The position numbers were made by a program, and so were the translations under genes. Positions 1 to 64,000 of a stretch of 64,000 bases of DNA are shown one piece after another. The stretch lies in NCBI GenBank assembly GCA_041687695.1, contig JAWLBL010000002.1:230761-294760 (forward strand), given 5' to 3'. The first letter of the stretch is position 1, and each line of letters begins with the position of its first letter. Source of the stretch: Myxococcota bacterium (GTDB taxonomy: Bacteria > Myxococcota_A > UBA9042 > PHBI01 > JAWLBL01). The notes under the pieces were generated by a model. That model did no database searches and had not been told where the DNA came from. It saw only the letters and a program-made list of their open reading frames with translations.

Positions 1-2
1 TG

Positions 3-677
3 GGCGACTTCCCGGCCAACATGTGGCGGCACATCGCCGGGCACATCCCGCAGGATCTGACCGGCTGGACGGCCCTCGACATCGGCTGCAACTCGGGCTT
101 CTACAGCTTCGATCTGGCCCGCCGCGGCGCCCGCGTCACCGCCATCGACATCGACGACACCTACCTGGCGCAGGCCCGCTGGGCGGCGCGCCAGTTCGGG
201 CTCGAGGGCCGCGTCACCTTCCGCGAGCAGCAGGTCTACGACCTCGCCCACAGCGACCAGCAGTGGGACCTGGTCCTGTTCATGGGCGTCTTCTACCACC
301 TGCGCTACCCGCAGCTGGCCCTCGACGCCGTCGCGCGCTGCGTGCGCCGGCTGATGGTCTTCCAGAGCCTCAGCATGCCCGGCGAGGACGTCGCCGAGGT
401 GCCCGAAGACGGCGATCTGTTCGACCGCGACGCGATGCTGGACCCCGGCTGGCCGAAGCTGGCCTTCATCGAGCGGCAGCTGGCGGGCGACCGCACCAAC
501 TGGTGGGCGCCCAACCACGCGGCCTGCCTGGCGCTGCTGCGCTCGGCGGGGCTGCGGGTCGTCGGCCACCCGGCCACCGAGACCTACCTGTGCCAGCCGG
601 ACCCGGACGGCCCCAGCAGCATGTGGGGCTGGGACGCGGCCGAGTTCGAGATCGCGTCGGGGCGCCGGCGCGGATGA
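3..677 (+). CDS. Class I SAM-dependent methyltransferase (TIGR04290-like), 5' end probably outside window
   Basis: LDIGCNSGFYSF SAM motif, LFMGVFYHLRYP, TNWWAPN; frame is open to the left edge (GDFPAN before the M at 21). Confidence 0.8.
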   Translation, partial: GDFPANMWRHIAGHIPQDLTGWTALDIGCNSGFYSFDLARRGARVTAIDIDDTYLAQARWAARQFGLEGRVTFREQQVYDLAHSDQQWDLVLFMGVFYHLRYPQLALDAVARCVRRLMVFQSLSMPGEDVAEVPEDGDLFDRDAMLDPGWPKLAFIERQLAGDRTNWWAPNHAACLALLRSAGLRVVGHPATETYLCQPDPDGPSSMWGWDAAEFEIASGRRRG

Positions 678-692
678 AAAGGAGCGGCTAGC

Positions 693-1646
693 ATGAGCGG
701 CATGACCATCCTCGTCACCGGCGGCGCCGGCTTTCTGGGCTCGAACCTGTGCCGCCGCCTCGTCGCCGAGGGGCACCGGGTCGTCGCCCTCGACAACTTC
801 CAGACGGGGCAGGGCGGCAACCTCGACGACCTGCGCGGCCACGCCCGCTTCGAACTGCTCGAGGCCGACGTCGCCGAGCCCTTCGATCACAAGGTCCCAG
901 CCGCGCTCGACCGCGTCTACCACCTGGCCTGCCCGGCCAGCCCGCCGCACTACCAGCGCGACCCGGTCCGCACCATGATGACCAACGTGCTGGGGACCTT
1001 GAACGCCCTCGAGCTGACCCGCCAGCGCGGCGCGCGCCTGCTGCTGGCCTCCACCAGCGAGGTCTACGGCGACCCCGAGGTGCACCCGCAGCCCGAGGAC
1101 TACCGTGGCAACGTCTCGCCCAACGGCCCGCGCGCCTGCTACGACGAGGGCAAACGCGCCGCCGAGGCGCTGGCGATGGACTACCACCGCACGCGCCAGA
1201 CCGACATCCGCATCGCCCGCATCTTCAACACCTACGGGCCGGGCATGGCCCCCGACGACGGGCGCGTCATCTCCAACTTCATCACCCAGGCCCTGCGCGG
1301 CGAGGCCCTCACCATCTACGGCGACGGCTCGCAGACCCGCAGCCTGTGTTACGTCGACGACCTCGTCGACGGCCTGGTCCGCCTGATGGAGCAGGACCGC
1401 ACCCTGGGCCCCGTCAACCTGGGCAACCCCGGCGAGGTCACCGTCCGCGACATCGCCCAGACCATCCTCGAGGTCGTCGGCCGCGGCTCCCTGACCACCC
1501 GCCCGCTGCCCACCGACGACCCGCGCCGCCGCTGCCCCGACATCACCCGCGCCCGCGCGCTGCTCGGCTTCGAGCCCAGGACCTCCTTCCGCGACGGCCT
1601 GCCTCCCACCATCGCCTGGTTCGAGCGCGCCCTCTCCCAGCGCTGA
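693..1646 (+). CDS. UDP-glucuronate decarboxylase-like NAD-dependent epimerase/dehydratase (extended SDR)
   Basis: TGGAGFLG, HLACPASPPHYQ, ASTSEVYGDP, CYDEGKR, RIFNTYGP; AGGAG RBS upstream. Confidence 0.92.
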   Translation: MSGMTILVTGGAGFLGSNLCRRLVAEGHRVVALDNFQTGQGGNLDDLRGHARFELLEADVAEPFDHKVPAALDRVYHLACPASPPHYQRDPVRTMMTNVLGTLNALELTRQRGARLLLASTSEVYGDPEVHPQPEDYRGNVSPNGPRACYDEGKRAAEALAMDYHRTRQTDIRIARIFNTYGPGMAPDDGRVISNFITQALRGEALTIYGDGSQTRSLCYVDDLVDGLVRLMEQDRTLGPVNLGNPGEVTVRDIAQTILEVVGRGSLTTRPLPTDDPRRRCPDITRARALLGFEPRTSFRDGLPPTIAWFERALSQR

Positions 1647-1703
1647 CGCGCCCCGCGGGGTGTCAACCTACTAACCATCCCGCGACCCCCACGTCGGAGG
1701 GGG

Positions 1704-1773
1704 AAAGGGGTCAGGTCTAATCATTTGTCATTTTCCGGCACGGAAATGACAAATGATTAGACCTGACCCCTTT
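1704..1773. repeat. Perfect 30-bp inverted repeat with 10-nt spacer (MITE/TIR-like palindrome)
   Basis: AAAGGGGTCAGGTCTAATCATTTGTCATTT (1704-1733) is the exact reverse complement of 1744-1773; AT-rich compared with the flanks. Confidence 0.92.
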
Positions 1774-1847
1774 TCTTTCTTTTCCTTCCTTCTTTGGCCC
1801 GCCTCTTGCTTTGCCCTCCTCCCGGACCCCATCGGGAGAGAGGGCAC

Positions 1848-3383
1848 ATGCGTCTACTGGGACTCCTCATCGCGCTCACCTTGTGCGGCTGCCCCCAGCC
1901 GGGGGGCGACCTCGCACGCTCGGACCAGATCCTCGGCCCGGTCGCGGCCGGCGAGCACCTGGTCTACGCCGACACCACCCGCGACGAGCTGGTCATCGTC
2001 GCCCTCGACGCCGGCGACGCCACCGACCTCCGCCGCGTCGCCCTGGACCTCCACCCCGAGCGCCTGGTCCCCCTCCCCGACGGCGCCGGCGTCCTGGCCC
2101 TCGCCAGCGCCGACGAGGCCCTGGCCCACGTCGACCTCGCCACCGGCGCCACCCGCCACTTCGACCTCGGCGCCCCCTACGACGGCCTGTCGCTCTCGCC
2201 CGACGCCGGCCTCGCCATGGCCTACTTCCCGACCAGCTCCAAGGTCCCGCTGTTCCACAACGGCGGCGAGCTGGCCTTCGTCGACCTGTCCACCGAAGCC
2301 GCCGCCGCCCCGGTCACCCGCCGCACCCTGGCCAGCCTCGGCCGCTCGCCCCACGGGGTCTTCGTCTCGCCCCCCTGGCAGGGTCGCCGCCTCGCCTTCG
2401 TCCTCAGCGACAGCCACGTCGCCGTGCTCGACCTCTCCGCCCCCGACGCCCCCGAGCACTCCATCCCGCTGGTCAGCTTGGGCCAGGCCGACAAGCGCAC
2501 CCCCCACCACGTCGCCTTCGCCATCGACCCGGCCACCGGCGTCCTGTGGAGCCTCGTCCTCACCCTCGAGGGCTCCACCGCCTACGCCCTGCGCGCCACG
2601 CCGTCGACCGAAGGGGCCGGCGGGGCCGCCGACGGCGCCGGCTTCCAGATCGTCCTCCAGCAGCTCGCCGGCGCCTCCCCCTCCGGCGACGCCCGCCTGG
2701 TCCAGACCACCGACGGCACCCTGCTCGCCCTGCTCCTCAGCCCCGCCCAGGGCACCCTCACCGTCACCGAGCTGGTCACCGCCAACAGCCGCGTCCTGTC
2801 GCTCGCCGCCGGCCCCAGCCGCCTCGCCCTGTACGACGACGCCGGCCGCCCCATGGCCGCCGCCTACCGCCCCTCGGACCGCGCCCTGCACCTCGTCGAC
2901 CTCGAGGCCATCGCCACCAAGAAGGACAAGGCCGTCACCACCCGCTACGCCGAGTCCCCCCTCTCCTCGCTGACCCCCATCCCCGGCCGCCCCCGCTTCA
3001 TCGCCCTGCACCCCGGGGCCACCAACGCCATCAGCGTCATCGACGCCGCCACCGGCCGCATCACCCCCTTCGGCCAGACCGGCGCCGTCCGCTCGCTCAC
3101 CCTCGCCCCCGACCTCGACCGCGCCTTCCTCCTCACCCGCCTCGGCGCCACCGACCACGTCGTCTCCCTCGATCTGGCGACCCTCCACCCCACGGTCGCC
3201 ACCCTCGCCACCCAGGCCGACCACCTGCTGGTCCTCCCCGACGCGTCCACCGTCGCCGCCGTCCACCTCGCCCCCGGCGGCCGCCTGACCCTGTGGCCTG
3301 CCGACGCCGTCGCCGACGAGGCGAGCCGCGTCGTCCCCGCCCCGCTGCTCGAGGGCCTCCTCGACGCCTTCGCCCAGGAGTGA
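1848..3383 (+). CDS. Putative beta-propeller lipoprotein
   Basis: ATG at 1848 after GAGAGGG; lipobox LTLCGC; repeated blade-like strands (SLSPDAGLAMAY, TLAPDLDRAFL, VLDLS). Confidence 0.7.
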   Translation: MRLLGLLIALTLCGCPQPGGDLARSDQILGPVAAGEHLVYADTTRDELVIVALDAGDATDLRRVALDLHPERLVPLPDGAGVLALASADEALAHVDLATGATRHFDLGAPYDGLSLSPDAGLAMAYFPTSSKVPLFHNGGELAFVDLSTEAAAAPVTRRTLASLGRSPHGVFVSPPWQGRRLAFVLSDSHVAVLDLSAPDAPEHSIPLVSLGQADKRTPHHVAFAIDPATGVLWSLVLTLEGSTAYALRATPSTEGAGGAADGAGFQIVLQQLAGASPSGDARLVQTTDGTLLALLLSPAQGTLTVTELVTANSRVLSLAAGPSRLALYDDAGRPMAAAYRPSDRALHLVDLEAIATKKDKAVTTRYAESPLSSLTPIPGRPRFIALHPGATNAISVIDAATGRITPFGQTGAVRSLTLAPDLDRAFLLTRLGATDHVVSLDLATLHPTVATLATQADHLLVLPDASTVAAVHLAPGGRLTLWPADAVADEASRVVPAPLLEGLLDAFAQE

Positions 3384-3388
3384 CCCCG

Positions 3389-4042
3389 ATGCGCATGTCC
3401 ACGCTCACGGCCGCCCTCGCCGCCGCCCTCGCCCTGACCGCCCCGCTCGCCGCCGCCGCCGCCCCCCTCACCGTCGGCGCCGAGCTGGCCCCCCGCTGGA
3501 CCGTCACCGCCTCGCGCACCGTCGACCTCTTCAGCGACTCGCGCACCACCTTCGCCCCCGGCCTGCACGCGCTGGTCCAGCCCACCGAGCGCCTCGGCTT
3601 GGCTGTCGGCTGGCGCCCCGAGACCCTCGAGCGCGTCCACGCCGACGGCACCCGCGCCGCCCTCGACACCGACACGCTGCTGCTCGGCGCCTCCTGGCGC
3701 CACCCGCTCGCCGGCCCCCTCGCGGCGCACGGCCGCCTGGACCTCGAGCTGGCCTTCGCCGAGGCCGAGCTGGACGCCGGCGGCGTCACCGCCCACCAGG
3801 ACGCGCTCGGCTTCGGCGTCCACCCCCAGCTCGGCCTCGAGCTGCGCCTCGTCGGCGCCGCCACGCCCTCCCCGGACGCGCGCTTCGCCCTGCACCTGCG
3901 CGGCCTCGTCGGCTACCTGCTGCAGACCGACCTCGCCCTCGACGCCCTGTCCACCGGCGACCCGCAGGTCCGCCCGGTCGACCTCGGCGACGCCAACCTC
4001 TCTGGCCTGACCGTCACCTTCGCCCTCGCCGCGACCTTCTGA
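3389..4042 (+). CDS. Putative small outer-membrane beta-barrel protein
   Basis: 3' part of ORF 1811..4042; Ala-rich signal peptide, amphipathic strands, C-terminus VTFALAATF with terminal Phe; 5 bp after the upstream stop. Confidence 0.65.
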   Translation: MRMSTLTAALAAALALTAPLAAAAAPLTVGAELAPRWTVTASRTVDLFSDSRTTFAPGLHALVQPTERLGLAVGWRPETLERVHADGTRAALDTDTLLLGASWRHPLAGPLAAHGRLDLELAFAEAELDAGGVTAHQDALGFGVHPQLGLELRLVGAATPSPDARFALHLRGLVGYLLQTDLALDALSTGDPQVRPVDLGDANLSGLTVTFALAATF

Positions 4043-4056
4043 CCAGGAGCCCGACC

Positions 4057-5814
4057 ATGCTGCTTCGCGCGATCCCGACCCTGCTCCTGGCCTCCCTCCT
4101 CGCGGCCGCCTGCGGCGACATGGGCGCGGCCGACGAGGCCGGCGGCGGCTGGCCGAACATGCCCGACGCCACCAGCGGCGACGCCGGCCCGGGCGCCGGC
4201 CTGCCCGACACCGCCGAGCCGCCCCCGCCCGAGGAGGAGCGCGACTTCGATCTGCGCACCCCCGAGGCCGGCGCCACCCGCCTGTTCATCCCCTCGGCCG
4301 CCCTCGACGCCCTGATCGTCGTCGAGCCGACCACCCTGGCCGTGCGCCTGGTCGAGGTCGGCGTCCGCCCCACCGTGGTGCGCGCCCTGCCCGCCGACGC
4401 CGGCGCCATCGTCCTCAACGCCGGCACCCACGACGTCAGCGTCGTCCGCCCCGCCCCCGACACCGACGGCGGCTGGGACGTCACGACCCTGGACGTGGCG
4501 CCCAACGCCAACCGCCTGACCGTCAGCCCCGACGGCGCCTGGGCCTTCGCCTGGTTCACCGCCACCGGCCAGGCCGGCGAGCCCATCGGCAGCCTGCAGG
4601 ACGTCACCGCCATCCGCCTCGCCCCGGGCGACGAGGCGGTCTTCGATCTGGCGGTCGGCCTGCGCCCCAGCGAGGTCCGCTTCGCCGCCGGCGGCGAGCG
4701 CGCCCTGGTGCTGTGCGAGGACGGCCTCAGCGTGGTCGACCTGACCGCCCTCGACGGCGACCGCTTCCTGCCGCCGGTGGCCGTGCACGACGACCCCTTC
4801 GTCACCCCCCACGACCGCGAGGTCGTCGTCACCCCCGACGGGCAGCTCGCCGTCGTGCGCGATCTGAACCGCGCCGAGCTGACCCTGGTCGATCTGGACG
4901 CCCGCACCCGCCGCGTCCTGCCGCTGCCCGACTGGCCCAGCGATCTGGACCTGACCCCCAGCGGCCAGACCGTGGTGGTCCCCCTGCGCGGCGCCCAGCA
5001 GCTGGCCGTCATCGCGATCCCCGCCGCCTTCGAGTGGGCCCCGCTCGCCTTCAGCGAGGACCTGTATGACACCCCCGACGCCGGCTCGACCGAGGACCCC
5101 GACGCCGGCTCGACGGAGGATCCCGACGCCTCGGACGACGACGCCGACGCCGGCCCGACCGACGACCTCGACGCCTCCGTGCCCGACGAGGACGTCTCCG
5201 AGCCCACCCCGACCGTGAACCCCCACGTCACCTACCTGCCCATGCACGCCCCCTTCGGCGCGGCCGAGCTCAGCGCCGACGGTCAGGTGGCCCTGCTCTA
5301 CACCACCCTGCCCGGCACCGCCGCCGTGGGCCTGGCCGACCTCGAGGCCGGCGAGGTGACGGTCCGCCCGGTGGCCAAGGAGGTCACGGCCGCCCTGCTG
5401 TCGCCCGCCGGCGACATGGCGGCCCTCTTGCACCGCAAGAGCTCCGGCGCGGCCCCGCCCATCCAGGGCTCCGACGCCTACAGCCTGGTCGATCTGGCCA
5501 GCGGCTACACCAAGCTGGTGCTGACCCCCCAGCCGCCCAGCCGCTTCCTCTTCACCCCCGGCGCCGACGAGCTGATCGTCCTGCTGCCCGACCCGGCCGG
5601 CCTGGCGCACCTGTTCCACCGCACGGTGACCACGACCTTCAGCGTCACCCCTCACCCGGTCCCCTACGCGCCCCTGTTCGTCGGCGCCCTGCCGCTGGTC
5701 TCCAAGGTCGCCATCCTGCTCGATGACCCGACCGGCTGGCTGACCCTGCTCGACACCGCCACCGGCCAGCTCGAGCAGCTCAACGGCTTCGAGCTCAACG
5801 CCTTCATCCGCTGA
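4057..5814 (+). CDS. YncE/YVTN-like beta-propeller lipoprotein with acidic low-complexity insert
   Basis: AGGAG RBS; lipobox LAAAC; VEVGVRP, VSPDGAWA, VTPDGQLAV, LTPSGQTV blades; PDAGSTED duplicated. Confidence 0.72.
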   Translation: MLLRAIPTLLLASLLAAACGDMGAADEAGGGWPNMPDATSGDAGPGAGLPDTAEPPPPEEERDFDLRTPEAGATRLFIPSAALDALIVVEPTTLAVRLVEVGVRPTVVRALPADAGAIVLNAGTHDVSVVRPAPDTDGGWDVTTLDVAPNANRLTVSPDGAWAFAWFTATGQAGEPIGSLQDVTAIRLAPGDEAVFDLAVGLRPSEVRFAAGGERALVLCEDGLSVVDLTALDGDRFLPPVAVHDDPFVTPHDREVVVTPDGQLAVVRDLNRAELTLVDLDARTRRVLPLPDWPSDLDLTPSGQTVVVPLRGAQQLAVIAIPAAFEWAPLAFSEDLYDTPDAGSTEDPDAGSTEDPDASDDDADAGPTDDLDASVPDEDVSEPTPTVNPHVTYLPMHAPFGAAELSADGQVALLYTTLPGTAAVGLADLEAGEVTVRPVAKEVTAALLSPAGDMAALLHRKSSGAAPPIQGSDAYSLVDLASGYTKLVLTPQPPSRFLFTPGADELIVLLPDPAGLAHLFHRTVTTTFSVTPHPVPYAPLFVGALPLVSKVAILLDDPTGWLTLLDTATGQLEQLNGFELNAFIR

Positions 5815-6014
5815 CCCCTCGTCCTCGGCGATTGAATTTCCCGCCGGCGCCGGCGGTCTGCGTGACGTGGCTCGCGAGGCCGCCGGGTTCGCTGCCCCAC
5901 GACGACAGGTCGGGGAGGGGGCCCGGAGGGCGCTCGCGGAACGGACGAGACGCGCGCGGCGGCCGGGTGAGGTGTGCCCGGGGACCGCGCGCCGGCCAGG
6001 GCACGGGTGCGATC

Positions 6015-7541
<1,527 letters not shown>

Positions 7542-7544
7542 GCC

Positions 7545-9209
7545 CTACGGCTGCGCGGCGGGGTGGCCGAGCTTGCGACGGCTGGCCAGGAGCAGGGCGT
7601 CGCTGACCAGGCGCAGGTGGTCGGGGGCGGAGACCCAGGCCTCGAGGGTCAGCAGGTGGTAGAAGGCGTCGACCATGCGGAGATCGGCGCGGGTGGTGGC
7701 CTGGGCGAGCTTGCGGGCGGCCTTGAGCAGGCGGGCGCCGCCGCGGACCTCGCCGTGGCGCAGGGCCTCGGCGGCGCGGGCGAGGTGCTCGGCCAGGGCG
7801 ACGCCGCGGGCGTTCTTGCGGACCAGGCGCTGGGCGGCCGTCTCGGGGGTGCGGGTGCTGCCCAGGGCCGCGGCGACCTGGGCGACGCCGGGGCGCTGGC
7901 GGCTCACGTCGGCCCAGGTGAGCGTGGCCTGCGCCACCGCGCCCGGGCCAGCGACGTCCAGCTCGACCAGCACGACGTGGTCGTCGCCCGCCATGAAGGC
8001 GGGAATGCGGGTCTCGAGGGCGCTCGCGCCGGGGGAGGCGGCGGCCTCGCCGGCCTCGGCCAGCAGCGGGCTGCCCAGCACGCGGACCAGGCGATGGCCC
8101 GGCTCGAGGCGAATCTCCAGGCGCAGGTCGCGGGCGACCACGCGGCCGAGCTGCTCGACCAGGGCCGCCAGCGCGGCCTCGGCGCCGGCGACATCGGTGG
8201 CGCGGAAGGCGCCGCGGCCCGCGCTGGCCAGGCGCCACAGCCGGCCAGGCCCGGTCGACGACAGCTCGACCACCGAGGTGGTCACGCCGAAGCGCGTCAG
8301 GTGGGTCGCGGCCTCGGCGGCCTGGTCCACGTCCGCGGCGTCAGGCTCCAGCCCGCCAGCGCCCACCACCAGCACCGAGCGCAGGGCGACCCGCGGGGCC
8401 GGCGCGTCCTCCAGCAGGCGGCCGGACAGGTACAGCGCCTCGGACAGGGCCTGCGCCGCGACCGGCCCGCGGGCGGCCGGGGCTTCCAGGGCGCGGGCCA
8501 GCACGCGCGCGGCGCTCTCGGGGCGCTCGGGGCGCGTGACCAGCTCGGGCTCGGGCCCGGCGATCACCACCGAGACGCGGTCGTCGGCGCGCAGGGCGCC
8601 CAGCACGGCCGCGGCGGCGTCGGCCAGCGCCTCGCCGTCGCCCGGCCCGGGCAGCAGCACCAGGCCCAGGGCCATGGGCGGGCGCTGGGGGCCGAGATCG
8701 GCCCCGCGCAGGCCGACCTGCAGCACGACCCGGCTCGGGCCGTCGGTCCAGGCGCGGTCCAGGTTGACCGACAGGCCCAGCGCGGCCCCGGCGGGCGCGT
8801 CCAGCGGCTGCCGCGCGGCGGTCGCCAGGCGGTGGGGGCGGCCGTGGGCGGCCAGGACGCCGTCGAGGCGCGAGGCGAGCAGCTCGTGCAGCGCGTCGCC
8901 GCCCAGGTAGGTGCTCTCGAAGCGGACCAGGCCGGCCAGATCGGGGGAGGGCGGGGCGCCGAGCGCCTGGACGTCGGGGTCCAGCTCGGTCAGCTCGATC
9001 GGGGGCGCGGGCGTGGGGGCGTCGGGCGTCGCGGCGCGGGGCGGCGCCCACTTCATGCGGTCGGTCTGGACCTGCGAGTAGGTCGCGACGACCGGCGAGG
9101 AGGGCGGCGGCTCGGGCGCGGCCTCGGGAGCGTCGAGCGGCGCGTCGCGACCGCACGCGACCACGAGCGCCACGCCCAGCGCCGCGCACAGGCGGAGCAG
9201 CGGGGACAT
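7545..9209 (-). CDS. Degenerate vWA-domain lipoprotein (paralog 3)
   Basis: Lipobox VVAC; FESTYLGG, VVLQVGLRG, VVARDLRLEIRLEPG, IPAFMAGDDHVVLVEL, ASRRKLG shared with the two upstream paralogs; GGAGG RBS. Confidence 0.75.
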   Translation of the reverse strand: MSPLLRLCAALGVALVVACGRDAPLDAPEAAPEPPPSSPVVATYSQVQTDRMKWAPPRAATPDAPTPAPPIELTELDPDVQALGAPPSPDLAGLVRFESTYLGGDALHELLASRLDGVLAAHGRPHRLATAARQPLDAPAGAALGLSVNLDRAWTDGPSRVVLQVGLRGADLGPQRPPMALGLVLLPGPGDGEALADAAAAVLGALRADDRVSVVIAGPEPELVTRPERPESAARVLARALEAPAARGPVAAQALSEALYLSGRLLEDAPAPRVALRSVLVVGAGGLEPDAADVDQAAEAATHLTRFGVTTSVVELSSTGPGRLWRLASAGRGAFRATDVAGAEAALAALVEQLGRVVARDLRLEIRLEPGHRLVRVLGSPLLAEAGEAAASPGASALETRIPAFMAGDDHVVLVELDVAGPGAVAQATLTWADVSRQRPGVAQVAAALGSTRTPETAAQRLVRKNARGVALAEHLARAAEALRHGEVRGGARLLKAARKLAQATTRADLRMVDAFYHLLTLEAWVSAPDHLRLVSDALLLASRRKLGHPAAQP

Positions 9210-9402
9210 CGGGGGCCTCCGGGGGTCCTCGGTCGCGGCGGGGCGGTGAGCGGGCGGGGTGGGCCCGAAGGGTCGGGCGTCCCGCGCTCACCAGGGCGCG
9301 ACTTCGAAGGAGGTCGTTGAGGCCTTCATCATGGCCCGGCGCCGGCGCGGCGGCCAGACGCCGGTCCTTTGGGGGGAACGCTGGAGGAGCGGGGGGAGCG
9401 GG

Positions 9403-11544
9403 TCAGCGCGGCGCCGGCTGGCCCAGCTTGCGGGCGGCGGCCAGCTCCAGCGCTTCGGACAGCGCGGCGCGCGAGTCCCCCGAGACGTGCTGCGACGGGG
9501 CGTCGAGCGCAGCCTGGAAGGCCGCGAGCATGCGGCGATCCTCGCCCAGCGCCAGGTCCGAGGCCTGGTTCAGGACGCCGCGCGCGGCGTCGAAGCGGCC
9601 GCGCTGCCAGTGGCGCCCGGCGTCGGCCAGCGCCTCGGCCAGGCGGAAGCTGGCGACGTTGCGCAGGACCATGCGCTGCTCGACCGTCTCGGGCCGCGGG
9701 GTCGCCGCCAGCGACACGCTGGCCCGCGCCGTCGCGTTGCCCAGCGCCACCATGTCCTTGTACTTCAACGTCACGTCGGCCACCGGCCCGGGCTTTTCCA
9801 CCCACAGCTCGATAAGCACGACGTGGTCGTCGCCGCCGTAGAAGTACGGGATGACCGTCTGGATGCCGTCGTCGTCGTCGCCGCGGTCGGCGGTCACGCC
9901 GAAGGTCTTCGACAGGTTCTGGTCGACCGCCACCTCGCGCGCCTTGACCTGCTGGACCTCCTCGTCCTCGAGGACGCGCGTGCCCAGCACGCGGATGGCC
10001 TGCACGCCCTTGGCCAGCCGCACGTTCAGGCGCAGCAGGCGCGCGACCACCTTGGCCAGGCTGTCCAGCTCGGCCTGCAGCGGCGCCCCCAGTGCCCCCG
10101 CCTCGGCGTGGTGGTAGTTGCCGTGCCCGGCGTCCGCCACCTGCCACCACGGGTCCGCCCCGCCGTCACCCAGCTGCACGACCGAGGTCACCGCGCCCTG
10201 CAGCGTCAGGTCGTGCGCCGCCCGGGTCGCGGCCCCGACCCGCCGCGCGTCGCCGCCCGCCGTCAGCAGCACCACCGACTGGGTCCCCGGGATGACGGCC
10301 GTGTCCTCGTGCGCGCGCCGCAGCAGGGCGCCCGCCTCGCGCAGCGCCGCCTCGAGGTCCGCCGACCCGATCGTCCGCGGCGTCGTCAGCGCGTCCACGC
10401 GCCGCGTCAGCTCCGTCCGCAGCGCCCTCGTCCGGTCCAGCTTGCACACCACCTCGGGCGCCGGCCCGGCCAGCACCACGCCCAGCCGGTCGGCCGGCCC
10501 CAGCCGCTGCACGAGCGCCGCGATGGCCTCGACCAGCACCTGCGGGTGCGCCGCCCGCGCGGCCTCGTCGACCACCAGCACCATGTCCAGCGGCGGCCGC
10601 CGCCACCCGAACCGCTCGCTACCCTGCAGACCGACCTGCAGGATGACCCGCTGCGGCCCCTCGACCCAGCGGTGGCTCAGGGTCGCCTTCAGCGCCATCC
10701 CCGCCTCGCCGGGCGCGTCGAACGGCTGCGCGGGCGCGTGCGCCATCCGGTGCGCGTGGTCCGGCCCCGCCAGCATCCCCTCCACCAGCCGCATCCGGTG
10801 CAGGTACCCCGCGTTGCCACCCAGGTACGTGTTCTCGAAGTAGAACATCCTCGGCAACGTGGCGCTCGGCGCGACCTGCTCGTCCACCAGCGCCTGGTTC
10901 AGGGCGTCGCGCAGGTCGTCCAGCCTCCGATCGCGCTCGGCCAGCGCCTCCTGCGCCGGCTTCTCCAAGTTCCCCGCCACCTCGGCGTCGTCGAAGTCGT
11001 AGAACTGCGCCCGCTGCCGCTCGGCCTCGCCCTCCTGCGCGAACCGCGCGTACCCGTCCTTCGCCGCCGCCTCCTTCTTCTTGCCGGTGACTCGGCCCCG
11101 CTCCCTGGCGCGCTCCTCCTTGCCCTCCCCGCGCCCCCCGCCCGTGTCGACCCGTCCCATGCCGTGGATGCGGCCGATCCCTTCGCCGCCGCCTCCCTGC
11201 CCGTCGCCCTCGAACCCCAGCCCGCCCTTGTCCGCGGCGCGTTCGTTGCTCAGCTTGCTCAGCAGGTCGACCTTCGGCTCGGGCCTCGGCGCCGCGGCGG
11301 GCACCTCCGCCGGCTTGGCCGGCTCCTCGTCCCAGGCCTCCTCGTCGTCGTCGTCCGGCGTCCGCGTCGTCGTGATCGTGGCCGTCGCCTCCGGCTCCTC
11401 GGGCTCCCCGCGCGAGGCCTCGCTGGTCGGCGGCGCCGCCTTGTAGTCGCTCGGCCCGGGCGCCTGCGCCGCGTCGCCACCTTTGCCGCACGCGCTCAGC
11501 GCCAGCCCCAGCGCCACCATCACCGCCAGCGTCGACCCTCGCAT
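9403..11544 (-). CDS. vWA-domain lipoprotein lacking canonical MIDAS (paralog 2)
   Basis: Lipobox LSAC; PPLDMVLVVD, DRLGVV, QSVVLLTAG, VADAGHGNYH, VVARLLRLNVRL typical of YfbK-like vWA plus Ig-like tail. Confidence 0.8.
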   Translation of the reverse strand: MRGSTLAVMVALGLALSACGKGGDAAQAPGPSDYKAAPPTSEASRGEPEEPEATATITTTRTPDDDDEEAWDEEPAKPAEVPAAAPRPEPKVDLLSKLSNERAADKGGLGFEGDGQGGGGEGIGRIHGMGRVDTGGGRGEGKEERARERGRVTGKKKEAAAKDGYARFAQEGEAERQRAQFYDFDDAEVAGNLEKPAQEALAERDRRLDDLRDALNQALVDEQVAPSATLPRMFYFENTYLGGNAGYLHRMRLVEGMLAGPDHAHRMAHAPAQPFDAPGEAGMALKATLSHRWVEGPQRVILQVGLQGSERFGWRRPPLDMVLVVDEAARAAHPQVLVEAIAALVQRLGPADRLGVVLAGPAPEVVCKLDRTRALRTELTRRVDALTTPRTIGSADLEAALREAGALLRRAHEDTAVIPGTQSVVLLTAGGDARRVGAATRAAHDLTLQGAVTSVVQLGDGGADPWWQVADAGHGNYHHAEAGALGAPLQAELDSLAKVVARLLRLNVRLAKGVQAIRVLGTRVLEDEEVQQVKAREVAVDQNLSKTFGVTADRGDDDDGIQTVIPYFYGGDDHVVLIELWVEKPGPVADVTLKYKDMVALGNATARASVSLAATPRPETVEQRMVLRNVASFRLAEALADAGRHWQRGRFDAARGVLNQASDLALGEDRRMLAAFQAALDAPSQHVSGDSRAALSEALELAAARKLGQPAPR

Positions 11545-11553
11545 CCTCGCCTC

Positions 11554-13596
11554 CTATCGCGGCGCCGGCTGGCCCAGCTTCCGCTCGCTCGCCAGCGCCA
11601 GCGCGTCCGACAGCACCGGCCGCGTGGGATGGTCGGACCCGTCGACCGCCTCCCGGAAGCCCTGCAGCATCCGCCGGTCCGCGTCCTCGACCGCCAGCGC
11701 CTCGGCCTCGCTCAACGTGGCCCGCGCGTCCTCGACCGAGCCCCACCGCACCTGCTGCCCGGCCTCGGCCAGCGCCTCCGCCAGCCGGAAGCTGACCACG
11801 TTCCGCCGCACCGTCACCTGCTCCAGCGTCTCGGGCCGCGGCGTCGCCGCCAGGGCCACGCTCGCCCGCGCCGTCGCGTTGCCCAGCGCCACCATGTCCT
11901 TGTACTTCAAGGTCACGTCGGCCACCGGCCCGGGCCGCTCCACCCACAGCTCGATCAACACCACGTGGTCGTCGCCCCCGTAGAAGTACGGGATGACGGT
12001 CTGGACGCCGTCGTCGTCCTCGCCCCGGTCCGCGGTCACCCCCATCGCGACCGACAGCTGCCTGTCGACCGCCTCCTCGCGCGCCTTGACCTGCGCGACC
12101 TCCTCGTCCTCGAGCTTGCGCGAGCCCAGCACCCGCACCGCCTTCACCCCGGGCGCCAGCCGCACGTTCAGCCGCAGCAGGCGCGCCACCACCTTGGCCA
12201 GGCTCTCGATCTCGGCCCCGATCGGCGCGTCCAGCGCCCCCGGCGCCGCCTGGTGATAGTTGCCGTGCCCGGCGTCGGCCACCTGCCACCAGGGGTCCAC
12301 CCGCGCCGTCTCGCCGACCTGCACCACCGAGGTCACCGCGCCCTGCAGCGTCAGCCCGTGGGTCGCCCGCACGGCCGCCTGCACCCGCCATCGGTCCTGC
12401 CCGGCGGTCACCAGCACCACCGACTGCGTCCCCGGCACCACCGCCGGCTCGCTCTGCGCCTTGGCCAGCAGCTCGCCCGCCCGCCGCAGCGCCGCCCCCA
12501 GATCCCCCGGCCGCGCCGGCCGCCGCGTCGCCTCCTCCAGCCGCCCGGCCAGCTCGGTCCGCAGGGACCGCGCCCGCTCGACCCCGCGAACCACCCGCAG
12601 CTCGTCCCCCGCCAGCACCAGCCCGACCCGGTCCTGCGGCCCCAGCCGTGACCCCAGCGCCCGCACCACCTCGACCAGCACGCCCGGGTGCGCCGCCCGC
12701 GCCGCCTCGTCGACCACCACCACCACGTCCAGCGGCGGCCGCCGCCAGCCATACCGCTCGCTGCCCTGCAGCCCGACCTGAAGGACCACCCGCTGCGGCC
12801 GCTCGACCCAGCGGTGGCTCAGCGAGGCCGTCAGCGCCAGCCCGGCCTCGCCCGGCGGGTCGAAGGCCTGCGGCGCCGCGTGCGCCAGCTCGTGCGGCCG
12901 CCCGGCCTCGCCCAGCGCCGCCTCCAGCCGCCGCATCCGCTGCACGTACCCCGCGTTGCCGCCCAGGTAGGTGTTCTCGAAGTAGAACATCCGCGGCAGC
13001 GTGCTCGCCGGCGGCACGAACAGGTCCTCGATCGGCGCCTGCTCCGCCCACGCCTGCCCGCCCATAGGGTCCTGCTTGCCCCTCGCGTTCTTCGCCAGCT
13101 TCCCCTCGGTCGTGTTCTTGTCCACCTCGCCGGCGATCTCGATCTGGTCCAGCACCACTACCTTGCGTCCGGTGCGCCGCTCGATCTTCGCCTCGAACTT
13201 GGGCGCCGGCGCGGGCTTGGGCTTGGGCTTGAGCTCCTCCTGCGCCCACTCCCCGTCTTCGGCCTCGTCGCGCGCGGCCGGAGCGTCGTCCTCGAAGCCT
13301 CCGCCTCCTGCGCCGGCCCCTCTGAAGCCCGCCCCCGCCGTACCTCCACCCACGACGAACTCGTCGCCGCCGGCCGCCATCGCGGTCGCGAGCTTGTGCG
13401 CCAGGCCGTCCGCGTCCGCGGGCAGGTCCAGCACTTCGCGCTGCTCCGCGGCCTTCTCCTCCTCCTCGGGCTCAGGCTCGGCCGCCGTCGCCCGCGCCGC
13501 GCTGTCCACGGCCGGCGCCGCGGCGGGCTCGGCGCGTCCGCACCCGCCCGCCGCCAGCCCCAGCGCCACAAGCAGCGCCAGGCCGCGCAGCCTCAC
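11554..13596 (-). CDS. vWA-domain lipoprotein lacking canonical MIDAS (paralog 1)
   Basis: GTG at 13596 overlaps the upstream TGA (GTGA); lipobox AAGGC; C-terminal region highly similar to 9403..11544. Confidence 0.8.
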   Translation of the reverse strand: MRLRGLALLVALGLAAGGCGRAEPAAAPAVDSAARATAAEPEPEEEEKAAEQREVLDLPADADGLAHKLATAMAAGGDEFVVGGGTAGAGFRGAGAGGGGFEDDAPAARDEAEDGEWAQEELKPKPKPAPAPKFEAKIERRTGRKVVVLDQIEIAGEVDKNTTEGKLAKNARGKQDPMGGQAWAEQAPIEDLFVPPASTLPRMFYFENTYLGGNAGYVQRMRRLEAALGEAGRPHELAHAAPQAFDPPGEAGLALTASLSHRWVERPQRVVLQVGLQGSERYGWRRPPLDVVVVVDEAARAAHPGVLVEVVRALGSRLGPQDRVGLVLAGDELRVVRGVERARSLRTELAGRLEEATRRPARPGDLGAALRRAGELLAKAQSEPAVVPGTQSVVLVTAGQDRWRVQAAVRATHGLTLQGAVTSVVQVGETARVDPWWQVADAGHGNYHQAAPGALDAPIGAEIESLAKVVARLLRLNVRLAPGVKAVRVLGSRKLEDEEVAQVKAREEAVDRQLSVAMGVTADRGEDDDGVQTVIPYFYGGDDHVVLIELWVERPGPVADVTLKYKDMVALGNATARASVALAATPRPETLEQVTVRRNVVSFRLAEALAEAGQQVRWGSVEDARATLSEAEALAVEDADRRMLQGFREAVDGSDHPTRPVLSDALALASERKLGQPAPR

Positions 13597-16500
13597 GGGT
13601 AGGCCCCCGGCGGCGTCGGCTGCGGCTCGGGCTCCGGCGGCTGCTGGGGCCCGGCCTCGCGCGGCCGCGACCGCCACCCGGCCACCGCAACCACCAGCAG
13701 CACCAGCACCGCGACCCCGCCCTCGACCTCGTCGATCTGGAACGCCGCCGCCTTCACCAGCGCCAGCCCCAGCCCGACCGCCAGCATCACCCACCCGGGC
13801 GCCCCCAGCGGCAGCTTGCGCGCCCGCCGCCACACCACCGCGGCCAGCAGCCCCACCGCGATGACCCACAGCACCACCCCCATGGCGCGCCCCGGCGTCG
13901 CCGCGAAGGTCAGCTCGACCTCCAGCGCCGCCGCCTGCTGCGCCGGGTCGTACACGCGCTTGGTGAACAGGCGCTCGGGGAAGTCCCCGGTCGACGGCAG
14001 CGTCAGCGCCAGATCCCCCAGGTCACCCGCGTCGTCGGGGCGCCGGTACTCGTAGGGGCGCTGCTCCTCGAGCGCGGTGTCCACCGACAGCACGGCCAGC
14101 TTCGGCGGCGTCCGCACCAGCCACTGCAGGTCCGTCACCAGCATGTCCGGCTGCGGCGCGACCAGCTCCATCGACCCGAACGCGCCCGGCCCCTCGGTCG
14201 GCACGTCGTAGACCACGTCGACCAGCACCGTCTGCGCCTTGGGCAGCGGCACCGCCAGCGCGCCCTCCTGGTCCTTGACCGCCTTGACCGCCTGCCCGCC
14301 CGCCGACACGCGCCACACCTTGGCCTCGGGCGGCATCTTCAGCCGCAGGAACTGCCGGTCCTCGTTGGCCACCCGGAACAGCGCCCGCGTCACGACGTGC
14401 CCGTCCTCGAGCACGGTCGTCTCCAGCCACGCCGCGTTCACCACGGCCTTGAGCGTCTCCACCGTCTGGTGCCGCTTCAGCTCGACCTGCAGCGCCCACG
14501 GCGCGTAGGCGTAGGTGTACCCGAACAGGATCTCGCGCTCGCTGCGCAGCCGGATGGCGTTGGGCAGCTCCGTCACGTCCACCCGCCGGATGTCGCTCGC
14601 CGCCTGCGGCTGCGCCTCGATGCCCGTCTCGGCCGACAGCCCGAAGCTGCCCTTCTCGACGTCGGCCCCGTGCACCCGCACGTCCGGGAGCGCGACCTTG
14701 CCCAGCTCCTTGGGCAGCAGCACCTCGACCTCGAGGTCTATCTGGATGGCCCCCTCGAGCGCCTGCGTGAAGCGCACCTCGTGGCCCTTGCGCCCCGGCC
14801 CCGCGTCGAAGTCCTTGGCCGGCTCGTGCTTGTTCAGGCTGGGCGCCGTCACGTTCAGCACGTTCGCCGTGTCCGGCAGCGACAGGATGAGCGCGTCCTG
14901 CCGCCCGCTCTTCATCTCGACCAGGATCGACGACAGCCCGACCAGCGCGCCGTCCTTGACCTGGTACAGCGTCTGCACCCGCGCGTCGAAGCGGATGTCC
15001 TTGGGCTTGGCCGTCGCCACCTTGCTGGCGATGGCGCCCGGCGCCCCGATGTGCTTGAACGCCTGGCTCACCCGCTCGGTCAGCGTCTGCCGCAGCTCGC
15101 TCGGCAGCGCGTCCTCGCCCACCTTGCTGAAGTCGTTGGCCTCGGCCGGCCCGAAGCCCACCTTGTCGCCGTCGAACAGCGCCACCACGCCCGACTCGCG
15201 GTAGGCCCCCAGCGGCCGCAGCAGCGGCAGGGCCAGCGCCGCCCCCTCCTCGCGCGGGACCTGCGCCTCCAGCTCCAGCTCCAGCAGGTAGCTGCCGACC
15301 AGCTCGCGCCCCAGCGTCACCCGGATCTGCCGCGGCGCGCCGTCCGCCTCGGGGAAGGTGTGCCAGTCCTCGATGCCCTCGCCCCGCACCTTGTAAGGCA
15401 CCAGCCCGTCGGGCACCGCGACCGCCAGCTCCTTGGTCTTGCCGCGGATGACGTCGTAGCGGATCTGCACCTTCGTCCGCAGCACCGCCTCCTGCAGCGT
15501 CAGCAGCTGATAGGTCTCGGTGTTCACGCTCAGCGCGTCCTCCGGCGCCGCCCGCGACTCGGTCCACCGCACGATCACCTGCTCGGACGGCGGCAGCCAC
15601 GCCCGCGCGACCGTCACGGCGTCCTCCTCGCCGCCCGTGAACGTCGTCGTCACCGGCACGGCCGGCTCCAGCGTCACCTGCCGCTTGCCCCGGATGACCG
15701 TCTCGACGCTGGTGATGGGCACCCCGGCCAGCGCCAGCGCCACCTGCGGCTGCCCCTGCGACCGGTCGATGGCCACCCGGAAGCGCGACACCAGCACCTG
15801 CCGCCCGCGCCCCTGCACCGTGGCCACGTGCCACCCGTCCGACACCCGCGTCGCCACCGCGTCGCGCCCGGCGGTCACCTCCATCAGCGCCACCTGCGCG
15901 CTCGCGACCCGCACGTGCGCCTGGCTGCCCGTCACGTGCACCTCGTGGGTCACCGTGACGTCCACGCCGTCGCCGCTGTCGTCCAGCTCCAGCTTGTAGT
16001 CCGCGCGCCGCACGTTCTGCGCGCCCGCCCCGACGCCGAACCGCACCACCGCCGCCACCGTCCCCGGCAGCGACGCCGTCAGCTCGCCCCCGCTCCGCTC
16101 GACGCTGGCCGCCGGCCACACGTCCACCGGCAGGTCCGGCCGCCCGCCGGTGTCGAGGGTCATCGACGAGCCCGGCATCGGCGGCAGCGGCACCACCACC
16201 AGCAGCGACCCGTCGTCCGCGACCTGCGCGGGCACCAGGTAACTCAGCGACACCGTCGGCGTCCGCGTCTTGTCGTCCAGCACCAGCACGTGCGCGCCCT
16301 GCCGCCGCAGCAGCGTCGCCTCGTTGCCGCCCAGCCGCACCGACTGCAGCACCACGTCGCCCGCGACCAGCGGCACCTCGGCCAGCCCCTCGCCGACCAC
16401 GCGCAGCTCCGCCGTCACCGACACCTCGGCGAACAGGCCCGGCCCGCTCCCCTCCGGCAGCGCCACGTCCACCGTCCCGCGCCCCCAGGTCGGCCGCGGC

Positions 16501-16682
16501 CCGTCCTTGCGCTGGGCGGCGTCCATCAGCTCCTCATAGCGCTGCAGTGTCAGCCGGACCTCGCCCGGCGGCTCCTGCGCCCAGGACGGGGCCAGCAGCG
16601 ACAGCGACACGGCGATCGCGAGCGCGACGGCGCTCGCGGCCCGAAACATCGGGCGAAACACGGGACGGTACACGGCGTTCAT
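13593..16682 (-). CDS. Large exported protein (1029 aa) with repeated beta-rich domains and three C-terminal TM helices
   Basis: ATG 16682 after AGGAGAGG; signal ending SWA-Q; quasi-repeats ending GVVAL/GSFGL...LP; hydrophobic C-terminal segments. Confidence 0.8.
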   Translation of the reverse strand: MNAVYRPVFRPMFRAASAVALAIAVSLSLLAPSWAQEPPGEVRLTLQRYEELMDAAQRKDGPRPTWGRGTVDVALPEGSGPGLFAEVSVTAELRVVGEGLAEVPLVAGDVVLQSVRLGGNEATLLRRQGAHVLVLDDKTRTPTVSLSYLVPAQVADDGSLLVVVPLPPMPGSSMTLDTGGRPDLPVDVWPAASVERSGGELTASLPGTVAAVVRFGVGAGAQNVRRADYKLELDDSGDGVDVTVTHEVHVTGSQAHVRVASAQVALMEVTAGRDAVATRVSDGWHVATVQGRGRQVLVSRFRVAIDRSQGQPQVALALAGVPITSVETVIRGKRQVTLEPAVPVTTTFTGGEEDAVTVARAWLPPSEQVIVRWTESRAAPEDALSVNTETYQLLTLQEAVLRTKVQIRYDVIRGKTKELAVAVPDGLVPYKVRGEGIEDWHTFPEADGAPRQIRVTLGRELVGSYLLELELEAQVPREEGAALALPLLRPLGAYRESGVVALFDGDKVGFGPAEANDFSKVGEDALPSELRQTLTERVSQAFKHIGAPGAIASKVATAKPKDIRFDARVQTLYQVKDGALVGLSSILVEMKSGRQDALILSLPDTANVLNVTAPSLNKHEPAKDFDAGPGRKGHEVRFTQALEGAIQIDLEVEVLLPKELGKVALPDVRVHGADVEKGSFGLSAETGIEAQPQAASDIRRVDVTELPNAIRLRSEREILFGYTYAYAPWALQVELKRHQTVETLKAVVNAAWLETTVLEDGHVVTRALFRVANEDRQFLRLKMPPEAKVWRVSAGGQAVKAVKDQEGALAVPLPKAQTVLVDVVYDVPTEGPGAFGSMELVAPQPDMLVTDLQWLVRTPPKLAVLSVDTALEEQRPYEYRRPDDAGDLGDLALTLPSTGDFPERLFTKRVYDPAQQAAALEVELTFAATPGRAMGVVLWVIAVGLLAAVVWRRARKLPLGAPGWVMLAVGLGLALVKAAAFQIDEVEGGVAVLVLLVVAVAGWRSRPREAGPQQPPEPEPQPTPPGAYP

Positions 16683-16888
16683 GCGCGGGCCTCTCCTGAT
16701 GGACGACGGCGCCCACTTCCCCTGGGGCGCCTCGTGCGGGTCTCCAGGGACGCACGGTTTGCAGAAAAGTTCCACCCGCCCCCGAAACCCCGTCCTTGGC
16801 CAGCCCCTCGGCGCCGACATACCTTCGACTCCGCTCCCCCCCCCCATCGCCGCTCCGCTCCGCCTTCCGCCGCCCCGCCCGGTGCCGA

Positions 16889-18250
16889 TTGCGCGACTTC
16901 CTGCTCTATCGCCTCCTGCCGTTCGCCCTCTGCCTGGCCGTTCTCACCCTGCTCCGCACCACGGGCCTCGGCGCCGGCGGCTGGGGCGCGCAGAGCGTCA
17001 CGGTGGCCGTCGGCTTCCTGCTCATCGGCGCCTTCATCGCCGGCAAGGCCGCCACCGCCGTGAAGCTGCCGCGCATCACCGGCTACCTGGTCGTCGGCGT
17101 CGTCATGGGCCCCTACGCCACCGAGCTGTTGACCCAGGACATGCTGCTGGCCAGCCGCACCATCGACGGCGTCGCGGTGGCCCTCATCGCCCTCATCGCG
17201 GGCGGCGAGATCAAGCTCGACTGGATGCGCGCCCGCCTGCGTCCCATCCTCACCATCACCCTCATCGAGCTGACCCTGGTCGCGACCCTCATCTTCGGCG
17301 TCGTCCTCATCGGCCGGCAGCTCTTCCCCTTCATGCCCAACGACGACCTGCCGCGCGCCCTGGTCATCGGCATGATCTTCGGCGTCCTCGCCGTCTCCAG
17401 CTCGCCCACCGTCACCATCGCGGTCATCGCGGACACCCGCTCCGACGGCGTCCTCAGCAAGACCGTCCTGGGCGTCACGGTCCTCAAGGACGTCCTCATC
17501 ATCATCCTGTTCGCCACCGCCATGGCCATCGCCCGCGACGCCCTGTCGGCCGGCGGCGCCGACGAGATCCCGCTCGGCCTCACCCTCGCTCGCGAGCTGG
17601 GCGGCTCGGCCCTGGCCGGCGTCGCCTTCGGCATGGCCATCTCCTGGCACCTGGTCCACATCAAGCGCGACGTCCCGGTCTTCGTCCTCTTCGTCTGCTT
17701 CGCCATGAGCGAGCTGGCCCGCGTCCTGCACCTCGAGGCGCTCCTCATCGCTCTGGTCGCCGGCCTGTGGGTCGAGAACTTCTCCAAGGCCGACGGCCAC
17801 GCCCTCATCGACGGCATCGAGCGCGTCGCCACGCCCGTCCTCGCGCTCTTCTTCGCCGCCGCCGGCGCCAAGATGGATCTGGGCGCCTTCGCCGTCATGT
17901 GGCACCTCGCCCTGCTCCTGGTCGCCGTGCGCGCCCTCGGCGTCTGGGGCGGCATCACCCTCGGCGCCCGCGTCGCCGGCGCCGAACCCGTGGTCCGCAA
18001 GCTCGGCTGGCTGGGCTTCATCAGCCAGGCCGGCGTCAGCCTCGCCCTGTCCGCCATCGTGGTCCGCGCCTTCCCCGACTGGGGCGCCGAGGTCCAGGTC
18101 CTCATCATCGCCATGATCGCCGTCCACGAGGTCGTCGGCCCGATCGGCTTCCAGCACGCCCTCACCGTCGCCGGCGAGGTCGGCCGCGCCCGCCGCCCCG
18201 GAGCCGAGCCCGCCGTCACCGAGGAGGACGACGTCACCGTGCCGATCTGA
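16889..18250 (+). CDS. Cation:proton antiporter (CPA2/Na_H_Exchanger family), copy 1
   Basis: TTG start inferred by alignment to the paralog (MRDFLLYRLLP vs MRDLLVHRLLP); LPRITGY, GGEI, SSPTV, FFAAAGA, SQAGV; many TM segments. Confidence 0.85.
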   Translation: MRDFLLYRLLPFALCLAVLTLLRTTGLGAGGWGAQSVTVAVGFLLIGAFIAGKAATAVKLPRITGYLVVGVVMGPYATELLTQDMLLASRTIDGVAVALIALIAGGEIKLDWMRARLRPILTITLIELTLVATLIFGVVLIGRQLFPFMPNDDLPRALVIGMIFGVLAVSSSPTVTIAVIADTRSDGVLSKTVLGVTVLKDVLIIILFATAMAIARDALSAGGADEIPLGLTLARELGGSALAGVAFGMAISWHLVHIKRDVPVFVLFVCFAMSELARVLHLEALLIALVAGLWVENFSKADGHALIDGIERVATPVLALFFAAAGAKMDLGAFAVMWHLALLLVAVRALGVWGGITLGARVAGAEPVVRKLGWLGFISQAGVSLALSAIVVRAFPDWGAEVQVLIIAMIAVHEVVGPIGFQHALTVAGEVGRARRPGAEPAVTEEDDVTVPI

Positions 18251-18344
18251 CCGCCGCCGCCGCCTCGCGCGGCTTGCGTTCTGGTCAGCCCGCGCGGCGT
18301 CGTGTAGAGGGGATGGTCCCTCCGAAACGGCCGAAAGCGGTTGT

Positions 18345-19694
18345 GTGCGCGATCTCCTGGTCCATCGCCTGCTGCCCATCCTGATCTGCGTCGCGGTCGT
18401 CCTCGCCCTGCGCTACTGGGACGTCGGCGTCGCCGGCCTCGGGCTGCAGAGCACCACCGTGGCGATGGGCCTGCTGCTCGTCGGCGCCTTCGTGGGCGGC
18501 CAGCTCTCGGCCGCCGTCCGCCTGCCCCGCATCACCGGCTACCTGCTGACGGGCCTGCTGCTCGGGCCCTACGCCACGGGCCTGCTCACCAAGGACATGC
18601 TCGGCGCCGGCTACGTCGTCGAGGGCATCGCCGTCGCCCTCATCGCGCTCATGGCCGGCGGCGAGATCCGCCTCGACTGGATCCGCAGCCAGCTCAAACG
18701 CCTGCTGCTCATCACCGGCTTCGAGCTGCTCATCGTCGGGCTGGTCGTCTTCGCCCTGGTCATCGCGCTGCGCGACGTCTTCCCCTTCATGCCCAGCGGC
18801 GACGCCGAGCTCGGCCGCGCCCTGGTCATCGCCATGATCTTCGGCGTCCTCGCCACCGCCAACTCACCCACCGTCACCATCGCCGTCATCGCCGAGACCC
18901 GCGCCGACGGCCCGGTCGCCCGCACCGTCCTCGGCGTCACCGTCACCAAGGACGTCGTCATCATCGTCCTGTTCGCCGCCGCCATGGCCTTCGCCCGCGC
19001 GACCCTCGACCCCGACTCGGCCCAGGCCTCCCTCGGCTGGGTCCTCACCCGCGAGCTCGGCGGCTCCATCCTCGCCGGCCTCGTCTTCGGCGCCATCCTC
19101 TCCTGGTACCTCCTCAAGATCCGCCGCGACGCCGGCGTCGTCGTCCTCTTCGTCTGCTTCGCCATCAGCGAGCTGTCCGCCGCCCTGCACCTCGAGGCCC
19201 TGCTGGTCGCGCTGACCGCCGGCCTGTGGGTCGAGAACTTCTCCAAGGCCGACGGCCACGCCCTCATCCAGGGCATCGAGTCCGTCTCCCTGCCCGTCCT
19301 GGCCCTCTTCTTCGCCGCCGCCGGCGCCAAGATGGATCTGGTCGCCTTCGCCGAGACCTGGCACCTGGCGCTGCTGCTCATCGTCGTCCGCGCCGTCGCC
19401 ATCTGGGGCGGCGTCCGCATCGGCGCCACGCTCTCGGGCGCCGAGCCCTCGGTGCGCCGCTACGCCTGGACCGGCTTCATCAGCCAGGCCGGCGTGACCC
19501 TCGCCCTGTCGGCGATCGTCGTCCGCGCCTTCCCCACCTGGGGCGCCGAGATCCAGGTCCTGGTCATCGCCATGATCGCCGTCCACGAGCTGATCGGCCC
19601 GATCGGCTTCCAGCAGGGCCTCGCCCGCGCCGGCGAGATCGGCCGCGCCGCCCTGCCCAGCCGCGACGCCGGCGGGCCCGAACGGCGACACTGA
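18345..19694 (+). CDS. Cation:proton antiporter (CPA2 family), copy 2
   Basis: Same motifs as copy 1, long identical stretches (GLWVENFSKADGHALI, LALFFAAAGAKMDL). Confidence 0.87.
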   Translation: MRDLLVHRLLPILICVAVVLALRYWDVGVAGLGLQSTTVAMGLLLVGAFVGGQLSAAVRLPRITGYLLTGLLLGPYATGLLTKDMLGAGYVVEGIAVALIALMAGGEIRLDWIRSQLKRLLLITGFELLIVGLVVFALVIALRDVFPFMPSGDAELGRALVIAMIFGVLATANSPTVTIAVIAETRADGPVARTVLGVTVTKDVVIIVLFAAAMAFARATLDPDSAQASLGWVLTRELGGSILAGLVFGAILSWYLLKIRRDAGVVVLFVCFAISELSAALHLEALLVALTAGLWVENFSKADGHALIQGIESVSLPVLALFFAAAGAKMDLVAFAETWHLALLLIVVRAVAIWGGVRIGATLSGAEPSVRRYAWTGFISQAGVTLALSAIVVRAFPTWGAEIQVLVIAMIAVHELIGPIGFQQGLARAGEIGRAALPSRDAGGPERRH

Positions 19695-19728
19695 ACAAAA
19701 AACTGAACGCGGGGCTTGCCCCGGACCG

Positions 19729-19768
19729 CTGAACATCTGTACGCTCGTTCACCATGAACATGCGTACA
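19729..19768 (+). promoter_or_regulatory. Three LexA/SOS-like boxes over a putative promoter and start codon
   Basis: GAAC-ATCT-GTAC (19731-42), GTAC-GCTC-GTTC (19739-50), GAAC-ATGC-GTAC (19756-67); possible TTGCCC-18-TACGCT promoter at 19716-19745. Confidence 0.6.
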
Positions 19769-20671
19769 CCCGTGCTCGCCCTCCGGCGCCACGCCTGCGC
19801 CGGCCCCGTCTGGGTCCTCGACTTCGACGCCCGCGGCCAGGCCGACTGCGCCTTCTGCGCCGCCCGCGCCGCCCGCCCCGCGCCGGCCTCCCCGCCGCCG
19901 CTGGGTCGCCTGACCGCCGCCCTGCGCGACGAGCTGGCGCGCCGCCGCCGCCTGCCCGACTTCGTGCACCTGCTGCCCTCGGCCGACGCCTTCGCCCCGG
20001 GCGCCGCCGATCTGGCCCCCGCCGCCCTCGAAGCCTGCCAGGCCCTGCTCGCTCGCGACATCGGCGTCGTCCTGTCGACCCGCGGCGGCCTCGCCCAGGC
20101 CCAGCCGCTGGTCACCCTCGCCCGCCGCTTCCCCGGGCTGCTGCGGGTCCACGTCGGCGTGTTCAGCCCGGACGCCCGCCACCAGGCCACGTGGGAGCGC
20201 GGCGCCGCCCCGCTGGCCGATCGCGTCGCCCTCGCGGGGGCGCTGCAGCGCGCCGGCGCGCAGGTCGTCATGGCCATCGGGCCCATCATCCCCTTCGTCA
20301 ACGACGCGCCCGAGGCGCTCGAGCGCCTGGTCCGCATGGCCCGCCACGCCGGCGTCACCGCCGTGCAGCCCCACTTCGTGCAGGACGCGCCGGGCCTCGT
20401 CGCCCAGGTCGAGCGAGAGGTCGCGCGCAGCCAGGCCCGCATGCTCGAGGGCTGGTTCGCCATGCCCGGCGCCCGGATCGCGCCGGGCGTGCGCCGCATC
20501 GCCGATCGCGTGGTCGAGCGGCCGCTCGAGGCCCTTCGCCAATCGGCCCAGCGCGCCGGCGTCCAGGTCCAGGTGTGCGCCTGTCAGCACTCGGCCGGCG
20601 CCGACGTCTGCCTGCGTGGCCCGGTCCGCGCCGCCGCCCCGGCCCAGCTGGGCCTGCTCGACCTCGGGTGA
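19754..20671 (+). CDS. Divergent SPL-like radical SAM-fold protein
   Basis: RGQADCAFCAAR (incomplete CxxxCxxC), STRG, WERGAAPLADRV, IGPIIPFVND as in SPL/Rv2578c-like proteins; C-terminal CAC...C and QLGLL. Confidence 0.68.
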   Translation: MNMRTPVLALRRHACAGPVWVLDFDARGQADCAFCAARAARPAPASPPPLGRLTAALRDELARRRRLPDFVHLLPSADAFAPGAADLAPAALEACQALLARDIGVVLSTRGGLAQAQPLVTLARRFPGLLRVHVGVFSPDARHQATWERGAAPLADRVALAGALQRAGAQVVMAIGPIIPFVNDAPEALERLVRMARHAGVTAVQPHFVQDAPGLVAQVEREVARSQARMLEGWFAMPGARIAPGVRRIADRVVERPLEALRQSAQRAGVQVQVCACQHSAGADVCLRGPVRAAAPAQLGLLDLG

Positions 20672-20815
20672 CTCGCCGCCTCTTACGAGCTGGAGTGACC
20701 CGCCGGCTCTTACGAGTTGGAGTGACCCGCCGGCTCTTACGAGCTGGAGTGACCCGCCGCCTCTTACGAGCTGGAGTGACCCGCCGGCTCTTACGAGTTG
20801 GAGTGACCCGCCGGC
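20668..20815. repeat. Tandem array of 5.5 x 27-bp units, each with a hairpin
   Basis: Consensus GTGACCCGCCGGCTCTTACGAGCTGGA at 20668, 20695, 20722, 20749, 20776, partial at 20803; no spacers. Confidence 0.95.
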
Positions 20816-20955
20816 CTGCCGAACCCACGGCCCGGGTGTCGCGGGCGCGCGCGCCTAGGCCCGCCGATTGCCAGGGCCCGGCTGCGATCGCTACCCTGCG
20901 GCCGTTCGGGCGGCTCTCGGGGGCGAGGGCGCCCGCCGTCACGCCAGAGGGGTCC

Positions 20956-22077
20956 ATGCGCGCTCCATCTCGTCTCGTCGCGGTCACCATCCTCGCGATC
21001 CTCTCGGCTCTGGTCGGCTGTCAGGGGCCGCCGTCGGCCGCTGCGCCGGGGGCGCTCGGCTCAGGCGTGCCGCCCTTGGGCGCCGCCGGCCTCTTCGGCG
21101 ACGCGCCGGCGCTCCGCAGCGCCCTGGTCGCCGCTCCGGCCGATGAGGCCCAGGGCGATCCCGACGTGAACCGGGGGCTCGACGCCATCCTCGACGGCTG
21201 CGACGTGCGGGCCGACGTCGGCATCGTCAACGAGTGCACGGACGATCAGCTCCGGACCCTGGTCGAGCAGATCACCCTGCGCCCCGCGCCCGAGCGCGTG
21301 CGCACGTTGACCGCGGCGCTGGGGTCGCCGGGGCCGCGCCAGGCCGCCGCCGCGGTGGTATTGGCCGAGCTGTATGCCCAGGCCGCCGAGCCGCTGCTCC
21401 AGGCCCTCGACGCGCCGGCCGTCGAGCACCTGCTCGCCGCGCTCGAGGGGCAGGACACGCCGCAGGCCGTGCAGCTCGCGCCACTGACTACCCACGCGGC
21501 CCTGCTCGCGGGTGAGGACACGCGCCTGCGGGCCATGGTGCAGAACCACCCGTCGCAGCGCGCCCAGTTCGCGGCGGTGCGGCGCTGGCTGGTGGCGCGC
21601 CGGCTGACCGACTTCGCCGACGTCGCGCCGCTGTCGGCCGCCGTCGACCAGGCGCGGGCGCAGCTGGCGGTCGAGGCGGTCCTGGCCATGATCGCCGACG
21701 CGCCGCTGAGCGACGCCGAGCGCCAGACCGTGTGCCCCTGGGCGCGCCCCATCGCGACCCACCCGGGCCAGCAGGTCGCCGCGCTCGCGGGTCGGCTGCT
21801 GGTGCAGGGCTGCGTGGGCGAGGACGCCGACGCGGCGGTGGCGATGCTCCAGGACCGGCTCGAGCGCGGCGAGTTCGCCCTGCCGCTCAGCGAGCTGGCG
21901 ATCGCGCTGTGCCGCGCCGACGGGGTCAGCCCCTCGCAGGCGCTGCAGGCCCGCGCGTGCGACCTCGTCGGCCGCGTCGCCGCCGATCGCCGTGTCCACG
22001 CCAAGCTGCGCGAGCAGGCGCGGGCGGCGCTGGTCGACCTCCCGGCGCCCGCGCCGCCCGACGCGCTGACGCCCTGA
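20956..22077 (+). CDS. Hypothetical alpha-helical lipoprotein
   Basis: 3' part of ORF 20191..22077; GAGGGG RBS; MRAPSRLVAVTILAILSALVGC lipobox. Confidence 0.65.
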   Translation: MRAPSRLVAVTILAILSALVGCQGPPSAAAPGALGSGVPPLGAAGLFGDAPALRSALVAAPADEAQGDPDVNRGLDAILDGCDVRADVGIVNECTDDQLRTLVEQITLRPAPERVRTLTAALGSPGPRQAAAAVVLAELYAQAAEPLLQALDAPAVEHLLAALEGQDTPQAVQLAPLTTHAALLAGEDTRLRAMVQNHPSQRAQFAAVRRWLVARRLTDFADVAPLSAAVDQARAQLAVEAVLAMIADAPLSDAERQTVCPWARPIATHPGQQVAALAGRLLVQGCVGEDADAAVAMLQDRLERGEFALPLSELAIALCRADGVSPSQALQARACDLVGRVAADRRVHAKLREQARAALVDLPAPAPPDALTP

Positions 22078-22080
22078 GGC

Positions 22081-22467
22081 TCAGACCGGCTGCGTCCGGC
22101 CGGCCGGCGGTGGCGGCCGCGCCGCCGAGCGCGCCTTGCGGCGGGCGACCAGCCACAGGACCGTCATCGTCGGCAGCAGCTGCGTGCCCGGGATGAAGGC
22201 CTCGGTCACGGCGACCTTCTTCAGCGCGCCCAGCCCGAAGCGATCGAGCACGAACCAGGTGATGGGGCTGGCCAGCACGTCCAGGCCCATGTCCAGCAGA
22301 TCGAGGGCCACGACCAGTCCGAAGGGCACGCCCCGCAGCGTCTCCCACAGGTCGCCGTCCTCGGGCGCGCGGACGCGCCTGAGCTTGCGCCGGACCAACC
22401 ACAGACCGATGAGCCCCGCCACGGCGAAGGCCGCGGCGAGCACGCCGAGCACTACGAGCCACTCCAT
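22081..22467 (-). CDS. Small hypothetical membrane protein
   Basis: MEWLVVLGVLAAAFAV N-terminal TM plus further hydrophobic segments; follows murI on the same strand. Confidence 0.6.
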   Translation of the reverse strand: MEWLVVLGVLAAAFAVAGLIGLWLVRRKLRRVRAPEDGDLWETLRGVPFGLVVALDLLDMGLDVLASPITWFVLDRFGLGALKKVAVTEAFIPGTQLLPTMTVLWLVARRKARSAARPPPPAGRTQPV

Positions 22468-22521
22468 GGCGTCCAGAGTAGCCACGGTCGGGCGCGGAAC
22501 CACTCGGGGTTGAAGCAAGAG

Positions 22522-23331
22522 CTAGAGATCGACCAGGCCGACCGTCGACAGGTCGCCGCCGTAGAAGGTCGCGCCCACCCGCTGGAAGCGCTCGACCGCG
22601 TCGGTGCAGAAGAAGGTCCGGCGGCCGGCCCGCTCGGGCGCCAGCAGCTCGCGCTCGGTCAGCAGGGCCTCGAGCTCGGTGGTCACCGCCTCGGCGGAGT
22701 CGACCAGGGCGACGTCCTCGCGGCCGAAGGTGGTCCGCAGGACGTCGGCGACCAGGGGCTTGAAGGCCGGGTAGTGGGTGCAGCCCAGGACCAGGGTGTC
22801 GACCTCTTCGGCGACGAAGGGCGCGAGATAGGTCTCGAGGGTCAGCCGGGCGACCGGGTGGTCGGTCCAGCCCTCCTCGGCCAGCGGCACCAGCAGGGGC
22901 CAGGGGTGCGCGGTCAGCGCGGCTTCGGGCAGCAGCGCCGTGATGGCGGCCTGGTAGCAGCCCGAGCGGACGGTGCCCTCGGTGCCGGCGATGCCGATGC
23001 GGCCGCTGCGGGTGGCGGCGGCGGCGGCGCGGGCCCCCGGCTCGATGACGCCGAGGACGGGGACGTCGGTGGCGGCGCGCAGCTGCGGGATGGCGTAGGC
23101 CGAGGCGGTGTTGCAGGCCACGACCAGCGCCTTGATGGGGTACTTGAGGAGCATCCCGGCGGCGCGCTCGGCGTAGCGGGCCACGGTGGCGGGCGAGCGG
23201 GTGCCGTAGGGCAGGCGGGCCGTGTCGCCGAGGTAGATGAGATCCTCGTTGGGCATGCGGCGGGCAATCTCGCTGGCGACCGTGAGGCCGCCGATGCCCG
23301 AGTCGAAGACGCCGATGGCCGCGCGATACAT
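22522..23331 (-). CDS. murI: Glutamate racemase
   Basis: IGVFDSGIGGLTV, PYG, VVACNTAS, LGCTHYP. Confidence 0.96.
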   Translation of the reverse strand: MYRAAIGVFDSGIGGLTVASEIARRMPNEDLIYLGDTARLPYGTRSPATVARYAERAAGMLLKYPIKALVVACNTASAYAIPQLRAATDVPVLGVIEPGARAAAAATRSGRIGIAGTEGTVRSGCYQAAITALLPEAALTAHPWPLLVPLAEEGWTDHPVARLTLETYLAPFVAEEVDTLVLGCTHYPAFKPLVADVLRTTFGREDVALVDSAEAVTTELEALLTERELLAPERAGRRTFFCTDAVERFQRVGATFYGGDLSTVGLVDL

Positions 23332-23354
23332 GCAGGCTCCACGAGGTCCGCGGG

Positions 23355-24077
23355 TCAGCCGCCCAGGAAGTCTCGGGCGTTCCACCGAACGCCGTTGTGG
23401 TCGGCGCCGCGGGCCGCCGCCAACAGGACGAAGGGCTCGGTGATGTCGTCGGGGGAGGGCAGGGTGGCCGGGTCCTCGCCCGGGACGGCCTCGGCGCGCA
23501 TGTCGGTGCGCGTGCCGCCCGGGTTGATGACGGCGCAGGCGACGCCGGAGCCCTCGAGGTCGGCGGCCAGGGTCTGGCTGAGGCCCTCGACGGCGAACTT
23601 GGTGACGGAGTAGGCGCCCCAGCCGGCGCGGCCGGCCACGCCGACGCTGGAGGAGACGTTGATCACAACCCCGCGGCCGCGCTGGCGCATCCCGGGCACC
23701 AGCAGGCGCACCAGATCGAAGCCGGCGGTGACGTTGACGGCCAGCGCCTGCTCGAAGGCCTCGAGCGGGCACTCCCACACCGGCCCCAGCGGCCCCAGCA
23801 CGCCGGCGTTGTTCACCAACACGTCGACCGGACCGGCCGCCCGGGCCAGCGCGGCGCGCGCGTCGGCCGAGGTCAGCTCGGCCGCGTGCACCGTGGCCTG
23901 CCCGCCGGCCGCCTCGATGGCGTCGGCCACGGCGCGCAGCCCGGCTTCGTCGCGCGCGGTCAGGACGACCCGCGCTCCCTCGCGCGCGAACGCCCGCGCC
24001 ACGGCCGCGCCGATGCCCCGGCTCGCCCCGGTCACCAGCGCGCTCAGCCCCTCGAGGCGTGGCTCGGCGGCGCTCAC
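23355..24077 (-). CDS. Short-chain dehydrogenase/reductase (YciK-like)
   Basis: GTG overlapping upstream TGA; TGASRGIG, NNAG, SSSVG, WGAYSVTK, NPGGTRTDMR. Confidence 0.9.
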   Translation of the reverse strand: MSAAEPRLEGLSALVTGASRGIGAAVARAFAREGARVVLTARDEAGLRAVADAIEAAGGQATVHAAELTSADARAALARAAGPVDVLVNNAGVLGPLGPVWECPLEAFEQALAVNVTAGFDLVRLLVPGMRQRGRGVVINVSSSVGVAGRAGWGAYSVTKFAVEGLSQTLAADLEGSGVACAVINPGGTRTDMRAEAVPGEDPATLPSPDDITEPFVLLAAARGADHNGVRWNARDFLGG

Positions 24078-25273
24078 GGCGCGCGCCCCAGCAGGCCGTC
24101 GACCATCGCCTCCAGGTGCGTCACCGGGCGTGCCCCCTCGACCTTGCGGCCGTTGACGAAGAAGGTAGGCGTCGCGCGGACGCCCGCCTCGGCCCCGGCG
24201 ACGATGTCCGCCACCACGGCGTCGCGGGGCTCGCCCGTCTCGACGCAGCTCACGAAGCGGTCGGCGTCGATGCCCAGGTCGCCGGCCTTGCGGCGCAGCA
24301 CCTCGCGGGACAGGTCGGGCTCGCTGCCGGCGCCGACGTCGAAGGCCCACTCGGCGGCGGCGGCGAACTGGCCCTGGCGGTGGGCGCACTCGGCGATGAA
24401 GGCCAGCCGGCAGGCCGCGCCGTGGAAGGCGCGGTCCATGATGGGGCTGCAGGCGTTGTCGAGCGGGAAGTGCATCAGCGTCACGCGGACGTCCTCGGGG
24501 CGTGCCTCGAGCAGATCGTGCAGGGACTCGAACAGCGTGCGGCAGTGGGGGCACTGGAAGTCGGCGAACTCGACGATGTGCACGGGGGCGTCGGGGCGGC
24601 CCAGGGTCGGGCGGCCGGTGGTCGACAGCGCGACGGTGGGCAGCTCGCCGACGAGGCGCGCCTCGGCGACCAGGGCCTTGTCGCGGGCGGCGCGGGACTC
24701 GGCCACCGGCCCGGCGTAGACGATGTAGCTGCCGACCAGGGCGGCCAGGAAGACCATGGCGGCGGTGACGCCCGCGCGGGAGACGACGGCCGGGCCGAGC
24801 TTGGAGACGGCCTCGCGGGCGCCGCCGGGCAGGCTGAGGAGGCCGACGACGAGGATCCCGACGTTCACGGCGTACAGGACGACGCAGTAGGGGCAGAACT
24901 GGCCCTGCTGCACCAGCGAGACGCCGGCCAGAAAGGCCGAGTAGACGACCGACAGGATGCCGATGAGGACGTGCAGCCGGGCCGCGTCCACGTTGTCGAT
25001 GCGGCGCAGGCGCAGGATGGCCAGGCCGATGACGGCGGCGTAGCAGGCCAGGCCGAGCAGCGAGATGGGCAGCCTGGGCCGGCCGCCCGGCACCGGGACG
25101 CTGCTGTAGCGCGAGGTGCGGCTGATCTCGCAGCCGGAGCCCTCGGCGCACACGCCCGCCTGGCCGGCGGGGTCCAGCAGCCAGGCCTGGTGGTCGTAGG
25201 TCAGCACGCCGCTGTCGACCAGGCCGACGAGGCCAAGGACGGCGATGAGGATGGCGGCGACCTTCGGCTTCAT
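24074..25273 (-). CDS. Vitamin K epoxide reductase (VKOR)-DsbA/thioredoxin fusion
   Basis: VKOR loop cysteines (VCAEGSGC) and CPYC in TM region; EFADFQCPHC and ATPTFFVNG in C-terminal domain. Confidence 0.9.
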   Translation of the reverse strand: MKPKVAAILIAVLGLVGLVDSGVLTYDHQAWLLDPAGQAGVCAEGSGCEISRTSRYSSVPVPGGRPRLPISLLGLACYAAVIGLAILRLRRIDNVDAARLHVLIGILSVVYSAFLAGVSLVQQGQFCPYCVVLYAVNVGILVVGLLSLPGGAREAVSKLGPAVVSRAGVTAAMVFLAALVGSYIVYAGPVAESRAARDKALVAEARLVGELPTVALSTTGRPTLGRPDAPVHIVEFADFQCPHCRTLFESLHDLLEARPEDVRVTLMHFPLDNACSPIMDRAFHGAACRLAFIAECAHRQGQFAAAAEWAFDVGAGSEPDLSREVLRRKAGDLGIDADRFVSCVETGEPRDAVVADIVAGAEAGVRATPTFFVNGRKVEGARPVTHLEAMVDGLLGRAP

Positions 25274-25293
25274 GGCGGCGTCCCCGGTCTGGA

Positions 25294-25770
25294 TCAGTAG
25301 CTGCGCTCGCTGGGAGGCGTCGGGGGCGCGGCGCCGGCGCCCTTCAAGCTGCGCAGATAGGCGACGACGTCCCGGATCTGGGCTTCGGTCAGGTTCTGCG
25401 GCGGCATGGCGGGCGGGCGGCCCTGGGCGATGACGGCGGCGATGTCGGCGTCGCGCATCCGGGCGTGCCAGGCGGGGCTCTCGAAGTCGATGCCGGCCGT
25501 CCCGGGCAGGGCCTGGCCGGTGGTCCCGTGGCAGGCGACGCAGCGCGCCTCGTACAGGCGCTGCCCGGCCGCGACGTCGCCGAGGTCGGCGCGGACGCCG
25601 GTCCGGAACATCTCTTCGGGGCAGGCCCCCTCGGGCACGCAGCGCGACACGGGCTCGGAGCCCACCGAGCCGCGGTCGCAGCCGACCAGCGCCAGCAGGC
25701 AGAGCGCGAGGGCGACCCCGCGCACGCGGCGCGGACGCGACAGGACGGCGGTCGGTGATGGTGGGTTCAC
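25294..25770 (-). CDS. Monoheme c-type cytochrome lipoprotein
   Basis: Lipobox LVGC, CVACH, AMPP distal Met, VVAYLRSL; start codon uncertain. Confidence 0.8.
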   Translation of the reverse strand: MNPPSPTAVLSRPRRVRGVALALCLLALVGCDRGSVGSEPVSRCVPEGACPEEMFRTGVRADLGDVAAGQRLYEARCVACHGTTGQALPGTAGIDFESPAWHARMRDADIAAVIAQGRPPAMPPQNLTEAQIRDVVAYLRSLKGAGAAPPTPPSERSY

Positions 25771-25871
25771 GAGGGGCCGACTAGCACGCGTCCGGGTGTC
25801 CAGCAAGGAAGACGCGCGCGCCGCGACGGGAACGTGGACCGCCGTCGCCACGCCGCGCTACCTTCGCCGCC

Positions 25872-26732
25872 GTGTCCGACGCCCTGCCCGCCGCCCTGCC
25901 CATACAGGCGCTCTCCTTCGTGGCCCTCGACCTCGAGACCACCGGCATCGCGCCCGGCTTCGACCGGGTGGTCGAGGTCGCGGCCGTGCGCTTCCGCCTC
26001 GGCGCCGACCTCGCCGTGCGGCCGGGCCCCGTCTTCCACGCCTTCGTGGACCCGGGCCGCCCCCTCCCCGAGGTGACCCGCCGCCTCACCGGCCTGACCG
26101 ACGCCGAGCTGGCCGACGCGCCGACCATGGCCGCCCTGTGGCCCGATCTCGCCGGCTTCCTCGCCGGGGGCGACGGCCCGACCGCGCTCGTCGCCCACAA
26201 CGGCAAGGTCGACCTGGCCTTCCTGGTGGCCGAGGCGCACCGCGCCGAAATCCCCTTCGCGCCGCCGACCACCTTCTGCACCCTGCAGCTTGCCCGCCAG
26301 GCCCTGCCCGGCGCCCCGCGCTACCGCCTCTCGGACCTGGTCCGCTGGCTCGGCCTCGCCGGCGACGGCGCCGCCTTCCACCGCGCCCGCCCCGACGCCC
26401 TGCACGCCCGCAACCTCTTCGCCCGCTGCGTCGGCGCCCTCGGCGCCCGCACCACGGCCGATCTCCGCAGCGGCGGCCCCCTCGCCCCGCCGACCCCCGC
26501 CGACTTCCAGGTCCACGTCCCCGATCATCTGGTGCCGCTCGAGCGCCGCATGCTCGAGGCCCTGCCCGTCGAGATCACCTACCGCGGCGGCAGCAAGGGC
26601 ACCTCGGCCCGCCCTGTTACGCCCCTTTGCTTCTACCGCTCCGAGGGCGTGCTCTACCTTCGGGCCTGGTGCCACCTCGACGACGAGGCGAAGTCCTTTC
26701 GCTGCGATCGCATCCGCACCATCCGCGCCTGA
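25872..26732 (+). CDS. DEDDh (DnaQ-like) 3'-5' exonuclease fused to a WYL domain
   Basis: DLETTG, AHNGKVD, HRARPDA exonuclease motifs; EITY...RPVTP...LYLRAWCHL...SFRCDRI WYL signature. Confidence 0.88.
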   Translation: MSDALPAALPIQALSFVALDLETTGIAPGFDRVVEVAAVRFRLGADLAVRPGPVFHAFVDPGRPLPEVTRRLTGLTDAELADAPTMAALWPDLAGFLAGGDGPTALVAHNGKVDLAFLVAEAHRAEIPFAPPTTFCTLQLARQALPGAPRYRLSDLVRWLGLAGDGAAFHRARPDALHARNLFARCVGALGARTTADLRSGGPLAPPTPADFQVHVPDHLVPLERRMLEALPVEITYRGGSKGTSARPVTPLCFYRSEGVLYLRAWCHLDDEAKSFRCDRIRTIRA

Positions 26733-26762
26733 CCGCCTCTCGCCCCCCCAAGGCCCCCGCCC

Positions 26763-27215
26763 ATGAAGACACGACGCCACCAGGCCATCGTGCAGCTCGT
26801 GCGCGCCCAGACCATCGCCGACGCCCCGGAGCTCGCCCGGCGCCTCGCCGCGCAGGGCTTCGAGGTGCACCCGGGCATGCTCGAGCGCGATCTGCGCCTG
26901 CTCGGCGTGGTCGCCGAGCACACCGCCGACGGCGGCACCCGCCTGCGCCAGTCCGTCGACCCCGCCGATCTCGCCACCGCCCTCGACAACCTGCGGCAGT
27001 TCCTGGTCGAGATCACGCCCAGCCACAACCTGCTCGTGGTCCGGACCCGCATCGGCGGCGCCCAGCCGGTCGCCGTCGCCCTCGAGCACCTGCAGGTCCC
27101 CGGCCTGCTCGGCAGCGTCGCCGGCGACGACACCGTCCTGTCGGCCGTCGCCGAGACGACCAGCGCCCGCGCCGTGATGGACGAGATCTGGGCCATGGTC
27201 GCCACGTCGGGCTGA
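26763..27215 (+). CDS. argR: Arginine repressor family regulator (divergent DNA-binding domain)
   Basis: RHQAI...LAAQGFEV...RDL winged helix; NLLVVRT, AQPVA, GSVAGDDT arginine-binding domain; near argG. Confidence 0.82.
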   Translation: MKTRRHQAIVQLVRAQTIADAPELARRLAAQGFEVHPGMLERDLRLLGVVAEHTADGGTRLRQSVDPADLATALDNLRQFLVEITPSHNLLVVRTRIGGAQPVAVALEHLQVPGLLGSVAGDDTVLSAVAETTSARAVMDEIWAMVATSG

Positions 27216-27281
27216 GGTTCTGGCCATCCTCGACGGCCCTCGATAAGCTCGCGCGACCGTCCGAGCCGACCCGAGGCCGCC

Positions 27282-27968
27282 ATGCACTCGCCCGCCATCG
27301 TCGCCGCGCCGCTGCCCGACGCGGTGCCCCTGTTCCCGCTGCCCAACCACGTCCTGCTGCCCGGCGTGCCGACGCCCTTCCGCGTCTTCGAGCCACGCTA
27401 CCGCGAGCTGGTCGGCGATCTGCTGGCCCTGCCCGAGGAGCACCGCTGGCTGGCCGTGCCGTGCCTGGCGCAGGGCTGGGAGTCCGACTACCAGGGCAAC
27501 CCGCCCATCCATCGCGTGGCCGTGGCGGCGCGCATCCTCCACAGCTCCGAGCTGACCGAGGGCCAGTACTTCATCGCCGTCATGGGTGAGGAGCGCTGCC
27601 TGCTGACCGAGGTCGCCAGCGATCGCCTGTACCGCCGCGCGACGCTCGAGCCGCTGCCGGACGTCCCCGAGCGGCCGGACGAGGTCGAGCGCGCCCTCGA
27701 CCACCTACGCGCGGCGGCCGTCGTGCTCTTCGCGCGCCTGCCCGACATCCCCTGGAACGTGCGCCTGCTCGTCGAGCGCCCCGCGGGTCCCGAGGCCCTC
27801 GTCTACCGGCTCGGGGCCCTCATCCTGCCCGACGCGCCCGACCGCCAGCGCCTCATCGAGGAGCGCAGCGTCCTCGCCCGGGTCGAGATCCTGCTCGCGC
27901 GCATCGGCGAGCTGCTCGTCGCCGGCGGCCTGTCGGGCGTCGACGGCAACGCCGCGCCCAAGGCTTGA
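27282..27968 (+). CDS. LON peptidase N-terminal substrate-binding domain protein
   Basis: PLFPLPNHVLLPG...VFEPRYREL, RQRLIEE...RVEIL. Confidence 0.85.
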   Translation: MHSPAIVAAPLPDAVPLFPLPNHVLLPGVPTPFRVFEPRYRELVGDLLALPEEHRWLAVPCLAQGWESDYQGNPPIHRVAVAARILHSSELTEGQYFIAVMGEERCLLTEVASDRLYRRATLEPLPDVPERPDEVERALDHLRAAAVVLFARLPDIPWNVRLLVERPAGPEALVYRLGALILPDAPDRQRLIEERSVLARVEILLARIGELLVAGGLSGVDGNAAPKA

Positions 27969-28104
27969 CAGCGCCCCGCGTTCGTCCCCTCGGGCGCCCG
28001 CACTCCAATGATCTCGCTTGCATTTTCGGCAGGCCGCGCGCATGTACGCGCGGACACTGTCGCCCACGCCGGTCTCCGGCAGAACAGATGAGGGACACGC
28101 TGAA

Positions 28105-29322
28105 TTGAACGCGCCGAGATCATTCGACAAGGTTGTGCTCGCCTACTCGGGCGGCCTCGACACCTCCGTCATGCTCACCTGGCTCAAGGAGACGTATGAC
28201 TGCGAGGTCATCTGCTACACGGCCGACGTCGGCCAGGAAGAGGAGCTCGACGGCCTCGAGGACAAGGCGAAGCGCACCGGCGCGTCGGCCGCGGTCATCG
28301 AGGACCTGACCGAGGAGTTCGCGCGCGACTTCGTGTTCCCGGCCCTGCAGGCGAACGCGGTGTACGAGGGCATCTACCTGATGGGCACCTCGCTGGCGCG
28401 TCCGCTCATCGGCCGGCGCCTGGCCGAGGTCGCCGCCGAGCACGGCGCCGACGCGGTCGCCCACGGCGCGACCGGCAAGGGCAACGATCAGATCCGCTTC
28501 GAGCTGGCCAGCTACTCGGTCAACCCGCACATCCGCGTCATCGCGCCCTGGCGGTACTGGGAGTTCAAGGGCCGCTCGGACCTCATCGCCTACGCCCGCG
28601 ACAAGGGCATCCCGGTGCTGTCGACCGTCGAGAAGCCCTTCTCGATCGACCGCAACCTGATGCACGTCTCCTTCGAGGGCGGCGTCCTCGAGGATCCGTG
28701 GGCCGAGCCCCCGCGGGACACGTTCCTCCTCACCAAGCCGGTCCAGGAGACCCCGGACGAGGCCGAGGAGATCACCATCGACTTCGAGAAGGGCCGCCCC
28801 ATCGCCGTCAACGGCGAGGCGCTGAGCCCGGCCAACCTCATCCGCAAGCTCAACAAGCTGGGTGGGCGCCACGGCATCGGCCGCGTCGATCTGGTCGAGA
28901 ACCGCTACGTCGGCATCAAGTCGCGCGGCGTGTACGAGACCCCCGGCGTCAGCATCCTGCACGTCGCCCACCGCGCCATCGAGTCGCTGACCATGGACCG
29001 CGAGGTCATGCTGTTCCGCGACCAGCTGATGCCGCGCTACGCCGCGCTGATGTACCGCGGCTACTGGTTCAGCCCCGAGTGCGCGCTGATGCGCAAGATC
29101 ATCGAGGAGACCCAGGAGCCCGTGAACGGCACGGCGCGCATCCGCCTGTACAAGGGCAACGCGACGCTGGTCGGCCGCAAGTCCCCGAACTCCCTCTACT
29201 CGTACTCGTTCGCCACGTTCGAGCACGACACGGTCTACGACCAGAAGGACGCCGAGGGCTTCATCCGCATCAACGCGCTGCGCCTGCGCCTGCGGTCGCT
29301 CAAGGAGGGCGGCCTCGACTGA
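28105..29322 (+). CDS. argG: Argininosuccinate synthase
   Basis: [45 protein letters not shown] start at 28105 is tentative. Confidence 0.97.
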
Positions 29323-29350
29323 GTCGAGCCGTCGTCCCCGTGTCCCTGCG

Positions 29351-29390
29351 AAGGCCCGGTCGGTTCGTCCGCCCGGGCCTTTGCGCTTTC
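29351..29390 (+). terminator. Putative intrinsic terminator between convergent argG and Uma2 genes
   Basis: AAGGCCCGG-t-CGG-ttcgt-CCG-c-CCGGGCCTT stem followed by TGCGCTTT. Confidence 0.6.
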
Positions 29391-29991
29391 AAGCGTGCTC
29401 GCGCAGCCAGGCCCGCCAGGCCTTGACCGCCTGGGTCTGGCCCGGCACGTCCAGGAAGGTCACCAGCGCCGACAGGTCCAGCCCGGGCATCAGCCCGCTG
29501 CGCTCGCGCGCCTCGTAGGCGTCGCCGACCAGCGCCCACACCTCGATGCGGCCGTCTCGCCACATCCAGACCTCGCGCACGCCCAGGCCGGCGTAGACCT
29601 CGAGCTTGTCCAAGCCTCCGCTGGTCCAAACGACCTCGATGGCCAGATCGGGTCTGTCGCCGGGCGGCCGTCCGAGCACGTAGCACTCGTCGGGCTCGAC
29701 CCCGCGCCGGGTGTCGCGCCGCTTGATGGTCCAGGACCCGTAGCCGTCCAGCGGCAGGTCGCGCTCTTCGGCGTAGGCCTCGACCAGGCGGGCGATCAGC
29801 GTCTTGAGGCGCTCGTGGTCGTTCGAGGGGCTCATCAGCTCGAGCACTCCGTCGAGGTAGGTCAGGCGCACGCCCGAACGCTCGCCGCGGATGGCGCAGA
29901 TCGTCTCGTACTCGTCCCAGGTCACGCGCATGAAGACGCGCTGATCCTCGGAGCGGGGCTGGGGGAGCAGCGGCGGTGAGGTGACCTGCAT
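29389..29991 (-). CDS. Uma2 family (DUF820) endonuclease-like protein
   Basis: LELMSPSNDHE, VEPDECY, PDLAIEV, KLEVYAGLGVREVW. Confidence 0.92.
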   Translation of the reverse strand: MQVTSPPLLPQPRSEDQRVFMRVTWDEYETICAIRGERSGVRLTYLDGVLELMSPSNDHERLKTLIARLVEAYAEERDLPLDGYGSWTIKRRDTRRGVEPDECYVLGRPPGDRPDLAIEVVWTSGGLDKLEVYAGLGVREVWMWRDGRIEVWALVGDAYEARERSGLMPGLDLSALVTFLDVPGQTQAVKAWRAWLREHA

Positions 29992-30046
29992 GAGGGAAGT
30001 CTAGCCGCACCAGCGCGAAAGACCATCCTGCCCCGTCACGCAGTCG

Positions 30047-30077
30047 TTGACATGCTAATGAAAGTCATTTTCAATAC
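30047..30077 (+). promoter_or_regulatory. Sigma70-like promoter overlapped by a Fur-family box
   Basis: TTGACA at 30047-52, then AATGAAAGTCATTTTCAAT (30057-75), a 7-1-7 imperfect palindrome close to TGATAAT-N-ATTATCA, in an otherwise very GC-rich region. Confidence 0.7.
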
Positions 30078-30139
30078 GGCTCACGGACTCGCCGCACGGC
30101 GCCGCCCACCGCGCCCATGGCGCCGCAACGGAGCACCCC

Positions 30140-30604
30140 ATGAGCATCACCGCCCCCTTCGCCCGCCTGCTGACCCCGGACCTCGTGCCGACCGCCTGGG
30201 AGCACGACGATCTCCCGGCCCTGCACGACCCGTCGGCGCGCCAGCTCCTGGGCCAGACCGGGCCCTGGGAGATCCGAGGCCTCACCGAGGGCGACCCCGG
30301 CTTCGAGGACGCCGCCGCCCGCGGCTGGCTGCACCTGCAGCTGTGGTACCCGCTGCGGGGCCTGTCCGTGCTGACGCCCAGCCTGCTGACCCGCGTCCGC
30401 TTCCAGTCCGCCGACACCGCCGGCGCCGTCCACGAGTGGGACAGCGTCGAGGATCTGGCCTGGGATCTGCCGCGCGTCCTCGGCGCGCCGCTGCCCAACC
30501 TGTGCCTCGTCCGCTCCCTCAACCGCTGGATGGTCGACCGCCCCGAGGCCGAGGTCCGCGAGCGGCTGCTCGCCGCGGGCGACCCCCGCGTCATCCCTCA
30601 CTGA
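30140..30604 (+). CDS. Hypothetical protein (154 aa)
   Basis: GGAG RBS, typical codon bias, directly after the Fur-like promoter; family not recognised. Confidence 0.6.
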   Translation: MSITAPFARLLTPDLVPTAWEHDDLPALHDPSARQLLGQTGPWEIRGLTEGDPGFEDAAARGWLHLQLWYPLRGLSVLTPSLLTRVRFQSADTAGAVHEWDSVEDLAWDLPRVLGAPLPNLCLVRSLNRWMVDRPEAEVRERLLAAGDPRVIPH

Positions 30605-30640
30605 TCGTCAACCCCCACCCCATTCCAAAGGAACCCCCCG

Positions 30641-30979
30641 ATGTCCCAGCAGCGTACGAAGAAGGCCAAGCTGGCCCACGAGAAGCAGTCCCCCAAGACC
30701 GCCAGCGGCAAGCCGCGCGGCGAGTACGGCATCCAGCGGGTCGAGGCCCTGGTCGAGTGGCCGGCTGGGACCCCCGCGGCCGTGGTCGAGATCGACACGG
30801 AAGGCACCCGCGCCATCGTCGGCCGCGCCTTCGTGACCGTCGACCCCGCCACCGGCGCGGCCCGCCCGGGCCTGCTGGCCTGCCCGGCCGTCTACAGCCC
30901 CGCCGCGCGCGCCCAGGCCATCGCCGCCTTCCGCGCCTTCGAGGCCGCCGCGCCGGCCGCCCAGGCCCCGGCCGCCTGA
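30641..30979 (+). CDS. Hypothetical protein (112 aa, basic N-terminus)
   Basis: AAGGA RBS, typical codon bias, Lys-rich N-terminal arm; family not recognised. Confidence 0.6.
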   Translation: MSQQRTKKAKLAHEKQSPKTASGKPRGEYGIQRVEALVEWPAGTPAAVVEIDTEGTRAIVGRAFVTVDPATGAARPGLLACPAVYSPAARAQAIAAFRAFEAAAPAAQAPAA

Positions 30980-31077
30980 GGTCGTTCAGGTCGCGGCCCG
31001 AGGCCGCTCATTTTTTTTAATAGGCCTCGGGTCCGAGCGTCGCTCGGCCCTCGCTCCCACCAGGACCCGAGGTCGCC

Positions 31078-32268
31078 ATGACCCTGATTCACCCGGGCCG
31101 GCTCCGCGCCGCGCTCGGCGCCGCGGCGCTCGTCGCCTTCGGCGCCGGGTGCATGACCGACACCTACCGCATCCCGCACGAGGCGCTGCACCGCGTGGTC
31201 GACAGGGATCCGGTCGACCGAGGCGTGAACCTGCGCGTCGTGCAGCGCATCGGCCCCGTCTCCGAGCCGGGCGCCGCGCACCCCGGCGCTTTCGTCGCCT
31301 ACGAGCAGGCCTGCGCCGAGGACCCCGGCTGCGCCGCCGCGCACCTGGTGGACGCCGCCATCGAGGTGCCGAGCCGCTCGCGCCTGGCCCTTTACCGCAA
31401 GCGGCTCGGCCCGGCGCCCGAGTGGCGCCCCAACCGCCCGCCGCCCCCGCCGTCGGGCGGGCCGACCACCACCGGGACGCGCCCGCCCCCCATCGCGCGC
31501 GGCGACGTGACCTCCGGCCGCTCGACCGCCCAGGTCCTGCAGGGCATCAGCGGCGACAAGGACGCCGCCATCCTGCTGGTCGCCCTGGCCGCGGTCGGCA
31601 CCGTGGCCCTCGCCGCCACCGAGGGCAGCCGCTACGACGGCTGGGTGACGGTCGACCCCAACCACCCGGTCCACCTCATCCACCGCGACGGCACGACCGA
31701 GACGCTGCCGCTCGCGCAGCTCGAGGCCAGCGATCTCCGCGGCGCCCCCGAAGCCGTCATCCGCCTGGACGAGGGCCGCGGCGCCTACATCGAGGGGCGG
31801 GCGCCGCTGTCGCGGCAGGGCTTCACCTGGAAGATGGAGGGCGGCGCCCTCGAGGTGCCGCTGGCCGAAGGCGTCAGCGGCATCGGGCCGGCGGCGACGA
31901 TGCAGCTGGGTTACTTCCCGACCCAGTACCTGGGCCTGCTGGCGACCCTGTCGCTGACCGGCGGGTCCGAGCACGGCGGCGAGTACTTCGCCTCGCGCTA
32001 CGGCGTCGAGGCGCAGCTGCTGCCGCTGAGGCTGGCGCGCCTGCACTTCGGCCTGTACGGCTGGCTCGGGCCGGCCTTCACCGAGGCGGCCGGAGGGCTG
32101 CTCCCGACCATCGAGCGCTCGACCCTGGCGACCGGCGGCGGGCTGCTGGCCGAGATCGACGTCACCACCCGGCTGGCGGTGTCGCTGCGGGTCGGCGCCA
32201 TGGCCGAGCCCGGCGAGGATCTCCTGGACGGGGCCATGCAGGCGTCGCTTGGGCTGGCGGTGTACTGA
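31078..32268 (+). CDS. Lipoprotein-signal protein with C-terminal beta-barrel-like region (paralog A)
   Basis: Lipobox GAGC; Pro-rich linker; hydrophobic helix; YDGWVTVDPNHPVHL; amphipathic strands ending SLGLAVY. Confidence 0.7.
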   Translation: MTLIHPGRLRAALGAAALVAFGAGCMTDTYRIPHEALHRVVDRDPVDRGVNLRVVQRIGPVSEPGAAHPGAFVAYEQACAEDPGCAAAHLVDAAIEVPSRSRLALYRKRLGPAPEWRPNRPPPPPSGGPTTTGTRPPPIARGDVTSGRSTAQVLQGISGDKDAAILLVALAAVGTVALAATEGSRYDGWVTVDPNHPVHLIHRDGTTETLPLAQLEASDLRGAPEAVIRLDEGRGAYIEGRAPLSRQGFTWKMEGGALEVPLAEGVSGIGPAATMQLGYFPTQYLGLLATLSLTGGSEHGGEYFASRYGVEAQLLPLRLARLHFGLYGWLGPAFTEAAGGLLPTIERSTLATGGGLLAEIDVTTRLAVSLRVGAMAEPGEDLLDGAMQASLGLAVY

Positions 32269-32303
32269 CGCCGTCCGTAGGATGCGCCGCCCCAGGAGGT
32301 CGC

Positions 32304-33413
32304 GTGCGGTTGCAGGTCGGTGTGGCGTGTCTGATGGCGGTGGTGATGGGGAGCGGCGGGTGCCTGTCGAGCACCTACGACATCCCCGAGCGCGAGCTGC
32401 GGCGGCTGGTCGAGACGGAGCCCCGCGACCGCGGGCTGAGCCTGCGTGTCGTGCAGCGCCTGGGTGAGGACCCGCCGCCCGCCGACACTCCGGACGCGTG
32501 GGTGCCCTACGAGCACGAGCCGGGCGTGGTCGTCTACGCCGGCCCGCAGGTGGTGATCCACCCCAGCTACGACCTCTACCACCGGCGCCTCGGGCCGGTG
32601 TCGCCCCACGGGCACCACCCGGGGCCGGTGCCGCCGCCGCCCAGCGGCGGGCCCAGCGGCCCGGGGGGCTCCGGCAGCTCCGGCGGCGCCGACATCGACG
32701 GCGAGCAGGCGCTGGCCATCCTGGCCGTGGTGGCGCTGACGGGCGGGACGCTGATCGCGGCCCTCATCGAGGGCGAGCGCTACGACGGCTGGGTGACGGT
32801 CGACCCCAACCACCCGGTGCACCTGTGGGGCCCGCACGGGCCGCGGGTCGTCCGGCTGGCGCAGCTGACGGCGGCGGATCTCGCGGACGCGCCCGAGGCG
32901 ATGATCCGCCTGGGCGAAGGGCGGGGCGCCTTCATGGAGGGGCGGGCGCCGCTGTCGCGCGAGGGCCTGGCCTGGAGGATGGAGGTCGGGCTGGTCGGTG
33001 TGCCCCTGGTCGACGGGGTGACGCCCGCGGGCCTGGGCGCCATCGCGCAGTTCGGCTACTTCGCCACCCAGGAGCTGGGCCTGCTCGGGACCATGACGCT
33101 GGCGGGCGGCGAGGAGGCGTGGGCGGGCGACTACCTCGACTTCCGCATGGGCGCCGAGCTGCACTGGATGCCCATCCAGGCGTCGGTGCTGAACCTGGGC
33201 GCCTACGGGCACGTCGGGATGAGCTCGGCGAGCGCCGCCGGAGGGGCCATCGGGCGGGTCGACCGGACCGGGCTCGTGGCGGGCGGCGGGCTCGCGCTCG
33301 AGCTGGAGATCGTCACGCGGGTGGCGGTCGGCGTGCGGGCCGGGCTGATGACGCTGGTGGGCGACGACAGCGAGGCGGCGAGCCTGGTGACCGGCGGCCT
33401 GAGCGTCTACTGA
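32304..33413 (+). CDS. Lipoprotein-signal protein with C-terminal beta-barrel-like region (paralog B)
   Basis: GTG after GGAGG in the frame of ORF 31149..33413; SGGC lipobox; same YDGWVTVDPNHPVHL and EGRAPLSR motifs; ends GGLSVY. Confidence 0.7.
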   Translation: MRLQVGVACLMAVVMGSGGCLSSTYDIPERELRRLVETEPRDRGLSLRVVQRLGEDPPPADTPDAWVPYEHEPGVVVYAGPQVVIHPSYDLYHRRLGPVSPHGHHPGPVPPPPSGGPSGPGGSGSSGGADIDGEQALAILAVVALTGGTLIAALIEGERYDGWVTVDPNHPVHLWGPHGPRVVRLAQLTAADLADAPEAMIRLGEGRGAFMEGRAPLSREGLAWRMEVGLVGVPLVDGVTPAGLGAIAQFGYFATQELGLLGTMTLAGGEEAWAGDYLDFRMGAELHWMPIQASVLNLGAYGHVGMSSASAAGGAIGRVDRTGLVAGGGLALELEIVTRVAVGVRAGLMTLVGDDSEAASLVTGGLSVY

Positions 33414-34027
33414 GCGGCGAGGCCGCGCCCGGCCAGGGCGGCCAGCAGGGCGTCCTGAGCCTGGTCGACCGTCAGCGGGCGGCCGGTGGCCAGGGCCAGC
33501 GTGGTGATGGGCAGGCCGCGATACCCGCACGGCGTGATGGCGGCGAAGCCGGCCAGGTCGCAGCAGACGTTCAGGGCCAGGCCGTGGCTGGTGACGTTGC
33601 GGTGGACGTGCAGGCCGATGGAGCCGAGCTTGGCCCCGTCCAGGTAGACGCCCGGGCGGTCGGGGTCGTAGGCGACGGCGGGGGCGCCCAGGGCCGCGCA
33701 GGCCTCGACCATGGCGTGCCCAAGCAGCGCCACCATCTCGGGGACGCCCAGGCGCCGGCGCTGCAGGTCGACCACCGGATAGGCGACCAGCTGGCCCGGC
33801 CCGTGCCAGGTGGCCTGCCCGCCACGATCGGCCTGCACGATCGGCGTCGACAGGCGCGCCAGGGCGTCCGGGTCGACCTCGCCGCCGCGGCGGCCCAGGG
33901 TGACGATCGGGTCGTGCTCGACCAGGTAGAGCTCGTCCTCGCCGCCCGCGAGCACCCGATCGCGCGCCTGCCGCTGCAGGGCCAGCGCGTCGGTCCAGGG
34001 CAGCCTTCCAAGGCGTCGCAAACGCAT
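33407..34027 (-). CDS. lipB: Lipoyl(octanoyl) transferase
   Basis: VEHDPIVTLGR, DRGGQATWHGPGQLVAYP, KLGSIG, HGLALNV, ITPCG. Confidence 0.95.
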   Translation of the reverse strand: MRLRRLGRLPWTDALALQRQARDRVLAGGEDELYLVEHDPIVTLGRRGGEVDPDALARLSTPIVQADRGGQATWHGPGQLVAYPVVDLQRRRLGVPEMVALLGHAMVEACAALGAPAVAYDPDRPGVYLDGAKLGSIGLHVHRNVTSHGLALNVCCDLAGFAAITPCGYRGLPITTLALATGRPLTVDQAQDALLAALAGRGLAAQ

Positions 34028-34184
34028 CGCCGTACCTCTAGCCGGGGGGGGCGCGAAAGGGAAGCGCGGGCACGCGCGGCGGGAGCCCGCGATGGGGCCG
34101 GGCCGGTTGTCGGCCGCCGGGGCCGCGTGCTAATCAGGGGGCGCGCTGCGGGTCTACGCCCTTTGCCCTTCGGCCGGGAACGCC

Positions 34185-37100
34185 ATGAGCCAAGCCATCT
34201 CCGACTTCTACGCCGCCGAGCTCGCCGAGGAGGCGATCGGCGCCCTGCTCGCGGACGGGGGCCTGGACCCGGCCGCGCTCCTCGGAGACGGGCTGTGGGA
34301 CGGGCGGACCCACGTGCGGCGCAACGCGGCCTGCGCGCTGAGCCTGGCGACGGCGGCGCCCGGCTTCGAAGGGATCGAGCGGCACGACCTGTTCCCGATC
34401 GCGGCCAAGGACGCCGACGCGGTCGTGCGCCGGCACACGGTCAAGGCGATGGGCGAGCTGCGGCTCGAGGCGCGCATCGTCGTCCCGGCGCTGCTGCGCG
34501 CGCTGGGCGACCGGGACCCGCTGGTCGTCGAGGCCGCCTGGCACAGCCTCGAGAAGCTGCTGCTGACCCGCCCGCCCGAGATCCTGCCCCTGCTGATCGA
34601 CGCCCTGGGCGACGATCGCCCCTTCGTGATGGTCGCCGCCTCGGACCTGCTGCTCAAGGGCGGCCCGCCCGCGGCCGAGGCCCTGGTCCGGGCGCTGGGG
34701 CACGACAGCTCGGCCGTGCGCGACGGCGCCTTCCACGTGCTCGAGCAGCTGTCGACCGTGGCGACGCCCTCTCTGATCCCGGCGCTGGACGACCGCGTCC
34801 GCCGCGAGATGGCGACGCGCCTGCTGCTGGCCCTGCCGGCGCCCGAGCCCGAGGAGGAGGAGGCGCTCAAGGGTCTCGAAGGCGCGGCCGACGCCCTGAC
34901 GCGCGCCGCCGCCGGCCAGGTCCTGCGGTCGCTCGCCGCCGCCCGGCGCCGCCCCAAGCCGACGCCGTTCGTGCCGCCCACGCCCGAGTTCACCGAGCGG
35001 GCGCTGACCGAGGCCGAGCTGCAGGCCGTCGCCGACGCCGCGCCGCCCATCGCCGGGCTGGTCCCGGGGCTGCGCGACGGGCGCCCGCACGTTCGGCTGA
35101 ACGTGGCGCACGCGCTGGGGCTGCTGATCGAGGCGGCCGACGCGGACGCGCGCGCCCTGGCCGCGGCCGGGCTGGGGCCGGTCGCGCGCGATCCCGAGCC
35201 GGCCGTGCGCGCCGCGGCCGTGCTGTCGCTGGGGCAGCTGGCCCGGGTCGGGTCGACGGTCGTCGTGGATCCCCTGGTCGTCGCCAGCAGCGACGCCGAC
35301 GACGAGGTGCGGCGCCTCGCGCAGATCGGGCTGTTGGCCTTGTCGGCCGCGGGGGCGAGCGGGTCGCGGGCGCTCATCGGGGCCATCCGACCCGAGCAGC
35401 CGCGGACCGCGCACCGGGCCATCGTGGCGGCGCTGGGGGGCCTGGGCGGGCCGGCCGTGCTGCCGTTGAGCGAGGCGGTCCGCGCGGCGCGACACCCGAC
35501 GGTGCGCGAGCTGGCGGCCGACGCCTTGAGGCGCATCGGCCCCGGGGCGGCGGCGGCGCTGGACGGGCTGTACGCCGCGCTGGCCGACCCGGTCGACGCG
35601 GTGCGGCAGGCGGCCGCGCGGGCGGTCGGCGTGGTGGGCGAGGGGGCGGCCGAGGAGGCGCTGGCGCGGCTGGACGCGGCGATGGCCGACGGCACGCTGG
35701 CGGTGCGCCGCGAGGCCGCGATGGCCATGGCCCGCCTCAAGGGCGAGCCGGTGGGCCCGCAGGGGCCGACGGAGCCCGAGCCCATCGCCGTGGACGGTTT
35801 CGAGGAGCGCGTGCTGACCGAGGAGGCGCTGGCCGGGGCGGCCGGAGGCCTCGAGCTGGGGCGTCTGGTGCGGGGCCTGCGCGACGGGCGCAAGGCGGTG
35901 CGCGTCAACGCGGCGACGACGCTGGGCCTGCGAGGGCCCGAGGCGGTCCTGGCGGCGCCGGCCCTGAGCGCGGCCGTCAAGGACGCCGACCCGTTCGTGC
36001 GCCTGGCGGCGGCCATCGCGTTGGGGCGGCTGGGGCCGGAGGCGGTGCCGTTCGCGGCGGCGGCGCTGATCGGGGCGCTGGCCGACCGGGCGCCGGTGGT
36101 GGCCGAGGCGGCCAAGCGGTCGCTGCAGGGGCTGGGGGCGCCGGCGCTGGCGCCGCTGCTGGCGGCGATGGGGGGCGACCCGGATCTGGTGGGGCGCACG
36201 GTGCTGAAGGTGCTGCCGGGCTTCGGCGCGCCAGCGCGCGACGGACTGGTGGCGCTGCTGCGCGACGGCGCCCCACGCGCGCGCCTGAACGCGCTGCGGG
36301 GGCTGAGCCGCCTCGGGCGACAGGAGGCGGCCCCGGCGCGCGAGCTCGCGGCGGCGCTGGCGCGCGACCCCGACCCGGACACGGCCGCCGAGGCGCGGCG
36401 CCTGGTCGACGTCATCGACGGGCGCGAGGCGCCGCCCAAGGCGCTCGAGGCGCTGCCGCTGCCGGTCGAGGGCTTCGACGCGCGCAGCCTCGAGGCGGCC
36501 GAGCTGACCCAGGCGGCCAAGAAGCTGACGGGCGAGCGCCTGGCCGCGCTGCTGACCGACGGGCGGCCCTTCGTGCGCGAGAACGCGGCGCGCGCGCTGG
36601 GGCTCATGGGGGCCAAGGCCGAGCCCGGGCACGACGGGCTCATCCTGGCGCTCAAGGACGCCGACACCAGCGTGCGCGCGGCGGCGGCCGAGAGCCTGGG
36701 GCAGCTGCGCGCGGCCCCGCAGCGGGCGGTGCCCGCCATGATCCTGGCCCTGCGCGGGGCGGCGCCGCTCGTCGAGGTCGGCGTCATGCAGGCGCTCGAC
36801 GCCTACGGCGAGGCCGCCGAGGGGCCGGCGCGCGCGCTGCTGGTCGAGGACTGGGACGTGCTGCGCGCGACCTTGGCCGTCGTCGTGAAGGCCTACCCCG
36901 CGAGCTTCGTGCCCGGCTTGGCCGAGGCGCTCGGAGCGGCGAGCGCCCCGGCGGCGACGCGCGTCAATGCGGCACGCCTGCTGGCGCAGCTGCCCGCGGC
37001 CTCGCTGGGGCCGGCGCGGAAGGCCGCCGAAGGGGCGGCGCGCGAGGCGGACGCCCAGGTAGCGGCCGAGGCGCGGCGGGTCGTCGACGTGCTCGAGGGC

Positions 37101-38582
37101 CGCCTGCCGCCGCCCAAGGTGCTGGAGGCGCGGGCCCTGCCGCTGGACGGGTTCGACGCGGCCGTCGTGCCGGTCGAGGCGCTGGAGAAGGCGGCCAAGA
37201 AGCTGGACGCGGCACCCCTGGTCGACCTGCTGTCGGACGGCCGGCCCTTCGTGCGCGAGAACGCCGCGCGGTCGCTGGGGCTGCTGGGCAAGGCGGCGCA
37301 CGGGGCGGTGGCCCAGCTGGCGCTGGTGCTGCGCGACGCGGACCCGGGCGTGCGCATCGCGGCGGCCGAGTCCCTGGGGCGGCTGGCCCACGATCCCGAG
37401 GTCGCGGTGCCCCGGCTGGTCCTTTCGCTGGCGGCCGGTGGGCAGCAGGTGGCCCCCGGGCTGCAGAGCGCGGTCCTGGCGGCCATCGACGCCTTCGGTG
37501 ACGCGGCGGTGGCGCCGCTCATCGCCACGTTGGTGGGGCGGCCGACCGAGGTGGCGCCCGCGATGGCGCGCGTGGTGGCCCAGCGCCCGGCCCGCTTCGT
37601 CAAGGCGCTCGGGGACGTGCTGGCCGGCGCCGAGAGCCCCATCGCTCGCGAGAACGCCGCGCGCAGCCTGGCGCAGCTGGCGCCGACGGTGGCCGAGCCG
37701 GCGCGGGCCCAGATCGTCAAGGCGTGCGCCGACCGCGACGGGGCCCTCGCCGCGCTGGCCAAGGCCGCCCTTGACGCCCTGGACGGCGTGGTGCCGCCGC
37801 CCAAGGTGCGCGAGCCGCGGGCCATGCCGGTCGACGGCTTCGACGCGCGCGCGCTGGGGGCCGACGAGCTGGGCAAGGCCAAAAAAGCGCTGGACGTGGC
37901 GCAGCTGGCGCCGCTGCTCGAGGACGGGCGGGCGCAGGTGCGGGCCAATGCGGCGCGCGGGCTGGCGACGGCCGGCAAGGCGGCCCACGAGCTGGTGCCC
38001 AAGCTGGCGGTGCTGCTCAAGGACGCCGAGATGGACGTGCGTGTCGCGGCGGCCGAGGCGCTCGGGACGCTGGCGCACGGGCCCGAGGCCGCGGTCCCGC
38101 CGCTGGTGCAGAGCTTGAAGGGCGCCAGCGAGGCCCTGAAGGCCGCCGCGATGGCCGCGGTGGCGGCGTTCGGCGACAAGGCGGTCGACCCGGCGCTGCG
38201 CCTGCTCGGCGGGCGCCCCGAGGACCTCGAGGTGACGCTGCAGCCGGTGGTGCTGGCGGCGCCCAAGCGCTTCGTGCCGGCGCTCATCGCGGTGCTGACC
38301 ACGGGCGACACCGTCGTGCGGCGCGAGAACGCGGTCGATCTGCTGGCGGCGCTGGGCGAGCACGCGCGCCCCGCCGAGGCGGCGCTGCTCGAGGCGCTGA
38401 GCGACTCGGACGTGCTGATGCGCCTCAAGGTCATCCGCGCCCTGCCGCGGGTCGCCAAGCCCAGCGACAAGGTGCTGGGCGCGCTGAAGAAGCTGCTCGA
38501 GACCGAGCGGCGGCCGACGGTGGTCTTCGCCATCAAGGGCGCCGCGCGGGCCATCAAGCGCGCGATGGCCCCGGCGGCCTGA
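34185..38582 (+). CDS. Large HEAT/PBS-lyase repeat protein (1465 aa)
   Basis: Many LxDxDxxVRxAAAxALG repeats arranged in about six larger units. Confidence 0.88.
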   Translation: MSQAISDFYAAELAEEAIGALLADGGLDPAALLGDGLWDGRTHVRRNAACALSLATAAPGFEGIERHDLFPIAAKDADAVVRRHTVKAMGELRLEARIVVPALLRALGDRDPLVVEAAWHSLEKLLLTRPPEILPLLIDALGDDRPFVMVAASDLLLKGGPPAAEALVRALGHDSSAVRDGAFHVLEQLSTVATPSLIPALDDRVRREMATRLLLALPAPEPEEEEALKGLEGAADALTRAAAGQVLRSLAAARRRPKPTPFVPPTPEFTERALTEAELQAVADAAPPIAGLVPGLRDGRPHVRLNVAHALGLLIEAADADARALAAAGLGPVARDPEPAVRAAAVLSLGQLARVGSTVVVDPLVVASSDADDEVRRLAQIGLLALSAAGASGSRALIGAIRPEQPRTAHRAIVAALGGLGGPAVLPLSEAVRAARHPTVRELAADALRRIGPGAAAALDGLYAALADPVDAVRQAAARAVGVVGEGAAEEALARLDAAMADGTLAVRREAAMAMARLKGEPVGPQGPTEPEPIAVDGFEERVLTEEALAGAAGGLELGRLVRGLRDGRKAVRVNAATTLGLRGPEAVLAAPALSAAVKDADPFVRLAAAIALGRLGPEAVPFAAAALIGALADRAPVVAEAAKRSLQGLGAPALAPLLAAMGGDPDLVGRTVLKVLPGFGAPARDGLVALLRDGAPRARLNALRGLSRLGRQEAAPARELAAALARDPDPDTAAEARRLVDVIDGREAPPKALEALPLPVEGFDARSLEAAELTQAAKKLTGERLAALLTDGRPFVRENAARALGLMGAKAEPGHDGLILALKDADTSVRAAAAESLGQLRAAPQRAVPAMILALRGAAPLVEVGVMQALDAYGEAAEGPARALLVEDWDVLRATLAVVVKAYPASFVPGLAEALGAASAPAATRVNAARLLAQLPAASLGPARKAAEGAAREADAQVAAEARRVVDVLEGRLPPPKVLEARALPLDGFDAAVVPVEALEKAAKKLDAAPLVDLLSDGRPFVRENAARSLGLLGKAAHGAVAQLALVLRDADPGVRIAAAESLGRLAHDPEVAVPRLVLSLAAGGQQVAPGLQSAVLAAIDAFGDAAVAPLIATLVGRPTEVAPAMARVVAQRPARFVKALGDVLAGAESPIARENAARSLAQLAPTVAEPARAQIVKACADRDGALAALAKAALDALDGVVPPPKVREPRAMPVDGFDARALGADELGKAKKALDVAQLAPLLEDGRAQVRANAARGLATAGKAAHELVPKLAVLLKDAEMDVRVAAAEALGTLAHGPEAAVPPLVQSLKGASEALKAAAMAAVAAFGDKAVDPALRLLGGRPEDLEVTLQPVVLAAPKRFVPALIAVLTTGDTVVRRENAVDLLAALGEHARPAEAALLEALSDSDVLMRLKVIRALPRVAKPSDKVLGALKKLLETERRPTVVFAIKGAARAIKRAMAPAA

Positions 38583-38708
38583 GCGGGCGCCGATCGCGCG
38601 AGGCAAAGAGGGAGTGCGCCGCCCGCGCCCGCGGGACCTGACTACCGATCGGGTCGTCGGGCCGACCCGCGACGACGTCGTCACCAGCAGGGAGGGCCAC
38701 GGTCGCCG

Positions 38709-39575
38709 TCACGGTCCGAGCCCGGGGTGCAGGGCCTCGGCCAGCTCGCGCGCGGCCTGCGCGGTGCGGGGGCCGAAGCCGAGCAGCTTCACATCGTTCA
38801 TCGCCACGACGCGCCGCGCGCGGCCGGCGGGGGTCTGCGCGACGCCAGGCTGGCTCAGCAGGCCGTCGATGCCGCCCAGGCTGACCAGGCCGCTCTCGGG
38901 GACCAGGATGACCTCCGGGGCCGCGGCCACGACGCCCTCGCCGGTCAGCGGGCGGTAGCCCTCGAAGTCGGTGACGGCGTTGGTAGCCCCGGCCAGGGCC
39001 AGCATGTGGTCGGCGGCCGTGCCCCGTCCAGCGACGTTCATGACGTCGGCCCCGCGCGCGTAGAGCGCCAGGACCCGCGGCCGCTCGGGGCGGGCCGCCA
39101 CCGCCTTGGCGAGGGCCGCGAGGTCGGCGTCCATCCGTGCCACCAGGGCGGCGGCTTCCTGGGGATACCACAGCACCTGTCCCACCTTGGTCAGGCGCTC
39201 GCGCGCCCCGGCGACGGTGGGGGCGCCCGTGAAGACCATCACCTCGACACCGGCGGCGCGCAGCTGCATCAGGGCCGCGGGCGGGCCGGCGTCCTCGGTG
39301 GCGATGACCATGTCCGGCCGCAGCGACAGGACGCTCTCGACCGCGACCTGGCGCAGGTCGCCGACCTTGGGCAGGGCGGCGGCCTCGGGCGGATGGAGGC
39401 TCGAGGTGTCGACGCCGACGACCAGGTCCCCCGCGCCGACGGCGAAGATGGCCTCGGTCACGTTGCCGCCGATGGCGACCACGCGGGGCGTGGGGCGCTG
39501 GGGCGCGTCGGGTTCGGCTGCGCGGCAGCCGGCGGCCAGGACGAGGGCGAGGGCGATGAGACGGGACGTCGGCAT
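38709..39575 (-). CDS. Heme/hemin ABC transporter substrate-binding lipoprotein (HmuT/PhuT-like)
   Basis: Lipobox LAAGC; RVVAIGGNVTEAIFAVG, VGVDTSS, ESVLSLRP, LLGFGPR. Confidence 0.85.
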   Translation of the reverse strand: MPTSRLIALALVLAAGCRAAEPDAPQRPTPRVVAIGGNVTEAIFAVGAGDLVVGVDTSSLHPPEAAALPKVGDLRQVAVESVLSLRPDMVIATEDAGPPAALMQLRAAGVEVMVFTGAPTVAGARERLTKVGQVLWYPQEAAALVARMDADLAALAKAVAARPERPRVLALYARGADVMNVAGRGTAADHMLALAGATNAVTDFEGYRPLTGEGVVAAAPEVILVPESGLVSLGGIDGLLSQPGVAQTPAGRARRVVAMNDVKLLGFGPRTAQAARELAEALHPGLGP

Positions 39576-39779
39576 GGTTCGCTCAGGGTCGGAGCCGATG
39601 AAGGCCCAGGAGAAGGTGAGGCCGCCGTCGTCCCAGGCGGTCACGGGCAGCTTGGCCGTGCGCCCGTCGGCCGCGCGGACGACGACGATGGTTACGCGCG
39701 GCGTCGCCGCGTGCGTGGCCGGATTGTAGTCGTAGCAGCCCGAAAGGATCGCGTTGGCCGAGGTCGGGGCCTTGGGGCG
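39576..39779 (-). pseudogene. C-terminal remnant of an HmuY-family heme-binding protein
   Basis: Manual translation: SANAILSGCYDYNPATHAATPRVTIVVVRAADGRTAKLPVTAWDDGGLTFSWAF; in-frame TGA at 39782-39780, no N-terminus. Confidence 0.65.
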
Positions 39780-39970
39780 TCATGGTGTCCCACGCCAACC
39801 TGGCCGCGAACCTCGCGATGATGGCCTCCGGCGCTGACATCGTGCCGGGCTCGCGCGCGGTCGGCTGGGTGCCGCCCTTCCACGACCTCGGGCTCGTGGG
39901 CGACGTCCTGCAGTCGGTCGACCTGCGCGGCGAGATGATCCTGCTGTCGCCGCTGCACTTCCTGCGTCAG
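39770..39970 (+). pseudogene. Internal fragment of a fatty acyl-AMP ligase
   Basis: PWGVMVSHANLAAN...VGWVPPFHDLGLVG...LLSPLHFLRQ; similarity ends where the convergent desulfurase gene ends. Confidence 0.75.
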
Positions 39971-41073
39971 CGCGCGCGGGCGATGGCGTCGGGCAGCACG
40001 GCGGCCAGCCGGTCGATCTCGACCACGTCCGTCGTGTGGCCCAGTGAGACGCGCACGACCCGGAAGCACTCGTCGGGGCCGAGGCCCATCGCGGTCAGCA
40101 CCCGCGAGGGCTTGAGCGTCCCCGAGTGGCAGGCGCTGCCGGTCGACACCGCGATGCCGGCCCGATCGAGGCGGCCGACCACGGCCTCGGCCTCGACCCC
40201 TTCGGGCAGCAGCAGGCTGATGGTGTTGGGCAGCCGCGGGGCGCCGCGCCCGATGACGCGGGCGCCCGGCAGCTCCGCGAGCAGCGCCTCCTCGAGCCGG
40301 TCGCGCAGGGCCTGCACGCGGTGGGCCTCGTGCGCTCGGTCGACCCTCACCTGCGCGACCGCCGCGCCGAAGCCCGCGATGGCCGGCAGCGGCTCGGTCC
40401 CGCCGCGTAGGCCCCGCTCCTGCCCGCCGCCGAAGATCAGCGGGAGCACCGGCGCGTCGGTCGGCGTCACCAGCGCGCCCACGCCCTTGGGTCCGCCCAG
40501 CTTGTGGGCCGTCACCACCAGGTAGTCGGGCGCGAAGTCGATGGGCAGCCGCCCGGCCCACTGCACGGCGTCGACCAGCAGCGGCACCTCGCGCTCGCGC
40601 ATCGCCCGGGTCAGCTCGGCGACCGGCTGCAGCAGCCCCGTCTCGTTGTTCGCCGCCATGACGATGACCAGCGCCGGCGCCTCGCCCCGCTCGACCTCGG
40701 CCACCACGTGCGCCACGTCCACCGCGCCGTCGGCGCCCACCGGCAGCACCTCGACCCGCCGGTCCGGCCGCGCCTCGAGCGCCGCCCACACCGCCGGATG
40801 CTCGACCGCGCTGACCAGCACCCGCCCCGGCCCCGCCGAGTGGATCGCCTGGTTGAGCGCCTCGGTCGCCCCGCTCGTGAAGACCACCTGCTCGGGCCGC
40901 GCCCCGGCCAGCTCGGCCAGTGTCCGCCGCGCCTCGTCCAGCACCGCCCGCGCCTGGCGCCCGGCCTTGTGCGCGCTCGACGGGTTGCCCCACGCGCCCT
41001 CGAGCGCGGCCACCATCGCGGCCTTGGCCTCGTCGAGCAGCGGCGTCGTCGCGTTGTGGTCGAGGTAGATCAC
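39967..41073 (-). CDS. Cysteine desulfurase (IscS/NifS family)
   Basis: IYLDHNATTP, GNPSS, FTSGATE, ANNETG, AHKLGGPKG, TGSACHSG. Confidence 0.93.
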   Translation of the reverse strand: MIYLDHNATTPLLDEAKAAMVAALEGAWGNPSSAHKAGRQARAVLDEARRTLAELAGARPEQVVFTSGATEALNQAIHSAGPGRVLVSAVEHPAVWAALEARPDRRVEVLPVGADGAVDVAHVVAEVERGEAPALVIVMAANNETGLLQPVAELTRAMREREVPLLVDAVQWAGRLPIDFAPDYLVVTAHKLGGPKGVGALVTPTDAPVLPLIFGGGQERGLRGGTEPLPAIAGFGAAVAQVRVDRAHEAHRVQALRDRLEEALLAELPGARVIGRGAPRLPNTISLLLPEGVEAEAVVGRLDRAGIAVSTGSACHSGTLKPSRVLTAMGLGPDECFRVVRVSLGHTTDVVEIDRLAAVLPDAIARAR

Positions 41074-41099
41074 CAGGGGCCCTCCCGGGGGCGACGGGG

Positions 41100-42158
41100 T
41101 CAGCGGATGCGGATCGGCACGCCGAACGTGTCGCCGCGCGTGCCGATCTCAAGCGCCGACGTTCGATCGGAGACGGCGCCGAGGATCTTCTCCCACCCGC
41201 GGCCGCCCTTGGCGAGGATCGTGACCTGACCGTCGGCGATCTTGGTGTTGAGGCAGTGGGCGATGCGCCCGTCGGGATCGTGGTAGTTCACGCCGACGAA
41301 GCGCTCGGGCGGCGCCGTGAAGGTCGCCTCGAGGCGCCGGTCGCCCGCGGTCGCGCGCAGGCTCCAGGAGAGCCCCTCGGGCCGGCTGCGCGTGCCGACG
41401 AGCTGCGCGAAGCCGTTGAAGTCCAGGCGCTCGCCCGGGATGCGGGCGTGCACCACCGTCAGCAGCGGCGAGGTGATGGGCCCGAACTTCACCTTGGACG
41501 TGACCGCCTCGACCACCACGCCGTCGCAGCCCTCCCAGGCGTTGCAGTGCGCCCAGGTCCAGAACTCGGCCTGCTGCCGCCCCCAGTTGTGCCCCAGCAT
41601 GCCGGGCGCCCCCGACACCGGCACCCGCCGGCCCGCCACCTCGACCCAGCCCTCGAAGCGGCTGTCGATCTGCGGCGACGTCGCCTTGGTCTTCGGCACC
41701 GGCCCCTCGTACATCCACGCCGCGGGCAGGTGTCGGAAGCCTTCGTGCTCGGTCGTGTAGCTCAGGTCCCACGCGACGCGCTGGCCCGTCCGCTCGTCCT
41801 CGAGCGCCCCGGCCGTCCGCCCCTGCGCCCACTCGACGCCGCCCACCTTGGCGTACAGGCAGTCCCGCTCGATGTGCGCCTCGGACACCGGCCAGCTGGA
41901 CTTCAGCGCGACGTGCTCGCCGTCCGGGCCCAGCCCGAAGGCGATGGCCCACGCCTCGATGACCGTGTCGGGCCGCGCGCCGACCCGCCGCAGCAGCGTC
42001 AGCTTCAGCCACACGGCCCGCCCCTCGGGCAGGTTCAGCTTCACGAACAGGCTCTCGACGTGGCCGTGCGTGTCGCCCGGGCGCCAGCGCACGAGCGCGT
42101 CCTGCTCGGCCGGGGTCAGGTGCGTCGCGGCGTGGGCCGCGGCCGATGCCGTCCTCAT
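41100..42158 (-). CDS. Tocopherol cyclase/AttH-like beta-rich protein
   Basis: GHVESLFVKLN, GMLGHNWG, WTWAHCNAW, YHDPDG...CLN. Confidence 0.6.
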   Translation of the reverse strand: MRTASAAAHAATHLTPAEQDALVRWRPGDTHGHVESLFVKLNLPEGRAVWLKLTLLRRVGARPDTVIEAWAIAFGLGPDGEHVALKSSWPVSEAHIERDCLYAKVGGVEWAQGRTAGALEDERTGQRVAWDLSYTTEHEGFRHLPAAWMYEGPVPKTKATSPQIDSRFEGWVEVAGRRVPVSGAPGMLGHNWGRQQAEFWTWAHCNAWEGCDGVVVEAVTSKVKFGPITSPLLTVVHARIPGERLDFNGFAQLVGTRSRPEGLSWSLRATAGDRRLEATFTAPPERFVGVNYHDPDGRIAHCLNTKIADGQVTILAKGGRGWEKILGAVSDRTSALEIGTRGDTFGVPIRIR

Positions 42159-42205
42159 GGGCTGCCTCCGCGCGGGCGGGTTCGAACCGGGGGGAGGCGC
42201 GCTGC

Positions 42206-43648
42206 TTACCGCGCCCGGCGCCGGACGCCAAGGGCGAAGCCGACCAGCAGACACAGCGCCCAGCCGAGCGCGCCCGCCGGGCCCCCGCCGCCCGCGCAGC
42301 CGTCGTCGGCCTGCTTGCCGCGGTTCGTCCCCTCGTCGAGCGCGACGTCGTCCGCGCCCTTGCTGTCCCCCTCGCCGTCCGGCGTCGGGCCCACGTCGGC
42401 GCCAGCGTCCGGCTCGGTCGGCCCCGCGTCGGGCTCGGGCTCGGGCTCGGGCTCGGGCGGGAAGCACCCGCCGGTGGGCTTGTCGGCCGAGTACTGGTGG
42501 CACTCGTACCCCGCCGGGCAGGTGTCCGGGTCGTCCACCTGGCACACCACCGTGCAGGCCTTCTTGTCACCCAGCGGCGTGGGCAGGCACAGCTTGCCGT
42601 CCGTGCACACGTCGGACGACGCGCACCCGAGCGGCCCCTCGCCGGGCTGCACGATGACGCCCGAGTCGGGCAGGCAGGCGCCCCACTTGGGGTGCGACTG
42701 GAACGGCCGGCAGGTGAACCCGTCCGGGCAGTCGGGCGAGGCCGACAGGCAATACTTGGCGCAGACGTAGCCGCCCGCCTGCTCCCAAGGCTGGCAGTAG
42801 TAGTCGCCGACGCAGTTCTCGTCGACCTCGCAGGCCTCGCCGATGTTGGCGATGCCCTGCTTGACCCAGGCGATGGCTCCGCAGGTGCCGGACTCGGCCA
42901 CGCAGGTCATCTGCCCCGAGTAGTACTCGTCGCCGTTGGCGTCGCGCGACATGATGTGGGGGCACTCGTCGTCGGACGCGCAGGCCAGCTCGCCCTGGGC
43001 GGGGTACAGGTAACAGGCGGCCATCTCGTCGTCGAAGTGGAGGTCTCGCGACTGCCCGTGGATGTTGGGCGTCATGGTCGGCACGTCGCCCCAGGGTGGG
43101 TACAGGAGGCTGTGCTGGACCCCGATCATGTGGCCGATCTCGTGGACCGCCACCGCCTCGAGGTCGGTCGTCCCCTGGCCGCCGCCGATCGACCACGTCT
43201 GCAGGTAGCCGTTGAAGGCGATGTCGGCCTCGTAGATCTGGCCACCGCTGCCGTGCAGCGGGGCGGTCACGCCGAGCGTGTTCTTGCCGAAGGTCCAGGC
43301 GGCGTCCTCGAGGAAGACCAGCTCGTTCTTGCCGTTGGGCGCGGCCCCGGCGAGCAGGTTCACCTTGGGGTTGGGCGCGTCGCCCAGCTCCTCGAAGGTG
43401 ACGTCGGCGCACGCGACGTCGGCCCAGCTGGCGAAGCCGGCGCGGACGGCGGCCAGGCAGACCTCGGGCTCGAGGTCGTCCGAGCACGCGAGCTGCAGGT
43501 GGTAGACGACCTCGGGGGTCGGCCAGCGCACCACCGAGCCGTCGGAGGCCAGGTTGACGGCGTACGCGTGCGCCCGCGGGGCGTGCGCGAGGAGGGCCAG
43601 CGCGGCGCAGGCGACGGCGCAGGCGAGCGGAGCGGCAGAGCGGTTCAT
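42206..43648 (-). CDS. Matrixin (M10-like) zinc metalloprotease with Cys-rich region and MYXO-CTERM-like tag
   Basis: Signal AHA-Y; EADIAFN, HEIGHMIGVQHS, PTM Met-turn; C-terminus DDGCAGG...WALCLLVGFALGVRRRAR. Confidence 0.9.
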   Translation of the reverse strand: MNRSAAPLACAVACAALALLAHAPRAHAYAVNLASDGSVVRWPTPEVVYHLQLACSDDLEPEVCLAAVRAGFASWADVACADVTFEELGDAPNPKVNLLAGAAPNGKNELVFLEDAAWTFGKNTLGVTAPLHGSGGQIYEADIAFNGYLQTWSIGGGQGTTDLEAVAVHEIGHMIGVQHSLLYPPWGDVPTMTPNIHGQSRDLHFDDEMAACYLYPAQGELACASDDECPHIMSRDANGDEYYSGQMTCVAESGTCGAIAWVKQGIANIGEACEVDENCVGDYYCQPWEQAGGYVCAKYCLSASPDCPDGFTCRPFQSHPKWGACLPDSGVIVQPGEGPLGCASSDVCTDGKLCLPTPLGDKKACTVVCQVDDPDTCPAGYECHQYSADKPTGGCFPPEPEPEPEPDAGPTEPDAGADVGPTPDGEGDSKGADDVALDEGTNRGKQADDGCAGGGGPAGALGWALCLLVGFALGVRRRAR

Positions 43649-43858
43649 GGCGCGGCAGCGTAGCACGGGCGGCGCCGTCGACGCGATCGGGGCGGCCCGG
43701 TCCGGGTTCGAACTTTGGAACGATCCCCGCCGACGGCGCGGCTCGTCGGGCCGGGCGGCGCGGCGTCCGGGTCGCACCTCGGTGACGGCCGCCGCGGGTG
43801 TTGTGCCGGACGGCGCGCGTGTGCTAGCAAGCGCGCCGTGGACTCGGAGGCCCCAAGC

Positions 43859-46315
43859 GTGCGGAAACTCCTGACTTGTTTCGCGGTGATGGCGCTCGTG
43901 GCCCCCGCCTGCGCCGAGCGCCACGAGCCGCCGGTCACGGCCGGTCGGGACATCCGGCTCAGTATCCTGCACACGACCGACATCCACTCGCGCCTGCTGC
44001 CCTACGACATGCAGGTCCTCGCGGGCGACCGGGATCTCGGCCTGCACCCCGACCACGGGCCCTTCGGCGGCATCGCCCGCATGGCCCACATCATCCAGCG
44101 CGAGCGCGCCCGCGCCGCCCGCTCGATCTACGTCGACTCGGGCGACTGCTTCCAGGGCGCCCCCATCTTCAACGCCTTCCTGGGCGAGGCCGAGCAGCGC
44201 GCCCTGTCGCAGCTGCGCCCCGACGCGGTCGTCATCGGCAACCACGAGTTCGACGAGGGCATCAACAACTACGTCGCCCAGCTCAAGCAGTGGGCGACCT
44301 ACCCGGTCGTCGCCGCCAACTACCTCTTCGAGCCGGGCAACCCGCTGGGCGAGATCGCCAAGCCCGTCGAGATCATCAACGCCGACGGCCTGAAGATCGG
44401 CATCATCGGCATCGCCAACTTCTCGTCGATCACCTCGATCACCGAGGTCGGCAACTCGCTGGGCATCATCCCGCTCGAGATCACGCGCATCGTCCAGGAC
44501 TGGATCGACATCCTCGAGCCGCACGTCGACCTCATCGTCGCCGTCAGCCACGCCGGCCTCACCGAGGACGAGCGCATCATCCAGCAGACCCGCGGCCTCG
44601 ACATCATCATGGGCGGCCACCTGCACATCGTCCTGGCCCCGCCCAAGGTCGTCAAAGACCTGGACGGCCGCGACGTCATCCTGGCCCACTCCGGCGCCTT
44701 CGCGAAGTTCGTCGGCAAGCTCGACGTGGTCGTCCGCGACGGCGACGTCATCGCCCACGACTACGAGGTCTTCCCCATCGACAGCCGGGTCCCCGAGGAC
44801 CCGCAGATGCTGCAGCTCATCGAGCCCTATCGCCTCGAGCTCCACCAGCTCATCGATCTCCAGAGCGTCTACGGCTACGCGTCCAAGCTCATCCGCCGCT
44901 TCGGCTTCGACGGCGGCGACTCGCCCCTGGGCAACCTGGTCGCCGAGGCCATCCGCCAGTACGCCCGCGCCGACTTCGCGATGACCAACTCGCTGGGCAT
45001 CCGCACCGACCTCAACCCCGGCGCCGTCACCCTCGACCAGCTCTACAACATCTTCCCGTTCAACAACTACGTCACGACGATGTACCTGTCGGGCGCCGAC
45101 ATCCAGGAGCTGCTCGACTTCGTCACCCTGCGCTCGGCCGGCCGCGGCTGCGCCACCCAGGTGCAGGTCTCGGGCATCGAGTTCGTCATGGACTGCCGCT
45201 CCGCCCCGGCGGACTGCACCAAGGACTGCCCGCCCCGCGCGACCGACATCTTCTTCACCGACTGCGGCGACCCGACGGTGGTCGACAAGACCGGCTGCGC
45301 GCGCATCCCGCTCGACCACGACGCCGTCTACGAGATGGCCACCAACGACTACATCGCGCGCGGCGGGTCGGGCTTCACGGTCCTGCAGATCAACAACACG
45401 CAGGTCATCACCGACGTGGCGCTGCGCGACGCCGTGCTCGAGCGGGTCATCCGCAGCCCGATGTGCGTCGAGGACTGCCGACGCGCCGACGGGTCGCTGC
45501 TGCTCGAGGGCTGCGTGGCCTACGAGTCGTGCGTGGGCGAGGTCGCCGACTTCTACGCGCGGCGCTGCGAGGGCGCGACCGACACGGCGCCCCAGCGGCT
45601 CGACCCGGTCTCGTTCTGCGGCGTGGATCTCGGCGGCAGCTGCGCGGCGACGATGGACTGCTACGCGCACGACGGCTGCACCGCCGAGACCTGCACGCCG
45701 TGCAAGAACACCGCGCAGTGCGCCGCGGCGGGCGAGGGGCTGGCCTGCGTCGGCGGCTTCTGCCGGCCCGAGGGCGTGGCCTGCGTGTCGCGTCGCTGCC
45801 AGCGGACCTGCGCGGTCGACGCCGACTGCCCGGGGGCGGCGCTGGCCGAGGCGACCGGACAGGCCGTGTGCGTCGGTGGCGTCTGCCAGCCGCGGCCGGG
45901 CGCGCCGTGCGACGACGATCGCGCCTGCGTCGACGCCGAGCTGGTCTGCGCCGGCGACCGCTGCAGCCCCTGCCAGGGCTCGTGGGACTGCGGAGATGGC
46001 GAGCTGTGCGTCGACGGGGCGTGCGTCGTCTCGCTGGCCATCTGCGCCGACCACCGCTGCCGCACGCGCTGCGAGGCCGACGCCGAGTGCATGCCCGGCG
46101 AGGTCTGCGCCGAGCCCGGCCTGTGCGTCCCGGCGACCTGCGTCGGCGGGCAGGACCCCCAGACGGCCTGCGAGATCTACGGGGCGTGGCGCGCCGCCGA
46201 GCGCTGCCTGACCGTCCCCTGCCCGTCGGCCGAGTCCGACGGGCGCATCGGGCGCATCCTCCCCGAGAACCTCGAGGAGCTGCCCACCGACGGCAACCCG
46301 GACGACCCGCTGTGA
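43859..46315 (+). CDS. Bifunctional metallophosphatase/5'-nucleotidase lipoprotein with Cys-rich C-terminal extension
   Basis: GTG after GGAGG; lipobox APAC; HTTDIHS, DSGDCFQG, GNHEFD, GGHLH, LGNLVAEA, FPFNN, ATNDYIARGGSGF. Confidence 0.9.
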   Translation: MRKLLTCFAVMALVAPACAERHEPPVTAGRDIRLSILHTTDIHSRLLPYDMQVLAGDRDLGLHPDHGPFGGIARMAHIIQRERARAARSIYVDSGDCFQGAPIFNAFLGEAEQRALSQLRPDAVVIGNHEFDEGINNYVAQLKQWATYPVVAANYLFEPGNPLGEIAKPVEIINADGLKIGIIGIANFSSITSITEVGNSLGIIPLEITRIVQDWIDILEPHVDLIVAVSHAGLTEDERIIQQTRGLDIIMGGHLHIVLAPPKVVKDLDGRDVILAHSGAFAKFVGKLDVVVRDGDVIAHDYEVFPIDSRVPEDPQMLQLIEPYRLELHQLIDLQSVYGYASKLIRRFGFDGGDSPLGNLVAEAIRQYARADFAMTNSLGIRTDLNPGAVTLDQLYNIFPFNNYVTTMYLSGADIQELLDFVTLRSAGRGCATQVQVSGIEFVMDCRSAPADCTKDCPPRATDIFFTDCGDPTVVDKTGCARIPLDHDAVYEMATNDYIARGGSGFTVLQINNTQVITDVALRDAVLERVIRSPMCVEDCRRADGSLLLEGCVAYESCVGEVADFYARRCEGATDTAPQRLDPVSFCGVDLGGSCAATMDCYAHDGCTAETCTPCKNTAQCAAAGEGLACVGGFCRPEGVACVSRRCQRTCAVDADCPGAALAEATGQAVCVGGVCQPRPGAPCDDDRACVDAELVCAGDRCSPCQGSWDCGDGELCVDGACVVSLAICADHRCRTRCEADAECMPGEVCAEPGLCVPATCVGGQDPQTACEIYGAWRAAERCLTVPCPSAESDGRIGRILPENLEELPTDGNPDDPL

Positions 46316-46365
46316 GCGCCGCCGGCCCCGCCCCCACCCCCGCCGCCACGCTCGGAGGCGCCCTC

Positions 46366-47877
46366 ATGCGTTCGGCGCTGCTGTCCACGCTGGCCCTCGC
46401 CTTCGCCGCCAGTGGCTGCGTCGAGGAGCACCCGCTCGTCAACGATCTGATGAGCTTCGAGGTGACCTTCGCCGCGTCGCGCCCCGACCAGCCGACCGGG
46501 GCGCCGGGCGCGCCGCTGGCCTACGTCGCCGGGACCTCGTGCGCCCCGAGCTGCGCCGACGGCCAGGTGTGCGTCGGCGGCCAGTGCGCCTGGGAGGTCC
46601 TGCTGGACGTGCAGGCCATCGGGCGCGACGGCCACCCCTTCCCGTACCGCGGCCCGGTGCACGTGCGCACGACGCCGGGCATCGTGGTCGGCGCGACCGA
46701 CGTGATGATGATGGACGGCGGCCGCCTCGAGGGCGTCGCGGTGCACATCGCGCAGGGCCTCGGGCCCACCCACGTCTGGTTCGAGGCCGACGGCTTCCAG
46801 CCCAAGGGCCAGGACTACGGTCAGTGCAACGACGGCATCGACAACGACGGCAACGGGCTCATCGACCTCGCCGACCCGGGCTGCTCGGGCGCCGACGACG
46901 ACCTCGAGGCGCCCGTCACCCTGTCGACCGGCGTGTCGCCGACCCTGTTCTTCGACGACCCCACCGTCCGCGACGTCCAGTTCACCTCGCTGCTGTCGAC
47001 CAGCCCGCTGGTCGGCCGCCAGGTCCGCGTCAGCAAGGGCACGCTGGTCGTGACGAACGTCGTCTCGAACGGCTTCTACGTCGCCGATCTCCGCGACAAC
47101 ACGCCCGAGCGCCTGTTCAACGCGATGTTCGTCTTCACCTTCTCCAAGCCCGAGGGCGTCGACTACGGCGATCACCTGTGCGGCTTCTCGGGCGCCGTGC
47201 AGGAGCACGTCGGCCAGACGCAGGTCGTCTTCCCCAGCTACGAGCTGTACTACCCGTCCAACCCGGCCTGCGAGGACTTCGACGGCCTCGATCCCAAGGC
47301 CAAGGTCCCCGATCCCTGGCCGGTCACCGAGCTCCTGCTGCCCGAGGACCCCACCTCCGGCAACTATCTCACCAACGTCTACGCCAACAGCCGCCTGCTC
47401 GAGGCCTACGAGGGCAACCTCGTGACCTACAGCGACGTCGAGGTCTCGACCCGCTTCATCGCCTGCGACAAGAACGGCAACGGCCGCATCGACAGCGGCA
47501 CCCCCGAGTTCGCCTGCCGCAAGGCGTGCCAGGAGGAGCCGCTGTGCTCGGACCTCGAGGGCTACTTCGAGTACGCGCAGTACGCGGGGATGACCGGCGG
47601 CAAGAAGAAGATCTACGGCTCGCTGGTCCTCGCCGACAAGTTCAAGCCGCTGGACATCGGCTTCATCGGGGCCGAGGACGCCGGCGGCCGCTGCACCCTC
47701 GAGACCACCGAAGAGGGCTTCCTCCAGTACCTGTGCCCGCCCGTGACCCTCGAGTCGCTGACCGGCTCGCTGCGCCACATCTACCTGTGCGGCGCCGGCA
47801 GCGACGAGTCGCGCTGCAACCTGCAGTTCTGGGTCCTCGACCCCCGCTTCGACGGCGACGTGAAGGTCGCCGAGTGA
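46366..47877 (+). CDS. Lipoprotein with probable OB-fold domain
   Basis: GGAGG RBS; lipobox ASGC; CNDGIDNDGNGLIDLADPGC; VVTNVVSNGFYVAD...MFVF...GD...SGAVQEHVGQTQV resembles the OB domains of YhcR/ExeM-type nucleases. Confidence 0.68.
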   Translation: MRSALLSTLALAFAASGCVEEHPLVNDLMSFEVTFAASRPDQPTGAPGAPLAYVAGTSCAPSCADGQVCVGGQCAWEVLLDVQAIGRDGHPFPYRGPVHVRTTPGIVVGATDVMMMDGGRLEGVAVHIAQGLGPTHVWFEADGFQPKGQDYGQCNDGIDNDGNGLIDLADPGCSGADDDLEAPVTLSTGVSPTLFFDDPTVRDVQFTSLLSTSPLVGRQVRVSKGTLVVTNVVSNGFYVADLRDNTPERLFNAMFVFTFSKPEGVDYGDHLCGFSGAVQEHVGQTQVVFPSYELYYPSNPACEDFDGLDPKAKVPDPWPVTELLLPEDPTSGNYLTNVYANSRLLEAYEGNLVTYSDVEVSTRFIACDKNGNGRIDSGTPEFACRKACQEEPLCSDLEGYFEYAQYAGMTGGKKKIYGSLVLADKFKPLDIGFIGAEDAGGRCTLETTEEGFLQYLCPPVTLESLTGSLRHIYLCGAGSDESRCNLQFWVLDPRFDGDVKVAE

Positions 47878-47933
47878 TGACCGCATCCCCCGCGCCGCGG
47901 CCCCTCGTGCCCGGCCCAGCTGGAGCCCGCTTC

Positions 47934-49598
47934 ATGCGCCAGACCCTCGTCCGCTCGGTCCTCGCCGGCTGCCTCGCCGCCCTGGCGCCCGCCGCCCTCG
48001 CCCAGGAGCCGGCCGCCCACGCCGCCGCCGGCCCCACCGTCGCGGCCGCCGAGGGCGACCCGGACGGCTCGACCTTCGTGCGCGACGAGGCGACCCCCGA
48101 CTTCACCCCGAAGTCCATGCCGTCCGCCTTCGACAAGATCCTCATCCAGCTCAACTGGGGCGACGACAACCTGCTGCTCGGCGCCGGCGAGACCCGCGAG
48201 AGCAGCCCCGAGCCGAACTTCGGCCGCTGCGCCCGCACGCAGATCGACGGCATCCCGCGCCGCGACTGCTCGGCCGGCTCGAGCCGCCTCGGCCTGTACA
48301 AGAGCGTCGACATCGGCGACGGCCTGACCGCCACCGGCGCCCTCGTCATCGGCCTGGGCCTTGTCACCGACCCCGAGTCGTCCAAGGCCGGCTCGGTGAA
48401 CCTGTTCGACCTCGGCTCCTACGTCCGCCTGTCCAAGGGCTTCGGCGCCGAGCGACGCAACAGCCTGTACGCCGAGCTCTTCCCGGTCGACGCGCGCCCG
48501 ATGGTGCTGGGCTTCCACCCCGACCTCGAGTGGGGCACCAAGGACGAGTTCCCCAAGAACTTCCGCCGCGGCCAGGCGCCCGGCCTGCGCCTGGGCTTCG
48601 ACTCGCCCGGCTTCTATGCCTTCGTCGGCGCCAAGAGCGCGCTCATCAAGAGCCCGCTCGCGCGCGAGCTCGAGAACGAGGGCGGCAACACCATCCTGTT
48701 CTCGACCCGCACCTTCTACGGCTTCCTCGGCGGCTTCGGCGTCGGCGGCCAGGAGGGCCTGACCCTCGAGGCCAACGGCGGCTTCTTCCACAAGGGCACG
48801 CTCACCAAGGAGGGCGTGCTGGGCGACGACATCCTGTCGGGCGGCGGCTCGGTGCGCCTGGCCTGGCAGCAGGGCGACCCCATCGGCCGCCGCATCGACA
48901 GCGGCCTGTATCAGCGCTCGGCGGTCGGCGCGCAGATCGTCACGCCCGAGACCTATGGTCTGAAGCCCGCCTGGAACGCCTCGGCCGAGGGCTCGCTGCG
49001 CGTGCAGTCGCTGGCCGACTTCGAGCGGCCCGAGTCGACCGCCCTCGAGTCGGCCTACGCCGGCCACGTCGGCTTCAAGATGAAGGTCGGCAAGACCCGC
49101 GCCTACTTCGAGGGGCGCGCCCGCTCGCTCACCTTCATCACCGCCGAGGTCCCGGGCTTCTTCCCCTACTCGACCCTGCCCGAGTCGGCCGAGACGACCC
49201 CCGAGCTGCAGGGCCTCGTGTCCGTCGACCACAAGCTGGGCGACGTCACCGTGGCCGTCACGGGCGGCCTGCGCATGCCGGCCATCTACCGCGGCCTGCC
49301 GGTGCAGGGCGGCGGCGACGACCCGGCCTCGGCCGGCATCCGCACGGTCGTCGTCTCGGACGCCGAAGCCGGCGGCTGGTACATCCTGCCCGAGGGGGAC
49401 GAGGAGGGCCTGGTCTTCTGGACCAAGCTCGGCGCCAAGTGGCAGCCGGTCACCGAGTTCGCCCTGCTGGGCGAGGTGCTGCTGGGCCGCGACCCGAACC
49501 GCACCCAGATCGAGCGCGACGCCTTCGGCCACGCCCTGCGCGTGTACACCGAGTCGAACGTGCTGGGCGTGAACGTCCTGGGGCAGTTCCTCTTCTGA
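47934..49598 (+). CDS. Putative outer-membrane beta-barrel protein
   Basis: Start 47934 (or 47877, overlapping the upstream stop); signal ALA-Q; many amphipathic strands; ends VLGQFLF. Confidence 0.72.
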   Translation: MRQTLVRSVLAGCLAALAPAALAQEPAAHAAAGPTVAAAEGDPDGSTFVRDEATPDFTPKSMPSAFDKILIQLNWGDDNLLLGAGETRESSPEPNFGRCARTQIDGIPRRDCSAGSSRLGLYKSVDIGDGLTATGALVIGLGLVTDPESSKAGSVNLFDLGSYVRLSKGFGAERRNSLYAELFPVDARPMVLGFHPDLEWGTKDEFPKNFRRGQAPGLRLGFDSPGFYAFVGAKSALIKSPLARELENEGGNTILFSTRTFYGFLGGFGVGGQEGLTLEANGGFFHKGTLTKEGVLGDDILSGGGSVRLAWQQGDPIGRRIDSGLYQRSAVGAQIVTPETYGLKPAWNASAEGSLRVQSLADFERPESTALESAYAGHVGFKMKVGKTRAYFEGRARSLTFITAEVPGFFPYSTLPESAETTPELQGLVSVDHKLGDVTVAVTGGLRMPAIYRGLPVQGGGDDPASAGIRTVVVSDAEAGGWYILPEGDEEGLVFWTKLGAKWQPVTEFALLGEVLLGRDPNRTQIERDAFGHALRVYTESNVLGVNVLGQFLF

Positions 49599-49683
49599 TT
49601 CCTCCGCCGACGCGCTCGCGGCCGCCCGGTTTGCGGCCGTGGGCGACGCGGCTACGCTCGTCGTCATCCTCAGGAGGCCGACG

Positions 49684-51123
49684 ATGAGCGACACTGACCA
49701 GGCTGGGACCAGCCAGCGGCCCGACGTCCGCGTCGAGCGCGACACCATGGGCGAGGTCGAGGTCCCCGGCTGGGCCTACTGGGGCGCCCAGACGCAGCGG
49801 GCGGTCCAGAACTTCTCGGTCTCGGAGCTGCGCATCCCGCCGCCGCTCATCCGCGCGCTGGGCCTCGTCAAGCGGTTCGCCGCCCAGGCCAACGGCGAGC
49901 TGGGGCTGCTGCCGGCGCCGCTGGCCGCGGCCATCGCCGACGCCGCGACCGAGGTCGCCGAGGGCCGCTGGGACGACCACTTCCCGGTCGACGTCTTCCA
50001 GACCGGGTCGGGCACCTCGTGGAACATGAACGCCAACGAGGTCGTCGCCGCCCGCGCCGCCGAGCTGCTCGCCGAGCGCCTGGGCGAGGCGCCGCGCGTC
50101 CACCCCAACGACCACGTCAACCGGGGCCAGTCGTCCAACGACGTCATCCCGACGGCCATCCACCTCGCCGTGCGCATGGAGGCGGGCGACCTCACGGGGG
50201 CGCTCCAGGCCCTGCGCCGCGCCTTCGAGGACAAGGCGGTGGAACTCGACGACGTCGTGCGCATCGGCCGCACGCACCTGCAGGACGCCGTGCCGGTGAC
50301 GCTGGGGCAGACGCTGCGCGCGTACGCGACCCAGGTCCGCAAAGGCGCCGAGCGGGTCGAGGCGACCTTCGCCCGGCTCGAGGAGCTGGCGCTGGGTGGC
50401 ACCGCGCTCGGCACGGGCGTCAACGCCCACCCGGAGCTGGCGCCGCGGGTCATCGCGCGGCTGGCCCGGCACCTGGGGGTCCCGTTCCGTCCGGCCGACG
50501 ACCGCTTCGAAGCCATCAGCGCCCGCGACGCCTCGGTCGAGCTGATGGGCGCCCTCAACACGGTCGCCGTCTCGCTGATGAAGATCGCCAACGATCTCCG
50601 CCTGATGTCGAGCGGCCCGCGCGCCGGGCTGGGCGAGCTGACGCTGCCCGCGCTCCAGCCGGGCAGCTCGATCATGCCGGGCAAGGTCAACCCGGTGATC
50701 CCCGAGATGGTGGTCCAGGCCTGCGCCTTCGTCATGGGCAAGCACCTGAGCGTCACCATCGCCGGGCAGAACGCGCCGCTCGAGCTCAACATCATGATGC
50801 CGCTCATCGCCCACGAGACGCTCGCCGCGGTGTCGCTCCTGGCCAACGTGAGCCGCGCCTTCGCCGAGCGGTGCGTCGCCGGGCTCGACGCCAACCGCGA
50901 GCGCTGCGCCGAGCTGATCGCCTGGAGCCTGGCCATGGTCACGCCGCTGGCCACCCGCATCGGTTACGACCGGGCGGCGCGCATCGCCTACCGCGCCTCG
51001 GCCGAGCGGCGCACCGTCCGCGACGTCGCCCTCGAGGAGGGCGTGATGACGGCCGCCGAGCTGGACACCGTGCTCGATCCGATGCGCCTCGCCCGGCCTG
51101 GCGACGGCGGGCAAGCCACTTGA
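49684..51123 (+). CDS. fumC: Class II fumarate hydratase
   Basis: GAQTQR, QTGSGTSWNMNANEV, HPNDHVN, GRTHLQDA, GSSIMPGKVNP; AGGAGG RBS. Confidence 0.93.
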   Translation: MSDTDQAGTSQRPDVRVERDTMGEVEVPGWAYWGAQTQRAVQNFSVSELRIPPPLIRALGLVKRFAAQANGELGLLPAPLAAAIADAATEVAEGRWDDHFPVDVFQTGSGTSWNMNANEVVAARAAELLAERLGEAPRVHPNDHVNRGQSSNDVIPTAIHLAVRMEAGDLTGALQALRRAFEDKAVELDDVVRIGRTHLQDAVPVTLGQTLRAYATQVRKGAERVEATFARLEELALGGTALGTGVNAHPELAPRVIARLARHLGVPFRPADDRFEAISARDASVELMGALNTVAVSLMKIANDLRLMSSGPRAGLGELTLPALQPGSSIMPGKVNPVIPEMVVQACAFVMGKHLSVTIAGQNAPLELNIMMPLIAHETLAAVSLLANVSRAFAERCVAGLDANRERCAELIAWSLAMVTPLATRIGYDRAARIAYRASAERRTVRDVALEEGVMTAAELDTVLDPMRLARPGDGGQAT

Positions 51124-51179
51124 CGCCCGGGTGACGGCCGCCCTAGGTTCCGCGCTTCCTTGAATCGAGGAGCCGGAAC

Positions 51180-51674
51180 ATGAAGCGCTTCGTGATGGCC
51201 TTGACGGGTCTTTCGCTGCTGGCCGCGGCCCCGCTGGGCGCGGGGTGCAGCAAGTCCGAGGGTGGCGCCGAGGGTGGCGCCGAGGGTGGCGCCGCGGCGC
51301 CGGCCGACGACGTGAAGTGGCCCGCGCAGCCCGCTTCCGGCGCGCCCGTCGCGCTCGAGATGGTGCAGCTGACCGGCGAGGGCGACCGCCGCGCCGCCGA
51401 GATGCGCGTCTTCAACTTCAGCGACAAGGCCGTCACGCGCGTCGACCTGACCCTGCAGTACCGCGACGGGTCGGGGGAGCTGGTCAAGGACTTCCCGTGG
51501 GGTCAGCAGGCCTCGCCCAACCTGGTCGACGCCAAGGGCCACAAGACGGCCGAGATGGGCGCCTTCCTGCCGCCCGAGACCGCGCGAGTCACCGCGGACG
51601 TGCGCAAGGTGACCTTCGCCGACGGGACGACCTGGGAGGCCCCGGAGGCCCCGGCGCCGACGGGCGCGCCCTGA
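51180..51674 (+). CDS. Small hypothetical lipoprotein
   Basis: GAGGAG RBS; lipobox GAGC; GAGGGTGGCGCC x3; VTFADGTTW. Confidence 0.72.
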   Translation: MKRFVMALTGLSLLAAAPLGAGCSKSEGGAEGGAEGGAAAPADDVKWPAQPASGAPVALEMVQLTGEGDRRAAEMRVFNFSDKAVTRVDLTLQYRDGSGELVKDFPWGQQASPNLVDAKGHKTAEMGAFLPPETARVTADVRKVTFADGTTWEAPEAPAPTGAP

Positions 51675-51830
51675 TCTGAATGCGACGCTCGGGCCGCGGC
51701 GCCCCGCGCGCGGCCCGAGGCTCGTTCCGTATACGAGCTCGCGGGGAGGGGTTTCACCGGCCCGTCCGCCGCACTATCATGCGGCGCGTCTCGGGGTGTT
51801 GCCCACCGCGTGTGGGGCAGGGGGAAAACG

Positions 51831-54800
51831 ATGCTGCGTCGTAGCCAGGGTTCGAACCGTCCGCTGTGGGTGGACGGGGCGCTCAGATTTGGTCTCGCGT
51901 GTCTCGTCGCTGGCGCCGTGCTGGCGCAGCCGTGGCAGGCGCTGGCCGAATGCGGCGACTCGGTCGTCGACGACGGCGAGGACTGCGACGGCGGCGGCGT
52001 CGACACGGTCGACTGCAACGCGGACTGCACGGCCGTGTCTTGCGGCGACGGCTACACCAACACCGAGGCCGGCGAGGCCTGCGACGACGGCGGCGTCGAC
52101 ACCGCCGGCTGCAACGCGGACTGCACGGCCGTGTCTTGCGGCGACGGCTACACGAACACCGCGGCGGGCGAGGCCTGCGACGACGGCGGCGTCGACACCG
52201 CCGGCTGCAACGCGGACTGCACGGCCGTGTCGTGCGGCGACGGCTACACGAACACCGCGGCGGGCGAGGACTGCGACGACGGCGGCGTCGACACCGCCGG
52301 CTGCAACGCGGACTGCACGGCCGCCAGCTGCGGCGACGGCTACACGAACACCGAGGCGGGCGAGGCCTGCGACGACGGCGGCGACACCGCCGCGTGCAAC
52401 GGCGACTGCACGCTGCCCGAGTGCGGGGACGGGTATTGGAACGAGGCCGCGGGCGAGGGCTGCGACGATGGCGCCGAGACGGCCAGCTGCAACGCGGACT
52501 GCACGGTCGCCGAGTGCGGCGACGGCCTTGTGAACGCCGAGGCCGGAGAGACCTGCGACGACGGCAACGCCGGTGGCGGCGACGGGTGCTCGGACGCGTG
52601 CGTGGCCGAGACGGGCTTCGAGTGCCCGACGCCCGGCGAGGCGTGCACGTCCATCTGCGGTGACGGAGTGGTCGTGACCGGCGAGGCCTGCGACGACGGC
52701 GTGGGCAACGGCACGGGCGAGGGCAAGTGCCTGAGCGACTGCTCGGGCGTGCAGACCTGCGGCGACGGCAAGCTCGAGGGCACCGAGGCGTGCGAGACGT
52801 CGGGCGACTCGGCCGGGTGCAACGCGGACTGCACCCTGCCGGCCTGCGGCGACGGTCACCTCAACCTGGCGGCGGGCGAGGTCTGCGACGACGGCAACAC
52901 GGTCGGCGGCGACGGCTGCCGCGCGGACTGCCTGGGCGAGGAGGAGTGCGGCGACGGCCTGGTCGACGTGGGCGAGGCCTGCGACGACGGGGGCACCAGC
53001 GGCGGCGACGGCTGCACGGGGAGCTGCCAGCTCGAGGCGGGCTACACCTGCGACGGCGCGCCGACCGTGTGCGTGGCGTCGTGCGGCGTCGACTACGGCT
53101 TCGACGGCGGCGACCACAACTGGGTCGTCGGCGGGAGCGCGGCGGGCGCCTTCGAGTACGGCGCGAGCACCTTCCCAGGGGTGGCCGGGGGCGGGGTCGG
53201 CTTCGAGACGGCCCTGAACGCGGACCTGCCGGCGGGCGCGGTGGACACGTGGGTGCGCGGCCAGGTGCGCGTGCCGGCGGCGAGCAACGCGACCAAGACC
53301 GAGCTGGTCCTGAGCTACGCGCTCGAGGGCAACGGCGCCGACGGCTGCGTGACGGTCTACGTGAACGACGACGGCTCGACCGCCTCGGGGCAGGTCCATC
53401 AGGACTGCGCGACCAGCGCCGGGACCGTCGAGGCGGTGGTCGACCTCAGCGCCCACGCGGGCACCAGCCGCTTCATCGTGGTGCGCTTCCAGGCCAGCGA
53501 CTCCGAGGGCTTCGCCGGCCTGTTCCTGGACCGGGTCGCGGTGCGCGCGGACGAGGACGGCGACGGCGTGTGGGAGTTCGAGCCGCAGGCCGCCTGCGAC
53601 AAGTGCGTCGACAAGGACGACGACGGCTACGGGCACGCCAGCAGCCACGACCTGGCCAGCTGCTCCGCGGGGGCGACCGCCGACTGCAACGACGCGGTGG
53701 CGGCGATCCATCCGGGCGCGACGGAGATCTGCGACAACACGGCCGACGACGACTGTGACGGCCAGGTCGACCTGGCGGACGCCAACTGCAAGGAGGACTG
53801 CACCAACGGCGTGGACGACGGCGGCAACGGCCTCGTCGACTGCCAGGACGTCTTCTGCGCGGCCGACGCCTTCTGCGACCCCTGCCAGCGCGAGTGGACG
53901 TTCACGACCGGCCCCGGCAAGTGGACCAGCGACAACGCGACCCTGTGGCAGTACCTGCCGACGTACAGCGGCGACGGCCCGAACGATGGCGTCTGGAAGA
54001 CCGGCGGAACCGAGACGGTGCGCGACGCCTTCGGCGGCAACGGCACCTACACGGGGCGGGTGAACCTGCAGCTCGAGGTGCCCGCCATCGCCGAGGGCGG
54101 CCCCAAGCCGACCCTGGTCGTGCGCTTCCGCCACCAGGGCGACTCGGGCAACAACACCGACGTCTTCGGCGTGTGCATCAACCACGCGACCTGCACCTTC
54201 AACAGCACCAGCGTCGTCTACAAGCGCGCGACCCCCACCGGCGGCAGCTACATCAACTCGGACCCCATCGATCTGAGCGCCTACATCGGCCAGACCATCA
54301 CGCTGTCGCTGCTGTACGACACGGTCAACTCGAACCAGAACGACAACCACGGCGTCACGGTCAGCGCGGTGCGCCTGTTCTCGGACGCCGACGGCGACGA
54401 GCTGTTCGAGGGCCCCGACGTCGCCTGCGACCCCTGCTGGGACGTGGACGCCGACGGCTACGGCCACCCGCTCAGCCCGGATCTGGCCGCCTGTCCCTTC
54501 GTGCAGCCCGACTGCGACGACGGCGTGCTGGCCATCAACCCGGGCGCGACCGAGGTCTGTAACACCCCCGAGGACGACGACTGCGACGGCCTCGTCAACG
54601 GCTTCGACGACGACTGCGGCGTCGAGGACTGCGCCAACGGCAGCGACGACAACGGCGACGGCCTGGTGGACTGCGCCGACCCGGTCTGCGCCGGCGACCC
54701 CTGGTGCGCCATCTGCGGCCGCGAGTTCACCTTCACGACCGGCGGGGGCGGCTGGGTGGCCTCGGACAACGACCCGGACGCGAACGCCGGGACGCAGGTC

Positions 54801-57800
54801 TTCCAGTGGGGCACCAACACGGCCGAGGCGGACGCCGGCTGGGAGACCATGCTCAACGCCAACGTCTCCACGGCCGGCAGCGGGCGCGTCCTGGCCCACC
54901 TGGCGCGCAGCGTCTTCGTGCCGACGACCATGCCGGCCCCGGCCCTCGAGATCACCTACCGCCTGACCGGCGAGCCCAACGTCGCCAAGGACATCTTCGG
55001 CGTCTGCCTCGACAAGACGACCAGCCAGTGCGACGCGACCCAGGCCGCCAACGTGGCCTTCCAGACGGGCACCAACACCCCGGTCGGGCCGACGCTTTCT
55101 AAGGCCATCGTGCCCATCCCCGACGCGCGCAAGGGCAGCACCCTGGGCATCGTCCTGTTCTACGACACGCTCGACGGCTCGCAGAACGCCACGCCGGGCG
55201 TGTTCATCGCCTCGGTCACGCTGCGCAGCGACATGGACGGCGACGGCCACTTTGAAAACGCGGACGCCAGCTGCGACCACTGCCTCGACGCGGACGGCGA
55301 CGGCTACGGGGACGCCTCCAACCCCTTCAACGATCTCAACGCCTGCCCGTTCGCCATCGCCGACTGCGACGACGCCGACCCCGACACCCACCCGGGCCAC
55401 GCGCAAGAGGTGTGCGGCGATCCGCTCGGCAAGGACAACGACTGCAACGGCAAGGCCGACCTCGAGGAGACCGTCTGCTCGAGCTGCGGCAACGGCATCG
55501 TCGAGGCGGGCGAGACCTGCGACGACGGGCCGGGCGGCGCCCAGGACGTCGACGGCGACGGCTGCTCGACCACCTGCCAGACCGAGCCGGGCGCCATCTA
55601 CATCACCGAGATCCACGTGCCCAAGCCGGGCGGCAACCCGGGCGAGCAGTGGATCGAGATCTACAACTCGTCGCCGGGCCCGATCGACCTGGTCTCGCTC
55701 GATCTCCGCATCAAGAACCTGGTCGGCGTGACGCAGTCCTTCGTGAACGACTGCACGCCCATCACCTCGACCGTCATCGCGGGCACCAGCTTCTACGTCA
55801 TCGGCTTCGGGCCGGCCCAGGCCTCCGACGGTCTGGGCCCGGACGCGACCTGCTCGAGCCTGCTGCAGCTGTCCGAAGGCGGAGACCGCGTCGAGATCAG
55901 CGCGGCCGGCACGGTCGTCCTCGACGTGGTCGACTACTCGAGCTTCGGCTGCCACCTCGGCAACATGGTGACCGACGGCGTCGGCCGGTCGTTCGTCCTG
56001 ACCAACGCCACCGGCCGGTCGAACGCCACCAACGACTCGCCCAGCGTGTGGTGCCTCGCCGGCCCGACCGAGGACTACTCCGCGTCCGGCAAGCACCGCG
56101 GCTCGCCCAAGACGGTCGGGGGCTGCGCCGAGTTCGCCTGCGACGGCGTGGACGACGACTGCGACGCGACGACCGACGAGGCGCTGCCCGACGACGACGG
56201 CGACGGCGTGTGCAACCAGCAGGACTGCGCGCCGGCCAACGACAAGTGCGCCACGGACTGCTCGGACATCGATCTCGACGGGCTGCTCGACTGCGTCGAC
56301 GCGTGCATCGACGGCGACGGCGACGGCTACGGCGTCAGCTACCCCGAGCGCGGCGCCGGCGTGTGCCTGGGCACCGACTGCCGCGACGACAACGCCTTCG
56401 TCTTCCCCGGCGCGCCCGAGGCGACCGGGTCCGAGTTCAGCTGCGTCGACGGCATCGACAACGACTGCGACGGCCTCGTCGACTGCTCGGACACGGGCTG
56501 CTTCGACGAGCCGGCCTGCGCGGGCGAGATCTGCCAGGCGGCGGTCGACGTGGTCTGCGGCCAGAAGCTGCAGGTCCAGCCGGTGTTCAACGACTTCCCC
56601 TGCGGCTTCGGGGCCGACTACGTGCTGCGCTTCGTCGCGCCCAAGAGCGAGCAGGTCGTCTTCAAGCTCAACAACCTGGGTAAGCGCCAGTACGGCATGT
56701 CGGTCTTCGCCGACGGCTGCACCAACGGCCAGTGCTCGGGCAGCCTGCTGACCTTCGGCTCCGGCTGCACCAACGGCGGCAGCGACGCCATCAACGCGGT
56801 CGAGGGGACCGAGTACTTCCTGGTGGTCGACGAGGTCGACACCTGCAGCCAGGGCGCCAGCACGGCGGTCGAGGTCACCGTGTCGTGCCAGGAGATCTGC
56901 GACTCCGGCGTCGACGAGGACGCCGACGGCTTCACCGACTGCGCCGACTCGCAGTGCGTGGGCGCGGCCAGCTGCGCCGGCGCCGACTACGACAAGGACG
57001 GCGTGTCCAACGCCGACGAGATCACCTGCGGCTCCGACCCGCTCAACAACCTGTCCAAGCCGACGCCGGACGACCTGCTCGACGTCGACCAGGACCAGGT
57101 CCTCAACTGCGTCGACCCCGACGACGACGGCGACGGCTTCTCGGACGCGGTCGAGGCCTCGCAGTGCCTGCTCAACCCCACGGCCAAGAACGACGCGACC
57201 ATCTACCCGGGCGCTCCAGAGACGCTCGACAGCTGCTCCAAGCCCAACCTCGACAACGACTGCAACGGCTACTACGACGCCACCGAGGCCAAGTGCGGCG
57301 CCAAGGAGACGAGCTGCGCCAACTTCATCGACGACGACGGTGACGGCCTGACCGACTGCGCGGACACGGACTGCGTGCCCAGCGTCGGCTGCTTCGACGT
57401 CGACTACGACGGCGACGGCGTCAGCAACGGCTTCGAGATCTACTGCAAGACCGACCCGGTCGACCCCAACAAGAAGCCCTCGGCCCAGGCCGCGTCCGAC
57501 ACCGACGGCGACGGCGTCCCCAACTGCGCCGACCTCGACGACGACGGCGACGACTTCTCGGACGTGGAAGAGCTGCTGTGCGGCAGTAACCCCCTCGACC
57601 CGAACTCGATCCCCGCCGACAACGACCAGGACGGCCAGTGCGACGCGGCCGACCCGGACGACGACAACGACGGCTTCCCCGACAGCATCGAGCAGGTCTG
57701 CAAGAGCGACAGCCTCGACCCGCTGTCGACGCCGCTCGACCCCGTCCACGACATCGATCAGGACGGCATCTGCAACGAGCAGGACACCGACGCCGACGGG

Positions 57801-60800
57801 GACGGCTGGACCAACAACATGGAGGCCGTCTGCGGGACCGATCCCCTGTCGGGCGCGTCGAACCCGGTCGCCAACGGCCTCGACGTCGACGGCGACGGGC
57901 TGTGTGACGCGCTCGACACCGACGACGACGGCGACGGCTGGTCGGATGAGAAGGAGATCCTGTGCGGCACCGACAAGAACAACGCCGACAGCGTGCCCAT
58001 CGACGCCAACGGTGACGGGATCTGCGACGTGCTCGACCAGGACGCCGACGGCGACGGGTGGAGCAACGCCGAGGAGGCGCTGTGCGGCACCGACCCGCTC
58101 GACGCCGGCAGCAACCCGACCGCCAACGGCCTGGACATGGACGGCGACAAGCTGTGCGACGAGGTCGACACCGACGACGACGGCGACGGCTGGTCGGACG
58201 TGCTCGAGGGCCAGTGCGAGAAGGACCCGAAGGACCCGCTCAGCGTGCCCGTCGACACCGACGGCGACGGTATCTGCAACACGCTCGACAACGACGACGA
58301 CAACGACGGCTGGCTCGACCCGATGGAGCTGCTGTGCGGCACCGATCCGCTCGCCGTCGACGACTTCCCGACGGACACCGACGGCGACGGCGTGTGCGAC
58401 ATGGTGGACGCCGACGCCGACCCCGACGGCGACGGCTGGGACACGGCGACCGAGACCTTCTGCGGGACCGACCCCAAGGACGCGGCCAGCACGCCGGTCG
58501 ACACCGACGGGGACGGGCTGTGTGACGCCAAGGACACCGACATCGACGACGACGGCTGGAGCAACGACGCCGAGGTCCAGTGCGGCACCGACCCGATGCT
58601 GGCCTCGGACGTGCCGGTCGACACGGACGGCGACTCGATCTGCGACGCCGTCGACACCGACGACGACGGCGACGGCATGCAGGACGCCGACGAGCTGCTG
58701 TGCGGCACCGACCCGCTCGACAAGAGCGTCAAGCCGCTCGAGATCGATCTGGTCGACACCGACGGCGACGGCCTGGCCAACTGCGTCGACGGCGACGACG
58801 ACGGCGACGGCCTGCCGGACGTGGCCGAGCAGGCCATCGGCTCGAGCCAGTACATCAAGGACAGCGACGGCGACGGGCTGCTCGACGGCGCCGAGGACGC
58901 CAACCAGAACGGCGTGGTCGACGAGGGCGAGACCTCGCCCGTCCTCAAGGACACGGACAGCGACGGGCTGGACGACGGCCTCGAGGCCGCCAGCTGCTAC
59001 GCCGGGGTCGGCGACGCCCCCTGCGCGCCCAGCCTGGGCTGGGTCGCGGACACGGACGGCGACGGCCTGAGCGACGGGCAGGAGGACAAGAACCGCAACG
59101 GCAAGACCGACCCGGGCGAGACGTCGCCGCTGGTGGCGGACACCGACGGCGACGGCGCCAGCGACGGCGAGGAGGTCCTGTGCGCGACCGACCCGCTCGA
59201 TCCCGAGAGCTTCCCGGTCGACAAGGACCAGAACGGGATCTGCGACGGCAGCGAGAAGGACACCGACGGCGACGGCATCGCCGACGGGGTCGAGGTCTTC
59301 TGCGGGACCGATCCCAAGGACCTGGACTCCGTGCCCAGCCTGACGGATCTCGACGACTTCGACGGCGACGGCGTCATCAACTGCGCCGACGGCGACGACG
59401 ACGACGACGGCGTGCCGGACACCGACGAGCTGATCTGCGGCTACGACCCGCGCGACGGGACGGACAAGCCGACCGCGGTCGAGATCGCGGACAAGGACGG
59501 CGACGGCCAGCTCAACTGCGTGGACACCGACGACGACGGCGACGGACTGAGCGACGCCAAGGAGGCCGAGCTGGGGACCGACCCGCTGGACATGGACACC
59601 GACGACGACGGCATCCCGGACGGCCAGGAGGTCACGCTGGGCACCGACCCGAAGAAGGCGGACACCGACGGCGACGGCCTGCAGGACGGGACCGAGTTCG
59701 GCCTGACCAGCGGCACGGTCGACACCGACCCCGACAAGTTCCAGCCGGACCTGGATCCGACCACCACCACCGATCCCAAGAAGGCGGACACCGACGGTGA
59801 CGGCCTCAAGGACGGCGAGGAGGACGCCAACGGCAACGGGCGCATCGACGACGGCGAGGGCGACCCGCTCGACCCGAGCGACGGCCTGGCCGACACCGAC
59901 GGCGACGGCCTCATCGACCGCGACGAGGTCCACAAGTGGAACACGGACCCGCAGAAGAAGGACACCGACGGCGACGGGCTCGACGACAAGCTCGAGGTGG
60001 ACGTGTACTTCACCGACCCGCTGGATCCCGACACCGACAAGGGTGGCGTGTACGACGGCATCGAGGTCGAAAACGGCACGGATCCGGCCGACGGCGAAGA
60101 CGACTTCGACACGGCGGTGCTCAGCGGTGACAACGTCTTCGGCTGCGGCGGCGGCCAGGGGGCGGGGCCGGGGACCTGGCTGCTGGTCCTGCTGGTCGGG
60201 CTGGGGCTGGCGCTGCGGCGCCGGACGCGGCGCGTGGCGGCGATCGCCCTGTTGGCGACGTCGGCGGCGACGGCGGGCCCGAGCGGCGAGGCGCTGGCCC
60301 AGGCGCCCGCGGTCGGCAACGTGAACATCCAGGCCTTCACGCCGGCGGGCGGCCGCTACCGCGTGTGGTCGGTCGAGGAGTCGATCGTCGGCCCGGCGTG
60401 GACGCCCTTCGGCAGCCTCATCTTCCACGGCGAGCACGACAGCCTGCGGCTGCGCGCCGGCCGGCACGAGGAGCGCCTGGTCGCCGCGCAGCAGGTGGCC
60501 GACCTCAACATCGGCCTAGGGCTGTTCGACGGCCTGCAGGCCGAGCTGAACATCCCCTTCGTCGTCAGCATGGAGAGCGACGAGGACACGACCTCGATCG
60601 CCCCCGTCAGCGGCGGGGGCCTGGCCGACATGGCGCTGCGCGTCCGCGGCCGCATCCTCAACAACCTGCTGGGCGGCTTCGGCCTGGGCCTGTCGGGCGG
60701 CGTGACCCTGCCGACAGGCGACGGCGCGTCCTTCCGCGGGGACCCGGGGGTCGGCGTCCTGGTCAACGCGATCGCGGACTATCGGACCCCGTCGGTGGTC

Positions 60801-61850
60801 CTGGCGGTCAACCTGGGCGCGCGCATCCGCACCGAGGACGCGGTGCTGCTCACCCGCACCTTCGGCAGCGAGCTGACCTACGGCGTCGGCGTCGAGACCC
60901 TGCTCGGCAACGACACGGTCACGCTGGCGACGGAGCTGTTCGGCCGCACCGACCTGTCGGACCCCTTCGGATCGCTCGAGAACTCGGGCCTCGAGCTGAT
61001 GTTCGGGCCCAAGTGGATGGTCGTGCCGGGGCTCAGCGTCCAGGCCGCGGCGGGCGCCGGCCTCGTGCAGGGCACCGGCACGCCGGACTTCCGGTTCGTC
61101 GCGGGGGTGCAGTGGGCGCCGCGCTTCGAGGACACCGACGGGGACGGCATCGCCGACGGCGAGGACCGCTGCCCGCTGGTGCCCGAGGACTTCGACGGGT
61201 ACGCCGACGCCGACGGCTGCCCCGACGAGGACAACGACGGCGACGGCATCCTGGACGTCAACGACAAGTGCCCGCTGCAGCCCGAGGACTTCAACGGCGT
61301 GGACGACCACGACGGCTGCCCCGACGCGCCGGACGTCTCGGACATGGACGGCGACGGCATCCCCGACCGCATCGACAAGTGCCCGAGCCTGCCCGAGACC
61401 TTCAACGGGCACCTCGACCAGGACGGCTGCCCCGACGAGCTGCCGCCGACCAACACGCAGCCCACCGGTCCGACGGTGCCGCCCGAGTGCCTGTTCGAGC
61501 TGAACCAGAAGGTGTTCTTCGTGAAGGGGGCGACGTCGCTCACGGACGAGGGCCGCGCCACGCTCGACGAGGTGGCCGAGGCCATCAAGGGCAACTATTT
61601 CATCACGACGGTGGCGGTGCAGGGCCACGCGGACGAGGAGGGCTCCGAGGTGGTCAACCTGAGCCTGTCCAAGCAGCGCGCGAAGGTGGTCGTCGACTAC
61701 CTGGTCGAGCGCGGCGTCGCGCGCGATCTGCTGCCGGCGCGCGGCTTCGGCGAGTCGAACCCCATCATCGACGAGCCCACCGAGGAGGCCTTCCGCCTCA
61801 ACCGACGCGTCGACTTCAAGGTCGAGCTCGGCGGCAAGTGCAGAGAGTAG
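51831..61850 (+). CDS. Giant surface protein (~3339 aa): Cys-rich repeats, beta-sandwich modules, lamin-tail-like domain, DxDGDG repeats, internal MYXO-CTERM-like segment, beta-barrel, TSP3, OmpA
   Basis: Signal ALA-E; CGDG...CDDG; IHPGATEIC; ITEI...WIEIYN; DTDGDG; GCGGG...LLVGLGLALRRRTRR; GTPDFRFVAGVQW; VQGHAD...NLSLSKQRA...GFGE...NRRVDF. Confidence 0.9.
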   Translation: MLRRSQGSNRPLWVDGALRFGLACLVAGAVLAQPWQALAECGDSVVDDGEDCDGGGVDTVDCNADCTAVSCGDGYTNTEAGEACDDGGVDTAGCNADCTAVSCGDGYTNTAAGEACDDGGVDTAGCNADCTAVSCGDGYTNTAAGEDCDDGGVDTAGCNADCTAASCGDGYTNTEAGEACDDGGDTAACNGDCTLPECGDGYWNEAAGEGCDDGAETASCNADCTVAECGDGLVNAEAGETCDDGNAGGGDGCSDACVAETGFECPTPGEACTSICGDGVVVTGEACDDGVGNGTGEGKCLSDCSGVQTCGDGKLEGTEACETSGDSAGCNADCTLPACGDGHLNLAAGEVCDDGNTVGGDGCRADCLGEEECGDGLVDVGEACDDGGTSGGDGCTGSCQLEAGYTCDGAPTVCVASCGVDYGFDGGDHNWVVGGSAAGAFEYGASTFPGVAGGGVGFETALNADLPAGAVDTWVRGQVRVPAASNATKTELVLSYALEGNGADGCVTVYVNDDGSTASGQVHQDCATSAGTVEAVVDLSAHAGTSRFIVVRFQASDSEGFAGLFLDRVAVRADEDGDGVWEFEPQAACDKCVDKDDDGYGHASSHDLASCSAGATADCNDAVAAIHPGATEICDNTADDDCDGQVDLADANCKEDCTNGVDDGGNGLVDCQDVFCAADAFCDPCQREWTFTTGPGKWTSDNATLWQYLPTYSGDGPNDGVWKTGGTETVRDAFGGNGTYTGRVNLQLEVPAIAEGGPKPTLVVRFRHQGDSGNNTDVFGVCINHATCTFNSTSVVYKRATPTGGSYINSDPIDLSAYIGQTITLSLLYDTVNSNQNDNHGVTVSAVRLFSDADGDELFEGPDVACDPCWDVDADGYGHPLSPDLAACPFVQPDCDDGVLAINPGATEVCNTPEDDDCDGLVNGFDDDCGVEDCANGSDDNGDGLVDCADPVCAGDPWCAICGREFTFTTGGGGWVASDNDPDANAGTQVFQWGTNTAEADAGWETMLNANVSTAGSGRVLAHLARSVFVPTTMPAPALEITYRLTGEPNVAKDIFGVCLDKTTSQCDATQAANVAFQTGTNTPVGPTLSKAIVPIPDARKGSTLGIVLFYDTLDGSQNATPGVFIASVTLRSDMDGDGHFENADASCDHCLDADGDGYGDASNPFNDLNACPFAIADCDDADPDTHPGHAQEVCGDPLGKDNDCNGKADLEETVCSSCGNGIVEAGETCDDGPGGAQDVDGDGCSTTCQTEPGAIYITEIHVPKPGGNPGEQWIEIYNSSPGPIDLVSLDLRIKNLVGVTQSFVNDCTPITSTVIAGTSFYVIGFGPAQASDGLGPDATCSSLLQLSEGGDRVEISAAGTVVLDVVDYSSFGCHLGNMVTDGVGRSFVLTNATGRSNATNDSPSVWCLAGPTEDYSASGKHRGSPKTVGGCAEFACDGVDDDCDATTDEALPDDDGDGVCNQQDCAPANDKCATDCSDIDLDGLLDCVDACIDGDGDGYGVSYPERGAGVCLGTDCRDDNAFVFPGAPEATGSEFSCVDGIDNDCDGLVDCSDTGCFDEPACAGEICQAAVDVVCGQKLQVQPVFNDFPCGFGADYVLRFVAPKSEQVVFKLNNLGKRQYGMSVFADGCTNGQCSGSLLTFGSGCTNGGSDAINAVEGTEYFLVVDEVDTCSQGASTAVEVTVSCQEICDSGVDEDADGFTDCADSQCVGAASCAGADYDKDGVSNADEITCGSDPLNNLSKPTPDDLLDVDQDQVLNCVDPDDDGDGFSDAVEASQCLLNPTAKNDATIYPGAPETLDSCSKPNLDNDCNGYYDATEAKCGAKETSCANFIDDDGDGLTDCADTDCVPSVGCFDVDYDGDGVSNGFEIYCKTDPVDPNKKPSAQAASDTDGDGVPNCADLDDDGDDFSDVEELLCGSNPLDPNSIPADNDQDGQCDAADPDDDNDGFPDSIEQVCKSDSLDPLSTPLDPVHDIDQDGICNEQDTDADGDGWTNNMEAVCGTDPLSGASNPVANGLDVDGDGLCDALDTDDDGDGWSDEKEILCGTDKNNADSVPIDANGDGICDVLDQDADGDGWSNAEEALCGTDPLDAGSNPTANGLDMDGDKLCDEVDTDDDGDGWSDVLEGQCEKDPKDPLSVPVDTDGDGICNTLDNDDDNDGWLDPMELLCGTDPLAVDDFPTDTDGDGVCDMVDADADPDGDGWDTATETFCGTDPKDAASTPVDTDGDGLCDAKDTDIDDDGWSNDAEVQCGTDPMLASDVPVDTDGDSICDAVDTDDDGDGMQDADELLCGTDPLDKSVKPLEIDLVDTDGDGLANCVDGDDDGDGLPDVAEQAIGSSQYIKDSDGDGLLDGAEDANQNGVVDEGETSPVLKDTDSDGLDDGLEAASCYAGVGDAPCAPSLGWVADTDGDGLSDGQEDKNRNGKTDPGETSPLVADTDGDGASDGEEVLCATDPLDPESFPVDKDQNGICDGSEKDTDGDGIADGVEVFCGTDPKDLDSVPSLTDLDDFDGDGVINCADGDDDDDGVPDTDELICGYDPRDGTDKPTAVEIADKDGDGQLNCVDTDDDGDGLSDAKEAELGTDPLDMDTDDDGIPDGQEVTLGTDPKKADTDGDGLQDGTEFGLTSGTVDTDPDKFQPDLDPTTTTDPKKADTDGDGLKDGEEDANGNGRIDDGEGDPLDPSDGLADTDGDGLIDRDEVHKWNTDPQKKDTDGDGLDDKLEVDVYFTDPLDPDTDKGGVYDGIEVENGTDPADGEDDFDTAVLSGDNVFGCGGGQGAGPGTWLLVLLVGLGLALRRRTRRVAAIALLATSAATAGPSGEALAQAPAVGNVNIQAFTPAGGRYRVWSVEESIVGPAWTPFGSLIFHGEHDSLRLRAGRHEERLVAAQQVADLNIGLGLFDGLQAELNIPFVVSMESDEDTTSIAPVSGGGLADMALRVRGRILNNLLGGFGLGLSGGVTLPTGDGASFRGDPGVGVLVNAIADYRTPSVVLAVNLGARIRTEDAVLLTRTFGSELTYGVGVETLLGNDTVTLATELFGRTDLSDPFGSLENSGLELMFGPKWMVVPGLSVQAAAGAGLVQGTGTPDFRFVAGVQWAPRFEDTDGDGIADGEDRCPLVPEDFDGYADADGCPDEDNDGDGILDVNDKCPLQPEDFNGVDDHDGCPDAPDVSDMDGDGIPDRIDKCPSLPETFNGHLDQDGCPDELPPTNTQPTGPTVPPECLFELNQKVFFVKGATSLTDEGRATLDEVAEAIKGNYFITTVAVQGHADEEGSEVVNLSLSKQRAKVVVDYLVERGVARDLLPARGFGESNPIIDEPTEEAFRLNRRVDFKVELGGKCRE
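52041..52420 (+). repeat. In-frame 96-bp tandem repeats (CGDGYTNTxAGEACDDGGVDTAGCNADCTAVS)
   Basis: Units begin at 52041, 52137, 52233, 52329 with near-identical DNA. Confidence 0.88.
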
Positions 61851-61959
61851 ACGACGCGCGGCTGGCGCGGCCGTCCGTCGGCTGCGCCGCCCCGGCTGGC
61901 GTTTCGTCGGTCAGGTCGTTTTGCTAGGGTGGTCGGACCACTTCGGGGGTTGGGTGACG

Positions 61960-64000
61960 ATGTTGCGCATGGGTTGGATCGGCTGGTTGGCGCTCGCGCT
62001 CGTCGTGACGCAGGGGGCCTGTGGGGACATCGTGGCGCCGCCGGGCGAGGAGTCGGACGCCACCGGTGACACCGACAAGGACGCCACGGCCAACCGCCCG
62101 CCGGTCATCTCGCCGGTCAGCCCGCTCGACAAGCAGGTCGAGGGGGTGCTCATCGAGATCGAGCTGCAGGTGAGCGACCCCGACGACGACAAGGTCACGG
62201 TCACGGCGGCGGGGCTGCCCAACGGGGCGACCTTCGACGCGGCCAAGCGGCGCTTCGCGTGGACGCCGTCGGCCTCGACGGCCATGTACGGCGAGCCGAC
62301 CTCGGTGACGGTGACCTTCACGGCCAAGGACGACGGCGAGCCGCAGCAGAGCGACGAGCTGCAGCTGCAGATCGTCGTCTACAACGACCAGGACGGCGAC
62401 GGGATCCGCGACGAGGACGACGACGACCTCGACGGCGACGGGCTGACCAACGCCGAGGAGCTGGCGCTGGGCACCAAGGTCGAGGTCGACGACACCGACG
62501 GGGACAACGTCAAGGACGGCAACGACAACTGCCCGCTGACCAAGAACCAGGGGCAGAAGGACACGGACGCCGACGGGCGGGGCGACGACTGCGACCCCTG
62601 CCCGCTCGACGGGGACGACGACGCCGACGACGACGGGCACTGCGGCAACGTGGACAACTGCCCGGACGTGGCGAACGCCGACCAGAAGGACGACGACTCG
62701 GACGGCCAGGGCAACGCCTGCGACCCCTGGCCCACCGATCCCAACGACGACGCGGACGACGACGGCATCCCCGAGCCGGCCGACAACTGCCCGACGGTGG
62801 CCAACGCGGGGCAAGAGGACGCGGACGAGGACGGGATCGGGGACGCCTGCGACAGCTGCCCGGCCGACCCGCTGAACGACCAGGACAAGGATCTGGTCTG
62901 CGGTGACGTCGACAACTGCCCCGAGCACAACAACCCCAATCAGACCGACACCGACGAGGACGGCATCGGCGACGCCTGCGACACCTGCCCGAACCAGCCG
63001 GGCACGGATCTGGACGGCGACGGGGTGTGTGGCGACGACAACTGCCCGTCGGTGCCGAACGTCGACCAGAAGAACTCGGACGGCGACCTGCACGGCGACG
63101 TCTGCGACCCGTGCCCGTTCGACCCGAACGACGACGCGGACGACGACGGGGTCTGCGGCGACGTCGACGTCTGCCCCGAGGTGGCCGACGCGGGCCAGGA
63201 GGACGCGGACGAGGACGGAGTGGGCGACGCGTGCGACGCCTGCCCGCTCGACCCGAACAACGACGAGGACGCCGACGGGGTCTGCGGCGACGTGGACAAC
63301 TGCCCGACCGAGGCCAACGCCGACCAGGCGGACGTCGACGGCGACGGCCTGGGCGACGTCTGCGACCCGGACATCGACGGCGACGGCGTCCTCAACGGGG
63401 ACGACAACTGCCCCGCGGACGCGAACCCTGGCCAGCAGGACCTGGACGGGGACGGAAAGGGCGACGCGTGTGACGAGGACGCCGACGGCGACGGTGTCCT
63501 GGACGCTCAGGACAACTGCCCCGGCGTGGCCAACCCGACGCAGGTCGACGTCGACGGCGACGGGCTGGGCCTGGCCTGTGACGGTTGGGTCGACATCCCC
63601 AAGGTGATGCTGCCCGACTCGCCCTTCCTGGACGCGCTGGGCCACGCGCACGGCCGCACCGTGGCCTTGACGCTCTTCGGCGTGAACCCCTGCTCCGCCT
63701 TCCCCAGCGCCTGCGCCGACCCGACCTTGTTGGTCTTCGAGGGTGGCGAGTACTTCACGGGCCTGCCGGCCTACCTGCCCTTCGGACCGGACGGCGCCCT
63801 GGGGCAGCCGTTCGTCGGCCCCGACGAGGCGGCGTTCTTCCCCGCCCGCGACGGCAACGGCGGCTTCGCGCTCGACCGCGTCGTGGGCGGTGAGCTGGCC
63901 GAGGCCTTCGCCGACGAGATCTACAGCATCGCCAGCTTCGTCGCGGCCCCGAACGGCACGACCCTGGCGGCGGTCGACTACCAGGGCCGCGCGCTGCTGT
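61960..64000 (+). CDS. Thrombospondin type-3 repeat lipoprotein with Ig-like domain, runs off the window
   Basis: Not in the ORF track; manual reading MLRMGWIGWLALALVVTQGAC, NRPPVI...SDPD...GLPNGATFD...FAWTP, then many DNCPxxxNxDQxDxDxDGxGDAC units. Confidence 0.85.
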   Translation, partial: MLRMGWIGWLALALVVTQGACGDIVAPPGEESDATGDTDKDATANRPPVISPVSPLDKQVEGVLIEIELQVSDPDDDKVTVTAAGLPNGATFDAAKRRFAWTPSASTAMYGEPTSVTVTFTAKDDGEPQQSDELQLQIVVYNDQDGDGIRDEDDDDLDGDGLTNAEELALGTKVEVDDTDGDNVKDGNDNCPLTKNQGQKDTDADGRGDDCDPCPLDGDDDADDDGHCGNVDNCPDVANADQKDDDSDGQGNACDPWPTDPNDDADDDGIPEPADNCPTVANAGQEDADEDGIGDACDSCPADPLNDQDKDLVCGDVDNCPEHNNPNQTDTDEDGIGDACDTCPNQPGTDLDGDGVCGDDNCPSVPNVDQKNSDGDLHGDVCDPCPFDPNDDADDDGVCGDVDVCPEVADAGQEDADEDGVGDACDACPLDPNNDEDADGVCGDVDNCPTEANADQADVDGDGLGDVCDPDIDGDGVLNGDDNCPADANPGQQDLDGDGKGDACDEDADGDGVLDAQDNCPGVANPTQVDVDGDGLGLACDGWVDIPKVMLPDSPFLDALGHAHGRTVALTLFGVNPCSAFPSACADPTLLVFEGGEYFTGLPAYLPFGPDGALGQPFVGPDEAAFFPARDGNGGFALDRVVGGELAEAFADEIYSIASFVAAPNGTTLAAVDYQGRALL

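Follow-up and report, generated by a model that had tools for sequence, protein, structure and literature searches.

A giant myxobacterial gene joins an adhesin-like part to a TraB-like barrel through an internal MYXO-CTERM-type tag and a second signal-like segment

Results

One open frame spans an adhesin-like part and an outer-membrane barrel

We analyzed a window of 64,000 nucleotides from a Myxococcota bacterium (assembly GCA_041687695.1, contig JAWLBL010000002.1, positions 230,761 to 294,760 of the forward strand), which contains the giant gene and the features collected in Table 1. Consistent with the original prediction, which had read a single frame without a stop between an internal tag and a second signal peptide, the frame is open from either candidate start to its stop codon, with the tag and signal-like peptides where they had been placed. 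The third-position GC content was 1.0 across both the GCGGGQGAGPGTWLLVLLVGLGLALRRRTRR and the VAAIALLATSAATAGPSGEALA segment, indicating that the junction reads in the coding frame. A 15-residue hydropathy scan of the 3339 aa found three hydrophobic stretches only, at residues 16, 2777, and 2802. The first is the N-terminal signal, the next belongs to the MYXO-CTERM-type tag, and the last is a second signal-like helix immediately ahead of the barrel-TSP3-OmpA module. This module makes up the last 516 aa, while the N-terminal extracellular part comprises about 2770 aa.

Table 1. Features of the giant gene and of the gene downstream of it, in window positions.
Feature	Position	Strand	Evidence or remark
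Giant gene, one open frame	51831-61850	+	3339 aa from ATG 51831; 3346 aa from GTG 51810
First signal peptide	51831..51947	+	Hydrophobic stretch at residue 16; alternative start GTG 51810
First signal peptide, predicted cut after W-Q-A-L-A, residue 39	within 51831..51947	+	Inferred from A-x-A rule
Cys-rich acidic repeats (myxo_disulf_rpt, DUF4215-like)	51948..53081	+	TIGR02232, 120 bits (cut-off 20.8)
Three non-repetitive modules of unknown family, MopE-type and acidic double-disulfide repeats, lamin-tail-like domain	53082..56981	+	NF033662; PF11617 and PF00932 below cut-off
Lamin-tail-like domain, weak	about 55581-55940	+	PF00932 below cut-off
Asp-rich bacterial TSP3 repeats, about 1050 aa	56982..60140	+	PF18884, 132 bits, 16 stretches
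Internal MYXO-CTERM-type tag GCGGGQGAGPGTWLLVLLVGLGLALRRRTRR	60141-60233	+	Cys, Gly-rich linker, membrane helix, Arg cluster
Tag Cys	60144-60146	+	
Arg cluster RRRTRR	60216-60233	+	
Second signal-peptide-like segment VAAIALLATSAATAGPSGEALA	60234-60299	+	Predicted signal peptidase I cut A-L-A|Q
Q after second signal-like segment	60300-60302	+	Q2824
TraB-like outer-membrane beta-barrel, FapF/COG4313 fold	60300..61121	+	
Thrombospondin type 3 repeats	61128..61460	+	PF02412, 34 bits
OmpA-like peptidoglycan-binding domain	61497..61823	+	PF00691, 62-66 bits
Stop codon of giant gene	61848-61850	+	
Next gene, predicted lipoprotein, Ig and TSP3 repeats	61960..64000, runs on to contig position 296280	+	PF05345, PF02412

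Within the extracellular part, the region between the Cys-rich repeats and the long Asp-rich repeat tract is likely the binding part of the adhesin, and the tract itself is predicted to form a calcium-binding stalk. Profile searches of the putative binding region yielded no match to a TraA or AgmC model, and a comparison of the adhesin middle with solved structures returned a single weak match of 30 residues, with all Atlas leads below 0.9. The final 116 aa ahead of the tag Cys are conserved in unfused as well as fused relatives (alignment A3) and form a candidate docking part.

The internal tag resembles terminal tags of the same genome

The tag consists of the Cys motif, the hydrophobic helix, and the Arg cluster that characterize MYXO-CTERM, and the gene has an N-terminal signal peptide in a genome that encodes one myxosortase-core gene (NF040914, 128.9 bits; cut-off 100) and a GspD type II secretin (TIGR02517, 478 bits; cut-off 351). 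It departs from the family in its position, as 539 aa come after it. Upon scoring the junction with the MYXO-CTERM model TIGR03901, a check that had been proposed along with the prediction, we found the motif in place but a score of 17-19 bits, below the curated cut-off of 20. Of 36 clearly terminal control tags from the same genome, 28 likewise were not flagged above this cut-off, and many plainly terminal tags score 13-19.5 bits. The tag Cys is invariant in alignments A2, A3, and A4, and five paralog loci (L033-L037) have this pre-Cys motif, the helix, and the Arg cluster as well, with a stop after them. Elsewhere in the window, a metalloprotease-like secreted protein (42206 to about 43720, minus strand) ends in an ordinary terminal MYXO-CTERM of 16.6 bits. 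Experimentally, myxosortase has been demonstrated on terminal tags only, and part of TraA gets to the surface without it (PMC11980579).

The joint is kept among relatives, and fused and split forms alternate

Since the assembly comes without supporting reads at the junction, and neither of two DNA contig sets (word shares of 0.09 and 0.05) spans it, the fusion might be an assembly error or reflect a stop codon recently lost in this genome alone. Relatives refute an assembly slip as a general explanation: about 90 fused joints occur over many genera of the class, and among the listed matches that cover the junction at E 5e-93 or better, 0 of 30 have a stop inside. We thus regard such an artifact or recent loss as extremely unlikely.

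A search with junction plus barrel among proteins of 1840-5856 aa gave 33 matches; as searches for long homologs select for fused forms, such counts do not tell what fraction of the family is fused. The order of Cys, Gly-rich linker, helix, Arg cluster, and second helix was found in all 31 non-self, barrel-bearing long homologs, and 89 of 107 genomes of the class contained a match. After merging the proteins with 31 loci into 67 rows and dropping 12 near-duplicates, the Cys-helix-Arg-helix joint was kept in 55 of 55 fused rows, 49 of which have an A-x-A behind the second helix. A scan of named genomes with a single protein yielded no match, while an alignment scan yielded 17 loci, in assemblies of uncultured Myxococcota or Deltaproteobacteria. 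In 14 of these 17 loci, homology extends over at least 1000 aa of the adhesin part, and in two (L131 and L134) the frame is interrupted upstream, with the joint in frame.

We classed by eye 60 further barrel loci, hand-picked from the best 150 of 377 matches. Thirty-five were fused, all via the tag-signal joint, and 25 were stand-alone barrels with their own start and signal; a direct fusion without a hairpin was absent from these 60. The split state can even be seen in frame, with a tag, a stop, a new ATG, a signal, and a barrel in L066 and L068. On a FastTree phylogeny of 121 barrels (88 fused, 33 alone), which is effectively unrooted and says nothing on which state came first, there are 13 changes of state, at least 9 of them forced by well-supported branches, and 4 stand-alone barrels are nested among 42 fused ones in the giant gene's clade of 46. 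Before the tree was built, L022 was left out for its stop within the barrel, L115 for being short, and L068 as a duplicate. The tree shows fused and split states to be interchangeable. Hence both of the homolog types that the original prediction had asked for, split and fused, exist, and the halves also occur as separate genes.

Some relatives deviate in detail. L022 (G050:C509), a fused homolog from an assembly that is 67% complete, has a TAG stop about 12 codons after the barrel begins. Five fused relatives (P0018, P0022-P0024, and P0026) have only about 385 aa past the signal, with no OmpA domain on record. L031 and L032 (G042:C5 and G040:C279) are three-gene arrays in which a short stand-alone barrel gene is followed by two giant fused paralogs.

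The second helix has the properties of a signal peptide

The second helix carries the features of a signal peptidase I substrate as judged by a heuristic: a basic n-region, a hydrophobic core, and an A-x-A. Its best 8-residue hydropathy is 2.94 with an A-x-A, comparable to the signals of stand-alone barrels. Using a signal-like score of our own (best 8-residue hydropathy of at least 2.2 plus a downstream A-x-A, a threshold chosen after the data were seen), we found that 49 of 55 and 31 of 35 fused joints passed, as did 19 of 25 true stand-alone barrel signals, compared to 4 of 108 read-through frames behind the 36 terminal tags of this genome. Fused and stand-alone signals showed no difference in hydropathy (p 0.15, with related genomes that are not independent), and the helix lies in the same register as the signals of the stand-alone barrels P0037, P0039, and P0040. 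Among 16 close relatives, identity was 0.31 in the second signal versus 0.55 in the barrel, indicating that signal properties are kept while the letters drift.

Alternatively, translation could start anew near the junction and make the barrel on its own, with the in-frame join being incidental. A GTG indeed comes after the Arg cluster in the giant gene, and an ATG is present at the Arg cluster in 11 of 49 joints, but a ribosome-site-like motif was found in 0 of the 49 joints checked for such starts, and a start at the GTG would leave the second signal without a basic n-region. Upon comparing the same span, 17-42 codons ahead of the barrel, in both classes, we found a start codon with a ribosome-site-like motif in 3 of 66 fused versus 21 of 25 stand-alone barrels, which argues that the barrel does not come from an internal start. 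We therefore rejected this explanation as highly improbable. Together with the helix score and the register, the lack of an internal start supports the proposed topology, in which the Arg cluster would double as stop-transfer signal and as n-region of the second signal peptide.

The barrel resembles, but is distinct from, TraB and FapF

Profile searches and an AlphaFold2 model confirmed that the last part of the protein comprises a beta-barrel, TSP3 repeats, and an OmpA domain, as had been predicted. The barrel model, based on an alignment of 89 sequences, reached a pLDDT of 95.8, and Foldseek placed it near FapF (E 7e-9, TM 0.65) and a COG4313 channel (TM 0.69) among solved folds. These outer-membrane channels, FapF and COG4313 (Pput2725), are the nearest solved folds to the barrel but differ from it in sequence, with 14-15% identity, as well as in context, as the barrel here carries TSP3 and OmpA domains and occurs without an amyloid operon.

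With the amyloid secretion channel FapF as nearest solved fold, it is conceivable that the chain stays unprocessed at the joint and that, similar to an autotransporter, the FapF-like barrel serves to export or hold the N-terminal part of its own chain. We consider this quite implausible. The barrel begins a few residues past the second helix, such that without a cut it would be held at the inner membrane; the barrel tree shows fused and split forms replacing one another; and the same joint also precedes lipoproteins, proteases, and further tagged units without a barrel.

The last part of the giant gene has the TraB order of barrel, TSP3, and OmpA, and 89 of 89 members of the barrel alignment match NF033763 (TraB). 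The last 538 aa, however, score 150 bits with this model, short of its cut-off of 700, and the best score in the genome, which contains eight TraB-like barrels, is 176, also under 700. Like the TraA/TraB exchange pair, the giant gene combines a Cys-rich tagged surface protein with a barrel-TSP3-OmpA partner, but TraA and TraB are encoded by separate overlapping genes, compared to the one frame here (PMC6372800, PMC12045341). The giant protein has no match to the TraA model and contains neither an SCNCCP motif nor a CC, and a search of the genome for a PA14-like domain gave no PF07691 match, where TraA's own domain is only a distant PA14 relative. We therefore rejected membership in the TraA/TraB families. 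Of the likeness to TraA/TraB that had been pointed out, the similar design stands, while the halves are not members of those families, and kin recognition or outer-membrane exchange is hence not to be assumed.

Discussion

Our data show that the layout is real and common in relatives. The original prediction could not say whether the architecture had been described; it was in print already, in 2025, for MXAN_5598 of Myxococcus xanthus, which consists of an adhesin region, an internal MYXO-CTERM, an outer-membrane barrel, and an OmpA domain (Guo, Haft and Wall, mBio 2025, PMC11980579). The authors liken MXAN_5598 to TraA plus TraB, perhaps a fusion, propose that its N-terminal part is processed and surface-anchored, and call internal MYXO-CTERM tags rare (PMC11980579). 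The giant gene has the same layout in one frame, as compared with the published description, but the two differ in their neighborhoods: MXAN_5598 (2699 aa) adjoins ftsA/ftsZ, whereas the giant gene lies between fumarase/lipoprotein genes and the TSP3 lipoprotein gene. The N-terminal part of the giant gene gave no match to an AgmC-named model. The passages that describe MXAN_5598 do not mention a second signal peptide or the barrel's exit from the cytoplasm (PMC11980579). In a literature search outside most subscription journals, we found 'internal MYXO-CTERM' in PMC11980579 only and no printed description of the tag-plus-second-signal joint; the available text of the Haft preprint (10.1101/2023.06.07.544157) does not contain 'internal', 'OmpA', 'fused', or 'polyprotein'. 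Because the layout is published and common, the gain for the giant gene alone is modest. The description of MXAN_5598 leaves a topology problem, however, as a barrel past a stop-transfer helix would be cytoplasmic, which the conserved second signal solves.

We propose that the giant gene quite probably encodes one precursor that signal peptidase I and myxosortase cleave to give an adhesin with a lipid anchor and a barrel tethered to the cell wall. The first signal would begin Sec export, after which the MYXO-CTERM helix would halt transfer with the Arg cluster staying in the cytoplasm, and the second helix would restart export. The result would be a hairpin in the membrane, its two ends periplasmic and the Arg cluster forming the shared cytoplasmic loop. 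Signal peptidase I would then cut at A-L-A|Q and release the 516-aa barrel for insertion by BAM, whereupon its OmpA domain would bind peptidoglycan, while the Cys would be lipidated, myxosortase would cut behind it, and the type II secretion system would carry the adhesin of about 2730 aa to the surface. Adhesin and barrel would thereby form a TraA/TraB-like adhesin-anchor pair made 1:1. We deduce these steps from what is established about Sec, signal peptidase, BAM, and OmpA, as well as from the model for MrtX (PMC11980579). That the two halves may act as 1:1 partners follows by analogy: TraA and TraB act 1:1, and a model places the C-terminal part of TraA on the barrel (PMC12045341), which suggests why the fusion is kept. 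The downstream lipoprotein, a homolog of which directly follows the fused gene on its 3' side in 8 of the 17 loci from named relatives, may be a third component.

It is also conceivable, but unlikely, that there is one cut only, in which case signal peptidase I would free the barrel, and the adhesin would stay on an uncut inner-membrane helix or be shed by another protease. The score of the tag under the TIGR03901 cut-off fits this, as does the surface location of some TraA without myxosortase (PMC11980579), and the hairpin could hinder myxosortase. A repeat protein of 2700 aa would, however, be an unlikely resident of the periplasm, and the tag has an invariant Cys in all three alignments and a terminal counterpart in paralogs. 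One membrane sample and three vesicle samples were reported to contain an MXAN_5598 peptide from the N-terminal half, residues 741-755 of 2699 (PMC4158809); this fits delivery to the surface but is not proof of a cut. We hence favor the two-cut processing of the precursor. If it is true, each of thousands of 'giant OmpA proteins' would in fact be a pair of proteins, the fusions would indicate which adhesin pairs with which barrel, and bacteria would routinely make envelope proteins from polyproteins, as enveloped viruses do.

Internal signals that split a precursor are known from Bradyrhizobium FbcH (cytochrome b plus c1) and from enveloped-virus polyproteins with their anchor-plus-signal hairpins. 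Both resemble the giant gene in having a membrane anchor followed by a signal, at which signal peptidase cuts their chains into separate proteins, but differ from it in lacking a sortase-type tag. An archaeal ArtA substrate reportedly has a non-terminal tag.

Joints of this kind were found beyond the barrel fusion. A joint-only profile run against 1.84 billion representatives gave 40 matches, which we classed by eye: behind 15 of the joints lay a TraB-like barrel, behind 2 a truncated barrel start, and behind 17 another domain (metalloproteases, Ig-rich adhesins, DUF2330, small barrels), while 4 had PEP-CTERM replacing the Cys tag and 2 were unclear or noise. Among single predicted proteins, known from protein sequence alone, PEP-CTERM concatemers reached 10 tags in P0043, 6 in P0047, and 5 in P0063, and P0044 and P0050 had 4 Cys tags each. 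Within this genome, inspection of the best 47 of 60 tag matches revealed 4 internal tags followed by a signal-like segment, in the giant gene, a C28 barrel fusion, a C15 two-tag tandem, and a C13 gene with a lipoprotein signal. Relatives of the C13 gene (L044-L063) are, with the gene itself (L040), fused in 7 of 20 loci and split in at least 3, with the tag at the stop. No relative of the tandem L039 was found in 17 further genomes of its order, which makes it a single case.

We lean toward the view that a sorting tag followed by a signal peptide constitutes a general bacterial polyprotein joint. Sec would stop and restart via the Arg cluster, and a sortase and signal peptidases would cut; the joint would use signal peptidase I or lipoprotein signals, MYXO-CTERM or PEP-CTERM tags, and up to ten tags (P0043), such that surface-protein operons could collapse into single, stoichiometry-fixing genes.

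The individual cases vary in makeup. P0043, which derives from a Planctomycetales assembly, P0047, P0063, and P0074 carry 3 to 10 PEP-CTERM tags, and a signal-like segment comes after most of the internal ones. In P0044, P0049, P0050, P0055, P0056, and P0060, 2-3 internal Cys-tag-plus-signal joints link repeated secreted units. The C13 gene (G000:C13:138771-143075, plus strand) consists of two lipoprotein-like halves with a MYXO-CTERM-type tag and a lipoprotein signal linking them, and the type gave no Pfam match. The C15 tandem (G000:C15:197989-199806, minus strand) is a 606-codon frame with two MYXO-CTERM tags, of which the first is internal (27.1 bits) and followed by a signal. The second fused gene of the genome (L041, G000:C28:67568-78928, minus strand), with a frame of 3787 codons, encodes DUF11-like and TSP3 repeats, a Cys tag, an Arg cluster, a signal, a barrel, TSP3, and OmpA in this order, and its barrel belongs to another clade. 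At L042 (G000:C1:464104-471329, minus strand), the parts are split: a TSP3-rich protein with a terminal MYXO-CTERM is followed by two separate TraB-like barrel genes.
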